Shown: piece after piece, positions 1 to 64,000 of the stretch | How the letters are laid out: every line of letters starts with the position of its first letter | Numbering within the stretch: the stretch's first letter is position 1 | Assembly: GCA_026627345.1 (NCBI GenBank) | Contig: JAPNUP010000084.1 | Location: forward strand, 4,325-68,324 | Direction of reading: 5' to 3' | DNA length: 64,000 nt | Source of the DNA: Bacillota bacterium | GTDB lineage: Bacteria; Bacillota; Bacilli; Alicyclobacillales; SLC66 | The notes under the pieces: generated by a model | The model's database searches: none | Told to the model about the DNA's origin: nothing | Seen by the model: the letters and a program-made list of their open reading frames with translations, nothing else | Made by a program: the position numbers and the translations under genes

Positions 1-236
1 TACTCGTGCGCACGTGTGCGGACATTGAATGGCGCGGGTGTCACGTCTCGCGTCATGCCGTCTGCCGCACGCTTGACGGCGACTGTGCGCCCGCCTTCTT
101 GCGCCCTTCCTTCGAGCCAATAGAGATCGGACCCGTCGAACAGGGCCCCTTGCAAACTGACAGAACCTGCAATGATCAGATCAGGCGTAATCGGTGACTG
201 CCACGAACCGTATGATGCCTGCTGCCTTGTCGTCAT
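1..236 (-). CDS. S9 family peptidase (prolyl oligopeptidase/acylaminoacyl peptidase type), N-terminal fragment running off the window
   Basis: Minus-strand ATG at 236-234 with GGAGG about 10 nt upstream. Translation is MTTRQQASYGSWQSPITPDLIIAGSVSLQGALFDGSDLYWLEGRAQEGGR..., a typical N-terminus of beta-propeller S9 peptidases. It is open to position 1 and absent from the ORF track because no stop lies in the window. Confidence 0.5.
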   Translation of the reverse strand, partial: MTTRQQASYGSWQSPITPDLIIAGSVSLQGALFDGSDLYWLEGRAQEGGRTVAVKRAADGMTRDVTPAPFNVRTRAHE

Positions 237-335
237 AGCCTACGCGCCTCCAGAGAAAGAAATGGTAACGCCTCTATCGTAACACACTGTCTGTCATTCG
301 CGTGCGGTAACGCTCGAGTACGGTGAGGACTGCAG

Positions 336-2528
336 TCACTTGTCTAACACGCGCAGCTTGGTCAACTTTGGTTTGAGTTTTTTGGTGCCGTGGCGCGAGG
401 CAAACGTAATCTCGAGTTCCAATTCGTCACCTTCGCCGGTGAGGTCGGTGACGACACCTGACCCGAACTGCGGGTGGCGCACATGTATCCCCACATCCCA
501 GCGTGGTACGATCTGCAGATCGGACTTTGATGCCTCGAGTAACCCCTTTGGCAGTTCGTCGAGAAAGCGGGAAGGGTCGTTCATCTGCGTCTGCCCGAAT
601 AGGGAACGTTCAAAGCAGTACGAGAGATGCAATTTTTCCTGTGCACGCGTAATGGCGACATAACATAAGTTGCGCTCTTCCTCCACGCCTTCGAGAGAAT
701 CCATCGAGCGGGCGTGTGGGAATAGTGTTTCTTCCACACCTATGACGAATACGACTGGAAACTCGAGCCCCTTGGACGCGTGGACAGTCATCATGTGTAC
801 GGCGTTGTCTTTTGCGCCGCTTTCTTTGTCTGTGTCAGACAACAAGGAGGTCTCAGAGAGAAAATCCGCCAGCGTGCCATGTCGTCTTCGCCGGTCAAAC
901 GAGCGGGTGACCGTCAGTAACTCATCGATGTTCTCAAGGCGGTTTTGATCCTCTTCCTTGTGACTGCCGGCGTACATCTCGCGATACCCTGTGCGCGTGA
1001 GCACCAACTGCACGAACTCCGTCACCGTCAGCCCTTCTTGCATCGCTCGCAGGCCGGTCATGATCTGATATAGCTTAGCAGCTCCGTCTGCGGCCTTTGC
1101 GCCAAGCGAGGCGGTGAGTTCGGCCGCGGCGTCTGCCTCTGGGCCGGGCGCCTGCGGCTGGCCGATTCGCCCCATTGCTTCTAGTATCGAGAGATCCTTT
1201 TCATGCGCGAAGTCAAGTAAGCGGCGAATCGAGCCTTCACCGAGGTTTCGCTTCGGTACGTTGATCACGCGCAGGAGTGAAATCTCGTCTTCCGGATTCA
1301 CGAGCACCTTCAGATAAGCCATGACATCCTTGATTTCGCGACGATCGTAAAAAGTCATGCCACCAATGATTTTGTATGGAATGCCGGCTTGTAAGAAAGC
1401 ATCTTCTACCGCGCGCGACTGGGCATTGGCGCGATATAACACCGTGCAATCACGAAACGCCCCGCCTTTTCCGATGTGTTCCTGAACACTGGCTATGATG
1501 TAGACGGCTTCGTCTGTCTGATCGAGTGCTGCATACACGGAAATCTTATCGCCGGCGCCTTTGGCTGACCAGAGCGTTTTGTCTTTGCGGTTCTCATTGT
1601 TTCTAATGAGGGCGTTGGCAGCGTCTAAGATGGTGTTAGTGGAGCGATAATTTTGCTCCAATTTGATCACAGCCGCCTCTGGAAAATCGCGTTCAAAATT
1701 CAACATGATCGAGATGTCGGCACCGCGCCAGCGATAGATCGCTTGGTCCGTGTCACCGACCACGCAGAGATTGCGACTGGCTTTGGCGAGCAGGCCGATG
1801 AGCTTGTACTGCGCGCGGTTGGTGTCTTGATACTCGTCGACGTGGATGTACTTAAACTTTTGCTGGTAGGTTTCGAGCACCTCAGGATGATGTTCAAACA
1901 AATCCACAGTTTTGAAGATGAGGTCGTCAAAGTCCAGTGCATTGGCGCTTTTCAATCGTGCTTGATAGCCATGATAGACATCGGCTGCAATCGCGTCGAT
2001 CAGATTTTTCTTGCCACCGCGAGGCATGTCAAAAGGGCTAATCAGTTCATTTTTGGCGGCCGATATTTTCCACTGCACAGCAGCTGGATCGAACTTCTTG
2101 AGATCGAGGTTCAAATCGAGCATGCACTGTTTGATCGCGGATATCTGATCGTCCGCGTCGAGAATGGTAAAGGTGTGAGCAAGGCCGATATGTTCTGCTT
2201 CTCGCCGCAAGATTTTCACGCAAGCGGAGTGAAAAGTCGTCATCCAGATGTCCTGCGCGACATCGCCTACAAGCTTTTGCACGCGGTCATTCATTTCGCG
2301 CGCGGCTTTATTAGTGAACGTAATGGCGAGAATGTTCCAAGGCGCCACGCCCTCTTTGGCCAGCAGATAAGCAATGCGCCGCGTCATGACGCTGGTTTTT
2401 CCAGAGCCTGCGCCTGCAAGTATAAATAAAGGGCCTTGTGTCGTCTCGACTGCACGCTTTTGCTCTGGGTTAAGACCGTCTGTGATCGTGTCGATGGAGA
2501 TCTGTGGTGTCAAAAAAGCCTGCGTCAT
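336..2528 (-). CDS. pcrA: ATP-dependent DNA helicase PcrA (UvrD/Rep superfamily 1)
   Basis: 730 aa. Walker A AGAGSGKT, DEYQDT motif, QNYRS and VHASKGLEF motifs. GGAGGT RBS 7 nt upstream of the ATG. Confidence 0.93.
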   Translation of the reverse strand: MTQAFLTPQISIDTITDGLNPEQKRAVETTQGPLFILAGAGSGKTSVMTRRIAYLLAKEGVAPWNILAITFTNKAAREMNDRVQKLVGDVAQDIWMTTFHSACVKILRREAEHIGLAHTFTILDADDQISAIKQCMLDLNLDLKKFDPAAVQWKISAAKNELISPFDMPRGGKKNLIDAIAADVYHGYQARLKSANALDFDDLIFKTVDLFEHHPEVLETYQQKFKYIHVDEYQDTNRAQYKLIGLLAKASRNLCVVGDTDQAIYRWRGADISIMLNFERDFPEAAVIKLEQNYRSTNTILDAANALIRNNENRKDKTLWSAKGAGDKISVYAALDQTDEAVYIIASVQEHIGKGGAFRDCTVLYRANAQSRAVEDAFLQAGIPYKIIGGMTFYDRREIKDVMAYLKVLVNPEDEISLLRVINVPKRNLGEGSIRRLLDFAHEKDLSILEAMGRIGQPQAPGPEADAAAELTASLGAKAADGAAKLYQIMTGLRAMQEGLTVTEFVQLVLTRTGYREMYAGSHKEEDQNRLENIDELLTVTRSFDRRRRHGTLADFLSETSLLSDTDKESGAKDNAVHMMTVHASKGLEFPVVFVIGVEETLFPHARSMDSLEGVEEERNLCYVAITRAQEKLHLSYCFERSLFGQTQMNDPSRFLDELPKGLLEASKSDLQIVPRWDVGIHVRHPQFGSGVVTDLTGEGDELELEITFASRHGTKKLKPKLTKLRVLDK

Positions 2529-2702
2529 AGGTGTGACCTCCGAGAAAAGACATGCGCGGTCGCCGTGAATCTACTTTCCTTCGCGACGGGGACTTTCAGA
2601 GTATCACGGAAAGCGTGTGATAGGAAGGGGTTCCGCTGTTGTCCCTTACCCTTGTGAACAGCAGTCATACGCTGTTACTAAGGGAAAAAGGAGGTGAAAC
2701 GC

Positions 2703-2990
2703 ATGGTCACGGGATTCATGATGTACGCGCTGTGGTTGGTACTCATCGTGATCGGTTTGAACGTTCTAGTAGGGGCCATTCGCGCGGTGGTGCGTGACCA
2801 GTTTGACACGGACGTCTTTCCGCGTTATTTGACCACTGCCATCTTGGGCGGCGTCTTGCCGCTGCTCGTTCTTGCCCATCTGCGTTACATCGATCCATCC
2901 GGTTGGCTGATCTTGCTGTTTTACTACGTGAGCGCGATCGGCCTTTTTGTCAAGTATTTACTCGATTTGCTACGCAAGATCAAGCGCTAG
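2703..2990 (+). CDS. small integral membrane protein, function unknown
   Basis: About 95 aa with 3 predicted hydrophobic helices. AAAGGAGG at 2687-2694 lies 8 nt before ATG 2703. The track's GTG 2694 sits inside the RBS and is unlikely to be the start. Confidence 0.6.
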   Translation: MVTGFMMYALWLVLIVIGLNVLVGAIRAVVRDQFDTDVFPRYLTTAILGGVLPLLVLAHLRYIDPSGWLILLFYYVSAIGLFVKYLLDLLRKIKR

Positions 2991-3120
2991 AAGATTGGCG
3001 CGTGCAACGAGGGTAAACCCAAGACCGCTTGCAGGGGGACTGGGTATATCCTCGTTTTTTGCTGCGCGCTATCAGGGGAATGAATATGACAAAAAAGTTA
3101 CAAGAGACTCTAGTAACCAC

Positions 3121-3149
3121 TTGACACGGGATTGTGGGTGTTATATTCT
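3121..3149 (+). promoter_or_regulatory. sigma-A-type promoter candidate for the SBP/transporter operon
   Basis: TTGACA (3121-3126), 17-bp spacer, TATTCT (3144-3149). It lies about 290 nt upstream of the SBP start. Confidence 0.45.
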
Positions 3150-3439
3150 ATGGTCAATTATTTAATAAAGGTTATAAACTAATAGGCGACCAGGGTGTGA
3201 AGGTCGTTTTTATTACCACCGTTTTGATAACGCTTTCTCGAAGCGTCGCAAGCGGATCTGGTAAGGAGGTGGTGGGGTCGCAAAAAGGGCGGTGCCACTG
3301 TGGACGCAGGCATATATGCTCCTACAGAGAGCGCAGGTCTGTGCACGGAGTGCAGTACACCCCACATGAAAGCGGTTGCCGCCAGCAGATGGATGGCTAA
3401 CCAGACAGATCGAAAGCATCTCGAAAGGGTGGTTAATAG

Positions 3440-5485
3440 ATGAAAAGAATATTGAATAAAGCCTCACTTGCAGCTTCCGTCATCATGGGAGCGGGCATTA
3501 TCGGTGCAGCGCTCGCGGGCATCGCGCCGGCATCTGCCATGGCAGCCAGCAATGTCGTGACCATTCCAGAACCGCCGATCTCGAGCCTTGACCCGACCCA
3601 GTGGGGTGGACAGATCCTGCTCGATCAAGGGACTGTACTCGAAGGCTTATATGGCTATAACAGCAACAACCAGATTGAAGCGAAAATTGCCTCTGGTTAC
3701 AAAGTGTCTGACGGCGGTCGCGTCTGGACGATTTACCTGCGTCACAACGCCAAATGGTCGAACGGCAAGCCGGTCACAGCGCAAGATTTCTACTATGCGT
3801 GGATGCGCTTAGCGTCTCCTGCTGACTCGACCGGTGCCCTGTGGGCCGGCGTGATGAGCAACGTCGTGAACGCATGGGCTTATCATGCAGGCTCTGCAAG
3901 CGCTAGCATGGTTGGGCTGAAAGTGCTTAACCCTTATGCGCTGCAGATCACTTTGGGTGAACCGCAAGATATCCTCGGTCAGTTGGCGATCACAGGCTCC
4001 ATGCCGCTCTATCCACCGGCTGTAGAAGCGCATCCAAACAACTGGTATCTTCCACAGTACTTCGTTGGTGATGGCCCTTATGTTGTCAAATCCTTTGTGC
4101 CAAACGGTCAGATCACCTTGACGCGTAACCCGCATTATGTCGGCGCGCCTAAAGAAGTGAACGTCGGCAACGTCTCGCAGATCAACGTGATTCCAGCGCC
4201 GACCGTTCCGCTCGAAGATTACCTGGCCAATAAACTGTCGGTCGCCCTCATCGGCAACCCGTCTGACTACCAGTACATTAAGACGCACCCGGCCTTGAAA
4301 TCGCAAGTGCATATTCAGCCGCAGTACAATGTGACGTTCCTTGAATACGACAAGTCGACCACAGCGTCTCCTGTGGACAATCCACTCGTGCGTGAAGCGG
4401 TCGCTATGGCCATCGACCGCACGCCGATTGCCAATAATGTGCTAAACGGTATGGCAGAACCCGCCTTTGCTTTCGGCCCTCCGTCTCTGGGACCGACCAA
4501 GTATGAGCATGCACTGCCGTACAATGTAACAGCTGCGCGGGCACTGCTTGCGAAAGCTGGGTATCCAAATGGCAAAGGCATCCCGACCTTGCAGCTGTAT
4601 TGCCAAACTGTGGCTAACAGCCCATCGTCGGTAGCCGTCGCAGAAGCCATTCAACAAGAACTGAAGCAAGCGCTGAACATCAACTTCAAGATCGACCCGA
4701 CTGCCGCTACCTTATGGGGGGCAATCACATGGGAAGGTCTGAACGCAGGCGTTCAACCGGGCTTTAACATCGGCCAAGGTGTGATCAACTGGAATGCAGC
4801 GTCCAATCTGACCATGCAAGCGAACCAGTTTGTCGGTGATCCCGGCACCATGGGGCCGGCCTCGTACAGGGAGCACGTCTCTGACTGGTACTTCCCAACA
4901 TACGACCCATCTGGTGTGTCCGCATATGGCAATCCGAACGATGCTACTGAGGGAACAACATGGTCTAGTATGCAGAAAATCCAGGCCTCTGTGATTAAGG
5001 ACAACGCGTACTTGACCGCGTGGTTCAAGCGTCAACCGGCTCTCTATCAACAGCTCAATGCGGCGCAACCTGGGAACACGACGATGGATCTCTGGGCCAA
5101 CCTCGTTTCCGAGTGGAAAAAAGCCAGCACGCCTGCCGCGAAACATGCAGTGTGGGTGAGCGCCTGGAAATTTGTCAGCAACTACAGTGAAGGTGACGGT
5201 TCTACCAGTGTTGGTCTTGATGGTCAAGTGTACCAAGACCAACACGAAACGAAAGCACAGTATGATGCGACCATCTGGGGCAACGAACTGAATGCTGCGA
5301 CGACTGCGCAGCAGGAGAATACGCTCGCATCGAAGATTGACAACCTGCTCATGAGCCAAGGCTATGTGACACCGCTGGTCATGAACGAAAGCATCTTCCT
5401 CGAGAAACCGAATGTAACCGGCACCGTTACCAATCCTTGGAGCTGGAACAACATCTATCAATTGCAGTACATCAGCGTCAAGTAA
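3440..5485 (+). CDS. ABC transporter substrate-binding protein, family 5 (peptide/nickel/oligosaccharide type), unusually long
   Basis: 681 aa. N-terminal signal/anchor MKRILNKASLAASVIMGAGIIGAALAGIAPASA with no lipobox Cys. Family-5 SBP-like body. RBS AAGGGTGG. Confidence 0.88.
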   Translation: MKRILNKASLAASVIMGAGIIGAALAGIAPASAMAASNVVTIPEPPISSLDPTQWGGQILLDQGTVLEGLYGYNSNNQIEAKIASGYKVSDGGRVWTIYLRHNAKWSNGKPVTAQDFYYAWMRLASPADSTGALWAGVMSNVVNAWAYHAGSASASMVGLKVLNPYALQITLGEPQDILGQLAITGSMPLYPPAVEAHPNNWYLPQYFVGDGPYVVKSFVPNGQITLTRNPHYVGAPKEVNVGNVSQINVIPAPTVPLEDYLANKLSVALIGNPSDYQYIKTHPALKSQVHIQPQYNVTFLEYDKSTTASPVDNPLVREAVAMAIDRTPIANNVLNGMAEPAFAFGPPSLGPTKYEHALPYNVTAARALLAKAGYPNGKGIPTLQLYCQTVANSPSSVAVAEAIQQELKQALNINFKIDPTAATLWGAITWEGLNAGVQPGFNIGQGVINWNAASNLTMQANQFVGDPGTMGPASYREHVSDWYFPTYDPSGVSAYGNPNDATEGTTWSSMQKIQASVIKDNAYLTAWFKRQPALYQQLNAAQPGNTTMDLWANLVSEWKKASTPAAKHAVWVSAWKFVSNYSEGDGSTSVGLDGQVYQDQHETKAQYDATIWGNELNAATTAQQENTLASKIDNLLMSQGYVTPLVMNESIFLEKPNVTGTVTNPWSWNNIYQLQYISVK

Positions 5486-5544
5486 GGGAGTCAATCGCCG
5501 TCGGACCACTCCGGTCCGACGGCCCTCATTGAGGAGGGGAAGGC

Positions 5545-6510
5545 GTGGGGATTCTCAAGTACCTGGTTAAGCGCATCATCAGTATCATCATTACGACATC
5601 CGCCATCATAGCCGTGGGTTATACACTCATGAACCTCGCTCCAGGCAGTTTCTTCAGTTCTTCGACGATCGCGGCGCAGATGGGCCAACTGGCCGTCACT
5701 GACCCGAAGCTTGTGCAGGAGTACGAGCACATGTTCGAAGCGCGGTATGGACTCAATCAACCCTTATGGGAGCAGATTCTCAAGTATATTTGGCACTCTT
5801 TCACCTTTAACTTCGGGAATTCATTTGAAAATCCGTCAACACCGATTATGACCCAGCTTCACACAGCCTTTCCGATTAGCTTTGAACTGGCGCTCGGAGC
5901 GGTCGTACTCGCCATCTTGATCGGGATACCTTTGGGAGTCGTGGCTGCCCTCAAGCGCAATACCTGGGTCGACCAATTCCTGACGACGATCTCTCTCGCC
6001 GGACAGGCGGTTCCTGCTTTCGTCATCGCTGCGATCTTGGTGTTGCTGTTTGGCGTCTGGTGGCAAGGCGTCCTGCCTGTCAACGGTTGGGGGCAGTGGC
6101 AAGACGCGATATTGCCTATCGTTGCACTAGGCATCGGCAATATCGGTTCGATTACGCGGTATATGCGCGGAAGTCTGATCGAGGCGCTGCGGCAAGATCA
6201 CATCCGCACCGCCGAAGCGAAAGGTGTGCGCTTCTGGCCGATCGTGATCAAGCATGCGATGCGTAACTCCATGACTGCACTGATTACGGTGATTGGTCCG
6301 ATGTTCGCCTTTACCGTAGTCGGGACGATTTGGGTGGAACAGATTTTCTCCATCCCAGGCATGGGTTCGCTGATGGCGCCTGCTTTTCAGTCGGACGACT
6401 TTCCACTCGCCATGTCTGAGATCTATATTCTTTGTCTGTTGGTCATGCTGATGAACCTCGTCGTGGATCTCGGCTATGCATTCTTTGATCCGCGCGTGAA
6501 ACTCGAGTAG
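5545..6510 (+). CDS. ABC transporter permease (OppB/DppB type)
   Basis: 321 aa, multi-TM, with an EAA-like loop (TRYMRGSLIEALRQDHIRTAEAKG). GAGGAGGGG RBS before the GTG. Confidence 0.9.
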   Translation: MGILKYLVKRIISIIITTSAIIAVGYTLMNLAPGSFFSSSTIAAQMGQLAVTDPKLVQEYEHMFEARYGLNQPLWEQILKYIWHSFTFNFGNSFENPSTPIMTQLHTAFPISFELALGAVVLAILIGIPLGVVAALKRNTWVDQFLTTISLAGQAVPAFVIAAILVLLFGVWWQGVLPVNGWGQWQDAILPIVALGIGNIGSITRYMRGSLIEALRQDHIRTAEAKGVRFWPIVIKHAMRNSMTALITVIGPMFAFTVVGTIWVEQIFSIPGMGSLMAPAFQSDDFPLAMSEIYILCLLVMLMNLVVDLGYAFFDPRVKLE

Positions 6511-6526
6511 CAGGGGGGTTGCAGAT

Positions 6527-7417
6527 ATGGCAGTCGCATCGATGCCGACGAGTTCGGCGACAGCATCTCCTCGGCGGCGTTCCCAATTAGGGATGGCTTG
6601 GCGTCGCTATCGGCGCAACTGGTTGGCTGTCGCAGGGCTAGTCTGGGTGATCTTGTTTCTCATTATCGGCATCATCGGTCCGTGGATTGCGCCATACAGC
6701 TACCAAGCCACGGACTTTTTGAATGCGAATCAAGGACCGACCTGGCAGCACATTTTCGGTACCGATAATCTGGGTCACGATATGTTCAGCGAGATTCTGT
6801 GGAGTGTGCAAAATGCACTCGAGATCGCATTTGGCGCCACGCTTATCAGCTTTGTCGTGGGCGTCATTTTGGGGCTCTGGGCGGGACTAAAAGGCGGCGC
6901 AGCCGACATGTTCGTCATGCGCTTGGTCGATTTCATGTTTGCATTCCCTACCTTTTTTATGGATTTGATTCTCGTTACCAAGTTTGGACGGGGCATGGGA
7001 CCCATCTTATTTGCCATCGGCATTACGGGTTGGGCCGGTTATGCCAGGCTGATCCGCAGTTTGGTGCTAGGGATGCGAAACGGCGAAATGGTCGAGGCGG
7101 CAACAGCGCTTGGTGCAACGCAGTGGCATATCATGCGTCGCTACTTATTTCCGAATGTCATGAACAGCATGCTCGTCGCACTTGCGTTTGGCATTCCTGG
7201 CGACTTGACGGTGATGGCCGGTCTTAGCGTAGTAGGCATGGGCCTGCGCCCACCGCTGCCGAGTTTCGGTAACATGATCGCGGCAGCTGGTGGTAATATG
7301 CTCGGATATCCGTGGCTGATGTACTTTCCGGCCGGTATTTTTGCCATTACGCTGCTCGCATTTCTCTTTGTGGCGGACGGCTTGCAAGAGGCTTTGAACC
7401 CGAAAGGAGGATTCTAA
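6527..7417 (+). CDS. ABC transporter permease (OppC/DppC type)
   Basis: 296 aa with the OppC-type N-terminal motif (GTDNLGHDMFSE) and multiple TM helices. Its stop overlaps the next start (TAATG). Confidence 0.9.
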   Translation: MAVASMPTSSATASPRRRSQLGMAWRRYRRNWLAVAGLVWVILFLIIGIIGPWIAPYSYQATDFLNANQGPTWQHIFGTDNLGHDMFSEILWSVQNALEIAFGATLISFVVGVILGLWAGLKGGAADMFVMRLVDFMFAFPTFFMDLILVTKFGRGMGPILFAIGITGWAGYARLIRSLVLGMRNGEMVEAATALGATQWHIMRRYLFPNVMNSMLVALAFGIPGDLTVMAGLSVVGMGLRPPLPSFGNMIAAAGGNMLGYPWLMYFPAGIFAITLLAFLFVADGLQEALNPKGGF

Positions 7418-8403
7418 TGGCGGACGCACTACTGACTGTCGAGAACCTCCATACGGAGTTTACGCGCCAAGAAGATGTGATCTACGCAGTCAACGGCGTG
7501 AGTTTCAGCGTGGCGCCAGGTGAGACGCTTGGTATCGTCGGAGAGAGTGGCTCAGGAAAGTCTGTATCTGTGCTCTCCGTGCTCGGGCTTTTACGCGGCA
7601 GTGGCAAGGTGACGCAGGGGTCTGCCAAATTCGAAGGTACTGAGTTGCTCAAACTAAAGCGCCGGCAGCTGGAAGATATTCGCGGACGCGACATCGGTGT
7701 GATCTTTCAGGACCCGATGACGAGTCTGAATCCGACCATGCGCATCGGTGATCAGATCATGGAGGGTATGCTCACTCACCATTACGCCAGTCGCAAGGCA
7801 GCCTACAACCGGACAATCGATTTGCTGACAGAAGTGGGTATACCTGAGCCCACCTCGCGTTTTCGCAACTACCCATTCGAATTTTCCGGCGGCATGCGCC
7901 AGCGCGTCATGATCGCGATGGCAATCGCTTGTGAACCGCAGCTGTTGATTGCGGATGAACCCACGACCGCACTGGATGTGACCGTGCAGATGCAGGTGCT
8001 TGCGTTGCTACAAAAGCTGCGTCAAAAGAGTCGCATGAGTGTCGTCATTATCACGCATGACTTTGGGGTGGCTACGAACTTTTGCGACCGCATCATGGTC
8101 ATGTACGCAGGCAAGGTGATGGAGAGCGCGCCGCTCGAAGAGTTTTTGAAACGTCCGGCGCATCCCTATACGATCGGGTTGAAAGCCTCTATTATCGAAG
8201 TCGGCCAAAGCAATCGCGTCTTACAGCCGATACCAGGTACGACACAGCAACTGACAGAGCCGCCTAGGGCTTGTCCGTTTGTGGATCGTTGTGCATTCGC
8301 GCAAGATGCGTGTCATGAAGAGTTGCCGGAACTGCGATCGATAGGATCGGATCACTTGGTTGCGTGTCTGCGCGCAGAGGAGGTTATGAGTCATGCCGGA
8401 TGA
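7417..8403 (+). CDS. ABC transporter ATP-binding protein (OppD/DppD type)
   Basis: Walker A GESGSGKS, signature FSGGMRQR, Walker [13 protein letters not shown], and a C-terminal oligopeptide-type Cys motif. AAAGGAGG upstream. Start 7417 is chosen over the longer track ORF that begins at 7312. Confidence 0.9.
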
Positions 8404-9349
8404 ACCATTGCTGCGCGTAGAAGAAGTATCCAAGCACTTTAAAGTTCGTGGGCGCACACTACACGCGGTTGAGCGTGTTTCGTTTGAACTCGATGCCGGT
8501 CAGACGCTAGGGCTCGTCGGAGAAAGTGGCTCCGGCAAATCGACACTAGGGCGTGTGGCGCTACGCTTGCTAGAGGCGGACGCCGGGCGTGTAGTCTTTC
8601 AAGGGCGGGATATCGCCAAGTTGTCCAGCAAAGAGTTGCGCCAGGAGCGGCGACATATGCAGATCATCTTTCAGGATCCGCTCGCGTCGTTAAATAGCCG
8701 GATGACAGTCGGTGCGGCGATCGAAGACGCCATGATCATTCAAGGTGTAGGCACGCGGGCTGAACGGCGTAAACACGTGGATGAATTGCTCGAACGCGTT
8801 GGATTGCCGCTTAGTGCTGGAAACGCTTTCCCGTTTGAATTGTCAGGAGGGCAACAGCAGCGCGTCGGGATTGCGCGCGCGCTTGCCGTGAAGCCCAAGC
8901 TAGTCGTGTGCGACGAACCGATCTCCGCGCTTGATGTCTCGATTCAGGTGCAGATCATCGATCTACTCAAAGACCTGCAAAAAGAGATGAATCTCGCTTA
9001 TATCTTTATCTCTCACAATTTGGGTGTCGTACAGTATTTGAGCGATCGCGTCATGGTGCTGTACCTTGGCGAAGTTGTGGAGCAAGGGACGGCACAAGAC
9101 CTGTTTGCCGATCCGCAGCATCCGTACACGCGCGTACTCATCGATTCTATTTTGAAAATCCCAGAGTCCAGTGCAGAGCGGCGTCCGATGACTGGCCTTC
9201 CGGGCGAAATGCCTTCGCCTTTCTCGCCACCAGTCGGTTGTCCTTTTCATCCACGTTGCGCGTTGGCCCAAGATCGATGCAGTGCAGAAAAGCCGCAGAT
9301 GCGTGCAGTGGCCGACGGTCACCTGGCGGCTTGTCATTTTGCAGGGTGA
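8393..9349 (+). CDS. ABC transporter ATP-binding protein (OppF/DppF type)
   Basis: [44 protein letters not shown]. 11-nt overlap with the upstream gene. Confidence 0.9.
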   Translation: MPDEPLLRVEEVSKHFKVRGRTLHAVERVSFELDAGQTLGLVGESGSGKSTLGRVALRLLEADAGRVVFQGRDIAKLSSKELRQERRHMQIIFQDPLASLNSRMTVGAAIEDAMIIQGVGTRAERRKHVDELLERVGLPLSAGNAFPFELSGGQQQRVGIARALAVKPKLVVCDEPISALDVSIQVQIIDLLKDLQKEMNLAYIFISHNLGVVQYLSDRVMVLYLGEVVEQGTAQDLFADPQHPYTRVLIDSILKIPESSAERRPMTGLPGEMPSPFSPPVGCPFHPRCALAQDRCSAEKPQMRAVADGHLAACHFAG

Positions 9350-9388
9350 ATGAGCTTCGATCAGTGTCTTGGCAAAGGGGGTGAGTGT

Positions 9389-10597
9389 GTGCGAGTCGAA
9401 GCATCCATTTTGCGCAAACTCAACGAGCGCCGGGTTCTAAACGCGATTCGGGTGGGGAAAACGGTCTCTCGTGCAGATATTCAACGCAAGTTGAGTATTA
9501 CAATGCCGACTGTGTCAAAAATTGTTGACGAACTGATCACGCAGGGTTGGGTCATGGAAGTAGGCACGGGTGATTTTACACTTGGTCGTCCGCCTGTGAT
9601 GCTGGAGATTAATCCGAGTTCAGCTGTTGCGATTGGTATCGACATTGGACGCTTCTGTATTCGCGTCGTGTCTGTCAACCTGCTTGCGCAGGTTATCGCG
9701 CAAAAAGAGACGAGTGTGGAGGACATTGGCACCGTGGACGAACTGTTGTCTCGTGTTGACCTCATGTTGGTCAGTATGGGTGTAGATCCGTCTGGGGTGC
9801 TTGGCATCGGTATCGCATCGCCTGGGTCGCGCAATCCTCACCCAGACTCGCCCCAGCGGCCTGGGACGCTCGATGAGCATATCGCTCACCGCTGGCATCG
9901 GGCGGCACTCGATGAATACTTTACGCGGCGTTACGGGGTTCCCTCGTGGATGGAAAATGATGCGAACGCTGCGGTGCTCGGTGAGATCTGGTTCGGTTCA
10001 GCACAGTCCTGTAACCATCTCGTCTTCGTCTTTGCAGACGAAGGGCTTGGGGCGGGCATTGCCGTCAATGGTTCGATCTACACAGGTGAAAGTAACGTCG
10101 CAGGTGAGTTTGCACACATGATTGTCAACCTCGATGGCGGTATCCAGTGTGAGTGCAAACGTCCTGGATGTTTAGGCGGTGTGGCGCATTTACGCGGCAT
10201 TCGCGAAGAGCTTCGGCAGTCGGGCATGGATCTTGAGGAGGAACTGTTCTCCGTTTTTGCCCGCGGTGCGAGTGGCCATGAGCCAGAATATTCCGTGATT
10301 TGTCGAGCGGTCGATTATCTGGCGATTGGGATTTTTAATCTGATACAAGTGATTGACCCGAGCCATGTCATCGTCGGTGGCGGTATGTTTCGCTTAGATC
10401 CATTTGTCCTCAAACGTCTGAATGAACGGGTACAAGAGTTGTGCTACCCCAAACGTATCCCCTTGCTCGAGAGTTCCTTTGGTGTAAACGCCGTGGCAGT
10501 AGGTGCGGCAACACTTGTCCTTCAGCACTTATACGATCATACGAAACTTGTGAATCTTACAGTAGAGCGTGTGGACGAGCCGCTGGTGCGGCTGTAG
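9389..10597 (+). CDS. ROK family transcriptional regulator (NagC/XylR-like)
   Basis: N-terminal wHTH (LNERRVLNAIRVGKTVSRADIQRKLSITMPTVSKIVDEL) followed by a ROK sugar-kinase-like body with a CxCGxxGC-type zinc motif (CECKRPGCLG). GTG 9389 follows AAGGGGGTGA. Confidence 0.85.
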   Translation: MRVEASILRKLNERRVLNAIRVGKTVSRADIQRKLSITMPTVSKIVDELITQGWVMEVGTGDFTLGRPPVMLEINPSSAVAIGIDIGRFCIRVVSVNLLAQVIAQKETSVEDIGTVDELLSRVDLMLVSMGVDPSGVLGIGIASPGSRNPHPDSPQRPGTLDEHIAHRWHRAALDEYFTRRYGVPSWMENDANAAVLGEIWFGSAQSCNHLVFVFADEGLGAGIAVNGSIYTGESNVAGEFAHMIVNLDGGIQCECKRPGCLGGVAHLRGIREELRQSGMDLEEELFSVFARGASGHEPEYSVICRAVDYLAIGIFNLIQVIDPSHVIVGGGMFRLDPFVLKRLNERVQELCYPKRIPLLESSFGVNAVAVGAATLVLQHLYDHTKLVNLTVERVDEPLVRL

Positions 10598-10651
10598 GTG
10601 AAATGCCAGGCGGGCCAGCGGCTCGCCTCTTGACTATCAAGGGGGGCTTGT

Positions 10652-11548
10652 ATGAGCACTGTCACTGATGCCGTGGCGTACGCCTCGAACCGTTCGTGGC
10701 GTCGATCGCGTCTGCGACGCGGCTTCGGACGGTTTGCCCGCGGTCCACTTTCTATCATCGGATTGATCTGGATCATTGTGCTGGTTGTCGTGGCGCTGTT
10801 CGCTCCTCAACTAGCCCCGTATCCCGTTGCGGGCGATATTCTCGTCGTCAATGAGGCACCGAGTCTCGCTCACTGGTTTGGGACCAACAACGTCGGTCAA
10901 GACATGCTGACGCTCTGTATGTACGGCGTGCGGTACACGCTGACGATCGCGGCAGGTGCGACGATCCTTTCTTTTTGCATAGGCGTCTTTGTAGGTATGA
11001 TGGCCGGTCTGCAAGGCGGTTGGCTCGATCAGGTGTTGATGCGGTTCACTGATTTTATGTACTCTTTCCCTTCATTTGTGCTGGCGATCACCGTCATCGA
11101 GTTTACAGGTCAAGGGATCGTCTCCGTGATCGTCATGCTCGGCCTCACGCAGTGGGCTGGCTTCGCCAGGTTATCGCGCGGTATGACGCTCACCTTGCGC
11201 AATTCCGAGTTGGTCGAATCGGGACGAGCGATCGGAGCTTCCCGGGCTTTTGTCATTCGCCATTATGTTTTTCCTCATGTATGGAGCAGTATCAGCGTGT
11301 ACACCGCATTTTTTCTAGTGAATATCATCACACAAGACGGCATGCTGGGCCTGTTTTACAATGTGGGGCCGCAACCCCCTAATATTAGCTTTGGCTCGCT
11401 GCTACTGCTCAACACGCCTGATGTGCTCGGGTTTCCTTGGTTACTCACCATGCCCGTTCTCGTTTTTGTGAGCATTCTCGTCTCACTGATCGTCGTGGGT
11501 GAAGGTCTGCAAACGATGCTCAGTCCGAAAGGGTCGGTGAATCTGTGA
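10652..11548 (+). CDS. ABC transporter permease (OppC/DppC type), second set
   Basis: 298 aa, GTNNVGQDMLT motif, multi-TM. AAGGGGGG RBS. Confidence 0.88.
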   Translation: MSTVTDAVAYASNRSWRRSRLRRGFGRFARGPLSIIGLIWIIVLVVVALFAPQLAPYPVAGDILVVNEAPSLAHWFGTNNVGQDMLTLCMYGVRYTLTIAAGATILSFCIGVFVGMMAGLQGGWLDQVLMRFTDFMYSFPSFVLAITVIEFTGQGIVSVIVMLGLTQWAGFARLSRGMTLTLRNSELVESGRAIGASRAFVIRHYVFPHVWSSISVYTAFFLVNIITQDGMLGLFYNVGPQPPNISFGSLLLLNTPDVLGFPWLLTMPVLVFVSILVSLIVVGEGLQTMLSPKGSVNL

Positions 11549-12528
11549 GTGGAGCGCTTCAGGTCAAGAATTTGCACGTGCGTTTTCGGCGGCCGGAAGG
11601 AGTGATTCACGCAGTCAATGGTGTCTCCTTTGAGGTCGCTTCGGGTGAGTGGTTAGGCATCTTGGGCGAGAGCGGATCAGGCAAGTCGGTGACGATGCTC
11701 GCTTTACTTGGTCTGCAAAGCGAGAGTGCCTTCGTGGCTCAAGGTGAAGCGCTGTTTGGGGATCGCGATCTGCTCAAGCTTAGTGAGCGAAAGCTGCAAA
11801 GTGTGCGCGGTCGGGAGATTGGCATGATCTTTCAAAGTTTGTCGGCTGGTCTCAATCCTTACATCCGAATCGGTGATCAGGTGATGGAGCCGATGCTCCA
11901 GCACGCCTTGTGTCGCAAACCGGAAGCGCGCAGACGGGCTCTCGCCTTGCTGTCAGAAGTGGGCTTAGCTGATCCGGAAACGCAATTCAGGCGGTATCCG
12001 TTTGAACTCTCAGGCGGTATGCGCCAGCGCGTGATGACAGCAGTGGCGCTGGCTTGTCAACCGCAGTTGCTGATCGCTGATGAGCCGACGACGGCCCTCG
12101 ATACGACGATTGCCATCCAGGTGCTTCGAATGCTGCGCGATATTTGTGAAAAGCGTCAAATGACGACCGTCATGGTGACACACGATCTCGGCGTCGCCAC
12201 TAATGTATGCGACAGGATCATCGTCATGTACGGCGGTATGGTCATGGAGACGGCAGACGTAGATGCCTTCGTCGCGCGCGCAGCCCATCCCTATACGCGA
12301 GGACTCAAGGAGGCGCTGGTGGATCATCGCGATCGCGGTCGACCTTTGCGACCGATTCCAGGAGCGGCCGAGACTTTGTGGGAGGCGCCGCGCGGGTGTC
12401 CCTTCGCGCCGCGTTGTTCGCTCGCCGATGAGCGTTGTGATCGCGAGATACCGAATCTGATCGCGCTCGGTGAGGGCCATGAGGCTGCTTGTCACCGCTT
12501 GGAAGAGGGGATGTCCGATGTCGGTTGA
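11545..12528 (+). CDS. ABC transporter ATP-binding protein (OppD type), second set
   Basis: [28 protein letters not shown]. 4-nt overlap with the upstream permease. Confidence 0.88.
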   Translation: MSGALQVKNLHVRFRRPEGVIHAVNGVSFEVASGEWLGILGESGSGKSVTMLALLGLQSESAFVAQGEALFGDRDLLKLSERKLQSVRGREIGMIFQSLSAGLNPYIRIGDQVMEPMLQHALCRKPEARRRALALLSEVGLADPETQFRRYPFELSGGMRQRVMTAVALACQPQLLIADEPTTALDTTIAIQVLRMLRDICEKRQMTTVMVTHDLGVATNVCDRIIVMYGGMVMETADVDAFVARAAHPYTRGLKEALVDHRDRGRPLRPIPGAAETLWEAPRGCPFAPRCSLADERCDREIPNLIALGEGHEAACHRLEEGMSDVG

Positions 12529-13486
12529 GCCGCTACTCGAAGTCACGCACCTGAGTAAATCGTTTCGCGTTCACGGGCAGACGCTACAGGCGGTGCGCGA
12601 TGTCTCGTTCACCCTCGCTGCCGGAGAGACACTAGGATTGGTAGGCGAAAGCGGTTCAGGCAAGTCTACGCTGGGCCGCTCCTTGCTTTGGCTTTTACCG
12701 CCAGAAACAGGCGACGTACGGTTTGCCGGTGAGCGTTTGCGAACGTTGTCCAAGCAGGCTTTGCGATCTCGGCGCAAGGATATGCAGATCGTTTTTCAGG
12801 ACCCTGTGTCAGCGCTAAATCCGCGCGCCAATGTATTTCGCAATATTGAGGAACCACTTCTGGTGCACCGGATGGGAACGGCGAGAGAACGACGCCAGGA
12901 GGTCGCTCGTTTGCTTTCGCAAGTCGGCCTGCAAGAGGCGCATGGTCTGGCATACCCCTTTGAATTGTCAGGAGGTCAACAGCAGCGGGTCATGATCGCA
13001 CGCGCCTTGGCTTTGCAGCCAAAGCTCGTGGTATGCGACGAGATGCTTTCTGCGCTGGATATGTCTGTGCAGACGCAGATGATGGCACTACTGCAGCAGT
13101 TGCAGCAAGAGCATCATCTGGCTTACGTGTTTATCTCCCATAACTTATCGGCTGTCGGTTATTTAAGCAGTCATATCGCAGTCATGTATCTCGGTAAGAT
13201 CGTTGAGTATGCTCCGACGGAGCAACTCGTCGCGTCTCCTGTTCATCCCTATACGGCGACACTTTTTCAATCGATTTTACACATTCCGGAGTCGAAGGCG
13301 GCGCGCTCTGCGCTCACCACCTTGCCAGGCGAAATTCCGTCACCGGTAAAAGTGCCTATGGGGTGCGCATTTCACACACGCTGCCCGCATGTGCAAGATG
13401 TGTGCCGCACGCAGGAGCCACCTAGCATTCAGGTTGCACAAGGTCACTTTGTCGCCTGTCACTTGGCCAAAGGAGATTTCGCGTGA
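12518..13486 (+). CDS. ABC transporter ATP-binding protein (OppF type), second set
   Basis: [39 protein letters not shown] 12518 (MSVEPLLEVTHLSKSF) is preferred over track start 12470. Confidence 0.88.
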   Translation: MSVEPLLEVTHLSKSFRVHGQTLQAVRDVSFTLAAGETLGLVGESGSGKSTLGRSLLWLLPPETGDVRFAGERLRTLSKQALRSRRKDMQIVFQDPVSALNPRANVFRNIEEPLLVHRMGTARERRQEVARLLSQVGLQEAHGLAYPFELSGGQQQRVMIARALALQPKLVVCDEMLSALDMSVQTQMMALLQQLQQEHHLAYVFISHNLSAVGYLSSHIAVMYLGKIVEYAPTEQLVASPVHPYTATLFQSILHIPESKAARSALTTLPGEIPSPVKVPMGCAFHTRCPHVQDVCRTQEPPSIQVAQGHFVACHLAKGDFA

Positions 13487-14391
13487 TGAAGACAGCCCGC
13501 TATGCGCTGACTCGACTGCTCGGTATGATCTTGGTGCTGGCCATTGTGCCCACGGTGCCCGCGATCCTTTCTTTCTTTGCCCCCCACAGTGGAAACGCAG
13601 GGCTGCAACAAGTTACTTTCGCGCAGCGTTTGCCGGGGCTTTTCAGTGCGATTACGGGCGCCTGGCAACAAGTGCTCCAGATCCTGCCCATCCCTCCCGC
13701 CAACATTTTGTCAGGACTTGGGGTCTCGCTCTTTCTCGTTCTGATGTCTATCATTCTGGGCGCTGTCATCGGCATGCCGCTCGGGATCTATGCGGCTGTC
13801 AAGAGAAAGCTTTGGTTTAGCCACATCGGGCCGCTCGGAGGGTTGGTCGCCCAGTCCCTGCCGACTTTTTTGGTCGCCTCTCTTTTGCAACTGCAGTTCG
13901 CAGATATCTGGCACGTTCTCCCTATCGGGGGATGGCAGTCGCCGCAAAGTGCCATTTTGCCCGTCGTGTCCCTGGCCGCAGGCAATGTCGGATATCTGGC
14001 GAAGTTCACGCAGGCAGGGATGACCGAGGTATTGCAGCAAGACTTTATCGTCAGTGCCAAGGCGCGCGGGTTGCCTGGCTGGAAAGTGATCGTGCGTCAT
14101 GCGCTACGCCCAGCGAGTCTGTCGACAGTGACGTTTTTCGGGCCGCAAGCTGCGATGCTGATCAACAACACGCTACTACTCCAAGCGATCTTTCAGATTC
14201 CCGGGCTGTCTGGGGCGCTTGGTGAGCAGATGTCGGTAACGCCCCAAGGCGGAGGCATTCAAGGGGTGGCCACGCCATTCGGCACTAGCGGCGATACGGT
14301 CCTGGTGTTCTTTCTGTTGGCTTTCGTCATTCTCTTTATCAACCTGCTCATCGATCTGTTGTACCGGCTACTGAATCCGCGTGCAGTTTGA
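13483..14391 (+). CDS. ABC transporter permease (OppB type), second set
   Basis: 302 aa, multi-TM, with an EAA-like loop (FIVSAKARGLPGWKVIVRHALRPA). AAAGGAG upstream. Overlaps the upstream stop. Confidence 0.85.
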   Translation: MMKTARYALTRLLGMILVLAIVPTVPAILSFFAPHSGNAGLQQVTFAQRLPGLFSAITGAWQQVLQILPIPPANILSGLGVSLFLVLMSIILGAVIGMPLGIYAAVKRKLWFSHIGPLGGLVAQSLPTFLVASLLQLQFADIWHVLPIGGWQSPQSAILPVVSLAAGNVGYLAKFTQAGMTEVLQQDFIVSAKARGLPGWKVIVRHALRPASLSTVTFFGPQAAMLINNTLLLQAIFQIPGLSGALGEQMSVTPQGGGIQGVATPFGTSGDTVLVFFLLAFVILFINLLIDLLYRLLNPRAV

Positions 14392-14433
14392 CATTTGAAC
14401 GGATGCTACTTTTTCAAAGGGAGGGATGATGTG

Positions 14434-15840
14434 ATGAAAGAGGCGCGCAAATTTCTTGGTTTGGTGCCCGCTGTGGTTGTCGCAGCGTTGATCGCGACTG
14501 CTGTGCCGACAGCATGGGCGGCCTCTCCCGCAACAGTTATGAGTGCACGGACGAGCGTGCAGTGGAGGGCACTACAACAGTCGATCGCTGGTTTCGGGGC
14601 ATCGGGGGCTTTCGGGCAAGCGGCTAATCTCATGTTTATGCCGCCGCAAACGCAGACTAAAATTCTCAATCTTTTGTTTTCCACGAAAGATGGTGCTGGA
14701 CTATCCATTGTGCGCAGTCTGATCAATGACGGTGTGGACGGACAGTCGATCGAACCGAGTCCAGGCCACTGGGATTTCAATCTCAGCGGTGATGACCAAA
14801 TTTGGCTCATGCACCAGGCGCAAAAGTATGGGGTGGAAACATTCATGAGTACACCTTGGAGTCCACCTGCCTGGATGAAAGCCAACCACTCTGTAGTGGG
14901 CGGTCCCGGTGAAACAGACAACGTGCTGTTGCCCAAGTACTACCACGCCTACGCAGAGTACCTTGCGCAGTACGTGAATGGCTACTGGTCTCATTTTCAC
15001 ATCCGCATCAGTGCGCTGTCGCTACAAAATGAACCAGATCAAAACGTCAAATACGCCTCGTGTATATGGACACCAGATCAGTTTCATACGTTTATTAAAC
15101 AGGATTTGATCCCCGTGTTTGCCGCTAACCATGTACATACGCAAGTGGTGATGCCGGAACAGTCGTTTTGGGGTGAACAGTATGCGTGGCCCACACTAAG
15201 TGATCCGCAGACGGCAAGGGCTGTGCAAATCGTCGCGGCACACGGGTATGGAGGTACGATCACGCCTTTGTCCATGGCCCAATCACTGCATAAGCAAGTC
15301 TGGGAAACAGAGGACTCTACTTTTACACCAGACGATTCTTCGATCACGGACGGACTGAACTGGGCGATCACGATCAATCAGTATCTGACCATTGCCGACG
15401 TAAGCGCATGGAATTACTGGTGGCTGGTCAACAGTGGCGTGGATAATGAAGGGCTTATCAACATCAACACGTTTAATGACTCCTATACGGTCAATAAAAG
15501 ACTGTACACGCTGGGCAATTTCAGCCGCTTTATTCGCCCTAGATTCAATCGGATCAGCACGTCATCTGACCTGCCGGCGGGCGTCTCGCTCTCAGCGTAC
15601 CGCGACGTCAAGACGGGCGACTTCGCGCTCGTGGTGATCAACGATACGGCTCATCGGATACCATTTAGCGCCCATTTCACAGACGGATTCGTCTGGTCCG
15701 GGCATGTGCCTACTGTCATTCCCTACACGACGTCGGCGACTGAAAACCTGCAAGCAGGTCCTAGCCTCAGTTTGCCTGGCGGTGTACTGCAGACTTCGTT
15801 GCCGCCTGATAGCGTAACGACTTACGCAGGCCACTCCTAA
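14434..15840 (+). CDS. secreted glycoside hydrolase family 30 enzyme (beta-1,6-glucanase / glucuronoxylanase / glucosylceramidase-like)
   Basis: Signal peptide ending AWA-A. GFGASGAF motif, acid/base NEP (LSLQNEPDQ) and nucleophile WETE (QVWETEDS). RBS AAGGGAGGG. Confidence 0.8.
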   Translation: MKEARKFLGLVPAVVVAALIATAVPTAWAASPATVMSARTSVQWRALQQSIAGFGASGAFGQAANLMFMPPQTQTKILNLLFSTKDGAGLSIVRSLINDGVDGQSIEPSPGHWDFNLSGDDQIWLMHQAQKYGVETFMSTPWSPPAWMKANHSVVGGPGETDNVLLPKYYHAYAEYLAQYVNGYWSHFHIRISALSLQNEPDQNVKYASCIWTPDQFHTFIKQDLIPVFAANHVHTQVVMPEQSFWGEQYAWPTLSDPQTARAVQIVAAHGYGGTITPLSMAQSLHKQVWETEDSTFTPDDSSITDGLNWAITINQYLTIADVSAWNYWWLVNSGVDNEGLININTFNDSYTVNKRLYTLGNFSRFIRPRFNRISTSSDLPAGVSLSAYRDVKTGDFALVVINDTAHRIPFSAHFTDGFVWSGHVPTVIPYTTSATENLQAGPSLSLPGGVLQTSLPPDSVTTYAGHS

Positions 15841-16010
15841 CACCAGACAGGCCGTGAGTGTCAACCAGTATACAGATTCGCGTAAAACGAGACGCAGTGT
15901 ACTTGGTGATGTGCACTTTTGCGGAGTCCACCAGGATCCTTTTCGGACGATGGTGGGCTGCTGTTTTTACGAGTATAGTAGAGAGTACATAGGAAAGGGG
16001 TCATGACTGT

Positions 16011-17822
16011 ATGGCGAAGCTTTATCCGCAGATACCCGTGGAGCGTTATATGGAGATCAGGTCGGCCCATGGGGCGGTTTTTGGTCACGACGACAGCGCA
16101 GTGTATTTTCAATCCAACCTGTCAGGCACGCCGCAGGTGTGGCGAATCGACGAACGGGCCCCTTGGCCGCGGCAGATCAGTTTCTTCGCTGATCGAGTGA
16201 TGGGTGTCTCGTCTTCTCCGACACAGGACTTGCTGGCGGTATCTCTCGATTCGGGAGGTAACGAGCGCGCGCAGATCCATCTTATGGACGCCGAAGGGTT
16301 ACACGTGCAAGACATCACGGGCGATCCCGCCCACATCTATCAATTCGGAGGCTGGTCGCATGACGGGCGGATGCTTTGCTATGCCTCGAATAAACGCGAT
16401 GGCACACATTTTGATGTCTATCTCTATGAACTAGCCACCCAAACCCACCGCCTAGTCCATCAGAGTGACGCGACCAATTACGCGCACGGGTTTACGCCGG
16501 ATGACGCGGCGATCGTCCTTTCGCGCCATTATGCGGCTTTGAGCAACGATCTATTTTTGGTAGACTGCCATACTGGCGAAGCTCGCTGTCTGACAACACA
16601 TGAGGGAGTAGCTCGCTTTGGAAACGCCCGCTTTACGCGCGACGGACGATACGTCTATCTGGCCAGCGATGATGCGAGCGAGTACACACGGTTGATGCGC
16701 ATCGATCGGTTGACTGCAGAGCGCGTCTGGCTTACCGATGATCAGTGGGATGTCAGCGGGGTCAGTCTGTCTCACGACGATCGCTATCTGGCGTACAGTC
16801 GCAATGAGAACGGATCGTCGCAGCTGTACGTGAAAGACTTGTCCCTCGGTGCAGATGCATCACATGCGGTCGATGGACTGCCCGCGCTACCAGAAGGCAC
16901 GGTGCATGGCCACTTCAATCGGCATGGCTATACGCTCGGTTTGACGGTCAGCAGCCCCGTCTGGGCAAACGAAGTGTGGCTACTCGATATAGCGACGCAA
17001 AGACTGACCCGCGCCACGTATGCCTCGATTTCGGCGGTCCCGCAAGAGACCTTCGTCGCCGGGGAACTAATCTCCTACCCGTCTTTTGATGGTCGCATGA
17101 TTCCAGCGTATTACTATCGGCCGAAAGAAGGCGCCGGGCCATTTCCGGTGATCGTCGATGTCCATGGTGGACCAGAGGGGCAAAGTGTCAACTCGTTTGC
17201 CAGTCTCACGCAGTACTTCGTGCAGCGGGGATACGCGGTGCTAAAACCGAATGTACGCGGCAGTTCCGGATATGGACGGACGTATCTGCACCTCGATGAT
17301 GTGCGCAAACGCATGGATTCCGTAGCGGATCTCGCCTATGCGGTGGACTGGCTCAAAGAGCACGGCAACGCGCGTCCAGACGCGATCGCGGTCATGGGTG
17401 GCAGTTACGGGGGATTCATGGTCCTCGCCGCGGTAACGCACTACCCGGATCTCTTTGCAGCTGGGATTGATATCGTAGGTATCGCGAATCTGCGCACTTT
17501 TATGGCGCACACGAGTGCATACCGCCGACATCTGCGTGAGTCGGAATATGGGTCGATTGAGCAAGATGGGGAATTCTTTGACGAGATCTCACCGATTCAT
17601 CATGTCGATCGCATCAAAGCGCCTATGTTTATCGTGCACGGGGCGAACGACCCGCGGGTTCCCGTAGGAGAAGCAGAACAAATGGTGGCGGCGCTACGTT
17701 CGCGCAACCATCCGGTGGAGTATCTACGCTTTGAGGATGAGGGGCATGGCGTGGCTAAACTGAGCAATCGGATCAGAGCGTATACGCAGATCGCGGACTT
17801 TCTCGACCGCGTGCTGCGCTAG
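16011..17822 (+). CDS. S9 family peptidase (prolyl oligopeptidase / acylaminoacyl-peptidase)
   Basis: 603 aa. Beta-propeller-like N-half and an alpha/beta hydrolase C-half with GGSYGGFM (GxSxGG) and the distal D/H region (HGANDPRV...EGHG). Confidence 0.88.
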   Translation: MAKLYPQIPVERYMEIRSAHGAVFGHDDSAVYFQSNLSGTPQVWRIDERAPWPRQISFFADRVMGVSSSPTQDLLAVSLDSGGNERAQIHLMDAEGLHVQDITGDPAHIYQFGGWSHDGRMLCYASNKRDGTHFDVYLYELATQTHRLVHQSDATNYAHGFTPDDAAIVLSRHYAALSNDLFLVDCHTGEARCLTTHEGVARFGNARFTRDGRYVYLASDDASEYTRLMRIDRLTAERVWLTDDQWDVSGVSLSHDDRYLAYSRNENGSSQLYVKDLSLGADASHAVDGLPALPEGTVHGHFNRHGYTLGLTVSSPVWANEVWLLDIATQRLTRATYASISAVPQETFVAGELISYPSFDGRMIPAYYYRPKEGAGPFPVIVDVHGGPEGQSVNSFASLTQYFVQRGYAVLKPNVRGSSGYGRTYLHLDDVRKRMDSVADLAYAVDWLKEHGNARPDAIAVMGGSYGGFMVLAAVTHYPDLFAAGIDIVGIANLRTFMAHTSAYRRHLRESEYGSIEQDGEFFDEISPIHHVDRIKAPMFIVHGANDPRVPVGEAEQMVAALRSRNHPVEYLRFEDEGHGVAKLSNRIRAYTQIADFLDRVLR

Positions 17823-17829
17823 TCGTTCA

Positions 17830-17870
17830 GGGAGAGCTGTCGCATTGCCGAGGGCTCTCCCAAATCTTTT
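17830..17870. terminator. hairpin terminator between convergent genes
   Basis: GGGAGAGC (17830-17837) pairs with GCUCUCCC (17854-17861) and is followed by AAATCTTTT. Confidence 0.5.
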
Positions 17871-17881
17871 AACGGCGTCGC

Positions 17882-18382
17882 CTACAAAGACAGCACGCGG
17901 TGGACAATCGTACGCACGACATCGCCGCGGCTGACAATACCGACTAAGACGTCTTTGCGAACCACCGGCACCTTCTTGATATTCTCCTTAGCCAACATCT
18001 GCACGACGTCCGCTAGTTCACTGTCCTCGTGGATGGTGCGGACTGAGTGCCCACCTACCTCCAAAGCACTCGTTGTGCTGGCAGCCTCCACTTGTTCACG
18101 AAATTCATCGGGGCTGATGTTGCCGCCTGACGCAGCATCCTCGATATTGACACCATAGTAGTAGGTCAGTGCGTCGACGAATGGATGGCGGCCAATCGGA
18201 ACGCGTGTGGCCAGGTGCCGCATAATGTCGCCATCACTGATATAGCCGATCACGTGATCGGACTCGTCGACGATCGGGACACCACTGATGCGCCGCTCAC
18301 TGAACAGTTCTAGCACCGCTTTGACCGTCGCGTCCCGCCGGACTTTATAGACATCCTGAATCATCACGTCTTTCACTTTCAT
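17882..18382 (-). CDS. CBS domain-containing protein
   Basis: 166 aa with a tandem CBS pair (VMIQDVYKV...GVPIVD; ...KVPVVRKDVLVGIVSRGDV). AAGGAGG RBS. Confidence 0.85.
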   Translation of the reverse strand: MKVKDVMIQDVYKVRRDATVKAVLELFSERRISGVPIVDESDHVIGYISDGDIMRHLATRVPIGRHPFVDALTYYYGVNIEDAASGGNISPDEFREQVEAASTTSALEVGGHSVRTIHEDSELADVVQMLAKENIKKVPVVRKDVLVGIVSRGDVVRTIVHRVLSL

Positions 18383-18548
18383 CGCCGTATTCCTCCTTGA
18401 TGATAGGATTCTTGTTTCATTTTACACTTTCCGGCGTCGCCGTAAAATAGGGTGTTTTCTGCGGCAGGATTTGCCTTTGTTCGTGTGAACGTGCTTTAAT
18501 GACAGCAATATGATTGCGCTTCTTGCGCCTGAAGGATGGATAGACACT

Positions 18549-20246
18549 TTGGATACTGTTTCGTCAGCTTCCAACTTTATACGAAATATCGTGGCTGACG
18601 ATGTGCAAGAGGGCCGGGTGCGCGAAGTCGTGACGCGTTTTCCGCCAGAGCCTAACGGTTATCTGCACATTGGACATGCCAAGTCGATTTGCTTGAATTT
18701 TGAGCTTGCTGATGATTTTGGCGGGAAGACGAATTTGCGCTTTGACGACACGAATCCACTGAAAGAGGACGCCGAGTACGTGCGCGCCATTCAGGAAGAT
18801 GTACGTTGGCTCGGTTTTCAGTGGGACCGCCTGTGTTTTGCCTCAGACTATTTTGAGCAGATGTATGAGCGAGCGCTTTTGCTTATCCGCAAAGGGCTGG
18901 CATACGTGTGTGACTTGTCGGCTCAAGAGATTCGCCAGACGAGAGGCACACTGACACAACCGGGAGTCGAGAGTCCGTATCGCAACCGGACGGTGGACGA
19001 GAATCTCGAGTTGTTTGGGCGCATGCGTCAAGGTGAGTTTGCGAGTGGTGAACGTGTGCTGCGTGCGCGCATCGACATGGCGTCACCGAATATCAACTTG
19101 CGCGATCCAGTGCTTTACCGTATCGCGCACGCGACGCATCATCGTACGGGAGATGCCTGGTGTATCTATCCGATGTACGATTATGCGCACCCTTTGGAAG
19201 ATGCGATCGAAGGGGTGACGCATTCGATCTGCACGCTTGAGTTTGCCGATCACAGGCCGTTTTATGACTGGGTGATCCGCGAATGTGAGATGCCGGTGGC
19301 ATCGAAGCAGTACGAATTTGCGCGCTTGAACATGACCCACACCGTGATGAGTAAACGCAAGTTCAAATTGCTCGTCGAAGAAGGCGTCGTAGATGGTTGG
19401 GATGATCCTCGGATGCCGACGATTTCGGGTCTACGTCGCAAAGGCTATACGCCAGAGTCGATTCGTAACTTTTGCCGCGAAATCGGTGTGGCCAAGAGTT
19501 ATAGCGTTGTCGATGAACGGATGCTCGAGCACTTCGTCCGCGAAGATTTGAAACTGCGGGCTTTGCGTACGATGGCGGTGATCGACCCACTAAAAGTCGT
19601 GATTACCAATTATCCGGACGGGCAAATCGAATGGCTGGAAGCGGAAAACAACAGCGAGAATGAGGCACTTGGCACACGTCAGATTCCTTTTTCTAAAGTG
19701 TTGTACATTGAACGTGATGACTTTACAGAGACGCCACCTCCAAAGTACTTTCGCTTGTTCCCGGGCAACGAAGTGCGTCTGAAACACGCGTATTTTATTC
19801 GCTGTCAAGAGGTGATTAAAGACGCACATGGCCGAGTGGTGGAACTGCGCTGCACTTACGATCCGGAAACCAAGAGTGGATCTGGGTTTACAGGGCGCAA
19901 GGTCAAAGGTACCCTGCACTGGGTGGAGGCAGGGCATGCACAAAAAGCTGAGTTTCGACTTTTTGAACCGCTTGTCGGCGATATCGCAGACGAAGAGGCA
20001 ACGAGTACGCCATCAGACGACGATCAAACGGTGCAAGACGCCGATCGCGCTTTTCTAGGAGAGTTAAACCCAACATCACTTCGGATTTTTCAAGGATTCG
20101 TAGAACCGGGCATGAAAGAGGCAAAACCGTATGACAAGTTTCAATTCTTTCGCCATGGGTATTTCAGCGTCGACCCGGTCTTGACCAGTGCCGATCGGCT
20201 CGTGTTTAACCGAGTGGTTTCCCTGAAGAGTTCGTTTGAGGTGTGA
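18549..20246 (+). CDS. glnS: glutamine--tRNA ligase (GlnRS)
   Basis: NFIRNIV...[18 protein letters not shown] (HIGH) and VMSKRK (KMSKS). The N-terminus is collinear with E. coli GlnRS if TTG 18549 is used (GAAGGATGG RBS). Track ATG 18510 has no RBS. Confidence 0.9.
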
Positions 20247-20299
20247 GACTGACCAAGAAAGTCAACTAGTTGATCCATAGTTTGGGAGGATGAGGATAC

Positions 20300-21289
<990 letters not shown>

Positions 21290-21302
21290 AGGAGTGTTGT
21301 GA

Positions 21303-22145
21303 GTGAAAGGGTTACAGGCAACGACCACGCTTCACAATGGCGTGAAGATGCCATGGTTTGGTCTCGGGGTGTGGCAAGCAGCGGACGGCGAGGAAGTGCA
21401 GCAGGCCGTGCGCGCGGCCATTACGTTTGGTTACCGAAGCATCGACACTGCAGCTGCCTATCGCAATGAAGAAGGAGTCGGCCAAGCGATTCGTGACAGT
21501 GGAATCAAGCGCGAAGAACTATTTGTGACCACGAAAGTATGGAACAAAGACCAAGGCTATGAGTCGACGCTAGCTGCCTTTGAAACCAGCCGCAAGCGGC
21601 TGGGGCTCGAGTATCTGGATCTGTATTTGATTCATTGGGCTGTCGCTGGTCGCTATCTCGATACCTGGAGGGCACTCGAAAAACTATATCGCGACGGGCT
21701 CGTCAAAGCGATCGGGGTCAGTAACTTTCAACCCACGCATCTTGCAGACGTGATGAAGAACTACGAGATCAAGCCGATGGTCAATCAGGTGGAGTTTCAC
21801 CCGCTGCTGACACAGCGTGAACTTTTGCAGTTTTGTCAGACGAATAGCATTCAACTCGAAGCGTGGTCTCCTCTGTCGCGCGGCGGGGATTTGCTGGAGC
21901 ATCCGGTCCTTCGAGAGATCGGGGAGAAATACGGCAAGACAGCGGCTCAAGTCATTTTGCGTTGGGATTTGGAGCAAGGTGTCGTGACCATTCCGAAGTC
22001 TGTACACGCGGCGCGTATCAAGGAGAATGCCGACATTTTCGATTTTACGCTCACTGCGCAGGATGTGACTAGAATAACGGATCTCAACCAAAATAGGCGC
22101 TCGTTTGAGTATAACCCTGACAACGTCACATGGGGTTTGGAGTAA
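21303..22145 (+). CDS. aldo/keto reductase (2,5-diketo-D-gluconate reductase / YtbE-YvgN-like)
   Basis: 280 aa. GLGVWQ...[13 protein letters not shown]...LDLYLIHW...VSNF motifs. GGAG 8 nt before the GTG. Confidence 0.88.
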
Positions 22146-22231
22146 GCAGCGAAGCGTTTTGTCATAGAGGGTAGGATTTTGAACGCGCCGGTTTGTTTTG
22201 CGGTCTGCACGACTGCAAGTGAGCCGGCGCG

Positions 22232-23308
22232 TTGATGTTGCCAAAAGAGGGAAGTGATTGTACGTTGTCAGAATTCATCTTTACCTCCGCGCCGGAAGCA
22301 AGCGCAATGGCGCTCAACGAACTGTCCAAGGCTGGCGTCTCGAGCCACTTGAAAAGCTGGTTGGCCCCTGGGGTCGGACTGTGTGTCAGCAGTGAGTCGC
22401 AAGCTTCATGTCAAGAACGCCTTTCCGCGTTTCCACCAGTCTTTATCCGGCACCTGTGCTTCGTGCAAACTTCGCGCAAGCTCGAGCCTGTTGTGGAGAC
22501 CACGCAGCTGTGTGCACAACAACTGGTCAGCGAATTGCCAAAACTGGCGTCTGACCGATCATTAGCCGTTCAGGTTCGCCTATTTAGGCGCGATGATGAA
22601 GAGACGGCTTGGCCGTGGACGCGACAAGAGCTGGAGCGTGCCGTCAGTGGTGCCGTGCTGGCTGAGCATCCAGGGACGCTCCTCAGTGTGAGCGAGCCGC
22701 AACAAATTGTGTCGGTGGTCTGTGCGGACGGTCATGTCTACGCGGGAGTCTCACAGGTGGCTGATAATTTGAGTGCGTGGCCTGGCGGTGAGCGCCGATT
22801 CGCGCGCGAAGCGCTTGTTGTAAGCCGCGCGGAATTCAAATTGCTGGAGGCGATCGAGGTATTTGCACTCGATTTGCCTCGTGATGGACAAGCGCTTGAT
22901 TTGGGAGCAGCTCCCGGTGGTTGGACCCGCGTATTACGTTCGTTCGGGATGACGGTGACAGCCGTCGACCCGGCGCAGCTGAGCCCAGCTGTCCTGGAAG
23001 ATCCAGGGGTGCGGCACGAGGCCACGGCGGCGCAAGCCTACCTGCGGCAAGCGTCCGGCGTGTTTGATGTGTTGGTGAACGACATGAAGATGGATCCGCG
23101 GGCATCGGTGGCTTTGACTGTGAGTGCGGTCAGGGCACTGCGGCCAGGAGGCATAGGCGTACTCACCTTAAAGCTGCCCACACATACGCAGGAACGGGTC
23201 GTGGCCGCCTCACTGACGGCACTTCGCTCTGTCTACGAAGTGACGGGTGCGCGTCAGCTTTTTCATAATCGTAGTGAGGTAACCGTTGCTTTGCGTCGAC
23301 CGCAATGA
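22232..23308 (+). CDS. SAM-dependent methyltransferase, FtsJ/RlmM-like (THUMP-like N-domain plus Rossmann MTase)
   Basis: DLGAAPGGWTRVL SAM-binding loop and VNDMK motif. Length and architecture resemble RlmM. The start is uncertain: TTG/ATG at 22232-22238 or TTG 22265 after AAGAGGGAAG. Confidence 0.65.
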   Translation: MMLPKEGSDCTLSEFIFTSAPEASAMALNELSKAGVSSHLKSWLAPGVGLCVSSESQASCQERLSAFPPVFIRHLCFVQTSRKLEPVVETTQLCAQQLVSELPKLASDRSLAVQVRLFRRDDEETAWPWTRQELERAVSGAVLAEHPGTLLSVSEPQQIVSVVCADGHVYAGVSQVADNLSAWPGGERRFAREALVVSRAEFKLLEAIEVFALDLPRDGQALDLGAAPGGWTRVLRSFGMTVTAVDPAQLSPAVLEDPGVRHEATAAQAYLRQASGVFDVLVNDMKMDPRASVALTVSAVRALRPGGIGVLTLKLPTHTQERVVAASLTALRSVYEVTGARQLFHNRSEVTVALRRPQ

Positions 23309-23402
23309 GGGGCAGGCGACTCTTTGATAAGCTCAGAGGCCTGTAGGTTCTGTGGTACAATCGTTATACTAAGTGACGATAGCATTTTTCGAGGTGAAGT
23401 CT

Positions 23403-24050
23403 GTGTCTGTCGAACAACGTAGGCCAGGACGGCCACGGGCCAGCGATCTCAGCATACCGACGGCCGAGAGAATCTTGCGCGTGGCAGCCTCTTCTTTTTT
23501 GCAGTTGGGGTATGATGGTGTGAGCCTCGAGTCAGTGGCCAAAGAGTGTCAGGTCACGAAGGCTACCGTCTATTACTATTTTTCCTCGAAGGCACACTTG
23601 TTTACATCGGCCATGCTTCAGATGATGGAGGATGCTCGGATCGCTACCAAACGGATTCTAGAGATGCCGCTACCGCTGTATGATCGCCTTCGCAAAGTGG
23701 CGATAGGGCATCTCAGGATTTCCGCGCCTATGGACTTTGAGGCTGTTTTGCAGCGCGGTATGGCAGATCTCACGGAGGAGCAACGCAGGGCGATGCAAGC
23801 GGCCGAACACCGATTGCAAGAGACGCTTGCCGCTGCGTTTGCTGAGGCGACGGCACGTGGAGAAGCCCGTCCGATCGATCCGGCGCTTGCCGCCCGCTCC
23901 TTCACAGCGGCCCTGCTAAAAGGCAAGACCGACGAGGAGCGATTGGGGCAAGTGCCGTTTCAAGTCGAGAAGCGGGCAGAGGAGATTCTCGCACTCTTTT
24001 GGTTTGGCTTTGGCGGGTCTGATGAGAGGGTAACCCCGTCAGGCCCTTGA
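23403..24050 (+). CDS. TetR/AcrR family transcriptional regulator
   Basis: HTH region SLESVAKECQVTKATVYYYFSSK. GTG 23403 lies 6 nt after GAGGTG. Confidence 0.85.
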   Translation: MSVEQRRPGRPRASDLSIPTAERILRVAASSFLQLGYDGVSLESVAKECQVTKATVYYYFSSKAHLFTSAMLQMMEDARIATKRILEMPLPLYDRLRKVAIGHLRISAPMDFEAVLQRGMADLTEEQRRAMQAAEHRLQETLAAAFAEATARGEARPIDPALAARSFTAALLKGKTDEERLGQVPFQVEKRAEEILALFWFGFGGSDERVTPSGP

Positions 24051-24086
24051 CATGTTGCGGCAACACACTTGCGCACCAGAAAATCG

Positions 24087-25268
24087 CTAGAGACCTTCGC
24101 TATAGGCTTCGTGAAGAAGCGTGAGGTAGTCTCTCTCTGTGATCGGTCGGATGTTGCTGTCCGTCGATGTATTGGCGAAAGCCAGTGCTGCCAAGCGTTC
24201 GAAGTCTCGCTCTTGCACTTTCGGGAGTTCACGAAGTGTTGGAATGCCAAGTTCGCGTGTCCACCGCGCGATTCCGTCGACTAGCGCGGATATCGCTTCG
24301 TCCTCCGTTTGTGTGGCGCAGGCGAAACCGAGAAGATGCGCTAGGCGCGCATGCAACGGGCGGTTCACACTAGCGTTGAAGCGCATGACGACAGGCAGAA
24401 AGACAGCGTTAGCCACTCCATGAGGTGTATCGTACAGGCCACCTAGTGCCTCGGCCAGACAGTGCACGGCAGCTACGTCTGTGGAGCCAAAGCACAGTCC
24501 GGCTAATAGACTGCCTTCTAGCATGGCCGTACGCGCCTCGAGGTCACGCCCATCCGACACTGCGCGCTGCAGATGAGGCATGATCAATTGCATGGCGCGT
24601 TCGCCAAAGGCTTGTGCAATCGGCGTAGACTTGCGGCACGTGGCTCCTTCGATGGCGTGTACTAAAGCATCGACACCAGTGGCAGCGGTGACGGAAGGCG
24701 GCACACTGAGGGTCAACAAGGGATCGAGCACCGCCAAATAGGGGCGCAACACGGCGTGCTTGAGTGTCATTTTACGATGCGACGCCGCTTCCGTGATTAC
24801 AGCGGAACGGGTGACTTCAGAGCCTGTCCCAGCTGTGGTCGGGACGCAGATGATCGGGTTTGTGGGGCCATAAGGCCGCAGGCCATACGCGTAATCAGAT
24901 GGCACACCCCCGTGCGTGGCGAGTAAGGCGATCGTCTTGGCTGTGTCCATGGCGCTACCACCGCCTATAGCCAGGATGGCCTTAGCATCATGTGCCAAGT
25001 ACTGAGCGGCGCCAAGTAGGCAATCTGTATCGCGCGGGTTTTGCGCGACTGCAGAAAAGATCCTGATCTCATAGTTCGCGCGTCGCAGTGTTTCGACAAT
25101 CGGCTCGATCAATCCAGCTTGTAGTACGCCAGGGTCAGTGACGACAAGAAGCCTTTGGCCGATACTGTGTGCGGTCAAGATGCGATCGAGCGAGGCAGCA
25201 GCGCCCGCCTCAAACTCAATGGCCGTTGGCATATGAAAAGTGAATGGGCAATGGCACGCAACACTCAA
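24087..25268 (-). CDS. iron-containing (group III) alcohol dehydrogenase
   Basis: 393 aa. The N-terminal FTFHMPTAIEFEAGAA pattern requires the TTG 25268 start. GGGSAMDTAK dinucleotide motif and conserved His cluster (HAIE, HCLAEALGGLYDTPHG). Confidence 0.88.
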   Translation of the reverse strand: MSVACHCPFTFHMPTAIEFEAGAAASLDRILTAHSIGQRLLVVTDPGVLQAGLIEPIVETLRRANYEIRIFSAVAQNPRDTDCLLGAAQYLAHDAKAILAIGGGSAMDTAKTIALLATHGGVPSDYAYGLRPYGPTNPIICVPTTAGTGSEVTRSAVITEAASHRKMTLKHAVLRPYLAVLDPLLTLSVPPSVTAATGVDALVHAIEGATCRKSTPIAQAFGERAMQLIMPHLQRAVSDGRDLEARTAMLEGSLLAGLCFGSTDVAAVHCLAEALGGLYDTPHGVANAVFLPVVMRFNASVNRPLHARLAHLLGFACATQTEDEAISALVDGIARWTRELGIPTLRELPKVQERDFERLAALAFANTSTDSNIRPITERDYLTLLHEAYSEGL

Positions 25269-25279
25269 ATCGGCTCATC

Positions 25280-25406
25280 TCCTGAATAACGGCGTCAGCC
25301 GCTTATTCTTCCCGTAGACGGTGGTGCGAGAGCACCAAGTCACCGTCTTTCCTGAATAACGGCGTCAGCCGCTTATTCTTCCCGTAGACGGTGGTGCGAG
25401 AGCACC
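25280..25406. repeat. tandem direct repeat: two identical 57-bp units with 70-bp period, each holding two hairpins/palindromes
   Basis: 25280-25336 is identical to 25350-25406 by eye. Each unit contains GAATAACGGC-GTCA-GCCGCTTATTC (10-bp imperfect palindrome) and GGTGC-GAGA-GCACC. Confidence 0.9.
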
Positions 25407-25417
25407 TGCGCTTACAG

Positions 25418-25423
25418 TATAAT
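25418..25423 (+). promoter_or_regulatory. perfect -10 hexamer candidate for the SDR gene
   Basis: TATAAT at 25418-25423, 55 nt upstream of ATG 25478. The -35 position falls inside repeat copy 2 (GTGCGA, a poor match). Confidence 0.3.
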
Positions 25424-25477
25424 CGCGGCTCTGGACCTAGCGCTAGACGCCTGTAGGATATGAAGGGGGTTTTGCTG

Positions 25478-26251
25478 ATGTCGGTACTCGATTTGTTTGG
25501 CCTCGACGGCAAGGTAGCGCTGATCACAGGTGGCGGACGTGGACTCGGCGAGCAAATGGCGCACGGTTTGGCACAAGCCGGAGCGCGTATCGCACTGGGC
25601 TCGCGGCGAGTCGAGAGTTGCGAGTCCGTGCGCGATGAGCTCAAGAGCCAAGGTGCCGATGCCGTCGCCTTTGCCCTTGATGTGACCCAACCGGAGTCGG
25701 TCGCCAAAGCGGTCGAACAGACGCTGCAGGTATTTGGCCACATCGATATCCTGATCAACAACGGAGGCGCATCGTGGGGCAGTCCTGCTGAGGAGATGCC
25801 CTATGAGGCGTGGCAAAAGGTGCTGCAAACCAATCTGACAGGTACCTTCTTGATGTCGCAGGCGGTGGGCCGTCATATGATTCCGAGGCGGTCCGGCAAA
25901 ATCATCAATATCGCGTCTATCGCTGGCTTTCGCGGATCAGATCCAGACATTCTCGATGCCATTGGTTACAGCGCCAGTAAAGGCGGCGTCATCGCCTTCA
26001 CGCGTGACCTGGCTGTTAAGTGGGCACGGCACGGGATCTGCGTCAATGCGATTGCACCCGGCTTTTTTCCGACGAAGATGACCCAGCACATGCTTAGCCA
26101 ACACAGTGAGGCCATTGTCGGGGGAACGCCGCTGCGCCGCGTCGGTGGGGAACGCGATTTGCAAGGGGCGGCGCTGTATTTTGCATCGGCAGCCTCCGAT
26201 TTTACGACAGGCCAGGTGCTTGCAGTCGATGGTGGCGTTTCGGTAGGATAG
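25478..26251 (+). CDS. SDR family oxidoreductase (gluconate 5-dehydrogenase / 3-oxoacyl-ACP reductase-like)
   Basis: TGGGRGLG cofactor loop, NNGG, and catalytic YSASK. AAGGGGG RBS before ATG 25478. Confidence 0.88.
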   Translation: MSVLDLFGLDGKVALITGGGRGLGEQMAHGLAQAGARIALGSRRVESCESVRDELKSQGADAVAFALDVTQPESVAKAVEQTLQVFGHIDILINNGGASWGSPAEEMPYEAWQKVLQTNLTGTFLMSQAVGRHMIPRRSGKIINIASIAGFRGSDPDILDAIGYSASKGGVIAFTRDLAVKWARHGICVNAIAPGFFPTKMTQHMLSQHSEAIVGGTPLRRVGGERDLQGAALYFASAASDFTTGQVLAVDGGVSVG

Positions 26252-26292
26252 TGATACATGGTGCGTGAACGTCTAGGAAAAGGGGTATTGAC

Positions 26293-26715
26293 ATGTCGGT
26301 GGAGTTACACGTGATCGGGAAATTCGCGCAACATGACGAAGCGGCACAAGCGGCGCATGAGCTCGAAACGCGCTTTGCAGGGAAGGTCTCGCTAAGTACA
26401 AGCACGCCGCATGAGGAGTGGTGGCGCCACCAGTGGCTTCAAAGTGCACTTTCTGCAGTTGGTGGGGCGGCGGCAGCTGTCTCACAACTCGTGCCAGGAT
26501 TCGGCGTGCTTTTTATGGGTGGGCCGTTAGACGGCATCCGTCAAGGTAGTGTAGTTGCCGACTGGTTGGAAGCTCATCCGGAAGAAGGCGGGAGTGATAC
26601 GCACTTCGTTATTTTGTCTGTCGCCCACTCTGAGGTCAAAGAGGCGAGACAGCTACTCACGGAGCTTGGGGCGACGCATGTCCATGAGGTGCTAGAGTCC
26701 GGGCGGGAAGCGTAA
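26293..26715 (+). CDS. hypothetical protein, possibly YflT-like general stress protein
   Basis: 140 aa with small alpha/beta-like ends flanking a Gly/Ala-rich hydrophobic middle (SAVGGAAAAVSQLVPGFGVLFMGGP). AAAGGGG RBS. The family assignment is weak. Confidence 0.4.
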   Translation: MSVELHVIGKFAQHDEAAQAAHELETRFAGKVSLSTSTPHEEWWRHQWLQSALSAVGGAAAAVSQLVPGFGVLFMGGPLDGIRQGSVVADWLEAHPEEGGSDTHFVILSVAHSEVKEARQLLTELGATHVHEVLESGREA

Positions 26716-26732
26716 ACAGGGAGGTCGCACGA

Positions 26733-27731
26733 GTGACAGCCAGCGTCAGGCAAATCACACATTTTGCAAGACCCGCTTTGCAACTGCAAAGCGCTGGGCT
26801 CGAGGCCTTGCTCGTACCAGAGCTCGGAGGCAATTTGCTCAGGCTACAAACCCGTCAGGATCACATAGATATCTTGCGTACACCGACTTCCTGGGAAGCG
26901 TACGAAGCGAGTCCGAATTTGTACGGAATTCCCGTCTTGTGTCCGCCCAACCGCATCGCTGACGGGCGCTTTACGTACCGAGATCACGTCTATCAGTTGG
27001 CGATCAATGAACCTGAGCGCAACAACCACATTCATGGTTTTGCGCACGACAAACCTTGGCGACTCCTCGACGCCGGGCTCAAAGACGGCCTGCCTTTCGC
27101 GCAGATCGAATGGCGAGCAGCGGACTTCCCGGATGTGCAGGCGCAGTACCCACACGCGTTAACGCTGCAAATCACCTACGAACTGCATGAACAGGAACTG
27201 CGACAGCACCTAGTCGCGATCAATGAGGGGCCCACGCCTGCACCTTTTGGGATTGGGTTTCACACCACTTTTGCGGTTCCTTTCGGTCCCCATGGCGACG
27301 TCTCGACGTATCAGTTAGCGGTGCCGCTCGACCAGCGTTTCGAGCTTGACCGGCGCATGTTGCCGACAGGGCAGCTACAGGTAATGTCGGATCGAGAGCA
27401 GTGGCGCGCTGGCAAGGCGATTGAAGGACTCGTTCTCGATGATGTATTCACCTCTGTTTCCGATGCGAGGCACAGGCAACAGGCGGTTTTGCAAGACGCC
27501 GCCAGTGGCATCACGGTCACGTATGCGTGCAGTGACCCAATCGGTTTTTGGGTGCTGTACACGCGAGATGGGCATAGTGGATTTGTCAGTGTAGAACCGT
27601 ATACATGGGTGACGAATGCGCCGAATCTATCTCTACCTGATGCGCTGTCCGGCATGCGAGCGATCGCTTCTCGAGATTCGCTTTGCGTCGACAGCGCGAT
27701 CGCTATTTCGCGCCGTGGCAATCACATCTAG
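26733..27731 (+). CDS. aldose 1-epimerase family protein
   Basis: 332 aa. Mutarotase-like pattern (LVPELGGNLLRL...NRIADGRF...HGF...GFHTTF). GGGAGG 8 nt before the GTG. Confidence 0.7.
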   Translation: MTASVRQITHFARPALQLQSAGLEALLVPELGGNLLRLQTRQDHIDILRTPTSWEAYEASPNLYGIPVLCPPNRIADGRFTYRDHVYQLAINEPERNNHIHGFAHDKPWRLLDAGLKDGLPFAQIEWRAADFPDVQAQYPHALTLQITYELHEQELRQHLVAINEGPTPAPFGIGFHTTFAVPFGPHGDVSTYQLAVPLDQRFELDRRMLPTGQLQVMSDREQWRAGKAIEGLVLDDVFTSVSDARHRQQAVLQDAASGITVTYACSDPIGFWVLYTRDGHSGFVSVEPYTWVTNAPNLSLPDALSGMRAIASRDSLCVDSAIAISRRGNHI

Positions 27732-27777
27732 AAAAGAGAAGGGGGCAAAGGGGAATCCTTCCCTTTGCCCTTAGTTT

Positions 27778-28584
27778 TCAAGTAGGCTCATGTACAGTGG
27801 CTGTCTCGGTGAGAAAGCGCTCTAGCTCACAGGCGACGCCATCTTCATCGTTGGACTTGGTAGTGAGCTTGATGTGCTTCAGGATCACAGGGTCCGAATT
27901 GGCCATGGCAATCCCGCGACCTACGTGTTGCAGCATGTCAAGGTCGTTTTCCGCGTTGCCAAAAGCCGTTACGCGCTCAAGCGGAATGCCCCAGTCCGCG
28001 CACAACGTTTGTATGCCTGACAGTTTCGTGATCGCATAGGCAGTCAAATAGATGTTTCCATCGAGACTGCGCGTCATGTCAAACGCCTGCCACTGCGACA
28101 ACTCCTCGTACAATTCGTTCTGCAGCTGCAGGCTTGGACAAGCGATAGTGGCTTTTAAAAGCGGCTCAGCACTGCGTGGTAAGTAGTCGACCAGCGATTT
28201 CGTCCAAATCGTGTCATAGGAGCCGTAAGGGCGAGTCTGTGATACAGCGAAACGGTGGCCGAGCATAAAGAATTCCGCTTCGGTATCAGCCAAACGAGCA
28301 CTCAGGCGCGCGAGAGCGTCTGTCGCGATCGGTTGTATATGCAGGCTGTCCCCTGTCTGCGGATCGACAATATCAGACCCATTCATACATATGACAGGCA
28401 CATCCAAGTCCAGTTGTCTCGCGATTGGCAATGTGGAGGACGCCATTCTCCCAGTAGCAATCGTGATGCGATGCCCGGCTGCCCGAATTTGCCTAATGGC
28501 GGTTTGTGTGCGCTGTGAAAGCTCGTGCTGAGCATTTAGCAATGTGCCGTCAATATCGATCGCAAAGAAGTGTGTGTGATTCAT
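27778..28584 (-). CDS. Cof-type HAD-IIB family hydrolase (sugar-phosphate phosphatase-like)
   Basis: FAIDIDGTLL motif I, TGR motif II, and the C-terminal FGNAENDLDML...MANS motif. GGGGAGG RBS. Confidence 0.88.
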   Translation of the reverse strand: MNHTHFFAIDIDGTLLNAQHELSQRTQTAIRQIRAAGHRITIATGRMASSTLPIARQLDLDVPVICMNGSDIVDPQTGDSLHIQPIATDALARLSARLADTEAEFFMLGHRFAVSQTRPYGSYDTIWTKSLVDYLPRSAEPLLKATIACPSLQLQNELYEELSQWQAFDMTRSLDGNIYLTAYAITKLSGIQTLCADWGIPLERVTAFGNAENDLDMLQHVGRGIAMANSDPVILKHIKLTTKSNDEDGVACELERFLTETATVHEPT

Positions 28585-28732
28585 GCAAGCCTCCCCAAGC
28601 TCTCACCTGTCATGTAAGTAGTATACTCGATTCCGGCACGAGGCGAATGGGGTAGTTGGTAAAGTGACAAAACCGTTTGATCGTTTAGGTCGTTATCCTA
28701 GATTGAGAACACAAATTGAGAGGGTGTAAACG

Positions 28733-29290
28733 ATGTCTCTATTTTGGAAGCGCACAGGAAAGATGCTGTTACCGGTGACTGCCGGCTTGATGATGCTTGG
28801 CACAGTTGCATTCGCTGATATGAATGCGCAAACGGCACCTGCGTATACTGGTAAACTATTCGGCAATATTCCGAATGTGACCGTTCGCGGGATCCCGGCG
28901 GGTGGTGCGCCATGGGTCGTAGATGGGTCTGTGAAGCTGACTGACAATCATATCTGGGCGTCCGGTAAATGGCTGATGGTGCCTAAGACAGGTTATCTGG
29001 CCGATGGCAAACCGATCCCGATGAAAGTGGCCGGCACGACGGCAGGTTTTCTCAAAGTAGTGGCTGAAATCACATTCGCCAACGCCAAATCAGTCGTCAC
29101 CGCACCGGTGACCTTGACTGCCAAAGGTGACTTCACAATCAATGCTAAGGTGATGATTCCAAAAGGTGCGGCGGACCCCGTGATTCTGATCGGCCCCCCC
29201 AACGGTATGGGTGGTGAAAAAGTCTGGTTTGCCAGCACCAATTTTCTTATGGACTACGGTCAAGCCATGATGGGTAGCGCAAGCAACTAA
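28733..29290 (+). CDS. secreted hypothetical protein
   Basis: 185 aa. Signal peptide (LLPVTAGLMMLGTVAFA-D). RBS GAGAGGGTG. No recognised domain. Confidence 0.6.
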   Translation: MSLFWKRTGKMLLPVTAGLMMLGTVAFADMNAQTAPAYTGKLFGNIPNVTVRGIPAGGAPWVVDGSVKLTDNHIWASGKWLMVPKTGYLADGKPIPMKVAGTTAGFLKVVAEITFANAKSVVTAPVTLTAKGDFTINAKVMIPKGAADPVILIGPPNGMGGEKVWFASTNFLMDYGQAMMGSASN

Positions 29291-29330
29291 GAACGGCTGG
29301 TAAGAGGATATAAGAGATAGAGGAAGCGTT

Positions 29331-29363
29331 GCCGCTTTTGGTTTAACCAAAGGCGGCTTTCTC
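29331..29363 (+). terminator. rho-independent terminator
   Basis: GCCGCUUUUGG (29331-29341) pairs with CCAAAGGCGGC (29347-29357). Loop UUUAA, followed by TTTCTCT. Confidence 0.6.
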
Positions 29364-29456
29364 TATGTCCCTATTGATCTAATGAAACTTCTGTGTCATA
29401 CTCCTCTAAAATGTAACAAGTTATTCACTTTTATTTCTCGGAAAGGAGGAACTATC

Positions 29457-29669
29457 GTGAATGAAAGCGCTTCAAATCGTAAGAAGACTAGCAGGGGCTG
29501 GTACTGGCTATTGCTAGTTCCTTTTATCGGAACACTTTGGCCCCCTTTTTTCGCATCGGAAACACCTACCCTAGGTGGTTTCCCGTTTTTTTACTGGTAC
29601 CTATTTCTGTGGGTGATTATCAGCGCGCTACTCACTTTCTTTGTCTATTGGATGACGCGAGACAGGTGA
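29457..29669 (+). CDS. DUF3311-type small membrane protein (symporter accessory subunit)
   Basis: 70 aa with 2 TM helices (WYWLLLVPFIGTLWPPFF...FPFFYWYLFLWVIISALL). GTG 29457 follows GAAAGGAGGA. Sits directly upstream of an SSS transporter, which is the usual pairing. Confidence 0.75.
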   Translation: MNESASNRKKTSRGWYWLLLVPFIGTLWPPFFASETPTLGGFPFFYWYLFLWVIISALLTFFVYWMTRDR

Positions 29670-29701
29670 TAGGGCCGACGACGAAGATCTGATGGGAAAG
29701 G

Positions 29702-31231
29702 ATGTTGCCAACTGTGAATTGGACAGCATTTGTCATCTTCTTACTGCTTTTTCTCATTGTCACCGGCATTGGGTTTTGGGCAGCCAGATGGAAGCGTGCG
29801 GATCTCAACTTATTAGACGAGTGGGGGTTGGCAGGCCGACGATTTGGCACGGTCATCACCTGGTTTTTACTAGGCGGCGATCTGTACACCGCCTATACGT
29901 TTATCGCTGTACCGGCGCTTGTCTTCGGAGCTGGTGCTACCGGATTTTATGCAATGCCGTATACAATTGTCGCCTATCCATTCGTCTTTCTCGCCATGCC
30001 ACGCCTCTGGTCAGTGGCGAAAAAGCACGGCTATGTGACGGCGGCAGACTTCGTCAAAGGCCGATACGGTAGCAGTACCCTCGCATTGATGATCGCCTTG
30101 ACTGGGATTTTAGCGACCATGCCTTATATCGCCCTGCAGTTGGCTGGCATGCAAGCGGTGCTCGGGGCGATGGGACTAGTCGGCGAGTGGCCGTTGATTA
30201 TCGCCTTTGTCGTTTTGGCTGTCTACACGTACACCAGCGGATTGCGTGCGCCTGCGGCGATCGCAGTGGTCAAAGACTTGCTCATCTACATCACAGTCAT
30301 CGCCGCCGTCATCGTCATTCCGGCAAAACTCGGTGGCTGGGGGCATATCTTTCACACGGCAGCGGCGGTGCTACCAACGCGCACGCCCACTCCTGGCGCA
30401 CTGATTTTGCCGCCTAAGGCCTATACCGCATTTTCTACGCTTGCACTTGGATCAGCCTTCGCCCTGTTTTTGTACCCGCATTCCATCACAGGCGTCTTAA
30501 GCTCAGGCAGCCGGACGGTCATCAAGCGAAATGCTGCCTTACTACCAGCATACTCGTTCGTACTGGGTCTGATCGCCTTGCTCGGGTACATGGCAATCGC
30601 TGCGGGTATTCATCCGACAACGCCGACGATGGCCGTTCCGCTACTGTTTTTAAAGGAATTTCCGTCCTGGTTCGCAGGCGTCGCTTTCGCGGCGATCGCC
30701 ATTGGCGCATTAGTGCCGGCGGCCATCATGGCCATCGCCGCTTCAAACCTCTTTACCCGTAATGTGTATAGGCAGTATATCAATCCGACGTGTACGGACA
30801 AACAAGAGTCGCGTATGGCTAAGCTTGTGTCTCTGGTGGTGAAGCTCGGCGCACTGATCTTTATCGTGTTTTTGCCGAATACCTTTATCATCAACTTTCA
30901 GCTTCTCGGCGGCGTATGGATCTTGCAAACATTGCCGGCCGTCGTGTTTGGCTTGTATACCCGTTGGTTTAGCAGCACGGCACTCTTTTGGGGTTGGCTA
31001 GCAGGCATGGGCGTGGGAACGTACATGGCGATTGCACAGTCGTTTAAGTCATCGATCTTTCCTGTGGACCTGTTCGGCGTGACGATACCCGCCTATGCAG
31101 CCGTTTGGGCACTGCTTGTGAACCTGATTGTCACGGTCGTCCTCAACATGATTTTCAAGGCAGCCAGTATGAAAGAGGGCACAGACCTCACGGCGCCAAG
31201 AGATTACGTCAGTCATGGAGAGAGCGCGTAG
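29702..31231 (+). CDS. sodium:solute symporter family (SSF) transporter
   Basis: 509 aa, about 13 TM helices, with SSF-like N-terminal pattern (GRRFGTVITWFLLGGDLYTAYTFIAVPAL). Confidence 0.88.
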   Translation: MLPTVNWTAFVIFLLLFLIVTGIGFWAARWKRADLNLLDEWGLAGRRFGTVITWFLLGGDLYTAYTFIAVPALVFGAGATGFYAMPYTIVAYPFVFLAMPRLWSVAKKHGYVTAADFVKGRYGSSTLALMIALTGILATMPYIALQLAGMQAVLGAMGLVGEWPLIIAFVVLAVYTYTSGLRAPAAIAVVKDLLIYITVIAAVIVIPAKLGGWGHIFHTAAAVLPTRTPTPGALILPPKAYTAFSTLALGSAFALFLYPHSITGVLSSGSRTVIKRNAALLPAYSFVLGLIALLGYMAIAAGIHPTTPTMAVPLLFLKEFPSWFAGVAFAAIAIGALVPAAIMAIAASNLFTRNVYRQYINPTCTDKQESRMAKLVSLVVKLGALIFIVFLPNTFIINFQLLGGVWILQTLPAVVFGLYTRWFSSTALFWGWLAGMGVGTYMAIAQSFKSSIFPVDLFGVTIPAYAAVWALLVNLIVTVVLNMIFKAASMKEGTDLTAPRDYVSHGESA

Positions 31232-31260
31232 GCCGTGCACTTGCTATTGCAATGGATAAG

Positions 31261-31303
31261 CCCACCTTTGAGGCCTTGCGCTTCAAAGGTGGGCTGTATT
31301 TTT
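31261..31303. terminator. bidirectional rho-independent terminator
   Basis: CCCACCUUUGA (31261-31271) pairs with UCAAAGGUGGG (31283-31293), followed by CTGTATTTTTA. Lies between convergent genes. Confidence 0.7.
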
Positions 31304-32318
31304 ATAAGTAGACCTTCTGTTCCCGTTTCGCACTCTCGATGGCCGCAAATACCATCGCGACGCTGTGAAGATTATCTGCGCTATCGGTTTCTGCAGGCCG
31401 ATTCTCGATCAAGGATGCGAACATCTCGTCCAAACATCCGTGATGCCCCGCCTGTCCCTCCCACGTCTTTGACGGCTCGATGCGTTGGACGTCTCTGATA
31501 AAGGAAGGCTCAGAAGCCGGATCCACTACCTCTGCAAACAGTCGGTTCGCTCCATCCCATACGGCTGTCCCTTGACTCCCCGTCACACGCCAGTCGGCTT
31601 CCCACGAGGTGGGCACACCTTGGGCGCTCCAAGACCCCCGATAACAAAATACACTGCCGTCACTCATATCGAACAGGCAAATAGCGGAACTGGATCCTGC
31701 ATACCAGGACCCTGCTGGGTTAAAAGCCTTGCAGTAGACTGCTACCGGGTTTGCGCCCAAAATGAAGCGCGCCTGATCGAACGTATGTATAGCCATATCG
31801 AGTATCAGTGGGTGCTCCATCGCCTCGCGAAAGCCCCCGAAATGCGGGCCGAGAAAAAAGTCTGCGTAAGCCGCTCCAGGCGTCCCGATGACTCCACCTT
31901 GCACGAGGTCGCGAAAGGCCCGAATTTCCGGTTGGTATCGGCGATTTTGCATGACGGCGTAGTGACGACCCGCAACTCTGGCTGCTTCTGCCATCGCTTG
32001 CGCCTGTTCCATCGAAGCGCCCATAGGTTTCTCCCCGAATACATCACAGCCGAGTGACAAAGCCGTTGTGGTGATCGTGACGTGACTTTCAGGGACTGTG
32101 ATATCAAATACCAGATTGGCCTTGGTCGCGACAATCGCTTCTCTCAGATCATCGTATATAGGGACGCTAAGCCCGTACTGAGAAGCGAGTGATTGAGCGG
32201 TGAGTGGATAGAGGTCTACGAGTGCTACGATCTCTGTATCGCTGCGCTTGATGGCATAGTCTACCCAAGTCCGGGCCATCCCACCACAGCCTGCCACTAC
32301 AACACGGAAACGTTTCAA
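31302..32318 (-). CDS. Gfo/Idh/MocA family oxidoreductase
   Basis: 338 aa. N-terminal Rossmann fold MKRFRVVVAGCGGMA...EKP motif (FGEKPMG). TTG start after AGGTGGTGA. Confidence 0.88.
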   Translation of the reverse strand: MKRFRVVVAGCGGMARTWVDYAIKRSDTEIVALVDLYPLTAQSLASQYGLSVPIYDDLREAIVATKANLVFDITVPESHVTITTTALSLGCDVFGEKPMGASMEQAQAMAEAARVAGRHYAVMQNRRYQPEIRAFRDLVQGGVIGTPGAAYADFFLGPHFGGFREAMEHPLILDMAIHTFDQARFILGANPVAVYCKAFNPAGSWYAGSSSAICLFDMSDGSVFCYRGSWSAQGVPTSWEADWRVTGSQGTAVWDGANRLFAEVVDPASEPSFIRDVQRIEPSKTWEGQAGHHGCLDEMFASLIENRPAETDSADNLHSVAMVFAAIESAKREQKVYL

Positions 32319-32461
32319 ATGCAGTCACCACCTGTCGTTAGTCGATCTACACGGTACCCCGCCATTTGTACGTCTAGGACTAGCATACTGCAATTGTGGA
32401 CAAAGAGACAGTGGTGTGTGGCTTAGTAACCGTCATATAATGAAGTGAGGGGGGATGCGAG

Positions 32462-33112
32462 ATGCCGCTTCCCATGGTACATTTAGCCGTCGCTGTGAAG
32501 TTGTACGAGCAGAAGAATCGGCAGATAGATCCCGAATTTTTACTCGGTAGCTTGGCGCCTGACGCGATTCATGCGCGTCCTGGGACTACACGGGCCGATA
32601 AAGACCGCACCCATTTTTTCTTTACTGGCGATCCCGCCGTTTTTGAAAACCAGATTGACACGTTTGTAGCCAAGCAGGTGGTTGCTTGTGACAACCCTGT
32701 GGAGCGTGCTTTTGCAGCTGGTTATGCGACGCATGTGCTAACTGACCGGGTATGGGCGATGACTGTATTCACGCGCTTTCGTCGTGCCGCCGACGCAGTG
32801 ATGGATAAAGAGGCGCGGCGGCTCTTGTACTATCGAGAAACGGAGAAAGTAGACTTTCAACTCTATCGCAACGAACCGTGGCGGGTGCCCGTTTGGGAAG
32901 GCCTTCAGATAGCCGAACCACTTGCTGTGGCAAATCTGTTGACTGCTGAGGAAGTTCGCGCCTGGCAAATGCATACGCTGCGTTGGTTTGAGCAAAACTC
33001 AGAGCCAGTGGAGGAACCGCAGTATATCACGGAAGCGATTGTCAACGATTTTATAGGACGCGCGACTCATGCTGTGATCGAACAGTGGCGGCTTTGGGGG
33101 CTCGCGAACTGA
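32462..33112 (+). CDS. hypothetical protein, possibly zinc-dependent phospholipase C-like metal hydrolase fold
   Basis: 216 aa. Motifs MVHLAVAV...LLGSLAPDAIH...HVLTD. GAGGGGGGA RBS. The domain call is tentative. Confidence 0.4.
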   Translation: MPLPMVHLAVAVKLYEQKNRQIDPEFLLGSLAPDAIHARPGTTRADKDRTHFFFTGDPAVFENQIDTFVAKQVVACDNPVERAFAAGYATHVLTDRVWAMTVFTRFRRAADAVMDKEARRLLYYRETEKVDFQLYRNEPWRVPVWEGLQIAEPLAVANLLTAEEVRAWQMHTLRWFEQNSEPVEEPQYITEAIVNDFIGRATHAVIEQWRLWGLAN

Positions 33113-33190
33113 GTGTCATTGAATTTGCCAAACAGCCGCACTGAGAGACGTTCGCAGTCTCGCAGTGCGTGCGTCGTGGACATACTGGGA

Positions 33191-33472
33191 TCAGCTTTCG
33201 CTGTTCGTCGAGAGATACTCTGCCACTTCGACAAATGCGTCATGCGTTTCGGAGCAAGTCATCAAGAGTTCTTTTACGGCAGGCTTGTTTTCGTCTCCTT
33301 GTGCCGCGGAAATGGCTTTTTCGGTGTGCGCCAAGGCGTTAGCAGCCTGCTGTAGTCCCATATGATTGGGATGGGATTGCAAGGAGGAGACTGCGTGCTG
33401 AGCTTTCCTCAGCGCGTCACCTGCGTCTGCCAGAGGACTTTGGTCCTGCAAACTGGTATCGTGGTTGCGCAT
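33191..33472 (-). CDS. small hydrophilic helical protein, unknown function
   Basis: 93 aa. AAAGGAG RBS 11 nt upstream. No TM segment and no recognised motif. Confidence 0.45.
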   Translation of the reverse strand: MRNHDTSLQDQSPLADAGDALRKAQHAVSSLQSHPNHMGLQQAANALAHTEKAISAAQGDENKPAVKELLMTCSETHDAFVEVAEYLSTNSES

Positions 33473-33595
33473 ACGTGGAATCGCTCCTTTCTCCCTGTTA
33501 CTTTCTCCACAGCAAACCGTTTATACGCATGGCACTTTCCCGGTGGCCGTTTGTATGGTATACCTAAATACATAGAAAAAAAGGGGTTGGCATAG

Positions 33596-33793
33596 ATGCC
33601 GCGTGCAGAGAATCGCAAGAAGATGCCTGGAAAGCCAGGCTCATCAAATCAGAGTGGTCGTAGCGCCTATGGTGGGTCAGGCATCGGGCATACGCCCGGA
33701 TCCCAGCAGGCTGCAGATAAACAGGCGCTGATCGAGAAAATGAAGCGTCTGCAATCAGGTAGCAAAACTAAACCAGAAACCAGTCAGGAGTAA
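33596..33793 (+). CDS. small basic, low-complexity protein, unknown function
   Basis: 65 aa, Gly/Ser/Lys-rich. AAGGGG RBS. Ends 6 nt before the ABC-F gene. Confidence 0.4.
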   Translation: MPRAENRKKMPGKPGSSNQSGRSAYGGSGIGHTPGSQQAADKQALIEKMKRLQSGSKTKPETSQE

Positions 33794-33799
33794 AACCGA

Positions 33800-35401
33800 T
33801 TGATTAAAGTGAAAGATGTTTCTCTGTCTTATGGCAGTCGCATTTTATTTGAGAATGTCAACTTAAGTCTTGATCGCGGCAATCGCTATGGACTCATTGG
33901 CGCCAACGGTGCAGGGAAGTCCACTTTTATGAAGATCCTCACAGGTGAAGTCGAAGCTACCGGTGGGTCTGTCAGTATTCCCTCTGACGTACGCGTGGGT
34001 GTGCTTCGTCAGGACCACTATCGCTACGACGAGTACACCGTCTTGCAGACGGTGTTGATGGGACATGAGGAACTTTGGAAAGTGATGAGTGAAAGGGAGC
34101 GGATGTACAGCAAGCCCGAACTCACAGAAGAAGAAGGCATGCAAGTCGGGGAACTCGAGAATCGGTTTGCCGAACTCGACGGGTATTCCGCAGAATATTT
34201 TGCGGCTGAACTGCTCGAAGGCTTGGGCATTTCTGTGGAAAAGCACAACGACTTCATGGGATCGATGATTGGCGGTTTGAAGCTGAGGGTACTCTTGGCT
34301 CAAGTGCTGTTCGGTCGACCTGATGTGTTGTTGCTCGACGAGCCAACGAACCATCTCGACCTCGACACCATTCGTTGGCTCGAGAATTTCTTGCTCGAGC
34401 ATGAAGGTACGATGGTGATTATCTCTCACGACCGTCACTTTCTCAACGTCGTGTGTACGCATATGCTAGATGTCGACTACAAGCAGATCACGGCCTTTCC
34501 CGGTAACTACGATTATTTTGTCGCGGCCAGCACCTTGTCGCGCGAGCAGTTGCAGGCGGATAACGCACGTAACTTGGAGAAGATTGCTGAACTCAAAGAG
34601 TTTGTCGCGCGGTTTTCTGCGAACAAGAGTAAAGCACGCCAGGCAACCAGTCGAGCGAAGCAGATCGAGAAAATCGAGTTGCATGAGATTCGTCCGTCGT
34701 CACGGGTGTCGCCTTACATGAAGTTTACGATGAAACAGCCGCTCGGCAAGCAGGCTCTGACTCTACGGGGTGTGTCGAAAGCGTATGACGATCTGCAAGT
34801 CTTGAAGGATGTGAATCTCGATATCGCCGGTGGCGAACGAGTGGCTGTGATCGGGCCAAACGGTATGGGTAAGACGACCTTACTGCAGATGATTACCGGT
34901 CATCTAGAACCGGATGAAGGAACGATCGCATGGGGGCAGTCTGCTATCCATACGTATTTTCCGCAAGATCACAGTGGCGTCATCCGTTATGGGACCACTG
35001 TATACGATTGGTTGAAGAGTTTTGATGACGAGGCTGATCAGCAGAGTATTCGCAGTATCCTTGGCCGCATGCTGTTCTCCAAAGACGATGCGCACAAAGC
35101 GACTGATGTGCTGTCCGGTGGAGAAACGGCTCGCCTCCTGTTGTCTCGCATGTTGTTGTTACAAGGCAATGTGCTGGTTCTCGACGAACCCACTAACCAC
35201 CTCGATCTTGAATCGATCGATGCATTGGGTAAGGCGCTGGCGGAGTTCCCGGGCACAGTGATCTTCGTCTCTCACTTCAGACAGCTTGTTTCCGACGTCG
35301 CGACACGGATTATCGAGTTGACGGCTGACGGATTACGCGATTTTGCAGGTACGTATGAAGAGTATCTGGAAAAACGCGACGCGCTGAATTCGGCGTCCTA
35401 A
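33800..35401 (+). CDS. ABC-F family ATPase (translation-factor type, EttA/YdiF-like)
   Basis: 533 aa with two NBDs (GANGAGKST / GPNGMGKTT; LSGGLKLR-like and LSGGETAR signatures), an inter-domain linker and no TMD. TTG start after CAGGAG. Confidence 0.9.
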   Translation: MIKVKDVSLSYGSRILFENVNLSLDRGNRYGLIGANGAGKSTFMKILTGEVEATGGSVSIPSDVRVGVLRQDHYRYDEYTVLQTVLMGHEELWKVMSERERMYSKPELTEEEGMQVGELENRFAELDGYSAEYFAAELLEGLGISVEKHNDFMGSMIGGLKLRVLLAQVLFGRPDVLLLDEPTNHLDLDTIRWLENFLLEHEGTMVIISHDRHFLNVVCTHMLDVDYKQITAFPGNYDYFVAASTLSREQLQADNARNLEKIAELKEFVARFSANKSKARQATSRAKQIEKIELHEIRPSSRVSPYMKFTMKQPLGKQALTLRGVSKAYDDLQVLKDVNLDIAGGERVAVIGPNGMGKTTLLQMITGHLEPDEGTIAWGQSAIHTYFPQDHSGVIRYGTTVYDWLKSFDDEADQQSIRSILGRMLFSKDDAHKATDVLSGGETARLLLSRMLLLQGNVLVLDEPTNHLDLESIDALGKALAEFPGTVIFVSHFRQLVSDVATRIIELTADGLRDFAGTYEEYLEKRDALNSAS

Positions 35402-35424
35402 CATGGGTTAGGTATCCGCGGACT

Positions 35425-35460
35425 GACCAAGAGCAGGTGCATGTGCGCCTGCTCTTGGTC
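35425..35460 (+). terminator. strong hairpin after the ABC-F gene
   Basis: 13-bp stem: GACCAAGAGCAGG (35425-35437) pairs with CCUGCUCUUGGUC (35448-35460). The T tract is weak. Confidence 0.55.
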
Positions 35461-35527
35461 TATAGAGATACAGTGCGGGATTTGGTAAAGTGAAAGTCAA
35501 GTGGATGGCTCATGGGGGGCTGCGATT

Positions 35528-35971
35528 GTGAGTGAATTACCTGCTGACCGGAGTGCGCTCTCTACCGAAGGCACGCTGCTTGAAGTACTTGGGATGTCGT
35601 ATATCGAGCTGACAAAAGAGCGCGTGGTGATGACGATGCCTGTCGATGCGCGCACCAAGCAGCCTGCAGGTCTGCTCCATGGTGGGGCCTCGGTGGCTTT
35701 GGCGGAGACGGCAGCTTCCGTGGGCACCTGGCTTCACATTGATCCGCTGACACAGGCAGCTGTCGGTATCGAGATCAATGCCAATCACGTGCGTAGCGCC
35801 CGCGACGGACACGTGCAGGCAGTCGCCACCGTCTTGCATAAAGGCCGTACAATGATGGTGTGGGATGTGCGGATCACGGACCAGAAGGAGAGACTGCTTT
35901 GCGTAGCTCGCTGCACGGTCGCCATTATTGATCAAGCACCGCCTCGCGAAACGAGCTTGCCAAAAGGCTAA
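35528..35971 (+). CDS. PaaI/hotdog-fold thioesterase
   Basis: About 147 aa. GLLHGGASVALAETAAS motif typical of the PaaI/YuxO family. GTG 35528 lies 8 nt after GGGGGG. Confidence 0.8.
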   Translation: MSELPADRSALSTEGTLLEVLGMSYIELTKERVVMTMPVDARTKQPAGLLHGGASVALAETAASVGTWLHIDPLTQAAVGIEINANHVRSARDGHVQAVATVLHKGRTMMVWDVRITDQKERLLCVARCTVAIIDQAPPRETSLPKG

Positions 35972-36620
35972 TGACGTCTTGGTACGCAGCCTTGCTCCAG
36001 TTGTTAAAAGAAGGGTGCGGCACGCCTTCGATGACTGTCCAGTTCGGGCACGCGATGGCAGTGTGACTCAGATACGCCTGCGCCACGTGGCCGCATGGAA
36101 CGATGACAAGCGATTTGTCGTATAGCAGCAAGAGTCGCTCCTGCAAGCGAGTCACCAGTTGGCTGTGGACGGTCTGCCAGGCTGGGTCCGTGTACGGCGC
36201 CTTTTTACGCGTGGTACGCAGTTTTTCGAGGACAGTGAGAAAAACTGCGTAGCGTCTTGCGACGGCCTCAGGATAGGCGCTTGCCTGCATAGGAATCTCG
36301 CACACGTTCATTAAACCGACCTTGGCGATCGCATCTTGACTCTGGCTTCGATGACGTTTGCGAGGAATATCGTCAAAAGCATTGGCACTCTGCAAAACAA
36401 GCTGTCCCAAAGGTGCGGTCCCTTCGCGGCGACCGAGAAGGTGGTGGCTCATCGACAGTCCTGATGGGCCGCAGACAGGTGCGCCAAAGCGGAGCTCCTG
36501 CCGATGTGGACTCTCTAGCAGAAATAGGATTGTTGTCGTGTGGCCTACATAATCCGGCACGCGGTACTGTCTTGCGAGATCAGTAAAAGCGTCACCGTAA
36601 TCGGTTACATGAAGCGGCAT
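35925..36620 (-). CDS. uracil-DNA glycosylase superfamily protein, divergent (family-4-like motif A without Fe-S cysteines)
   Basis: LLESPHRQELRFGAPVCGPSG aligns residue for residue with family-4 motif A GEAPGxxEDxxGxPFVGxAG. Motif B-like GVPHPSFNNW lies near the C-terminus. ATG 36620 follows AAGGAGAG. Confidence 0.6.
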   Translation of the reverse strand: MPLHVTDYGDAFTDLARQYRVPDYVGHTTTILFLLESPHRQELRFGAPVCGPSGLSMSHHLLGRREGTAPLGQLVLQSANAFDDIPRKRHRSQSQDAIAKVGLMNVCEIPMQASAYPEAVARRYAVFLTVLEKLRTTRKKAPYTDPAWQTVHSQLVTRLQERLLLLYDKSLVIVPCGHVAQAYLSHTAIACPNWTVIEGVPHPSFNNWSKAAYQDVISLLASSFREAVLDQ

Positions 36621-36709
36621 TTTCAGTTCTCTCCTTACTCTACTGACTGGTATCATATCACGTGCGTTCAGAGAAGTTCGAGCGAATATTCACAGGGGGT
36701 TATCAATAT

Positions 36710-38167
36710 ATGGAATTACAAGGGTTTGCAGAATCGGCAAGCGTGGTCGAGCTACAGCGGGCCATGCAAGAAGGAAAATGCACGGCGCTTGAATTGACAG
36801 TGTATTTTCTACAGCGCATCGCCCGCTATAATCACGAAGGACCGGGACTCAATGCGGTGCTTGAAGTCAATCCGGATGCTTTGCAGATTGCCGAGGCACT
36901 CGATGCACAGAGACAAACACGAGGGACGTGTGGTCCTTTGCACGGCATTCCTGTGTTGATCAAGGACAATATCAGTACTGGCGACAAGATGCACACTAGT
37001 GCCGGTTCACTCGCTTTAGCGCAGGCGCATGCCAGACAGGACGCGTTTGTCGTCAGACAACTGCGAAAAGCCGGGTGCGTGATTCTGGGAAAGACCAATT
37101 TAACGGAGTGGGCCAATTTTATGGCCAATGATATGCCAAACGGCTATAGTTCGCGCGGTGGACAAGTCCGTAGCGCGTATCACCCGGGTGTATTAGATGT
37201 AGGCGGGTCGAGTTCTGGCTCCGGGGTGGCCGTCAGTGCATCACTGGCGCCGCTGGCAGTGGGAACAGAAACGTCTGGGTCGATCCTAAGTCCGGCGAGT
37301 TCCAACAGCGTAGTGGGACTAAAACCTACCGTTGGCTTGATTAGTCGGACCGGCATTATTCCGATCTCCCACAGTCAAGACACAGCCGGTCCGATGGCCA
37401 AATCGGTCGCGGATGTCGCGGCATTACTGGGTGCGATGGCCGGGGTAGATGCTGATGACGCGATTACGCAGACGGCAGTCGGTCGAGCGCTTCCTGATTA
37501 TGTGGCATGTCTAGATGCCTCAGGACTGCGTGGTGCGCGCATTGGGATTGTTCGTAAACCTTATTATGAGGGCTTGCCAGATGCTGCAGGTGCGGTCATG
37601 AATCAGGCGATGGCCGACCTACAAGCGGCAGGTGCAGAGCTGATCGACGACCTCACATTTTCATTCACCGAAGACATTCGCGATTATGCAGTCTTGCTGT
37701 ATGAATTCAAGCCTGACCTCAACGATTACCTGCGTAGCTTAGAAGGCGGTCCCGTGCATTCGCTGGCTGACGTGATCGCGTTTAATGAGGAGCATCACGA
37801 ACAAGCGCTGCGATTCGGACAAGCGATCTTGATTGCGGCAGAGGAAAAATCCGGTACCCTGACGGAGGTGGACTATCTTGATGCGCGCGCTCGTGATCTC
37901 GCTTGTTCGAGACAAAACGGGATCGACCAGTTGCTACGCGAGCACCGCCTCGACGCCTTGCTTTTTCCTGCGAATTACGGTGCTGCGATCGCGGCGAAGG
38001 CGGGATATCCATCGATTTGCGTGCCTGGCGGCTACCTAGAAGATGGGAGCCCGTTCGGCGTGACGTTTACCGGCACGGCTTTTAGCGAACCGACGTTGCT
38101 ACGTCTGGCTTATGCCTATGAACAAACGAGCCTGCGACGAGTGGCCCCTGACTTGGTAGTGAAATGA
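36710..38167 (+). CDS. amidase (amidase signature family, GatA-like)
   Basis: GIPVLIKDN, GGSSSGSGVAV and TETSGSI motifs (Ser-cisSer-Lys triad region). Confidence 0.88.
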   Translation: MELQGFAESASVVELQRAMQEGKCTALELTVYFLQRIARYNHEGPGLNAVLEVNPDALQIAEALDAQRQTRGTCGPLHGIPVLIKDNISTGDKMHTSAGSLALAQAHARQDAFVVRQLRKAGCVILGKTNLTEWANFMANDMPNGYSSRGGQVRSAYHPGVLDVGGSSSGSGVAVSASLAPLAVGTETSGSILSPASSNSVVGLKPTVGLISRTGIIPISHSQDTAGPMAKSVADVAALLGAMAGVDADDAITQTAVGRALPDYVACLDASGLRGARIGIVRKPYYEGLPDAAGAVMNQAMADLQAAGAELIDDLTFSFTEDIRDYAVLLYEFKPDLNDYLRSLEGGPVHSLADVIAFNEEHHEQALRFGQAILIAAEEKSGTLTEVDYLDARARDLACSRQNGIDQLLREHRLDALLFPANYGAAIAAKAGYPSICVPGGYLEDGSPFGVTFTGTAFSEPTLLRLAYAYEQTSLRRVAPDLVVK

Positions 38168-38284
38168 ATACACGAAAAAAGAGGGGAATGTCATTTTGTG
38201 TAGAATGATACAGGAATGTGGGGTATCGTTATTGAACCATAGATCTGTAGACTGCTGAGTTCTTTTTATAACCGGAGATGACGT

Positions 38285-39760
38285 ATGCCTCTTGCATTTG
38301 TACAGTCACATGGCGTTTATTGGATTTCAGACTTGGTTTTGTTGGCAGCCGTACTCTGGCTCTTTCCCTCTTGGATGAAGGTGCGCCGAGAGGCTCGCCT
38401 GAGTCTGGCAGCAGTGAGCCGATTGACCTGGCAAGACACGCTGACAGCGTTGCCTAATCGCCAGCAATATATGGAGCGACTCGATCAGGAGATTAGGACG
38501 GCGCGTCATGCGGACTCGAGCGTGGCCCTGTTGTTGCTTGACATCGATCGTTTCAAGCTGTTTAACGATTCCTTGGGTCACGATGTCGGAGATCAGTTGC
38601 TACAAGAGGTGGCACATCGACTGAAAACTTGTGTGCGACCACAGGATCTCGTGGCGCGCATTGGTGGAGACGAGTTTGCCGTGACGCTCACAGGGAGTTC
38701 CGTTGAAGCTTCGCGTAAAGTGGCGATGCGTGTCTTGGAGCTCATGAAACTGCCGGTCGCCCTCGACGGGCAAGAGTTTCGCGTGACAGTGAGCATTGGG
38801 ATCGCGCTATTTCCGCAAGACGGAGAGCATTCGAAGAGCATCATGCGAAGTGCTGACTTGGCGATGTACAAAGCCAAGGAGATGGGGAAAGACCGATTCT
38901 CATTTTATGTTCCAGAGAGCGCTTCGAGTCTGGATGAGCGCCTCTTTATTGAGAACTCTTTGCAGCGCGGCCTTGCGCGCGGTGAATTCCGGGTGTTTTA
39001 TCAGCCGCAGATCGATATTGCCGATGGATCGATTCTCGGCATGGAGGCACTGGTGCGCTGGCAACATCCCGAACGCGGATTGCTTTCTCCAACGCAGTTT
39101 ATTGGGGTCGCCGAGGATACAGGCTTGATCGTGCCCCTCGGTCAATATGTGTTGCGCACGGCTTGTCAGCAAAATGCGGCATGGCAACGGGCAGGGATCG
39201 GACCTTTTCGCGTTGCTGTCAATCTTTCGCTTCTTCAGTTCCGTCAGCACGACCTCGTCGAGATGATCGAATCGATCTTGCAGGAGACCGGTTTAGCGCC
39301 TGAGTCTCTCGAGCTTGAGATTACTGAGAGTATGGCTATGTTGAATCTTCACTACATCATGGAAAAACTACTGGCTTTAAAAGAGCTAGGTGTGCATATC
39401 TCGATAGACGATTTTGGCACAGGATACTCGTCGCTGGGATACTTGAAACGGTTTCCTGTAGATACGCTGAAGATTGACCAGTCATTTGTACGTGATATCA
39501 CGCACGACGTGGATGGCGCGGCCATCGTTACAGCTGTGATTGCCATTGCGCGAAGTCTTGGGATCGATGTGGTTGCAGAGGGTGTGGAGTTGCGGGAGCA
39601 ATTGGACTTTTTGCAGCGTAACGCTTGTTCTAAGGTGCAAGGCTACTTCTTCAGCCCACCTGTGCCTCCGGAAGACTTAACAACTTTACTTCCAGGCTTG
39701 CGCGAGACGGCTGTCGCAGCGATGGGCGCGAGACCATATAGGGAAGGATGGTTAACCTGA
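38285..39760 (+). CDS. membrane-anchored GGDEF-EAL protein (diguanylate cyclase/phosphodiesterase)
   Basis: N-terminal TM segment. RIGGDEFAV (intact GGDEF), EALVRW (EAL), DDFGTGYSS, and the KIDQSF region. Confidence 0.9.
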   Translation: MPLAFVQSHGVYWISDLVLLAAVLWLFPSWMKVRREARLSLAAVSRLTWQDTLTALPNRQQYMERLDQEIRTARHADSSVALLLLDIDRFKLFNDSLGHDVGDQLLQEVAHRLKTCVRPQDLVARIGGDEFAVTLTGSSVEASRKVAMRVLELMKLPVALDGQEFRVTVSIGIALFPQDGEHSKSIMRSADLAMYKAKEMGKDRFSFYVPESASSLDERLFIENSLQRGLARGEFRVFYQPQIDIADGSILGMEALVRWQHPERGLLSPTQFIGVAEDTGLIVPLGQYVLRTACQQNAAWQRAGIGPFRVAVNLSLLQFRQHDLVEMIESILQETGLAPESLELEITESMAMLNLHYIMEKLLALKELGVHISIDDFGTGYSSLGYLKRFPVDTLKIDQSFVRDITHDVDGAAIVTAVIAIARSLGIDVVAEGVELREQLDFLQRNACSKVQGYFFSPPVPPEDLTTLLPGLRETAVAAMGARPYREGWLT

Positions 39761-40128
39761 TGTTTCTCGTCATTGGCGCAGTCATGGCCTTCTTAGCCGT
39801 GTTGCTGGGCGCTTTTGGAGCACACGCGCTTCGCGGAAAAGTAACAGCAGAGCGCCTGGCCTCCTATCAGACAGGCGTACAGTATCAGATGTTTCATGGG
39901 CTTGCGTTACTCGTGATCGGTCTTTGGACCAGCATATCTCCGTCTCATCAGTTAATCATTGGCGCGTGGTGCTTAGTCGTTGGCATCGTCCTCTTTTCCG
40001 GTAGCCTTTATCTCCTGACGGTGACAGGCGTTCGACGGTTTGGCGCTATCACGCCACTCGGAGGAGTGGCCTTTTTAGGGGGTTGGGTTTTCGTGTTTCT
40101 CGCTGCGCTACACTTTGTTCGTCCCTAG
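39760..40128 (+). CDS. DUF423 (YgdD/YwdK) family membrane protein
   Basis: 122 aa, 4 TM helices. LGAFGAH...YQMFH motifs. Start overlaps the upstream stop (TGATG). Confidence 0.8.
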   Translation: MFLVIGAVMAFLAVLLGAFGAHALRGKVTAERLASYQTGVQYQMFHGLALLVIGLWTSISPSHQLIIGAWCLVVGIVLFSGSLYLLTVTGVRRFGAITPLGGVAFLGGWVFVFLAALHFVRP

Positions 40129-40317
40129 TAAGTGAACGAGCGACAGCGCCGCTTGCCACAGGATAGGCGATTGTCACACCGAGCGAATGCTACGATTTTT
40201 GACTTCTGTGGCATGATGTACCTAGGAAGCATCTGCAGGATCTGCGGAACACTATCCCTGTATAACGGCATAGCTCCTTATGGTTACCGCATACGGTTAC
40301 GGTGGCGTACAAGGCTT

Positions 40318-40851
40318 ATGCAAAGAGGTTATGCGTTGTTTAGGGGGCGAGTTCCAGTGAGTTGGCTTCTGTTTTTCTTCTATCTGATCGTCTGGGGCGG
40401 GCTTATCATTGCCTGTTTTCCCAACCTGTGGCCGCGCTTTATACACGAACACGTAGACGGGCATATCAAATTGCAGCAGGATTTCGTCCGCAAAGTCGAG
40501 GTAATGCGGCAGGCACATTCCTCCGTTCGGCTGACTGGATCACTTATCGTACGCCTGACAGAGGCATTTAACAACGCCGTATTCATCCAGCGGGTGCAAG
40601 TGAAAGAGGCGCCACACGCCACGCTCAAATTTACGCTTCGAAGTGGCGAGCAAGTGTTCGTGGCACAAGGCCTGAAAGAAGATGACATCTACATTCTGCG
40701 CTATAAGCAGGGCAAGCGAGTCGCTTGTTACTGGGCGCGTGAGACACAGTTATATACGTTTCTGGCTCGCCAGATGTGGCGGTCGGGAGGCTTTATGCGT
40801 AAGGCGCGTCAAGATCGTCTACGCAGCACACACTTGCGGCTTGTCCGCTAA
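40318..40851 (+). CDS. hypothetical membrane-anchored protein
   Basis: The track ORF runs 40132-40851. Its first 60 or so codons are Arg/Cys-rich and un-protein-like. ATG 40318 (MQRGYALFRGRVPVSWLLFFFYLIVWGGLIIACF) gives one TM helix plus a soluble domain. The RBS is weak. Confidence 0.45.
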   Translation: MQRGYALFRGRVPVSWLLFFFYLIVWGGLIIACFPNLWPRFIHEHVDGHIKLQQDFVRKVEVMRQAHSSVRLTGSLIVRLTEAFNNAVFIQRVQVKEAPHATLKFTLRSGEQVFVAQGLKEDDIYILRYKQGKRVACYWARETQLYTFLARQMWRSGGFMRKARQDRLRSTHLRLVR

Positions 40852-40976
40852 AATGCTGGTCAGACTCGCATGAGGAAGCTGTACACGGTTCACACTATCT
40901 GAGGGGTGCATGATCCGTAATCCGTTGGTACCGGGTGAGGTGTCAACACCCTGATGAGGGGAGCGTGCAGTGAACA

Positions 40977-42083
40977 ATGGAGAATGTAGTCACAGCAATC
41001 GAGGTAAAAGAGCGTATGGCACGTGGCGAGACGTTCGGTTTCATCGACGTGCAGGATAAAGGATCATTTCAGAATTGGCAAGTCAAAGGTATGACGTTGC
41101 AAGCTGTGAACGTGCCCTATTTTGACTTTAAGGAAAACGAAGTCAATGATGAGTTGTTGCCGGAAAACTGTTGTATTGTGATGATCAGCCCGCAATCAGC
41201 CACAGCCAAGCGCGTTCGGTCGCGCTTTGAAGATAAAGGGTACGACGTTGTGAATCTTTCTGGTGGACGAACCGTGTGGCACGACTTTTATCTCGAATCT
41301 GTGATCTTGACGTCGTCTGAAGTGAAACTGACCCAGTTTCATCGTCTCGGAACAGGCTGTCTATCGTACTTTTTGGTCAGTGGTCACGAAGCTATCGTGG
41401 TCGATCCGAGCCGTCATATCGAACAGTACCTTGAAGCAGCGGCCCGAGAAAACGTGAAAATTACTCATGTCATCGACACACACATCCATGCAGATCATAT
41501 CTCCGGCGCACAAGCTTTGTTGCGTGAGACCTCAGCTGACTATCTGGTCGCGCACAGCGAACTCCACGCTCACCACTTACCCGTTGTTCGCATGCATCAG
41601 GGGACGACGTTGCATCTGAGTGGAATGGATATGCGGGTGACTATCCTCGATACAGAGGGCGAAACGCAAGGCAACTCCTTGTTGGAGTTTGACAAGCAAT
41701 TCGTGCTCTCGGGCGATGCCATTGCGCTTGGAGAAGTCGGTATTCCCGATCTGACCGGCAATGCCCAAGAATGGGCGGAAAAACTTTTTAATACCGTGCT
41801 GCGCGACGTCAAGCACTTACCCGATGACACACTCATCTTGCCTGCGCATTTCGGTGATATTCAAGCCGTCAATGCGGGTGGTTACGTGGGAGCGCTACTA
41901 GGCGATGTGCGATTGGGAGCGCAGGCGAACGCCACCAAGAATGTCCTGACCTTCTCATCTCGGCCGCTAGGCTTCGTGGCGTCCTTGCCCAAGGCTTCTG
42001 ATGACATCAGGCAGATTAACGCTGGTCTTGCTACGTTAGACGGAGTGATCGCGGCCGACTTGGAGCTCGACCTGCGTGAGTAA
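40977..42083 (+). CDS. rhodanese-like domain / MBL-fold metallo-hydrolase fusion (persulfide dioxygenase-like)
   Basis: N-terminal rhodanese-like fold in which the usual catalytic Cys loop reads IVMISPQSATAKR. The MBL motif is HVIDTHIHADHISG. Confidence 0.75.
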   Translation: MENVVTAIEVKERMARGETFGFIDVQDKGSFQNWQVKGMTLQAVNVPYFDFKENEVNDELLPENCCIVMISPQSATAKRVRSRFEDKGYDVVNLSGGRTVWHDFYLESVILTSSEVKLTQFHRLGTGCLSYFLVSGHEAIVVDPSRHIEQYLEAAARENVKITHVIDTHIHADHISGAQALLRETSADYLVAHSELHAHHLPVVRMHQGTTLHLSGMDMRVTILDTEGETQGNSLLEFDKQFVLSGDAIALGEVGIPDLTGNAQEWAEKLFNTVLRDVKHLPDDTLILPAHFGDIQAVNAGGYVGALLGDVRLGAQANATKNVLTFSSRPLGFVASLPKASDDIRQINAGLATLDGVIAADLELDLRE

Positions 42084-42104
42084 CGAGGTTTGTGAGGTGT
42101 AGGT

Positions 42105-42917
42105 ATGCTAAGTGAGTTATGGCTGACGGATGGGGGCGCCCCTTATAAGGGGAGCGCCCTTTTCCCGTTGATTGAACAAGAGGCATGGATGCTGTGGAGC
42201 CGGGATAAAAATGTGGCCACTTTGCATTTTTGGCGACATCGTCAGGCGCTTTTATTGGGATCCCGCGACGCTTCTTTACCTGATAGCCAAAGCGCTATTG
42301 AAGCGCTATCTGAAAATGGGTACGCTGTGGCTGTTCGCGCGTTTGGAGGTCTCGCCGTCGCGCTTGATGAAGGGGTTTTGAACGTCACTTTGATCTTACC
42401 AGGTGCACCTGCGCTCGACGATGCGTTTGCCTTCATGGCGGGGCTTTTACACGACGCTTTGGCGCCTTTTGTAGACATTCGGGTAGGCGAGATAGCAGGG
42501 TCGTACTGTCCCGGACGCTATGATATGTCCGTGGCGGGCTACAAAATCATCGGTATTGCCCAGCGGCGGATCGCCGGCGTGATCGCTGTCAGTGCGTTTG
42601 TCAACGTGCAAGGTTCGTCACGTTTGCGTGAGGAGGCGGTGATGACGTATTATGCTACAGCATGTCCCTCTTCGTTGCGGGACGAGGGCCGCTGGTCTCC
42701 GCCTGACGTGTGGCTCGGAAGCACTGCGAGCATGAATGACTTGATGGGGGAAGCTGGATTTACTGTGACGCAGTGTAAAAAGGCGATTGTGAGTGCCGCT
42801 GCACAACGCACGGGCATGCCCATTCATCTTGCACCCGCTTTGCAGGACGATTATCGCCGTCAGGCAGAAATCCGTTTGCGTCGAGGTCGCTATGCGATAG
42901 ACTGGTGGAAGGCTTAG
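42105..42917 (+). CDS. biotin/lipoate A/B protein ligase family protein, LipL-like octanoyl amidotransferase
   Basis: 270 aa BPL/LPL catalytic-domain pattern (HFWRHRQALLLG...AVRAFGGLAVALDEGVLN...CPGRYDMSVAGYKIIGIAQRR). GAGGTG RBS. Confidence 0.6.
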   Translation: MLSELWLTDGGAPYKGSALFPLIEQEAWMLWSRDKNVATLHFWRHRQALLLGSRDASLPDSQSAIEALSENGYAVAVRAFGGLAVALDEGVLNVTLILPGAPALDDAFAFMAGLLHDALAPFVDIRVGEIAGSYCPGRYDMSVAGYKIIGIAQRRIAGVIAVSAFVNVQGSSRLREEAVMTYYATACPSSLRDEGRWSPPDVWLGSTASMNDLMGEAGFTVTQCKKAIVSAAAQRTGMPIHLAPALQDDYRRQAEIRLRRGRYAIDWWKA

Positions 42918-43391
42918 TGTGTTCACGTAAATCGAGTCTATTATTTGTCTGAATTGCGTCTATTTCGTCAAAGTATTGACGTATTAGGTCGTGTTTGTGG
43001 TATCTTAGCATGGATAGTAGTATGGTCGCCTTCATCAGTCCGAGTTGACCGATTACGGTTTGTATGATATTCGCTTTGTTGTAGCATACTTCCACATACG
43101 TCGTCGCAATCTGATTGCACGACTCGTCAGTGAACTGACCCCGTTATTCCGAGAACGGTCACTTATGGTTCTGGTTTGCAGGAATTCCCGGCGACTGCCT
43201 GTTCAACCTTGTCGATTTTGCGCCTACTCTTGCAAAGCATGCTTCGAGCGATTATTGTAGGTCTAGTGTTACTAGGGTGTATTGGTGAACTGTGTTTGGG
43301 AGTATACAGTGCTTTCCATAGCTTCGAGGGTTCGGAACGACGTGAAATAAAATACGCAGTCATCAGTAACACCGTAGGAGGAGACAAGAAC

Positions 43392-44345
43392 ATGGAACAG
43401 CCAGTGACATTACCGTCGTCTGTAGTCGACACAACACTGACAAGCGCAGAAGATGGACCTTTACAGGAGACGGTGTCACAGACGTGGCGCGACTTATACA
43501 AGGACTATGTGAATGTCACCAAGCCAGGCATTACGATGTCGAATGCGCTGATGACGTTTACGGGATTTTGGTTGGCGGAAGGTGGAAGGTTGCATCTCTT
43601 GGTAGCCGTTCTCACATTAGTGGGGAGTAGTTTGGTGGTGATGTCCGGTTGTTCGCTGAATAATTACATGGACCGAGACATCGACCCCCTGATGGCGAGA
43701 ACACAAGGCAGACCGTTGCCTAATGGACGGATCCGCCCGTGGACCGTCATGTTGCTCGGCATCGTGCTTGGCGTTCTTGGCATTGGGATGCTCGGGCTAT
43801 TCGTCAATACGATTTCCGCATTGATGGCACTGATTGGCTTGTTCTTTTATGTCATCATCTACACCGGAATGACGAAGCGTACCACGACGCTCAGCACCGT
43901 CATCGGTGCAGTTTCCGGCGCCATGCCACCCCTGATCGGCTGGACGGCAGTCACGGGTTCTCTCAGTGTGACTGCGTGGCTACTCTTTGCTTTCATGTTC
44001 ATCTGGCAAACACCTCACTTTTTGTCGCTCGGGATGCGTCGTGTCAAAGATTACGCCGCGGCAGGGATTCCGCTTTTGCCAGTGGTATATGGGTTTGGTC
44101 CTACGAAGCGCCAGATCATTCATTGGACGGGCGCATTGGTTCCCGCCTCTTTACTACTTTACACCGTGCATGCTGTCAATCTGCTCTATGTGGCTGTAGC
44201 GGTCGTCCTTGGTGCCATCTATTTATGGAAAGCGTTCAAAGGGTTTAAAGCCAAGGATGATGTAGTTTGGGCACTGGATATGTTCAAGTACTCACTCATT
44301 TACCTGACGGCGATGTCTGTTGCCATGATCGTTGGCGTTGCTTGA
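43392..44345 (+). CDS. ctaB: protoheme IX farnesyltransferase (heme O synthase)
   Basis: UbiA-family motifs (NNYMDRDIDPLMARTQGRPLP; DYAAAGIPLLPV). About 317 aa from ATG 43392, preceded by TAGGAGGAG. The track ORF extends 72 codons upstream. Confidence 0.88.
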   Translation: MEQPVTLPSSVVDTTLTSAEDGPLQETVSQTWRDLYKDYVNVTKPGITMSNALMTFTGFWLAEGGRLHLLVAVLTLVGSSLVVMSGCSLNNYMDRDIDPLMARTQGRPLPNGRIRPWTVMLLGIVLGVLGIGMLGLFVNTISALMALIGLFFYVIIYTGMTKRTTTLSTVIGAVSGAMPPLIGWTAVTGSLSVTAWLLFAFMFIWQTPHFLSLGMRRVKDYAAAGIPLLPVVYGFGPTKRQIIHWTGALVPASLLLYTVHAVNLLYVAVAVVLGAIYLWKAFKGFKAKDDVVWALDMFKYSLIYLTAMSVAMIVGVA

Positions 44346-44360
44346 TTGATTTGCGATAAA

Positions 44361-44404
44361 AAGAAGAGACCACCACTGTGAGCACTCAGTGGTGGTCTCT
44401 TCTT
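44361..44404. terminator. bidirectional terminator hairpin
   Basis: 18-bp stem: AAGAAGAGACCACCACUG (44361-44378) pairs with CAGUGGUGGUCUCUUCUU (44387-44404). Lies between convergent ctaB and the dipeptidase gene. Confidence 0.75.
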
Positions 44405-44413
44405 GATGGTGTA

Positions 44414-45787
44414 TCACTTCATAAATGAGGTGAGGGTACTGTAATACGTTGTCAAGGTGGTAAGACCTTTATCGAAGTTCTCGAGTGAGAAATGTTCATT
44501 TGGCGCGTGAAAGTTTTCGTCGGGCAACCCGAATCCCATCATGACGACTGGTAGCTGAAGAACGCGGCCAAACGTCTCGACGACGGGAATGGAACCACCC
44601 ATTCTCATGTAAAAAGGCTCCACCCCGTAAGCACTCGCGTAAGCGGATGCTGCCGCCTTGATAGCGGGGGAATCAAAGCTCGTCACGAAAGGTCGCCCCG
44701 AATCGAAACGGGTCACGGTAATCTGTGCGCCAGGCGGGGTATGTCGAGCGACATGCTGCTCAATCAGGTCGAGTACCTGACCTGGGTCTTGACGATTCAC
44801 GAGGCGGCACGTGATTTTGGCATGCGCTTGTGCTGGAATCACGGTCTTCGTACCCTCTCCTTGGAAGCCGCCATAGATGCCGTTGATCTCGAGTGTCGGA
44901 CGGGCCATGATGCGCTCGAGTGTGGAGTATCCAGTTTCGCCGTGGAGTGCTGACAAGTTCAGACTTTTGCGGTACGCTTCGTCGTCGTGCGGTAGTGCAG
45001 CGAAAGCCGCTTTTTCCTCAGGGCTGAGTGGCTCGACATCATCGTAGAAACCGGTGACGGCAACCCGGCCATCGGCTGTGTGCAAGGTCTCCAGTACATC
45101 GACAAGCGCATGTACGGCATTTGGCACGGCGCCGCCAAACAGGCCCGAATGCAGGTCTGACTTGGCCGTTCGTACATCGAGTTGTAGCGCGCAAAGTCCT
45201 CGCAGTCCATAGACAATCGCGGGTTGCCCAGGGGCATGCATGGTCGTGTCGGAGATGACCAAAACGTCTGCGGCCAGCAAAGTCCGTTGTTGCTCGACGA
45301 AGGCGTCGAGACTCGGACTGCCAATCTCTTCTTCGCCTTCAATGCAAAACTTGACGTTGACAGGCAATGTACCGTTTACTGAGAGTAGCGCCTCGATCGC
45401 TTTGATATGCATGAAGGTCTGCCCTTTATCGTCGCTTGCACCGCGAGCGTAGACTTTGCCGGAGCGCACCGTGGGGTCAAACGGAGGCGACTCCCAAAGT
45501 TCCAAGGGATCGACTGGCTGGACGTCATAGTGACCGTAAATCAGTACGGTAGGCGCCTGTGGTGTATGTAGATAATCAGCGTAGACGACAGGATTGCCCG
45601 CTGTCTCCATAACTGCTACGTGTTCGAGTCCGGCTGCAGTCAGAGCGTTTGCAAGCCACTGAGCTGTCGTCAATACGTCCGTCTTGTGTTCAGACAATGC
45701 GCTGATACTTGGAATGCGCAAGAGGGAAAACATTTCTTCAAGATGCCGCGCACGGTTGGCGTCGAGGTAAGACTGCACAGTCGTCAT
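44414..45787 (-). CDS. M20 family dipeptidase/metallohydrolase
   Basis: 457 aa. HYDVQP, ARGASDDKGQ and EGEEEIGS motifs. AAAGGAG RBS. Confidence 0.88.
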   Translation of the reverse strand: MTTVQSYLDANRARHLEEMFSLLRIPSISALSEHKTDVLTTAQWLANALTAAGLEHVAVMETAGNPVVYADYLHTPQAPTVLIYGHYDVQPVDPLELWESPPFDPTVRSGKVYARGASDDKGQTFMHIKAIEALLSVNGTLPVNVKFCIEGEEEIGSPSLDAFVEQQRTLLAADVLVISDTTMHAPGQPAIVYGLRGLCALQLDVRTAKSDLHSGLFGGAVPNAVHALVDVLETLHTADGRVAVTGFYDDVEPLSPEEKAAFAALPHDDEAYRKSLNLSALHGETGYSTLERIMARPTLEINGIYGGFQGEGTKTVIPAQAHAKITCRLVNRQDPGQVLDLIEQHVARHTPPGAQITVTRFDSGRPFVTSFDSPAIKAAASAYASAYGVEPFYMRMGGSIPVVETFGRVLQLPVVMMGFGLPDENFHAPNEHFSLENFDKGLTTLTTYYSTLTSFMK

Positions 45788-45885
45788 AAAGTCGCTCCTT
45801 TAATCGTGTTTTGAGATGGCATATCGCTCACAGTGTAGCATATCTGGGCGCTTTACATCGTAGAAGAAGGTCAGGGGGATCTGCT

Positions 45886-46722
45886 ATGAACACACCGGCT
45901 TTGATTGAAGTGCCAGCGCTTTTTGCGCAAATCGGCTCTTGCGTTGTCGTCGACTGTCGCTTTCGACTGAATGACCGAGATTTCGGTAAGCGATCGTATG
46001 TGCAAGGACACATCCCATCGGCTTTGTATGCTGACCTAGAAAACGATCTGTCAGGTCCCAAGGGCGAGGTTGGCGGTCGACACCCACTTCCGTCTGCGGA
46101 GGCATTTGCAGCGTTTCTTAGCCGCCTTGGTGTAGGTCCCGAAACCTTGGTCGTTGCTTATGATGACCAAGGTGAGATGGCTGCGCGGCTATGGTGGCTG
46201 CTACGTTACTTCGGGCATGAGCGAGTCAGCGTGTTGCAAGGAGGCATTGCTGCTTGGGAGTCTGCTGGGTATGCACTGGTCACTGGAGCACAGGCGCCTG
46301 CTCCTAAAGCTGCGCTACGCGTATTACAACCGCAAGCCGACTGGCTGGCCACGCGCGAAGATGTGCAAAGATCGATGAAGCTTGCAAAGGATGGACAGTG
46401 GTTGGTCGATTCACGCGCTGCAGTGCGCTATCGCGGAGAACATGAACCAATCGATCGGCGGGCAGGACACATTCCTGGTGCTCACTGTTACTTCTGGGAA
46501 CAAGCGTTGTCTTCCCCTGCACACTATAAGTCGCCAGAGCAATTACGTGAGCACTTCGCCCAATTGGATAGCCGCCCTATCATTTACTGTGGCTCAGGCG
46601 TCACAGCATGTGTTAATGTACTAGCCCTTTATTTGATCGATGTACAAGCGAGACTTTATGCAGGCAGTTGGAGTGATTGGTGCGCGGATGACAACAATCC
46701 GGTAGCTGTAGGGGATCTGTAA
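45886..46722 (+). CDS. tandem-rhodanese sulfurtransferase (3-mercaptopyruvate/thiosulfate sulfurtransferase, SseA-like)
   Basis: Two rhodanese domains. Active-site loop YCGSGVTAC. ATG 45886 (MNTPALIEV) follows GGGGGA. Confidence 0.82.
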   Translation: MNTPALIEVPALFAQIGSCVVVDCRFRLNDRDFGKRSYVQGHIPSALYADLENDLSGPKGEVGGRHPLPSAEAFAAFLSRLGVGPETLVVAYDDQGEMAARLWWLLRYFGHERVSVLQGGIAAWESAGYALVTGAQAPAPKAALRVLQPQADWLATREDVQRSMKLAKDGQWLVDSRAAVRYRGEHEPIDRRAGHIPGAHCYFWEQALSSPAHYKSPEQLREHFAQLDSRPIIYCGSGVTACVNVLALYLIDVQARLYAGSWSDWCADDNNPVAVGDL

Positions 46723-46729
46723 CCGGGGA

Positions 46730-46755
46730 GGCGTGAGGCTTGTCCACCTCACGCC
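46730..46755. terminator. hairpin between convergent genes
   Basis: GGCGUGAGG (46730-46738) pairs with CCUCACGCC (46747-46755). Confidence 0.5.
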
Positions 46756-46773
46756 ATCGACTAAAACAGCCGC

Positions 46774-47220
46774 TTATTGAGTAACTTCTTCGACGCGGAT
46801 GGAGGTCATACGATCTCCTTGTTGGATGGAGTCAATCAACTCTTCACCTTTGACGATTTGTCCAAAGACAGTATGGTTTCCATCGAGATGCGCCGTGGAT
46901 TTACGGTCGTGCACGATGAAAAACTGTGAGCCGCCGGTATCACGACCAGCGTGCGCCATGGACAGGGCACCGCGCTGATGCTGGTGCGGATTGCCTTTCA
47001 CTTCGCATTTGATCGTGTAGCCTGGGCCGCCGGAACCGTTACCTTTCGGGCAACCGCCTTGTGCCACAAAGCCTGGGATCACGCGGTGAAAAGTCAAGCC
47101 ATCGTAGAATCCATCGTTGGCGAGCTTCTCAAAGTTGGCGACAGTGCCCGGGGCGTGTTCGTCAAATAACTCAAACTGCATCGTTCCGCCTTTGGCTAGT
47201 TCGATCGTTGCCTGCTTCAT
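46774..47220 (-). CDS. ppiB: peptidylprolyl isomerase, cyclophilin type
   Basis: 148 aa. [13 protein letters not shown]...GGSQFFIV motifs. GAGGAGAG RBS. Confidence 0.92.
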
Positions 47221-47422
47221 TATATTCTCTCCTCATACCCGCGCAGGGTGTGGTGTGATGGGTTAACCCGAGTTTTAGTATACCTGACTGCAACGTGATT
47301 TGCCTGTCGCTCCTTTGCACCTTCAGGTATAATTAAATAGACGTGGACGATAAGCATGGCGCTCTCGCGCCATCGTCCGATATGTTTTTGTGCACTGGGT
47401 GATAGCAAAGGGGAACGAATCT

Positions 47423-48508
47423 ATGTTTACGCGCACACAGACGCGCCCGATACGCGTCGGAGATATTACGATTGGCGGTAGTGACCGCGTATTTATTCAA
47501 AGTATGACGATGACCAAGACAGCTGACGTTGCAGCCACCGTTTCCGCCATCCACAGACTAGAAGAAGTCGGTTGCGAGATCGTTCGCGTGACGGTCAACT
47601 CCCAAGAGGCTGCGCAGGCGATCAAGGAGATCAAGCGGCAGATTCACATCCCTCTGGTTGCCGATATTCACTTTGATCATCGCTTGGCGTTGAAGGCGAT
47701 TGAAAATGGCGTGGATAAGGTACGTATAAATCCAGGCAATATCGGCAAGCGGGAGCGTGTCGAAGAGGTGGTCAGGGCCTGCAAAGAACGCGGGGTGCCG
47801 ATTCGCATCGGGGTCAACGCCGGATCGCTTGAACGGCATATCGTTGAAAAGTATGGATTTCCGACAGCAGAGGGCATGCTGGAGAGTGCATTGTACCACA
47901 TCAAGATTCTCGAGGAATTAGATTTTCACGACATTATTGTTTCCATGAAGGCGTCAGATGTCAGTCTCGCGATTGAGGCTTATCGCCTTGCCGCTGAAGC
48001 ATTTGACTATCCACTGCACCTTGGGATTACAGAAGCCGGAACGCTGTTTAGCGGCACGATCAAGAGTGCTGCCGGTCTTGGCACCTTGCTCTCGCAAGGC
48101 CTTGGCAATACTCTGCGCGTCTCGCTTTCCGCGGACCCGGTCGAAGAGATCAAGGTGGCCCGTGAACTGCTGAAGGCGTTCGGGATTATACAAAACGCTG
48201 TGACGCTTGTCTCTTGTCCGACCTGTGGACGCATCGATATCGACTTGATCGCGATTGCCAACGAGATTGAAGACTACGTGCAAAATATTCGCGCGCCAAT
48301 CAAAGTGTCTGTGCTGGGCTGTGCGGTAAACGGTCCGGGTGAGGCGAGAGAAGCGGATATCGGCATTGCCGGGGCACGGGGGGAAGGACTTCTGTTTCGC
48401 TACGGTGAAGTCGTGCGCAAAATTCCCGAACAAGATCTAGTTTCTGAACTCAAACGCGAGATCGATGCACTCGCCGCGAGATATGCGCTCACAGGCTCTG
48501 TCCGTTAA
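47423..48508 (+). CDS. ispG: 4-hydroxy-3-methylbut-2-en-1-yl diphosphate synthase (flavodoxin)
   Basis: [13 protein letters not shown]...VQSMT...RINPGNIG...SCPTCGR...[10 protein letters not shown] motifs. ATG 47423 follows AAAGGGGAA. Confidence 0.93.
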
Positions 48509-48537
48509 GTGCTGCGCCTGACGAGTTGAAAAGGAAT

Positions 48538-48582
48538 AAAAGAGCGACCACCCCTATCCAGCAACGGGGTGGTCGCTCTTTT
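48538..48582. terminator. strong bidirectional rho-independent terminator
   Basis: AAAAGAGCGACCACCCC pairs with GGGGUGGUCGCUCUUUU (17 bp) with an 11-nt loop. A/T tracts lie on both sides. Confidence 0.85.
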
Positions 48583-48589
48583 ATGCTGG

Positions 48590-49366
48590 TTACTTATGCT
48601 CGGGCGACTGCGTGATGATGTGCTGCGGCATCTGCGCACTGATGTCGGCAAATAGCAGTGCGCCTCCTAACTCATGCCCGCGCAGATTCGGGTGCCAAGA
48701 GTTGTCGATGTAAGGTTTCAGTGTCTGATGGTGGGCCTGGATGTAATCGAGCATTTGATTGTACACGTTGTAGATGTGTACGTCCGGACTCTGGAAGCTC
48801 TGCGCCTCGCGTATCTCGGCCTGAAAGTACTGGTACGGCAGTCCCTTTGGTCCGTCGAGATACACTTGCTCAGTGACAGGCGGGGTCACGATGTCAACTT
48901 GTGCGCCGGCAGCGAGTGCGAGCGCGATCTCTGTGTGCACGTTGTTGGCAAAAACAGTGAGTGGTGTATGGTTCGCCGCATCGTCGAGTCCACCCCAGGA
49001 AATCACCACGATTTGTGGATGTACAAACGTCAACCAGTGTTGGTAGTGAGGCGCGACTTGCACAGTAGTGATGCCAGGGATTGCCCAACTGACAATCTGA
49101 TAGTGCTTACCTGTACGTTCTGACAGATCGTGAAAGGCAATGGCTAGATAACCACCGCCGTTCGGGTCGCCCCAGCCTGCTGCGACGGATGATCCGATCG
49201 TCATCACTCGGATGCCCGGAGTAAGGTCACGCTTGACCTCAGTCGGTGTCTTGATCTGTAACGAAGTGGCGCTAACCCGGGTAGTCGGTCCGGAAAGGGT
49301 ATTGATCGTAAAAAAGGTGAGCAGAAAAACAGCGACGCTGATGAGCACGAGTAAGCGCTTGCGCAT
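48590..49366 (-). CDS. secreted SGNH/GDSL-family hydrolase
   Basis: Signal peptide MRKRLLVLISVAVFLLTFF. The GSSVAAG block I-like motif and distal blocks are plausible. ATG 49366 follows AGAGGAGGA. Confidence 0.65.
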   Translation of the reverse strand: MRKRLLVLISVAVFLLTFFTINTLSGPTTRVSATSLQIKTPTEVKRDLTPGIRVMTIGSSVAAGWGDPNGGGYLAIAFHDLSERTGKHYQIVSWAIPGITTVQVAPHYQHWLTFVHPQIVVISWGGLDDAANHTPLTVFANNVHTEIALALAAGAQVDIVTPPVTEQVYLDGPKGLPYQYFQAEIREAQSFQSPDVHIYNVYNQMLDYIQAHHQTLKPYIDNSWHPNLRGHELGGALLFADISAQMPQHIITQSPEHK

Positions 49367-49506
49367 AGAGATCCTCCTCTTTGCGATCCGTACTTCTATT
49401 ATCGCGCGCAGGCATCGAAATGTCACCGTAATAATTGTGTAATTAGTATGTAAAATAAAAAAGCACGCTTACCTGTTTTGTGGCATGCGTGCAAAAGTGT
49501 GATGGG

Positions 49507-49698
49507 TTAATTTCCTTGAATCTTCTTGTGCGTCCATTTGCGGTTGCGATTCGTGGTCTCAGGAAAGTGGTCGCCTCTGTGTAAATGGATCATTTGCGGG
49601 TCCTGTACGGGCGCTGGATGCGCTTCTTCACTGATTTCAATATAAAAACCGTTATTCGGCGCTTCATCGCCCGGCTCGAATTGCGTTCGCTCACCCAT
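49507..49698 (-). CDS. YjzC family small protein
   Basis: MGERTQFEPGDEAPNNGFYIEI...HLHRGDHFPETTN resembles B. subtilis YjzC. AAGGAGG RBS before ATG 49698. The track ORF is over-extended. Confidence 0.7.
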   Translation of the reverse strand: MGERTQFEPGDEAPNNGFYIEISEEAHPAPVQDPQMIHLHRGDHFPETTNRNRKWTHKKIQGN

Positions 49699-49870
49699 GG
49701 GCAGATCCTCCTTTCGTTTCATGACCAATTGACAAAGGATAGCTTGCGCCAACTGCGTCGCCCGTATCCCAGGGGCAACCTGTGTAGCAAGCTGGAATTG
49801 GCGTTCGTTCAAGCGGTATGATAGACAAAGCGAGAGGCGTTTATTTTAAACAAATGAAGGAGTGACCGGT

Positions 49871-51037
49871 ATGAACTCGTTCGCATTCTACAATCCCACC
49901 CGAATTTATTATGGGAAAGGGCAAGTGGAAACTCATCTGGCTGAAGAAGTCAGGCATTATGGCAAAAAGGTGCTACTCGTGTATGGTGGTGGGAGTATCA
50001 AGAAATTTGGCCTATACGACAAGGTCATGGCCAGTCTGCGTGATGCAAACGCTGAGGTGTTTGAACTCTCTGGTATCGAACCTAATCCACGCCTGAGTAC
50101 CGTACATAAAGGAGTGGCGATCTGCAAAGAACAGGGTATCGATCTGGTGCTCGCCGTGGGTGGCGGCTCCGTACTCGATGCGTCCAAAGCGATTGCCGCA
50201 GGCGCACTCTATGATGGAGACGTCTGGGATTTCTACGCGACGCGCAAGCGACCGGAAGCGGCGCTCGCGCTCGGTACCATTTTGACACTTTCGGCGACGG
50301 GTTCTGAGATGAACTCCGGTGGTGTCATTACGAACTGGGAAACCAAGCAAAAAATTGGTTCTGGATCCGTTCACACTTTTCCGAAGTTCTCCTTTTGCGA
50401 CCCCGAAAACACATTCACCGTTTCACGGGAGCAGACGACCTATGGTCTTGTAGACATGTTTAGCCACGTACTCGAAAGTTACTTCTCCCACACGCCCAAC
50501 ACCGACTTGCAGGAGCGGCTTTGCGAATCAGTCATGCAGACGATTCTGGCGCACGCTGACGCAGTCCTTGAGAATCCCACCGATTATGATGAGCGCGAAG
50601 CGATCATGTATTGTGGGACAATGGCGCTAAACGGCATGATCTCGATGGGGATGCAAGGAGACTGGGCTACGCACGCCATTGAACACGAGATTAGCGCTTT
50701 TCATGATATTCCCCACGGTGGTGGACTCGCCATCATCTTTCCAAACTGGATGAAACACGTGTTAGACTCCGGGACGGCACGCTTCGCGCAGTTGGCCACT
50801 CGCGTCTTCGGGATTGAGCAAGGGAGTAAAAGCGAGCGTGACTTGGCGCTGGCCGGGATCGACGCGGTACGCGCCTTCTTCGATCGCATCGGTGCCCCAC
50901 GAACACTCGCGCACTACGGTATCGGTCGCGACCACTTCAATGAGATGGCGGCACATGCCACCCGTTATGGAACCGTAGGGCAGTATAAGAAACTGACTGC
51001 CGCTGACGTGATCGCGATTTTGGAAGCTTGCGTGTAG
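49871..51037 (+). CDS. iron-containing alcohol dehydrogenase (butanol dehydrogenase / YugJ-YqhD-like)
   Basis: FAFYNPTRIYYGKG...GGGSVLDASKAIA...His cluster (HAIEHEISAFHDIPHGGGL). GAAGGAG RBS. Confidence 0.9.
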   Translation: MNSFAFYNPTRIYYGKGQVETHLAEEVRHYGKKVLLVYGGGSIKKFGLYDKVMASLRDANAEVFELSGIEPNPRLSTVHKGVAICKEQGIDLVLAVGGGSVLDASKAIAAGALYDGDVWDFYATRKRPEAALALGTILTLSATGSEMNSGGVITNWETKQKIGSGSVHTFPKFSFCDPENTFTVSREQTTYGLVDMFSHVLESYFSHTPNTDLQERLCESVMQTILAHADAVLENPTDYDEREAIMYCGTMALNGMISMGMQGDWATHAIEHEISAFHDIPHGGGLAIIFPNWMKHVLDSGTARFAQLATRVFGIEQGSKSERDLALAGIDAVRAFFDRIGAPRTLAHYGIGRDHFNEMAAHATRYGTVGQYKKLTAADVIAILEACV

Positions 51038-51042
51038 TGACC

Positions 51043-51825
51043 TTACTTTCCTACCGCTCTCCTGGCGCTTCGGGCCGCAATACGCTCGCGGCGCGTCTGT
51101 TGAATCAGCTGGTAGACGGACGGATCGCTCAAATGACGAAACAAGGAATGGCTGGGGCCGGTATTTTGCTCTAGCATCCATATTTTCCCGTGTGCGTCGA
51201 TGCCAACATCGACGCCAATTTCGGTATAAGGCTGGTACATTTCGAGACGCTTGCACGTGGCGAAACCAAGCTCGCGCAGCTGCTTCTCGGTCGTAGCAAT
51301 CTTCCCAGTTGACCACCGGAGGCTGTCTTTGAGTGCCTTTTCTACGGTGACGACGTGGCCGCGACTGCGGGCCACGTTTGTAACAGCCGAGTGCGGACCG
51401 GCGACTTTTGCGCAAAGGCCAGTGCACAGCCACTGGCCTTGCGCGTTTTTTTGCATCATGACGCGGATGTCAAAGGGTCGGTCGTTGATCTTGGCGAGCC
51501 GTATGTCTTGTTGGACAATGTAGGCGGCACGGCCGCGGTGTTTGGCCAAATAACGGAGCAGCGCAGACTGTGAGTCGAGTCTGATTGGCAATTTGTTTTC
51601 TGCATGCACGAAGAAATGGTCACCCAGAGTGTTGACTTTGACGATATTTTTCCCTCGTGCGCCAGCCACTGGTTTGACATAGACGGACTGGTGCTGGTGG
51701 AGAAGCGAAACGAGCTTTTCGTCCGTATAGCGAACCGTGTGGGGAAGGTAGGTGCGAAACGCCGGATCGTTATAGAACCATTTCCAAAGCAACCATTTTC
51801 CAAGTTCAGGACGACGACTGGCCAC
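51043..51825 (-). CDS. YheC/YheD family ATP-grasp protein (endospore coat-associated type)
   Basis: 260 aa. SVYVKPVAGARGKNI...AYIVQQDI...RPFDIRVMMQK...IGVDVGID..G.IW.LE.N pattern typical of YheC/D. Confidence 0.75.
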   Translation of the reverse strand: MASRRPELGKWLLWKWFYNDPAFRTYLPHTVRYTDEKLVSLLHQHQSVYVKPVAGARGKNIVKVNTLGDHFFVHAENKLPIRLDSQSALLRYLAKHRGRAAYIVQQDIRLAKINDRPFDIRVMMQKNAQGQWLCTGLCAKVAGPHSAVTNVARSRGHVVTVEKALKDSLRWSTGKIATTEKQLRELGFATCKRLEMYQPYTEIGVDVGIDAHGKIWMLEQNTGPSHSLFRHLSDPSVYQLIQQTRRERIAARSARRAVGK

Positions 51826-51884
51826 TGATATTCACCTCTTTGAGAAGCCTCAAAGCACTGTATGCAAATAGTTTTGTGCAGCAC

Positions 51885-51913
51885 TAGACATTTGCACTGG
51901 GATGTGCCATAAT
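51885..51913 (+). promoter_or_regulatory. sigma-A-type promoter candidate for csp (extended -10)
   Basis: TAGACA (51885-51890), 17-bp spacer, TGcCATAAT (51905-51913). Implies a 5' UTR of roughly 220 nt. Confidence 0.45.
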
Positions 51914-52137
51914 ACATCTTGTCGACACAGGGACGGTACGCAGGTCTTATCCGACGTAATTGGGATCGAGCGCTCGTTGGACGCATCGGGTTGCACTTCC
52001 TGAATGAAATTGGACATGAAAGCGTATAGTAGTAACAGTACTCTTGGACAGGATCCAAGGCGGGGTTGCTCGTGTAACCTTGTGGACGAATAACATTGAT
52101 GTACCGCGTTGTGCGGTTTTGGGAGGAAAAGTAGAGT

Positions 52138-52338
52138 ATGCAAGAAGGAATCGTGAAGTGGTTTAACGCCGAGAAGGGCTTTGGTTTCATCGAAGTTCCA
52201 GGTGGCGATGATGTATTTGTACATTACAGCGCAATCATGGGTGAAGGTTACAAATCCCTTGATGAAGGTCAGCGCGTGAGCTTCGAAGTTGTTCGAGGCA
52301 ACCGTGGTCTGCAAGCTGCTAACGTAACTAAACTGTAA
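52138..52338 (+). CDS. cspB: cold-shock protein (CspA/CspB family)
   Basis: [20 protein letters not shown]...DVFVHYSAI (RNP1/RNP2). GGGAGGAAAAG RBS. Confidence 0.95.
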
Positions 52339-52360
52339 GACTGACACGATCAGAAACTAT

Positions 52361-52393
52361 AGCCCGTATCTGCGCAAGCGGATACGGGCTTTG
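52361..52393 (+). terminator. rho-independent terminator of csp
   Basis: AGCCCGUAUC pairs with GAUACGGGCU, with an inner extension to a GCAA tetraloop, followed by TTT. Confidence 0.8.
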
Positions 52394-52457
52394 GCGTTTC
52401 TTCCTAGAGAGTCGTACAATAGGAATGCAGTACATCATTGTGAAAGAGGGAAATCGG

Positions 52458-53156
52458 ATGAGCATGCAACTCTCGCGCAAGACCATTCCTTACACCCCGG
52501 TCAGCAAGCCGCTGTCAGAAATGACGATCATGATTGTATCGACGGCAGGGACACACTTGAAGTCGCAGGAGCCGTATAACACGAGCGGTGATGCAACTTA
52601 TCGGATCATTCCGGGCGATGTACAGACGGCGGATCTCACCGTGACCCACGGCGCTCCTATCCATGACTACAACTGGGAAGAACCACGCAGGGACCCGAAC
52701 ACCATTTTTCCAATCGATCGTTTGCGCGAGATCGCGGCCCAAGGCATCATCGGTGGGGTCGCCGACAAGCACATCTCGATGATGGGCTATGCGCTTCGGT
52801 TAAATGAGATTAACGCAGTGACTGCACCTGAGATCGCAAAAGAGGTCGATCATTCGCGTGCGGATGCGGTGCTTTTGACCGCTGGCTGACCGCTTTGTCA
52901 CCGAACCGTGGTCACGGTTCAGCGCGCGATTGAAATGGTCGGTATTCCGACGGTTCTGATTACGCTGGATCCACATCAGTCGGGCCTCATGAGGCCATCG
53001 CGAGCGATGTATCCAGAAGGATTTGTATTTGGCCACTCTCTTGGCAAGCCGTTCGATAAAGACACGCAGACAGCCGTACTGCGGGCGGCGCTAACGCGTC
53101 TTGTCACACAAGGGGAGCCTGGAGTGATCGAGACGGTGTCATTTGCTTCGTACTAA
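52458..53156 (+). CDS. short GrdB-family (glycine/sarcosine/betaine reductase selenoprotein B-like) protein, probable selenoprotein with in-frame UGA at 52887-52889
   Basis: Track ORFs 52425-52889 and 52908-53156 share one frame and are separated only by one TGA. Read-through gives ...AVLLTAG-U-PLCHRTVVTVQRAIEMVGIPTVLITL.... The downstream piece has no RBS. A SECIS-like hairpin follows the TGA. ATG 52458 lies 7 nt after AAAGAGGG. Confidence 0.65.
52903..52920 (+). promoter_or_regulatory. candidate bacterial SECIS hairpin
   Basis: GAACCGU (52903-52909) pairs with ACGGUUC (52914-52920). The GGUC apical loop (52910-52913) begins 24 nt from the U of the UGA. Confidence 0.55.
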
Positions 53157-53174
53157 AAGGCATCTGTGCCGGCT

Positions 53175-53218
53175 CTGAGAATCCCGAGGGGCCGCTACGT
53201 GTGCCTCGGGATTCTCAG
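53175..53218. terminator. bidirectional terminator hairpin
   Basis: 15-bp stem: CUGAGAAUCCCGAGG (53175-53189) pairs with CCUCGGGAUUCUCAG (53204-53218). Lies between convergent genes. Confidence 0.7.
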
Positions 53219-53240
53219 GTACATTTGGTGGTTATCGTCG

Positions 53241-53579
53241 TTACAATTCAAGGTCCATGTGTGTTGCGCCATCGTCGGTCGGCTCAAGGTCCGGTTGTGT
53301 ACGAAACCAGATGTTCAAGTCATTGATCCGGCTCGCGTAGTCGTTGATCTGTTCCATCAGAGCAACGGTTTGCTCCCACTCCTCTTCGTGATGCATTGCC
53401 TCTTGAAGAGTGGTAATCTCGGCTTCAAACACGGATATCTGGTGAGGAATCTGACCGCGTTCGATTTCCCAGCGTTCGAGAATCAGGCGCCGCTCGTCCA
53501 GACTGTAGTCCGTCCAATCGCGTGTGAGCACAGGCACGCTAATACCTAGGCGCTCATCTGCTTGAAATACGCTTTCCAT
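53241..53579 (-). CDS. hypothetical acidic coiled-coil protein
   Basis: About 112 aa from ATG 53579 (GGGAGG 8 nt upstream). LILERWEIERGQIP...INDLNIWFR pattern. No family recognised. Confidence 0.55.
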   Translation of the reverse strand: MESVFQADERLGISVPVLTRDWTDYSLDERRLILERWEIERGQIPHQISVFEAEITTLQEAMHHEEEWEQTVALMEQINDYASRINDLNIWFRTQPDLEPTDDGATHMDLEL

Positions 53580-53732
53580 CGCTGTTGCCTCCCGGTCTCG
53601 CTGCACAGTGAGTAGCGATCTGGCTGTGAGGCGATCATTCTGTTGCCTAGTATACAGGACTCGCGCAAACTATGTACACCGGCAAAGCGAGATACAGATG
53701 GTCCAAAACCATACATATAAGGCGGTTTTACG

Positions 53733-54674
53733 ATGATTGTTACAAGGCAAGGGTCAGATCTTATGTTTCGAGTCGATGGCGACATTCAGGCGGACACCTC
53801 TTTTGCATTGGTGCAACAGGTGCTTCACCTGACAGAGAAAGACTGTGCAGATGTATTTAGAAAGGGGCTCGTGCGCGCCGGGAGTCGGCAACTAAACGCC
53901 GATGATCCGGTGCGAGCGGGGGATTCTATCCGCGCGCAGGTGGCGCCTGGACCTACACATGCAGGTGTAGCGCACAAAGAACCGCCGCCGTGGGATACGC
54001 CGATTACCATTCTTTACGAGGATGACCATGTGCTCGTGGCAGATAAACCGTCAGGGGTGATCATGTATCCTGGCAGTCCCGATGAGACGCAAACACTGGC
54101 CAATGCTGTCGCCAATCACTTTATGGTCACTGGACAGGATGCTTTTGTCCGCGCGGTGCATCGACTCGACCGTGACACCACGGGGGCTTGCCTGTACGCC
54201 AAGCATCAAGGGGCACTGCGCATCCTGGATGAGGCGCTGGCGCAGCGCATGATTCGCCGTGAATATGCGGCTTTGGTGCAAGGGCAACCGCCTGTGCGCA
54301 AAGGAACGATTGCTAAAGCACTCGGACGGGACAGACATATCGCTGGCAAATTGCGCGTCCATCCAGGCGGTCAGCCAGCGGTCACACACTATGAAGTCGT
54401 TTGGCAAGGGGAACGCTATGCGCTCTTGCGTTGCGAACTGGAAACCGGACGCACACACCAGATTCGCGTACACCTGGCGAGTATCGGCATGCCGCTTTTG
54501 GGCGATCTCCTATACGGTCTATCTTCACCTTTCATTTTACGCCAAGCCTTGCACGCCTACCGTATCACCTTTCCGGAGCCGTATTCGCGAGAGACAGTTG
54601 AAGTCACGTCAGCCTTGCCAGTTGACTTGCTCGAGGTCGGTCAGGCTCTTGGTGTGTCGTGGGATTTACTGTAG
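53733..54674 (+). CDS. RluA/RluD family pseudouridine synthase
   Basis: HRLDRDTTG catalytic motif, GRTHQIRVHL motif, and an S4-like N-terminus. Confidence 0.88.
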   Translation: MIVTRQGSDLMFRVDGDIQADTSFALVQQVLHLTEKDCADVFRKGLVRAGSRQLNADDPVRAGDSIRAQVAPGPTHAGVAHKEPPPWDTPITILYEDDHVLVADKPSGVIMYPGSPDETQTLANAVANHFMVTGQDAFVRAVHRLDRDTTGACLYAKHQGALRILDEALAQRMIRREYAALVQGQPPVRKGTIAKALGRDRHIAGKLRVHPGGQPAVTHYEVVWQGERYALLRCELETGRTHQIRVHLASIGMPLLGDLLYGLSSPFILRQALHAYRITFPEPYSRETVEVTSALPVDLLEVGQALGVSWDLL

Positions 54675-54698
54675 AGCCGGTTGCCATAGTGTCACGTC

Positions 54699-54729
54699 AG
54701 TCACCTGCCAAAGGTGACTTTTTTATTTT
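54699..54729 (+). terminator. rho-independent terminator
   Basis: AGUCACC (54699-54705) pairs with GGUGACU (54713-54719), followed by TTTTTTATTTT. Confidence 0.75.
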
Positions 54730-54874
54730 GATCAGTCTTTGACACTGTGCGCCTAAGGGACGTATTTTGTTCGGATATGCGTATAGGAAAATTTTTGGTG
54801 ACGCATTCTAATGTGTGGGAACCGATTAGGGTCCCGGCCAGAACGTCTGGCCAACATGCTAAGGGAGGGCTCTC

Positions 54875-55081
54875 ATGCAGCCGCTGACAACGAAGGAACT
54901 CAACTACATGTGTGACATGTTGAGTGCCGAGGACTTGCTTATCAAAACTTGTGCCACAGCGACCATGGTGGCTACACAAGGCGACGTCCAGCAGTTTTTG
55001 CATCACGTAGTAGGCGAGCACCAGCGCCGCTACGATGAGATTCTGCGCGTACTTGAACAGCACGAGAGCGTGGCCCACTAA
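54875..55081 (+). CDS. small spore coat-associated protein (CotF/YraD-like partner)
   Basis: 68 aa. AAGGGAGGG RBS. Helical LTTKELNYMCDMLSAEDLLIKT pattern seen in small CotF-like proteins. Sits directly upstream of a CotF-domain gene. Confidence 0.5.
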   Translation: MQPLTTKELNYMCDMLSAEDLLIKTCATATMVATQGDVQQFLHHVVGEHQRRYDEILRVLEQHESVAH

Positions 55082-55111
55082 AACATATCGGGCCAAAAAA
55101 GGGAGATGGGC

Positions 55112-55816
55112 ATGCAAGGTCAACAGATGACAGGTGGCAACCGGATGAACCAAATGAATCAGACGTCATCGGGGACGATGGGAACACTGACTGAGCAAGA
55201 TTTGTTTCACACTATACTCGTGTTGCTCAAACACAATGTACGGGAGTATGCAACAGCCGTCACCGAAGCCAATTGCCCGGTGGTCCGACAAACGATGCAG
55301 CGGATGATGCATGAAACACTGGCGGAACAAGCGGACTGTTACCAAGTCATGGCTCGCCAAGGATGGTACCCACCTGCACCGAGTGCCAACCGTCAAGATG
55401 TGCAAAAGTCGGTCCAACAGCATCGTCAGGGTGCCAATCAGACGGCACAGAGCTTGCAGATGACCGGGATACGTCCTGTGATGGGGCACCAAATGGGCCA
55501 GCCGTCGTGGCAAAACCCACAAGAGTCTCGTAACCAGACTCAGCAGTGGCAAAATTCGCCACAATCCTCGAATCAGTGGCAGTCTACACAGCAACCTTCT
55601 CATCCGCAGTGGCAGAATCAAAGCGCATCGCAGTACGGGCAGTCTCAGTACCAGCCTACTATGCAGTCTGGTCAGTCCGCGCAGTACAGCAACGCAACAT
55701 CGAATGTCAGTCCGACAACGTCGAGTGTTCTTGATTCGGCACTCTCGAGTAGCGTGGCAGATGAAGACGCTTGGCGAAGTTCATCACGCACGTCGCGTGG
55801 TGAAATGACACACTGA
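55112..55816 (+). CDS. spore coat protein F (CotF) family protein with Gln-rich C-terminal tail
   Basis: Coat_F-like core (LTEQDLFHTILVLLKHNVREYATAVTEANCPVVRQTM...). The C-terminal 130 or so aa are Q/S/N/W low complexity. ATG 55112 lies 6 nt after AAGGGAG; ATG 55106 is an alternative. Confidence 0.7.
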   Translation: MQGQQMTGGNRMNQMNQTSSGTMGTLTEQDLFHTILVLLKHNVREYATAVTEANCPVVRQTMQRMMHETLAEQADCYQVMARQGWYPPAPSANRQDVQKSVQQHRQGANQTAQSLQMTGIRPVMGHQMGQPSWQNPQESRNQTQQWQNSPQSSNQWQSTQQPSHPQWQNQSASQYGQSQYQPTMQSGQSAQYSNATSNVSPTTSSVLDSALSSSVADEDAWRSSSRTSRGEMTH

Positions 55817-55852
55817 GTTTTGGTTTTAGTGATGTAAGATGGTTGACAGGTG

Positions 55853-55888
55853 AGCAGAGTCGCTGTATGGGCTCTGCTCTTTAATTTG
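55853..55888 (+). terminator. rho-independent terminator after cotF-like gene
   Basis: GAGCAGAG (55853-55860) pairs with CUCUGCUC (55872-55879), followed by TTTAATTT. Confidence 0.6.
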
Positions 55889-55914
55889 TCAACGCGCCTT
55901 TGTGCCGTTACACT
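55886..55914 (+). promoter_or_regulatory. sigma-A-type promoter candidate for dynA
   Basis: TTGTCA (55886-55891), 17-bp spacer, TACACT (55909-55914). This places the transcription start downstream of the track's GTG 55902. Confidence 0.4.
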
Positions 55915-55949
55915 GTAAGGGTTGTAAACGCAATGGGAGGGGAAAGGCC

Positions 55950-58900
55950 TTGACTGATGGGAGGACGCAGACTGCGCCTGTCGCTTTGTTTGCAAAAGAA
56001 CAAGCCGCTTTGTTACAGCGTCTGGCACACCTCTTTGCCGACGCAGGCGATGCTACGAGAGTGAGAAAACTGGAGACGCTACGTGAGAAATGGGAGCGCA
56101 GTGAAACCGCGATGGTGTTTACTGGGCACTTTTCAGCTGGGAAATCTACATTGATCAATGCACTGCTCAGGCAGGCTGTGTTGCCTGCGAGTCCGCTGCC
56201 TACGAGTGCCAATGCGGTGCGTATCAGCTTCGGTGCGGCGCAAGCCCACGCGCGTATGATGAACGGAGATAGTCTGACACTACCGGATTTGTCTGAAAAC
56301 GCTTTGTCAGAGTTGAAGGAGTGGTGCCGGGCGGGAGACGATGTCGCGAGTGTAGAGATCGCGACGCCGGCTGCCTTGCTGCAAGAAGGACTCGTGCTAT
56401 ACGATACGCCGGGCGTGGACTCTACAGACGAACGTCATGCAGCTCAGACGGATGATGTACTCTTTGCGGCGGATGCCGTGATATTTGTCGCCGACTATCA
56501 TCATGTCATGTCTGATATCAATTTTCACTTTATGAGAAGACTCGTTGACGAAGGCAAACCGATCTGGCTCGTCGTCAGTCAAATGGATAAACATAACGAG
56601 TGGGAAATGCCGCTTGCGACCTTTGAACAGTCCGTACTGGATGCGTTGTCGAGCTGGCAGATCGCCTGCGAACAGGTATCGTTTGTTGCCGCAAAAGAGG
56701 CTTCAGATCCTGGACTTTGCAGCTTGCGCGATAAGCTGCGTGCACAAGCTGTAGCCGATTTGCCAGCGCCTGCGATTACGTCTGCGCTTACGCGGCTATT
56801 GAATGAACACGGACGCTGGCTGAGTGTGCGCGCAGGGGAATCGGATGAACAGATCGAGGCAGCGCGCGCGCTTTTTGCGAAGCGCGAGCAGCAGGCGGCG
56901 ACGCGCGGCGCGCGTGAGGCAGAGCGCTTAACTGCGATAGCTGACTTTGCCGAAGAACTGCGCGCGATCACGACGCAAGCGATTTTGCTACCTTATGAGA
57001 CGACCGAGTTGGCTGTGCTGTACATCGAATCGCTGCATCCACAGTTTCGGGTAGGTTTTTTGTCCTCCGCGAAACGCGTGGCGGCTGTGCGCGAGGAGCG
57101 TCTGAAAACTTTTGCCCAAGCGCTACAAGAACGCACGCATGACCATATCGGGCGGCACTTGCTTCAAGCTCTGTTGCGGACAGCGCGCGCACAAGGCTGG
57201 TCTCTGGACTTTGCGCAAGAGGCGCTGGAGACGGCGTTAGCGCAAGTTGATGAAAGTTTTGTCGCAGCTCAGGTCGCTACCGGAGCGGGACTCGATCGGG
57301 CCTACGGATATGCGTATGCCAAACATGTCGATGAAGCCGTGCGCCAGATCTTTTTGCGGTTTATCAGCGTTGTGGTGGAGGCTCTGCAAAGTGCCGGGTC
57401 CGAGCGTGAATCCGCAGCGGATGAGCTTGCGGTGACGCCTGAACTCGACGCCTTGGCTTCGCGAATACGTTTGCGCGAGTCGCGTCTCGAACATCTGCGC
57501 CTTGAAGCGCAGACTGTTTTCACAAGCGATCTACGGCGAGCCCCGGTGTCTGCGCGCGTAGAGATCAGAGCCATGGCCACAGACGACGAAACGCGGGCGG
57601 GAAATGATCCAAGTCCTAGTCATCGCGTCACCTTGCCTATAGTTGGCAGTTTGGGATCCCCTTTTGCGGCACTCGATCAGGCACTGCCTGATCCCACTCG
57701 CGCCTATTCAGTAGATGCAGTCGCCAGCGAAGCGAGTCTGACATTAAGCACACGGCGTACAGATCTGATCAACCGCCTCCAGATCGCGATCGGCCTTTGT
57801 GACGAGCCTGTGTTGCGGCGTTTTTTGCGCGCGCTGACAGAGCGTTTGACGCGGCTTTTGGAAGAGCAGTACACAGTCGCGCTATTCGGTGCTTTCTCCG
57901 CGGGAAAGTCGACCTTGGTCAATGCACTTTTAGGTGGAGACATTTTGCCGGTATCACCCAATCCGGCGACAGCGGCCATTAGCCGTGTATTGCCGCCTAC
58001 GAAAGACACTCCGCACAAAACGGTTCGGGTGCTGTATAAATCCGCGTCTGATCTTACAGCCGAAGTAGAAGCGGCGTGTACCGCGTTGTCGATCCCGGCC
58101 GTTCAACCGGATGCCTTGTCTACGGCGCTGGCTGCCTTAAAAGACGTGCAAGTAGGCGGGGAGCGCGTAGCGCACCACACTTTTCTCCAAGCGGTCGCGC
58201 GCGGCTGGGATCTGCTCGGGGGGCGCCTAGGTACAGAGGAAACGCTGTTGGCGGACGACTTTGCCGCCGCTGTCGCCACAGAGGAGCGGGCCGCCTTTGC
58301 TGAGCGTATTGATTTGTACTACGCCTCGCCTTTTGCGGAGGCCGGCATCATCCTCGTCGACACCCCTGGTGCAGATTCGATCAATGCCAGACACACAGAC
58401 GTCTCGTTTCGCTATTTGCGCGATGCGGACGCTGTGCTCTTCGTTACCTATTATAATCACGCATTTTCCAAAGCTGATCGCGAATTTCTCGAGCAGGTGG
58501 GACGGGTTAAAGATGCGCTGGCGTACGACTCGTTGCATGTGGTCATCAATGCGATAGACCTCGCGCAAAACGCCGATGAGGTGGCGCAGGTTCAGGCATA
58601 TGTCGTACGCGAACTCGGCCGAGCAGGGGTGCGCGCACCGCGGGTCTATCCGGTCTCGAGCCAACTCGGCGTGCTCGCGCAGCTGCTCGTTGCCACGCCA
58701 AACGAGGAGGCCGTATCGCAGACGATAAGACGTCGCCTGCGGCTGTCTAACGAAGCGACTCTGCCTGCGCCAGACGCGATTTGGCGCATGTCTGGCGTAC
58801 AAGGTCTCGTCGAGGAGGTGCTCGCACATACGCGCGGGCGCTTGCTCTCACAGACCCTATCGGCCGGCGAGGATGAGTTATCGCGGATACGCGAGTATCT

Positions 58901-59699
58901 CGCGAAGCGTCTCGAGGAGCGACGTGTGATGGCAGCCGATGCGAATCGGATGAACGAAGTGTGGAGCGCTGCCTGTGCACAGTGGCAGTCACAGTGGATC
59001 ACACCGTCACAGCAAGAGATTGAGGGGTTACGTCAGGAGATCAGTGAGTTGTTCTATCATATCCATCAACGCTTCACATTCGCCCAAAACGATTTGTTAC
59101 TCAAAGCCTACCATCCTTCGTGGCTGGAAAGCGGTACGACGGATCAAGTCGAACGCTCAGTCGCGGAGTGGTTACGTCTCGTTGGCCTTCACCTAGGCCA
59201 GGAAGCGCGCGCTACCGTCATACGGGTGAACCGCTATGCGCGTGATCTCGCAGCGGCTTGGTGTGCGCGCAGCGCCGATGCACTCGCTCAGTCGCTGCCT
59301 TTCACACCAGCTGCACCACCGCTGTCGGCATCACCCGATCTTGTGCCCGCCATTCCGGCGTTTACGAGCGAAGCACTGCGGGGCCGTATCGCGCAAATGG
59401 TGAAGCGCCACTTTCGGCAAGCAGATCAGTTCTATGAACGGGGCGGCCGTAAGCAATTAGGTGTTGAACTAGAACCTTTGGCAAAGGAATTGGCTCATGA
59501 GTATCTCGACTTTGTGCAGCAAAGTTTTATGGACACCTATGGGCAGTGGCTGAAGAAAGCGTGCGAAGCGTGGCGCGACGCTCAGTCCACGGAGCTCATC
59601 GAGGCGATTGACGCCGAAGTGCAATCACTGCGCGATCCTGAGGTAGCTATTCGTCTCGCGCAAGTGATGGAGAAGTTCCCGGCGGCACAAATCGGCTAA
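55950..59699 (+). CDS. dynA: bacterial dynamin-like protein DynA (two fused dynamin GTPase modules)
   Basis: Two P-loops (GHFSAGKSTLINALL; GAFSAGKSTLVNALLG) and two DTPG motifs (LYDTPGVDS; LVDTPGADS) in about 1249 aa. TTG 55950 follows GGGAGGGGAAAGG. Confidence 0.85.
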   Translation: MTDGRTQTAPVALFAKEQAALLQRLAHLFADAGDATRVRKLETLREKWERSETAMVFTGHFSAGKSTLINALLRQAVLPASPLPTSANAVRISFGAAQAHARMMNGDSLTLPDLSENALSELKEWCRAGDDVASVEIATPAALLQEGLVLYDTPGVDSTDERHAAQTDDVLFAADAVIFVADYHHVMSDINFHFMRRLVDEGKPIWLVVSQMDKHNEWEMPLATFEQSVLDALSSWQIACEQVSFVAAKEASDPGLCSLRDKLRAQAVADLPAPAITSALTRLLNEHGRWLSVRAGESDEQIEAARALFAKREQQAATRGAREAERLTAIADFAEELRAITTQAILLPYETTELAVLYIESLHPQFRVGFLSSAKRVAAVREERLKTFAQALQERTHDHIGRHLLQALLRTARAQGWSLDFAQEALETALAQVDESFVAAQVATGAGLDRAYGYAYAKHVDEAVRQIFLRFISVVVEALQSAGSERESAADELAVTPELDALASRIRLRESRLEHLRLEAQTVFTSDLRRAPVSARVEIRAMATDDETRAGNDPSPSHRVTLPIVGSLGSPFAALDQALPDPTRAYSVDAVASEASLTLSTRRTDLINRLQIAIGLCDEPVLRRFLRALTERLTRLLEEQYTVALFGAFSAGKSTLVNALLGGDILPVSPNPATAAISRVLPPTKDTPHKTVRVLYKSASDLTAEVEAACTALSIPAVQPDALSTALAALKDVQVGGERVAHHTFLQAVARGWDLLGGRLGTEETLLADDFAAAVATEERAAFAERIDLYYASPFAEAGIILVDTPGADSINARHTDVSFRYLRDADAVLFVTYYNHAFSKADREFLEQVGRVKDALAYDSLHVVINAIDLAQNADEVAQVQAYVVRELGRAGVRAPRVYPVSSQLGVLAQLLVATPNEEAVSQTIRRRLRLSNEATLPAPDAIWRMSGVQGLVEEVLAHTRGRLLSQTLSAGEDELSRIREYLAKRLEERRVMAADANRMNEVWSAACAQWQSQWITPSQQEIEGLRQEISELFYHIHQRFTFAQNDLLLKAYHPSWLESGTTDQVERSVAEWLRLVGLHLGQEARATVIRVNRYARDLAAAWCARSADALAQSLPFTPAAPPLSASPDLVPAIPAFTSEALRGRIAQMVKRHFRQADQFYERGGRKQLGVELEPLAKELAHEYLDFVQQSFMDTYGQWLKKACEAWRDAQSTELIEAIDAEVQSLRDPEVAIRLAQVMEKFPAAQIG

Positions 59700-59706
59700 A
59701 GCGAGG

Positions 59707-60096
59707 TCAATCCGGTTGATTGATCATGTGATGCGCGGTCAGTGTCAGGCGTTCGAAGATAAAGTCACGCATCTCGCCTTGAAGCTGCGTCTCATCCATG
59801 GCTGCGCGCATGCAGTTTAGCCACGCTTGCGCGCGCCTGCTGTTAATCGGGTGAGGCATGTGGCGAGCCCGCAACATCGGATGACCGTGTTGTTCGGAGT
59901 ATAGGGGTGGACCGCCGAGAAACTGTGTGAGAAATAAGTACTGCTTGTCCCTGACCGGCGTGATATCTTCCGGGAAAATCGGACTCAGGTCCGGATCCTT
60001 CACGACGCGTCGGTAAAAAGCGTCGACGAGGCGGCGAATCGTATCCGCCCCTCCAATCGCTTCGTATGGGGACTGTGAACCATTTGTCTGCAACAT
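59707..60096 (-). CDS. group II truncated hemoglobin (YjbI-like globin)
   Basis: 129 aa. YEAIGG...LVDAFY...FLTQFLGGP..Y....GHP.LR.RH pattern. AGGAGAG RBS. Confidence 0.88.
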   Translation of the reverse strand: MLQTNGSQSPYEAIGGADTIRRLVDAFYRRVVKDPDLSPIFPEDITPVRDKQYLFLTQFLGGPPLYSEQHGHPMLRARHMPHPINSRRAQAWLNCMRAAMDETQLQGEMRDFIFERLTLTAHHMINQPD

Positions 60097-60108
60097 GTAT
60101 CTCTCCTG

Positions 60109-60519
60109 TCAAGACATAAATAGCCGCCGCAAAACTTCAGGGACCGGCGTACTGGTGCGCTTGATCGCATCCACTGTCACCAAGGTCACCGTGCCGTCTG
60201 CGATCTGGGCCTGGTCTTGCTCGCGCACAATGGACTGTTTTACAGTGAAACTGGTGTTGCCTACGCGTTCTGGGCGCGTAATGACGGTCAGGACATCATT
60301 TTGTCGTGCTTCCTTGCGGTAGTTGAGGTTCACATTGACCGTCATCGTTACGACCCCGAGTGCCAGTAACACGTCATAAGGCAAGGCGGCGTGTTCGTAC
60401 CAGTCCTCACGGCCCCACTCCAGATACTCCAGATATTTCGCATTGTTCACGTGTCCATTAATATCGATCTCAGTCGATCGCACAATGAGCGACAGTCTGG
60501 ATTCAAGCATGTCAGTCAT
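60109..60519 (-). CDS. acyl-CoA thioesterase, 4HBT/YbgC-like hotdog fold
   Basis: VRSTEIDINGHVNNAKYLEYLEW motif. ATG 60519 lies 8 nt after AAGGAG. The track ORF is over-extended to 60642. Confidence 0.82.
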   Translation of the reverse strand: MTDMLESRLSLIVRSTEIDINGHVNNAKYLEYLEWGREDWYEHAALPYDVLLALGVVTMTVNVNLNYRKEARQNDVLTVITRPERVGNTSFTVKQSIVREQDQAQIADGTVTLVTVDAIKRTSTPVPEVLRRLFMS

Positions 60520-60593
60520 CCGCGTCACTCCTTTGATCCTATTGTACGCGTCAGACGGGACCCGACTCAAGTTGCGGGTCCCGGGAAGTGAAA

Positions 60594-61664
60594 TCACGGG
60601 CGCTTGCCTTTGCGTCGCGCTTCGACAGTGAGCGCCTTCCATTTCTTCTGCGCTGCGATTTGGGCACGAACATCGTCTTGTCTACTGAGATATGCGAGTT
60701 CTCTTTGCAACTTGCCATAGTGGGTGAATCGTTCCAGAGTCAGTGTGCCAGACTGTAGCGCGCCTTGTACGGCGCACCCAGGCTCTTTCTCATGACGGCA
60801 GTCACGGTAGCGGCACGATGTGGCGAGTTCAGTGATGTCCGAAAACGAGCCTTCGAGTCCGTCTCCTGTGCCCCATAGTCCCAGTTCGCGCATGCCGGGC
60901 GTGTCGATGATGAGACCGCCGCCTGGCAAGAAGAGTAGTTCACGATGTGTCGTAGTATGGCGCCCGCGATCATCGTCTGCTCTGACAGCTTGGACCTTCA
61001 TCGTAGGAGAGTCCAGAAGCGCGTTAATCAGCGTAGATTTGCCAGCGCCAGACGCCCCTGTGAAAACGGCCGTTCGCGCGTATGGACCGTCCCTTAGCAA
61101 CGCGCGCAAAGGGTCGAGACCTACACCCAAAACAGCGCTGACTGCGATGATCTCAGCTCCTTGCGCTGCGGTCTGTGCTTCGCGTAGATACACATTCGGC
61201 TCATCGCAAAGATCAGTCTTGCTCAGTATGATAACCGGATGTGCGCCGCTTTCCCAGATGGCCGTCAGGTAGCGTTCGAGGCGTCTCAAGTTGAAGTCTC
61301 GGTTTTGCGCCATGACAAGGCACACAAAGTCGACATTGGCTGCGATGATTTGCTCTTGCATGCCACCACCTGCAGCTTTGCGAGAAAAGCACGATCGTCT
61401 GGGCACGAGACCATGTAAGATAGCTCGTTCGTCGCCTTGCGCTCGTGTAAACGCCACAAAATCGCCTACGGCTGGCAGATCGGCACGCTCGGTGGCGGCA
61501 TTGCGCCATTTGCCTGAGAGCGAACCCCACATTTCTCCATCTTCAGTATACAGGCGATAGAGTTGCTGATACTCCGTCGCCACGCGGCCATAGCGCACGC
61601 CTGGCATCGACAATTCGTGTGTGTGCGCAGTAAAATAATCGTTCCAACCGAGTGTTTCAAGCAA
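60594..61664 (-). CDS. rsgA: ribosome small subunit-dependent GTPase A (RsgA/YloQ/EngC family)
   Basis: Circularly permuted GTPase: SKTDL (G4), then GASGAGKSTLINAL (G1), then DTPG (G3). C-terminal zinc knuckle CRYRDCRHEKEPGC. TTG start. Confidence 0.85.
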   Translation of the reverse strand: MLETLGWNDYFTAHTHELSMPGVRYGRVATEYQQLYRLYTEDGEMWGSLSGKWRNAATERADLPAVGDFVAFTRAQGDERAILHGLVPRRSCFSRKAAGGGMQEQIIAANVDFVCLVMAQNRDFNLRRLERYLTAIWESGAHPVIILSKTDLCDEPNVYLREAQTAAQGAEIIAVSAVLGVGLDPLRALLRDGPYARTAVFTGASGAGKSTLINALLDSPTMKVQAVRADDDRGRHTTTHRELLFLPGGGLIIDTPGMRELGLWGTGDGLEGSFSDITELATSCRYRDCRHEKEPGCAVQGALQSGTLTLERFTHYGKLQRELAYLSRQDDVRAQIAAQKKWKALTVEARRKGKRP

Positions 61665-61987
61665 GTGTGTGGACCCCCTGTGCGGATACGGCCAAGAAGC
61701 CGTGATGTGACATACCTGATCGGCAGGTATCTCAGGGGAAGGTGGGGTTCGACTACGAGGCGGTCACATGGAAGAGACGCGTAGTTTACTGACCAGTCCT
61801 CAAGAGCCTGCCTGTCAACGCGACACGTGTGATCAAAATGGGTTTCGTCGTCATAACACATCACTCCTGATTAGCAGATATAGGAATTATAGCGAATAGA
61901 TCGAAAGGTTGCAACCTGTGCGCTCCTCACTCCGTCTGATCAGCATAACGGCGCATCAAGAACGCCGGTCAAGGAGGAGACGTGAGC

Positions 61988-64000
61988 GATGTTGAAGCAT
62001 AAGCAACGAGCACTTTTACCAAGCGCAGCGGCGCTGCTTTGTGCACTAGGTGTTGTGGTACCGTTGACGGCGGCGCCTGCACACGCCATGCAAGTTGGCG
62101 CGACGGCGATGACCGTCAGGCAAGCCGAACAGATCGCGCAAAAGGAAACCTACATTCCTCAAGGGTATACCTTCTCATCAAGCAATTTCAGCGCGGCGCA
62201 GGGTGGACAACCGGCGCAGTACAATCTGAACTATACGTCAAGCCCCACCTCGTTTTCGCAAGAAACCTATCTGAATGTCACAGTCGATGCGAGTAATGGC
62301 GTTATTCTCAGTTACTATCGGCAACCTACCAGCGTCTTGTTTCACTTTCCTGCGCAACTGTCACTTGACCAAGCGCAGACCTTGGCCGAGCAATGGGTAC
62401 AGCGCCTGTACGGGCCTTATACAAAAGAACTGATGCCACCGCAAGTACTACCCTCGGGCACGAGCTTGACTGTACCGATCACGTATACCTTCTCTTTTGA
62501 ACGAATCGTAAACGGTGTTCCGGCGCCTTTTAATGGGGTGACGATCGGACTGTCGAGTAATGGTCATCTGACGCAAGCGTCCGCGACTTGGGCGACAGTG
62601 CCTTTCCCGTCGGCCAAACCCGTGGTGTCTGTCGTGCGCGCAAAAGCGATCTATCAGAAGTCACTTCATTTTTATCTCGTATACGGTCAACAGTACAATC
62701 AAGGCGGAGTGCCTTCGACTGTTCTCGCCTATACGCAACCAGCACTCCCGTACTCTGATGCCTGGAGTACTTCTTTGCCGGATGACGAGTCCGTTATACC
62801 GCCTGTCATCAGTGCGACAAGCGGGCAGGTGATCAATTCCAAAGGGGTCGTGCAGCCGCTGCCGAGCCATGAGAAACCCAGCGTGATACAGCCGGGCGGG
62901 CCAGCAATATTTCCAGGAAAACCTCGTAGTGACTGGACCGAGACTGAGGCGCTCACCTATGCCACACGCCTGTTGAACCTCGCACATACGGATGTCTTGT
63001 CAAGCGCCTCGATCAGTATGCAGCAGACGCCAAACGATAAGGTCTGGAATTTTACATGGAATGCACCAGGACATAGACAAATACTCGCTTCCGTGGACGC
63101 GACGCAAGGCGTGCTCAGCAGTTATAACGACATTATTCTGTCACAGTCGCCTCCAGCTAAAAGCCAGGGTGGGCAGACGGTGCCCCAAAAGGACTTGAAA
63201 ATTGCGGAAGCGTTCATACGCCACGTATTTCCTCAAGACACAGGCGGGATCAGTGTCTCACTGGCACCTTTTCAGAAATTCCCCGGAGGCCAACGACCGT
63301 TTTATACAGTTCGCTTTTCTTATCGCGGTCTGAACGTGCAAACTGCCGAAGGGTACCTAAATGTCGATGGTGCAACGGGTCAGGTCGCTTCATTCAATTG
63401 GCAACCCATTGTAGGACTGGCGACACTTCAGAATCCAAGTAAGGCTGTACCGGTCGGGCAAGTGACGGCTGCGTGGATGAAGGCAGACCCGTTGTCCCTT
63501 CAGTACTTAAGTACGCAGTCAGGGCATATCGTCCTGGTTTACGCACCAATCGGACAATACGGAAATGGGATGATGATCAATGCGTTGACCGGGTCCCCGC
63601 AGACGCAAGGTCTCACGCCACAACCTTATACAGGGAAAATTCGCGATCTTGCAGGGACCCCTAATGCCGCTGAGGTCCAACTCCTAGCGTCAGAAGGACT
63701 GCTTCCTGTGTCGGCGAGTGGGGATGTGTACCCGCATCAGGTGCTGACACAAGCAGCACTCGTGACGATGGTGATGAATGCGCTCGAGCTCAGTTCCACG
63801 CCGAACGTCCCGCCGAGTGAGCTGAATACCTTGAAGACGTTGCTGACTTCGCTCTCGCCGAGTTCACCTGACTATACAGCAATCAGTTCAGCTTTTGCTC
63901 GCGGCTGGTTGGGCGGGTCGCCTGCTTTTTCAGCGAATGCTCCAGCATCGCGCGAGTTCGCCGCACAGTTTTTGGCACGCGCGCTTGGATACGGTCCAGT
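61988..64000 (+). CDS. secreted cell-wall protein with YcdB/YcdC (PepSY-like) repeats and C-terminal SLH-like domains, 3' end outside the window
   Basis: ATG 61988 follows AAGGAGGAG. Signal peptide MLKHKQRALLPSAAALLCALGVVVPLTAAPAHA. Open frame to the end of the window, so it is absent from the ORF track. The last 100 or so aa have SLH-like periodicity (AAEVQLLASEGLLPVSASGDVYPHQVLTQAALV). Confidence 0.6.

Follow-up and report, generated by a model that had tools for sequence, protein, structure and literature searches.

We found that positions 52458-53156, on the plus strand of the 64-kb stretch of DNA analyzed here (the window), very probably form one monocistronic gene that encodes a stand-alone PrdB-like member of the GRDB superfamily, in which the UGA at codon 144 is read as selenocysteine (Sec) with the help of a hairpin.

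Two ORFs, 52425-52889 and 52908-53156, share one frame. Read from the ATG at 52458, this frame runs for 232 codons, its sole in-frame stop is the TGA at 52887-52889 (codon 144), and the translation is an unbroken 232-residue product reading ...ADAVLLTAG*PLCHRTVVTVQRAIEM... The first coding part (52458-52886, plus strand) specifies residues 1-143 and ends in ...ADAVLLTAG; a database fragment of 143 aa, P0001, was 100% identical to it, and a Pfam GRDB match covered residues 8-142. This is the piece that is usually annotated "GRDB family protein." The second part (52890-53156, plus strand) specifies residues 145-232 and the TAA stop codon at 53154-53156, and its in-frame translation was kept in all orthologues. 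ATG 52458 is the likely start codon, given the Shine-Dalgarno-like AGAGGG read from the sequence at 52445-52450 (plus strand), 7 nt 5' of it, and the agreement with P0001.

Upstream lies the cold-shock gene csp (52138-52338, Pfam CSD match), followed on the plus strand by an intrinsic terminator at 52361-52390, made of a 13-bp stem and then a T-rich tail (MFE -29.6 kcal/mol; z = -6.4; 0/200 shuffles as stable). This terminator shields the selenoprotein gene from upstream transcription. A promoter-like TTGGCG-18 nt-TACAAT, a pattern match scoring 9/12 in a consensus scan, occupies 52391-52420 (plus strand), 38 nt 5' of the start codon. Just 3' of the stop codon, a 15-bp perfect hairpin at 53175-53218 (plus strand) is a probable terminator with a weak T tract; it sits between convergent genes, the next one (53241-53606) being on the minus strand, and the segment 53157-53232 folded with an MFE of -40 kcal/mol (z = -4.8; 0/200 shuffles as stable). 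The first-pass annotation had proposed both a single frame split by one TGA and a terminator on either side of the gene; translation bore out the former, and folding gave strong hairpins on both sides, the T run of the downstream hairpin being weak. Searching the 64-kb window for further TGA-bridged ORF pairs in the same frame gave nothing convincing besides the PrdB-like gene.

A possibility was that we were dealing with a pseudogene, that is, a PrdB-like gene killed by a nonsense mutation from TGC or TGT to TGA. A Cys codon is indeed one mutation away from TGA, Cys-type homologues exist, and gene callers and NCBI give fragments only. However, the loci split at the UGA column carried the same TGA in 66/66 cases (58 genome loci and the contig loci L001-L004 and L006-L009, 8 in number); TAA, TAG, and sense codons did not occur there, and the loci spanned Bacillota, Dehalococcoidia, Proteobacteria, Nitrospinota, and others. 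Moreover, the downstream frame was open, with a dN/dS of ~0.1 (0.07-0.14 3' of the TGA vs 0.05-0.13 5' of it); purifying selection is as strong on the part after the TGA as on the part before it. With, in addition, a covarying hairpin that follows the TGA in TGA-type genes only (see below), the pseudogene reading is effectively refuted, and we give it next to no credence. As for the residue itself, comparison with GRDB-family homologues, a check advised at the outset, revealed Cys at the UGA column in 22/22 full-length sequences, within the motif LTAG-C-PLCHR.

The hairpin, GAACCGU-GGUC-ACGGUUC, lies at 52903-52920 on the plus strand and has a 7-bp stem. The G of its loop at 52910 is, in line with the first-pass annotation, the 24th nucleotide when the U of the UGA is counted as 1, and it lies 23 nt past that U. 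Folded as a single sequence, it was of ordinary thermodynamic stability (z = -0.6 and +0.45 vs shuffles), and in a slightly wider fold it competed with another structure. Since its stability was no better than that of shuffled sequences, we took its significance entirely from comparison. RNAalifold, run on 33 orthologues, predicted the same helix. Across orthologues, 231/231 stem cells were paired (100%); the hairpin score was reached by 0/500 shuffles, and slid registers were only 12-62% paired. The T-V-V-T-V codons dictate five of the seven stem pairs, leaving only two pairs able to covary, and these two did: pairs 21-36 (CG/AU/GU/UA) and 24-33 (UA/CG). The hairpin, in other words, covaries at its only synonymous sites. 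Compensatory changes occurred in two independent clades, one with 2 and the other with 3 covarying pairs. The six third-codon positions that fall inside the hairpin were invariant in a set of 22 Bacillaceae/Ammoniphilus orthologues, whereas neighboring third positions varied. Finally, in Cys-type genes, the hairpin was absent or broken. The covariation analysis suggested by the first reading of the DNA thus came out in favor of a conserved structure.

Bacterial SECIS elements, of which that of E. coli fdhF is an example, are stem-loops that form within the coding sequence directly after the UGA, with a G/U-containing apical loop ~22-27 nt past it, and the hairpin at 52903-52920 shares these features. 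It does so without sequence homology to the fdhF type and matches no Rfam family: scanning the window at gathering thresholds returned no tRNA-Sec, SECIS, or other family, and only noise was obtained around the hairpin at E up to 10. A stem-loop directly 3' of the UGA, a G-containing apical loop ~16-37 nt off, and conservation of the structure were all found here, and the position and the G/U loop of the hairpin fit bacterial SECIS rules. The likeness to fdhF had initially been drawn from the GGUC loop. What stood was the general feature, a G/U apical loop at ~22-27 nt; the GGUC itself is not conserved, as the apical loop differs among orthologues and clades (GGUC, AGUU, CGUGA) and the helix of the distant clade is 5 nt out of register with that of Bacillales.

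Collectively, the Cys column, the conserved TGA, the purifying selection, the covarying hairpin, and the loss of this hairpin in Cys-type genes strongly support the idea that the UGA at 52887-52889 (plus strand) encodes Sec in a U-x-x-C center, within U-P-L-C-H-R, as first proposed. Sec insertion at codon 144 is what we infer from these comparisons.

Next to this, we considered that the UGA might be a real stop, giving a 143-residue protein and an 82-residue protein started at GTG 52908, or might be read through with a standard amino acid. UGA followed by C, as is the case here, is a leaky stop context. In addition, selA, selB, selD, and tRNA-Sec were not found in the 64-kb window: ARAGORN detected 0 tRNAs in it, and no tRNA-Sec in 60 loci, and a tblastn search with an E. 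coli SelD probe was negative in the window, as were screens for the SelA PLP-site and SelB G1 motifs. Over the loci, these probes found only one selD, beside the PrdB-like gene of L060. Yet GTG 52908 is not preceded by a purine-rich Shine-Dalgarno, a point already made in the first-pass annotation, and its position is occupied by GTA, a non-start codon, in the 22 Bacillaceae/Ammoniphilus orthologues. Cys-type homologues are all single polypeptides with a catalytic-looking C-P-L-C across the junction, and the position and G/U loop of the hairpin match SECIS rules. One orthologue-bearing strain, ZYK (L041), is listed as positive for SelD, SelA, and SelB, with 10 selenoproteins (PMC5029168 supplement). 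Last, the peroxiredoxin (Prx) that adjoins the PrdB-like gene in related genomes is a recognized selenoprotein type (PMC9312934). We therefore hold termination or ordinary read-through at this codon to be very unlikely and retain the Sec reading.

What kind of protein is encoded? The Pfam GRDB model (PF07355) matched residues 8-142 with 35.3 bits vs a gathering threshold of 22, the match covering the C-terminal third of the model (212-346 of 347). The best curated model was TIGR04483, PrdB, with 173.8 bits (E = 3.8e-51), below its equivalog cutoff of 300. The Grd models TIGR01917, NF040794, NF040795, and TIGR01918 gave 42.8, 51.4, 45.3, and 47.2 bits vs cutoffs of 602, 800, 775, and 65.45, and only ~215-416 of the model was matched; the window protein has 232 aa and is not a two-domain protein of ~430 aa. 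U144-P-L-C147 agrees with the placement of Sec in a U-x-x-C motif at ~residue 150 in PrdB, and both hallmarks of the survey family "Proline reductase PrdB," pfam07355 homology and a Sec-containing UxxC, were present.

These data raised the question of whether the protein is a genuine PrdB of a D-proline (or other Stickland-type) reductase, whose prdA-like partners would be encoded elsewhere and whose Sec would cleave the C-N bond of a pyruvoyl-bound substrate. The top curated model is PrdB, and the length class, the Sec position, and the U-x-x-C-H-R motif are those of the Clostridia PrdB of L043 and L044, two MAG sequences with 42-43% identity to the window protein. Homologues are, besides, labeled "D-proline reductase PrdB" by JGI. 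With true PrdB (Acetoanaerobium sticklandii, Clostridioides difficile; 26 kDa), the window protein shares length, fold family, the motif LTAG-U-xxC-HR, and an equivalent Sec position (U151 in C. difficile, PMC11229817, vs U144 here). What sets true PrdB apart is that it is active solely when complexed with pyruvoyl-PrdA and that its gene is part of a prd operon. With the GrdB/GrdF/GrdH proteins of glycine, sarcosine, and betaine reductase, the window protein shares the C-terminal domain (Pfam GRDB 212-346) and the Sec-x-x-Cys center; GrdB differs by its ~430 aa, its extra N-terminal half, and its partners GrdA, GrdE, GrdC, GrdD, and thioredoxin.

Scores and neighborhoods argue against a genuine PrdB. 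The 173.8 bits fall short of the cutoff of 300, which was exceeded by the PrdA-linked control L044 (329.6), where a PrdA sequence lies directly upstream of PrdB in the same frame, whereas other stand-alone homologues scored 127-197. No prdA, prdH, prdC, grd, or trx gene was present within ~8 kb of the gene, and no Prd/Grd gene was recognized within 7-10 kb of the stand-alone genes of other loci. The neighbors found within ~6-8 kb encode GcpE, a GDSL lipase, YjzC, an Fe-ADH, a YheCD ATP-grasp protein, the CSD protein, a 112-aa protein, a pseudouridine synthase, CotF, a dynamin-like GTPase, a globin, and a thioesterase. Moreover, the gene is carried by Alicyclobacillaceae, Bacillaceae, and marine Proteobacteria, not by Stickland fermenters. 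A genuine Stickland-type PrdB is thus improbable. As every Grd/Prd NCBIfam cutoff was missed and prd/grd/trx neighbors were lacking, the first claim, that the product falls outside the canonical proline and glycine reductases, is supported, and we retain the stand-alone PrdB-like assignment.

Structural modeling was carried out on P0002, a Cys homologue 63% identical to the window protein. The AF2 model (pLDDT 92.8) placed a strand at 138-142 and a helix at 146-161 around the C/U residue 145. In this model, the U/C-P-L-C motif lies where a beta strand meets the N-terminal end of an alpha-helix, an arrangement typical of redox-active CxxC pairs. A PDB sequence search gave no match, and a fold search against the PDB returned nothing significant (best E = 5e-3, TM ~0.3, generic alpha/beta folds). 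Since these were only generic alpha/beta folds, no function was transferred from the fold. A plausible sequence of events is that the hairpin at 52903-52920 would present its G/U-containing apical loop, ~23 nt 3' of the UGA, to SelB; in the mature protein, the Sec144 selenol would attack an oxidized or electrophilic partner, other than PrdA-bound proline, Cys147 would resolve the adduct by forming an intramolecular Se-S bond, and a cellular thiol system would re-reduce this bond.

The family itself is not new. A "proline reductase PrdB, UxxC" selenoprotein family has been cataloged since 2005 by Zhang, Gladyshev, and co-workers, in the Sargasso Sea (2005), in GOS (2008), and by Peng et al. in 2016 (PMC1088965, PMC2398784, PMC5029168), and Table 2 of PMC2398784 defines it by pfam07355 homology and a Sec-containing UxxC motif. 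Its cataloged members, like the window protein, show pfam07355 homology, ~230-290 aa, Sec in U-x-x-C, and Cys homologues, and they are widespread outside Stickland fermenters, including in Proteobacteria and aerobic marine communities; our distant loci L045-L067 are of this type. The window gene therefore adds to an already known selenoprotein family. A difference is that the catalogs file the family as PrdB, not split from authentic PrdB, whereas the members studied here fall below the equivalog cutoff and lack PrdA. The literature search turned up neither the Alicyclobacillaceae/Bacillaceae subgroup nor the fact that it pairs with a Sec-peroxiredoxin, and nothing relevant on "PrdB-like," "GrdB-like," or Ferroacidibacillus with selenocysteine.

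The gene was initially described as an orphan. This is true in the window, but in most other Bacillales it is paired with a Sec-peroxiredoxin gene. In 27 Bacillales species, a Sec-peroxiredoxin (PLDWTPV-U-GAQ, with the UGA at the peroxidatic position) lies directly upstream of the PrdB-like gene, and the same holds for L068. The linked Prx has no conserved second Cys. In L076 and L075, the Prx orthologue is of the Cys type and lies beside or near a PrdB-like gene that is likewise Cys-type; the Cys/Cys pair recurs in Chloroflexota. The 27 adjacent cases all belong to Bacillales that are related to each other and may go back to a single ancestral cassette. No Prx was present within 10 kb in the window and its closest clade (L003, L010-L015), and the linkage was absent from all 23 distant-clade loci (L045-L067), which had no conserved neighbors. 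In Ferroacidibacillus organovorans, a named relative that shows synteny with the window, both genes are retained, but at different loci. Two Cys-type loci had other neighbors, a rhodanese/metallo-beta-lactamase fusion and a CDO-like protein.

Given this tie to a 1-Sec/1-Cys Prx subfamily in Bacillales and Chloroflexota, the likeliest context for the PrdB-like protein, which we put forward tentatively, is a Prx-linked thiol/peroxide defense pathway. That the stand-alone PrdB-like proteins are distinct U/C-x-x-C selenol-thiol oxidoreductases serving a dedicated 1-Sec/1-Cys Prx, and not amino-acid reductase subunits, is a more specific idea that we regard as rather doubtful. Because some Prx homologues are fused to glutaredoxin and L007 has the gene order Grx-Prx-PrdB-like, glutaredoxin, rather than the PrdB-like protein, may be the Prx reductant. 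PrxU of Eubacterium acidaminophilum is a possible precedent for a Prx-Grd link, which we did not count as evidence.

Our analysis makes plain that the gene is wrongly annotated. The calls of NCBI, JGI, and Logan consist of a 141-143-aa "GRDB family" piece and a hypothetical protein, fragments of the kind foreseen in the first-pass annotation, and dozens of Bacillales genomes share this misannotation of the split PrdB-like gene. For Effusibacillus lacus, the record already has the neighboring Sec-peroxiredoxin called across its UGA, but not the PrdB-like gene. A model built for the stand-alone PrdB-like subfamily would mend this. Outside Clostridia, most PrdB-like members lack PrdA. The paired loci also offer a case of adjacent genes switching between Sec and Cys independently, namely, U/U in Bacillales, U/C in L068, and C/C in Chloroflexota. 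If the Prx connection is true, aerobic Bacillales would possess a two-selenoprotein peroxide-reducing relay, with Cys/Cys versions in Chloroflexota, in which the selenenic acid of Prx would be resolved by the PrdB-like protein and the oxidizing equivalents handed to a cellular thiol system. The pairing with Prx provides a concrete, testable hypothesis for the function of the large PrdB-like family.

The ORFs at window positions 52425-52889 and 52908-53156 shared a single frame upon ORF calling. Translation of 52458-53156 gave 232 continuous residues whose sole interruption was the TGA at 52887-52889 (...RADAVLLTAG*PLCHRTVVTVQRAIEMVGIPTVLITLDPHQ...), confirming that one stop codon separates the two pieces, as the first-pass annotation had proposed. 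ATG 52458 is most likely the true start, because AGAGGG lies 7 nt upstream and P0001, a public 143-aa fragment, begins there. The lack of a Shine-Dalgarno before GTG 52908 was verified, and this codon was replaced by GTA in Bacillaceae/Ammoniphilus orthologues, and is therefore no conserved start. Two strong forward-strand hairpins, the csp terminator (52361-52390, z = -6.4) and a 15-bp hairpin 3' of the gene (53175-53218, z = -4.8), bracket the gene as claimed, and a promoter-like site lies at 52391-52420 (+); with these elements, the gene is consistent with a monocistronic unit. We noticed that the base 3' of the UGA (window 52887-52890) was C in all orthologues, from the Pro codon CCN (UGA-C in 56/56 aligned sequences). 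A convergent 121-aa ORF (53241-53606, minus strand) gave no Pfam match; ORFs of ~113-116 aa stand in the corresponding position just past the PrdB-like gene in L010, L014 and L015.

Protein searches returned two classes of relatives: full-length proteins of ~225-285 aa (e.g. from Ktedonobacteria) versus fragments of 139-165 aa, mostly 141-143 aa, with 65-100% identity, from Ferroacidibacillus, Alicyclobacillaceae, Effusibacillus and Caldalkalibacillus. All five fragments put in the alignment ended at ...LTAG, and every full-length protein aligned carried Cys at the UGA column, within LTAG-C-PLCHR. We then fetched the fragment contigs and searched GTDB, with one genome for each species, using a clade alignment. 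This gave 66 loci: eight contig loci (L001-L004, L006-L009) and 58 scan loci, L016 among the latter being the L008 contig again. The column held TGA in the window and in 66/66 loci, with no TAA, TAG or sense codon, and the frame past it ran to the conserved C-terminus in the 66 loci. Carriers included Alicyclobacillaceae, Effusibacillus, Ammoniphilus and many Bacillaceae (Neobacillus, Mesobacillus, Litchfieldia, Halalkalibacter, Evansella, Anaerobacillus arseniciselenatis, Calidifontibacillus); others were Clostridia, Dehalococcoidia, SAR324, Gamma- and Deltaproteobacteria, Nitrospinota, Tectomicrobia and Binataceae MAGs. Over the 84 codons 3' of the TGA, pN was 0.13-0.27 and pS 0.66-0.82 (Nei-Gojobori); dN/dS, where dS was unsaturated, was 0.07-0.14, and 0.05-0.13 in the 60 codons 5' of it. 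The low ratio after the TGA indicated that the C-terminal part is translated. Together with the hairpin described below, the invariant Cys and TGA support the proposed reading of the UGA as selenocysteine (Sec, U) in a UxxC centre, and the product is, from these comparisons, very probably a selenoprotein.

The hairpin GAACCGU-GGUC-ACGGUUC (52903-52920, +) presents its loop 23 nt past the U of the UGA. Alone, it was no more stable than shuffles (z = -0.6 and +0.45), and a wider fold of the region favoured a competing structure; hence, from a single sequence, it was real but insignificant. A covariation check on orthologous loci, suggested in the first-pass annotation, was positive. Indeed, the seven stem pairs were formed in 231/231 cells across 33 Bacillales-type sequences. 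The stem is encoded by codons R-T-V-V-T-V, with synonymous sites on both sides at only two pairs, and both covaried: pair 21-36 was C-G (24), A-U (6), G-U (2) or U-A (1), and pair 24-33 was U-A (22) or C-G (11). The observed pairing or covariation score was reached by 0/500 shuffles, slid registers were 12-62% paired, and RNAalifold independently gave the same helix. Six third-codon positions inside the hairpin were invariant in 22 Bacillaceae/Ammoniphilus sequences; flanking third positions varied freely. Another helix, 100% paired with three covarying pairs, a register 5 nt nearer the UGA and a CGUGA loop, was found in 23 distant sequences. Among genes with a Cys codon at the column (Cys-type), L068 encodes the same T-V-V-T-V peptide with a C·A mismatch at pair 21-36, a CGUC loop and no hairpin in the MFE fold, and L070 and L071 lack the hairpin. 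No Rfam family matched it. Because pairing and covariation are kept and the Cys-type controls are without the hairpin, the alignments indicate that it is an RNA element whose conservation goes with the TGA, placed as expected for a bacterial SECIS. The earlier description thus held for the 7-bp stem, but not for single-sequence stability, nor for the GGUC loop, which was limited to the Alicyclobacillaceae/Effusibacillus type (AGUU in Bacillaceae/Ammoniphilus); G-U was present in every loop, the same bases being Val codon positions 1-2. A nonsense-mutation pseudogene is very improbable: the TGA stood in 66/66 loci split at this column, the frame after it is under purifying selection, and a covarying hairpin follows it in TGA-type genes only.

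Residues 8-142 matched Pfam GRDB (35.3 bits). The top NCBIfam model was PrdB (D-proline reductase selenoprotein subunit, TIGR04483), with 173.8 bits (E = 3.8e-51) for a cutoff far above, at 300, and the Grd models gave 43-51 bits each for cutoffs of 65-800. TIGR04483 scored 329.6 for L044, a Clostridia MAG, 154 for Neobacillus, 127 for a Pseudomonadota MAG (L048), 195 for Dehalococcoidia and 158-197 for Cys forms. In L044, sequence of the pyruvoyl partner PrdA, including the ...AMTCVAPS... region, lies directly upstream of PrdB in the same frame; the equivalog model thereby parts this PrdA-linked protein cleanly from the stand-alone homologues. The L044 frame is open from the PrdA-like sequence straight into PrdB (77-2068, ~677 codons including the Sec TGA), which suggests that prdA and prdB are fused or overlapping there. 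The ~6-8 kb around the window gene held unrelated housekeeping or sporulation genes, and the neighbourhood was very variable across loci. Judged by these scores and neighbours, the protein is not a member of the PrdB/GrdB enzyme families, in agreement with the initial view that it is no canonical glycine or proline reductase. Its only likeness to them in working is the Sec-x-x-Cys centre, and a cryptic Stickland-type reductase sharing that centre is very improbable given the same scores and neighbours.

The confident AlphaFold2 model of P0002 (pLDDT 92.8, pTM 0.91), a Cys homologue 63% identical to the window protein, showed an alpha/beta fold in which C/U-x-x-C sits where strand 138-142 gives way to helix 146-161, at the helix N-terminus. 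Such a junction is a typical setting of redox-active CxxC pairs. The PDB gave no sequence match, and a fold search there gave nothing convincing (best E = 5e-3, TM ~0.3). The modelled position of U-x-x-C and the observed genomic linkage to a 1-Sec/1-Cys peroxiredoxin (Prx) suggest a possible mechanism: Sec would be inserted at the UGA in a SelB-dependent manner, the selenol would attack an oxidised partner as nucleophile, Cys147 would resolve the adduct into an Se-S bond, and a thiol system would re-reduce that bond.

Neither tRNA genes of any kind, tRNA-Sec included, nor recognisable selA, selB or selD genes were found in the 64-kb window. Sec use has indirect backing from relatives. The window is syntenic with Ferroacidibacillus organovorans (shared order GcpE, YjzC, Fe-ADH, YheCD, CSD ... 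CotF, dynamin-like GTPase), in which a second split gene encodes a Prx (P0148), a classic selenoprotein type. Peng et al. list strain ZYK as SelD+, SelA+ and SelB+ with 10 selenoproteins, and 'Alicyclobacillus pohliae' and Caldalkalibacillus thermarum also as Sec users (PMC5029168 supplement). L041, a ZYK scaffold, carries the same U-PLCHRTVVTV gene, 'Bacillus sp. ZYK' being equated by strain name. In a Gammaproteobacteria MAG (L060), the PrdB-like selenoprotein gene has a divergent neighbour ~0.1-0.6 kb upstream, a 739-aa ORF (7564-9783, minus strand) whose C-terminal half resembles E. coli SelD (35% identity over 337 aa) and which may encode a SelD fusion protein. Downstream in the window, a 68-aa protein and a Q/S-rich Coat_F spore-coat protein (54875-55816, +) precede a 1265-aa protein (55902-59699, +) with two dynamin-type GTPase domains (Pfam Dynamin_N x2 in the matching contig). 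These three genes are also found after the PrdB-like region in Ferroacidibacillus, which indicates a spore-forming host.

Clustering of flanking ORFs revealed one recurrent neighbour, a Prx of ~166 aa directly upstream in 27 Bacillales species (Alicyclobacillus sp. SP_1, two Effusibacillus, two Ammoniphilus and 22 Bacillaceae-type genomes), at a distance of ~20 nt in Neobacillus and ~170 nt in Alicyclobacillus sp. SP_1. Its peroxidatic position is likewise encoded by an in-frame TGA (FYPLDWTPV-U-GAQMPSYEDDL), and the gene lies at 9343-9831 in L007/L008/L016, 9403-9909 in L009 and ~9460-9985 in the 20.7-kb loci L017-L041, elsewhere in L019, L026 and L037. The two genes appear to form a two-selenoprotein cassette whose wider surroundings differ from genome to genome. 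Bacillus sp. V3-13 also has a degraded, frameshifted duplicate of the pair ~4.5 kb downstream of the intact one (L019, ~7600-8360). Cys-type PrdB-like genes were found after a Sec-Prx in L068 (5410-6732), adjoining a Cys-type Prx orthologue (55% identity to the Sec form) in the metagenomic contig L076 (4001-5250), and 3.2 kb from another (51% identity) in Tengunoibacter (L075, 346-4720). Thus, the link recurs outside Bacillales and in mixed Sec/Cys forms. Further contexts likewise had a redox or sulfur character: FUR-family regulator, glutaredoxin, Prx and PrdB-like gene in that order in L007, a rhodanese/metallo-beta-lactamase fusion and a FUR-family gene in L070, and a CDO-like protein in L071.

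The description of the gene as an orphan therefore stood for the window's own clade (window, L003, L010-L015), with no Prx within 10 kb, but not for those 27 other Bacillales species. In F. organovorans, the Prx and PrdB-like genes stand at different loci. Ferroacidibacillus-type loci (L072-L074, 9818-10318) carry a split Sec-Prx (57 aa + 105 aa) away from the PrdB-like gene, with a formate-dehydrogenase-like molybdopterin protein ~8 kb and molybdenum-cofactor genes ~3-6 kb from it. The Prx lacks a conserved second Cys and must therefore draw its resolving thiol or selenol from elsewhere. Prx homologues also occur fused to glutaredoxin, so that glutaredoxin may be the Prx reductant, which counts against a simple 'Prx reductase' role. 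That the PrdB-like protein acts in the Prx pathway is thus a tentative reading of the gene pairing.

'Proline reductase PrdB (pfam07355, UxxC)' is an existing entry in selenoproteome surveys (PMC1088965, PMC2398784, PMC5029168). The family ranks among the most abundant selenoprotein families, with 42 sequences in the Sargasso Sea and 235 in GOS (PMC1088965, PMC2398784), is reported in Anaeromyxobacter and Geobacter, and was present in 110 genomes in 2016 (PMC5029168). The window gene thus correctly recovers, in a new host, a family that was already known, and with it an annotation error that persists. Gene callers do yield fragments, as predicted: public ones are mostly of the 141-143 aa class, and the PrdB-like gene of Effusibacillus lacus L009 (10001-10693) is annotated as 141-aa and 79-aa pieces. 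The adjoining Sec-Prx is annotated as one 168-residue product across its TGA, an inconsistent treatment of two neighbouring selenoprotein genes. Overall, the initial observation was confirmed and its interpretation supported. In the literature searched, we found no description of the split of the stand-alone clade from true PrdB, nor of the pairing of stand-alone PrdB-like genes with a Sec-peroxiredoxin, and it is this pairing that deserves follow-up.
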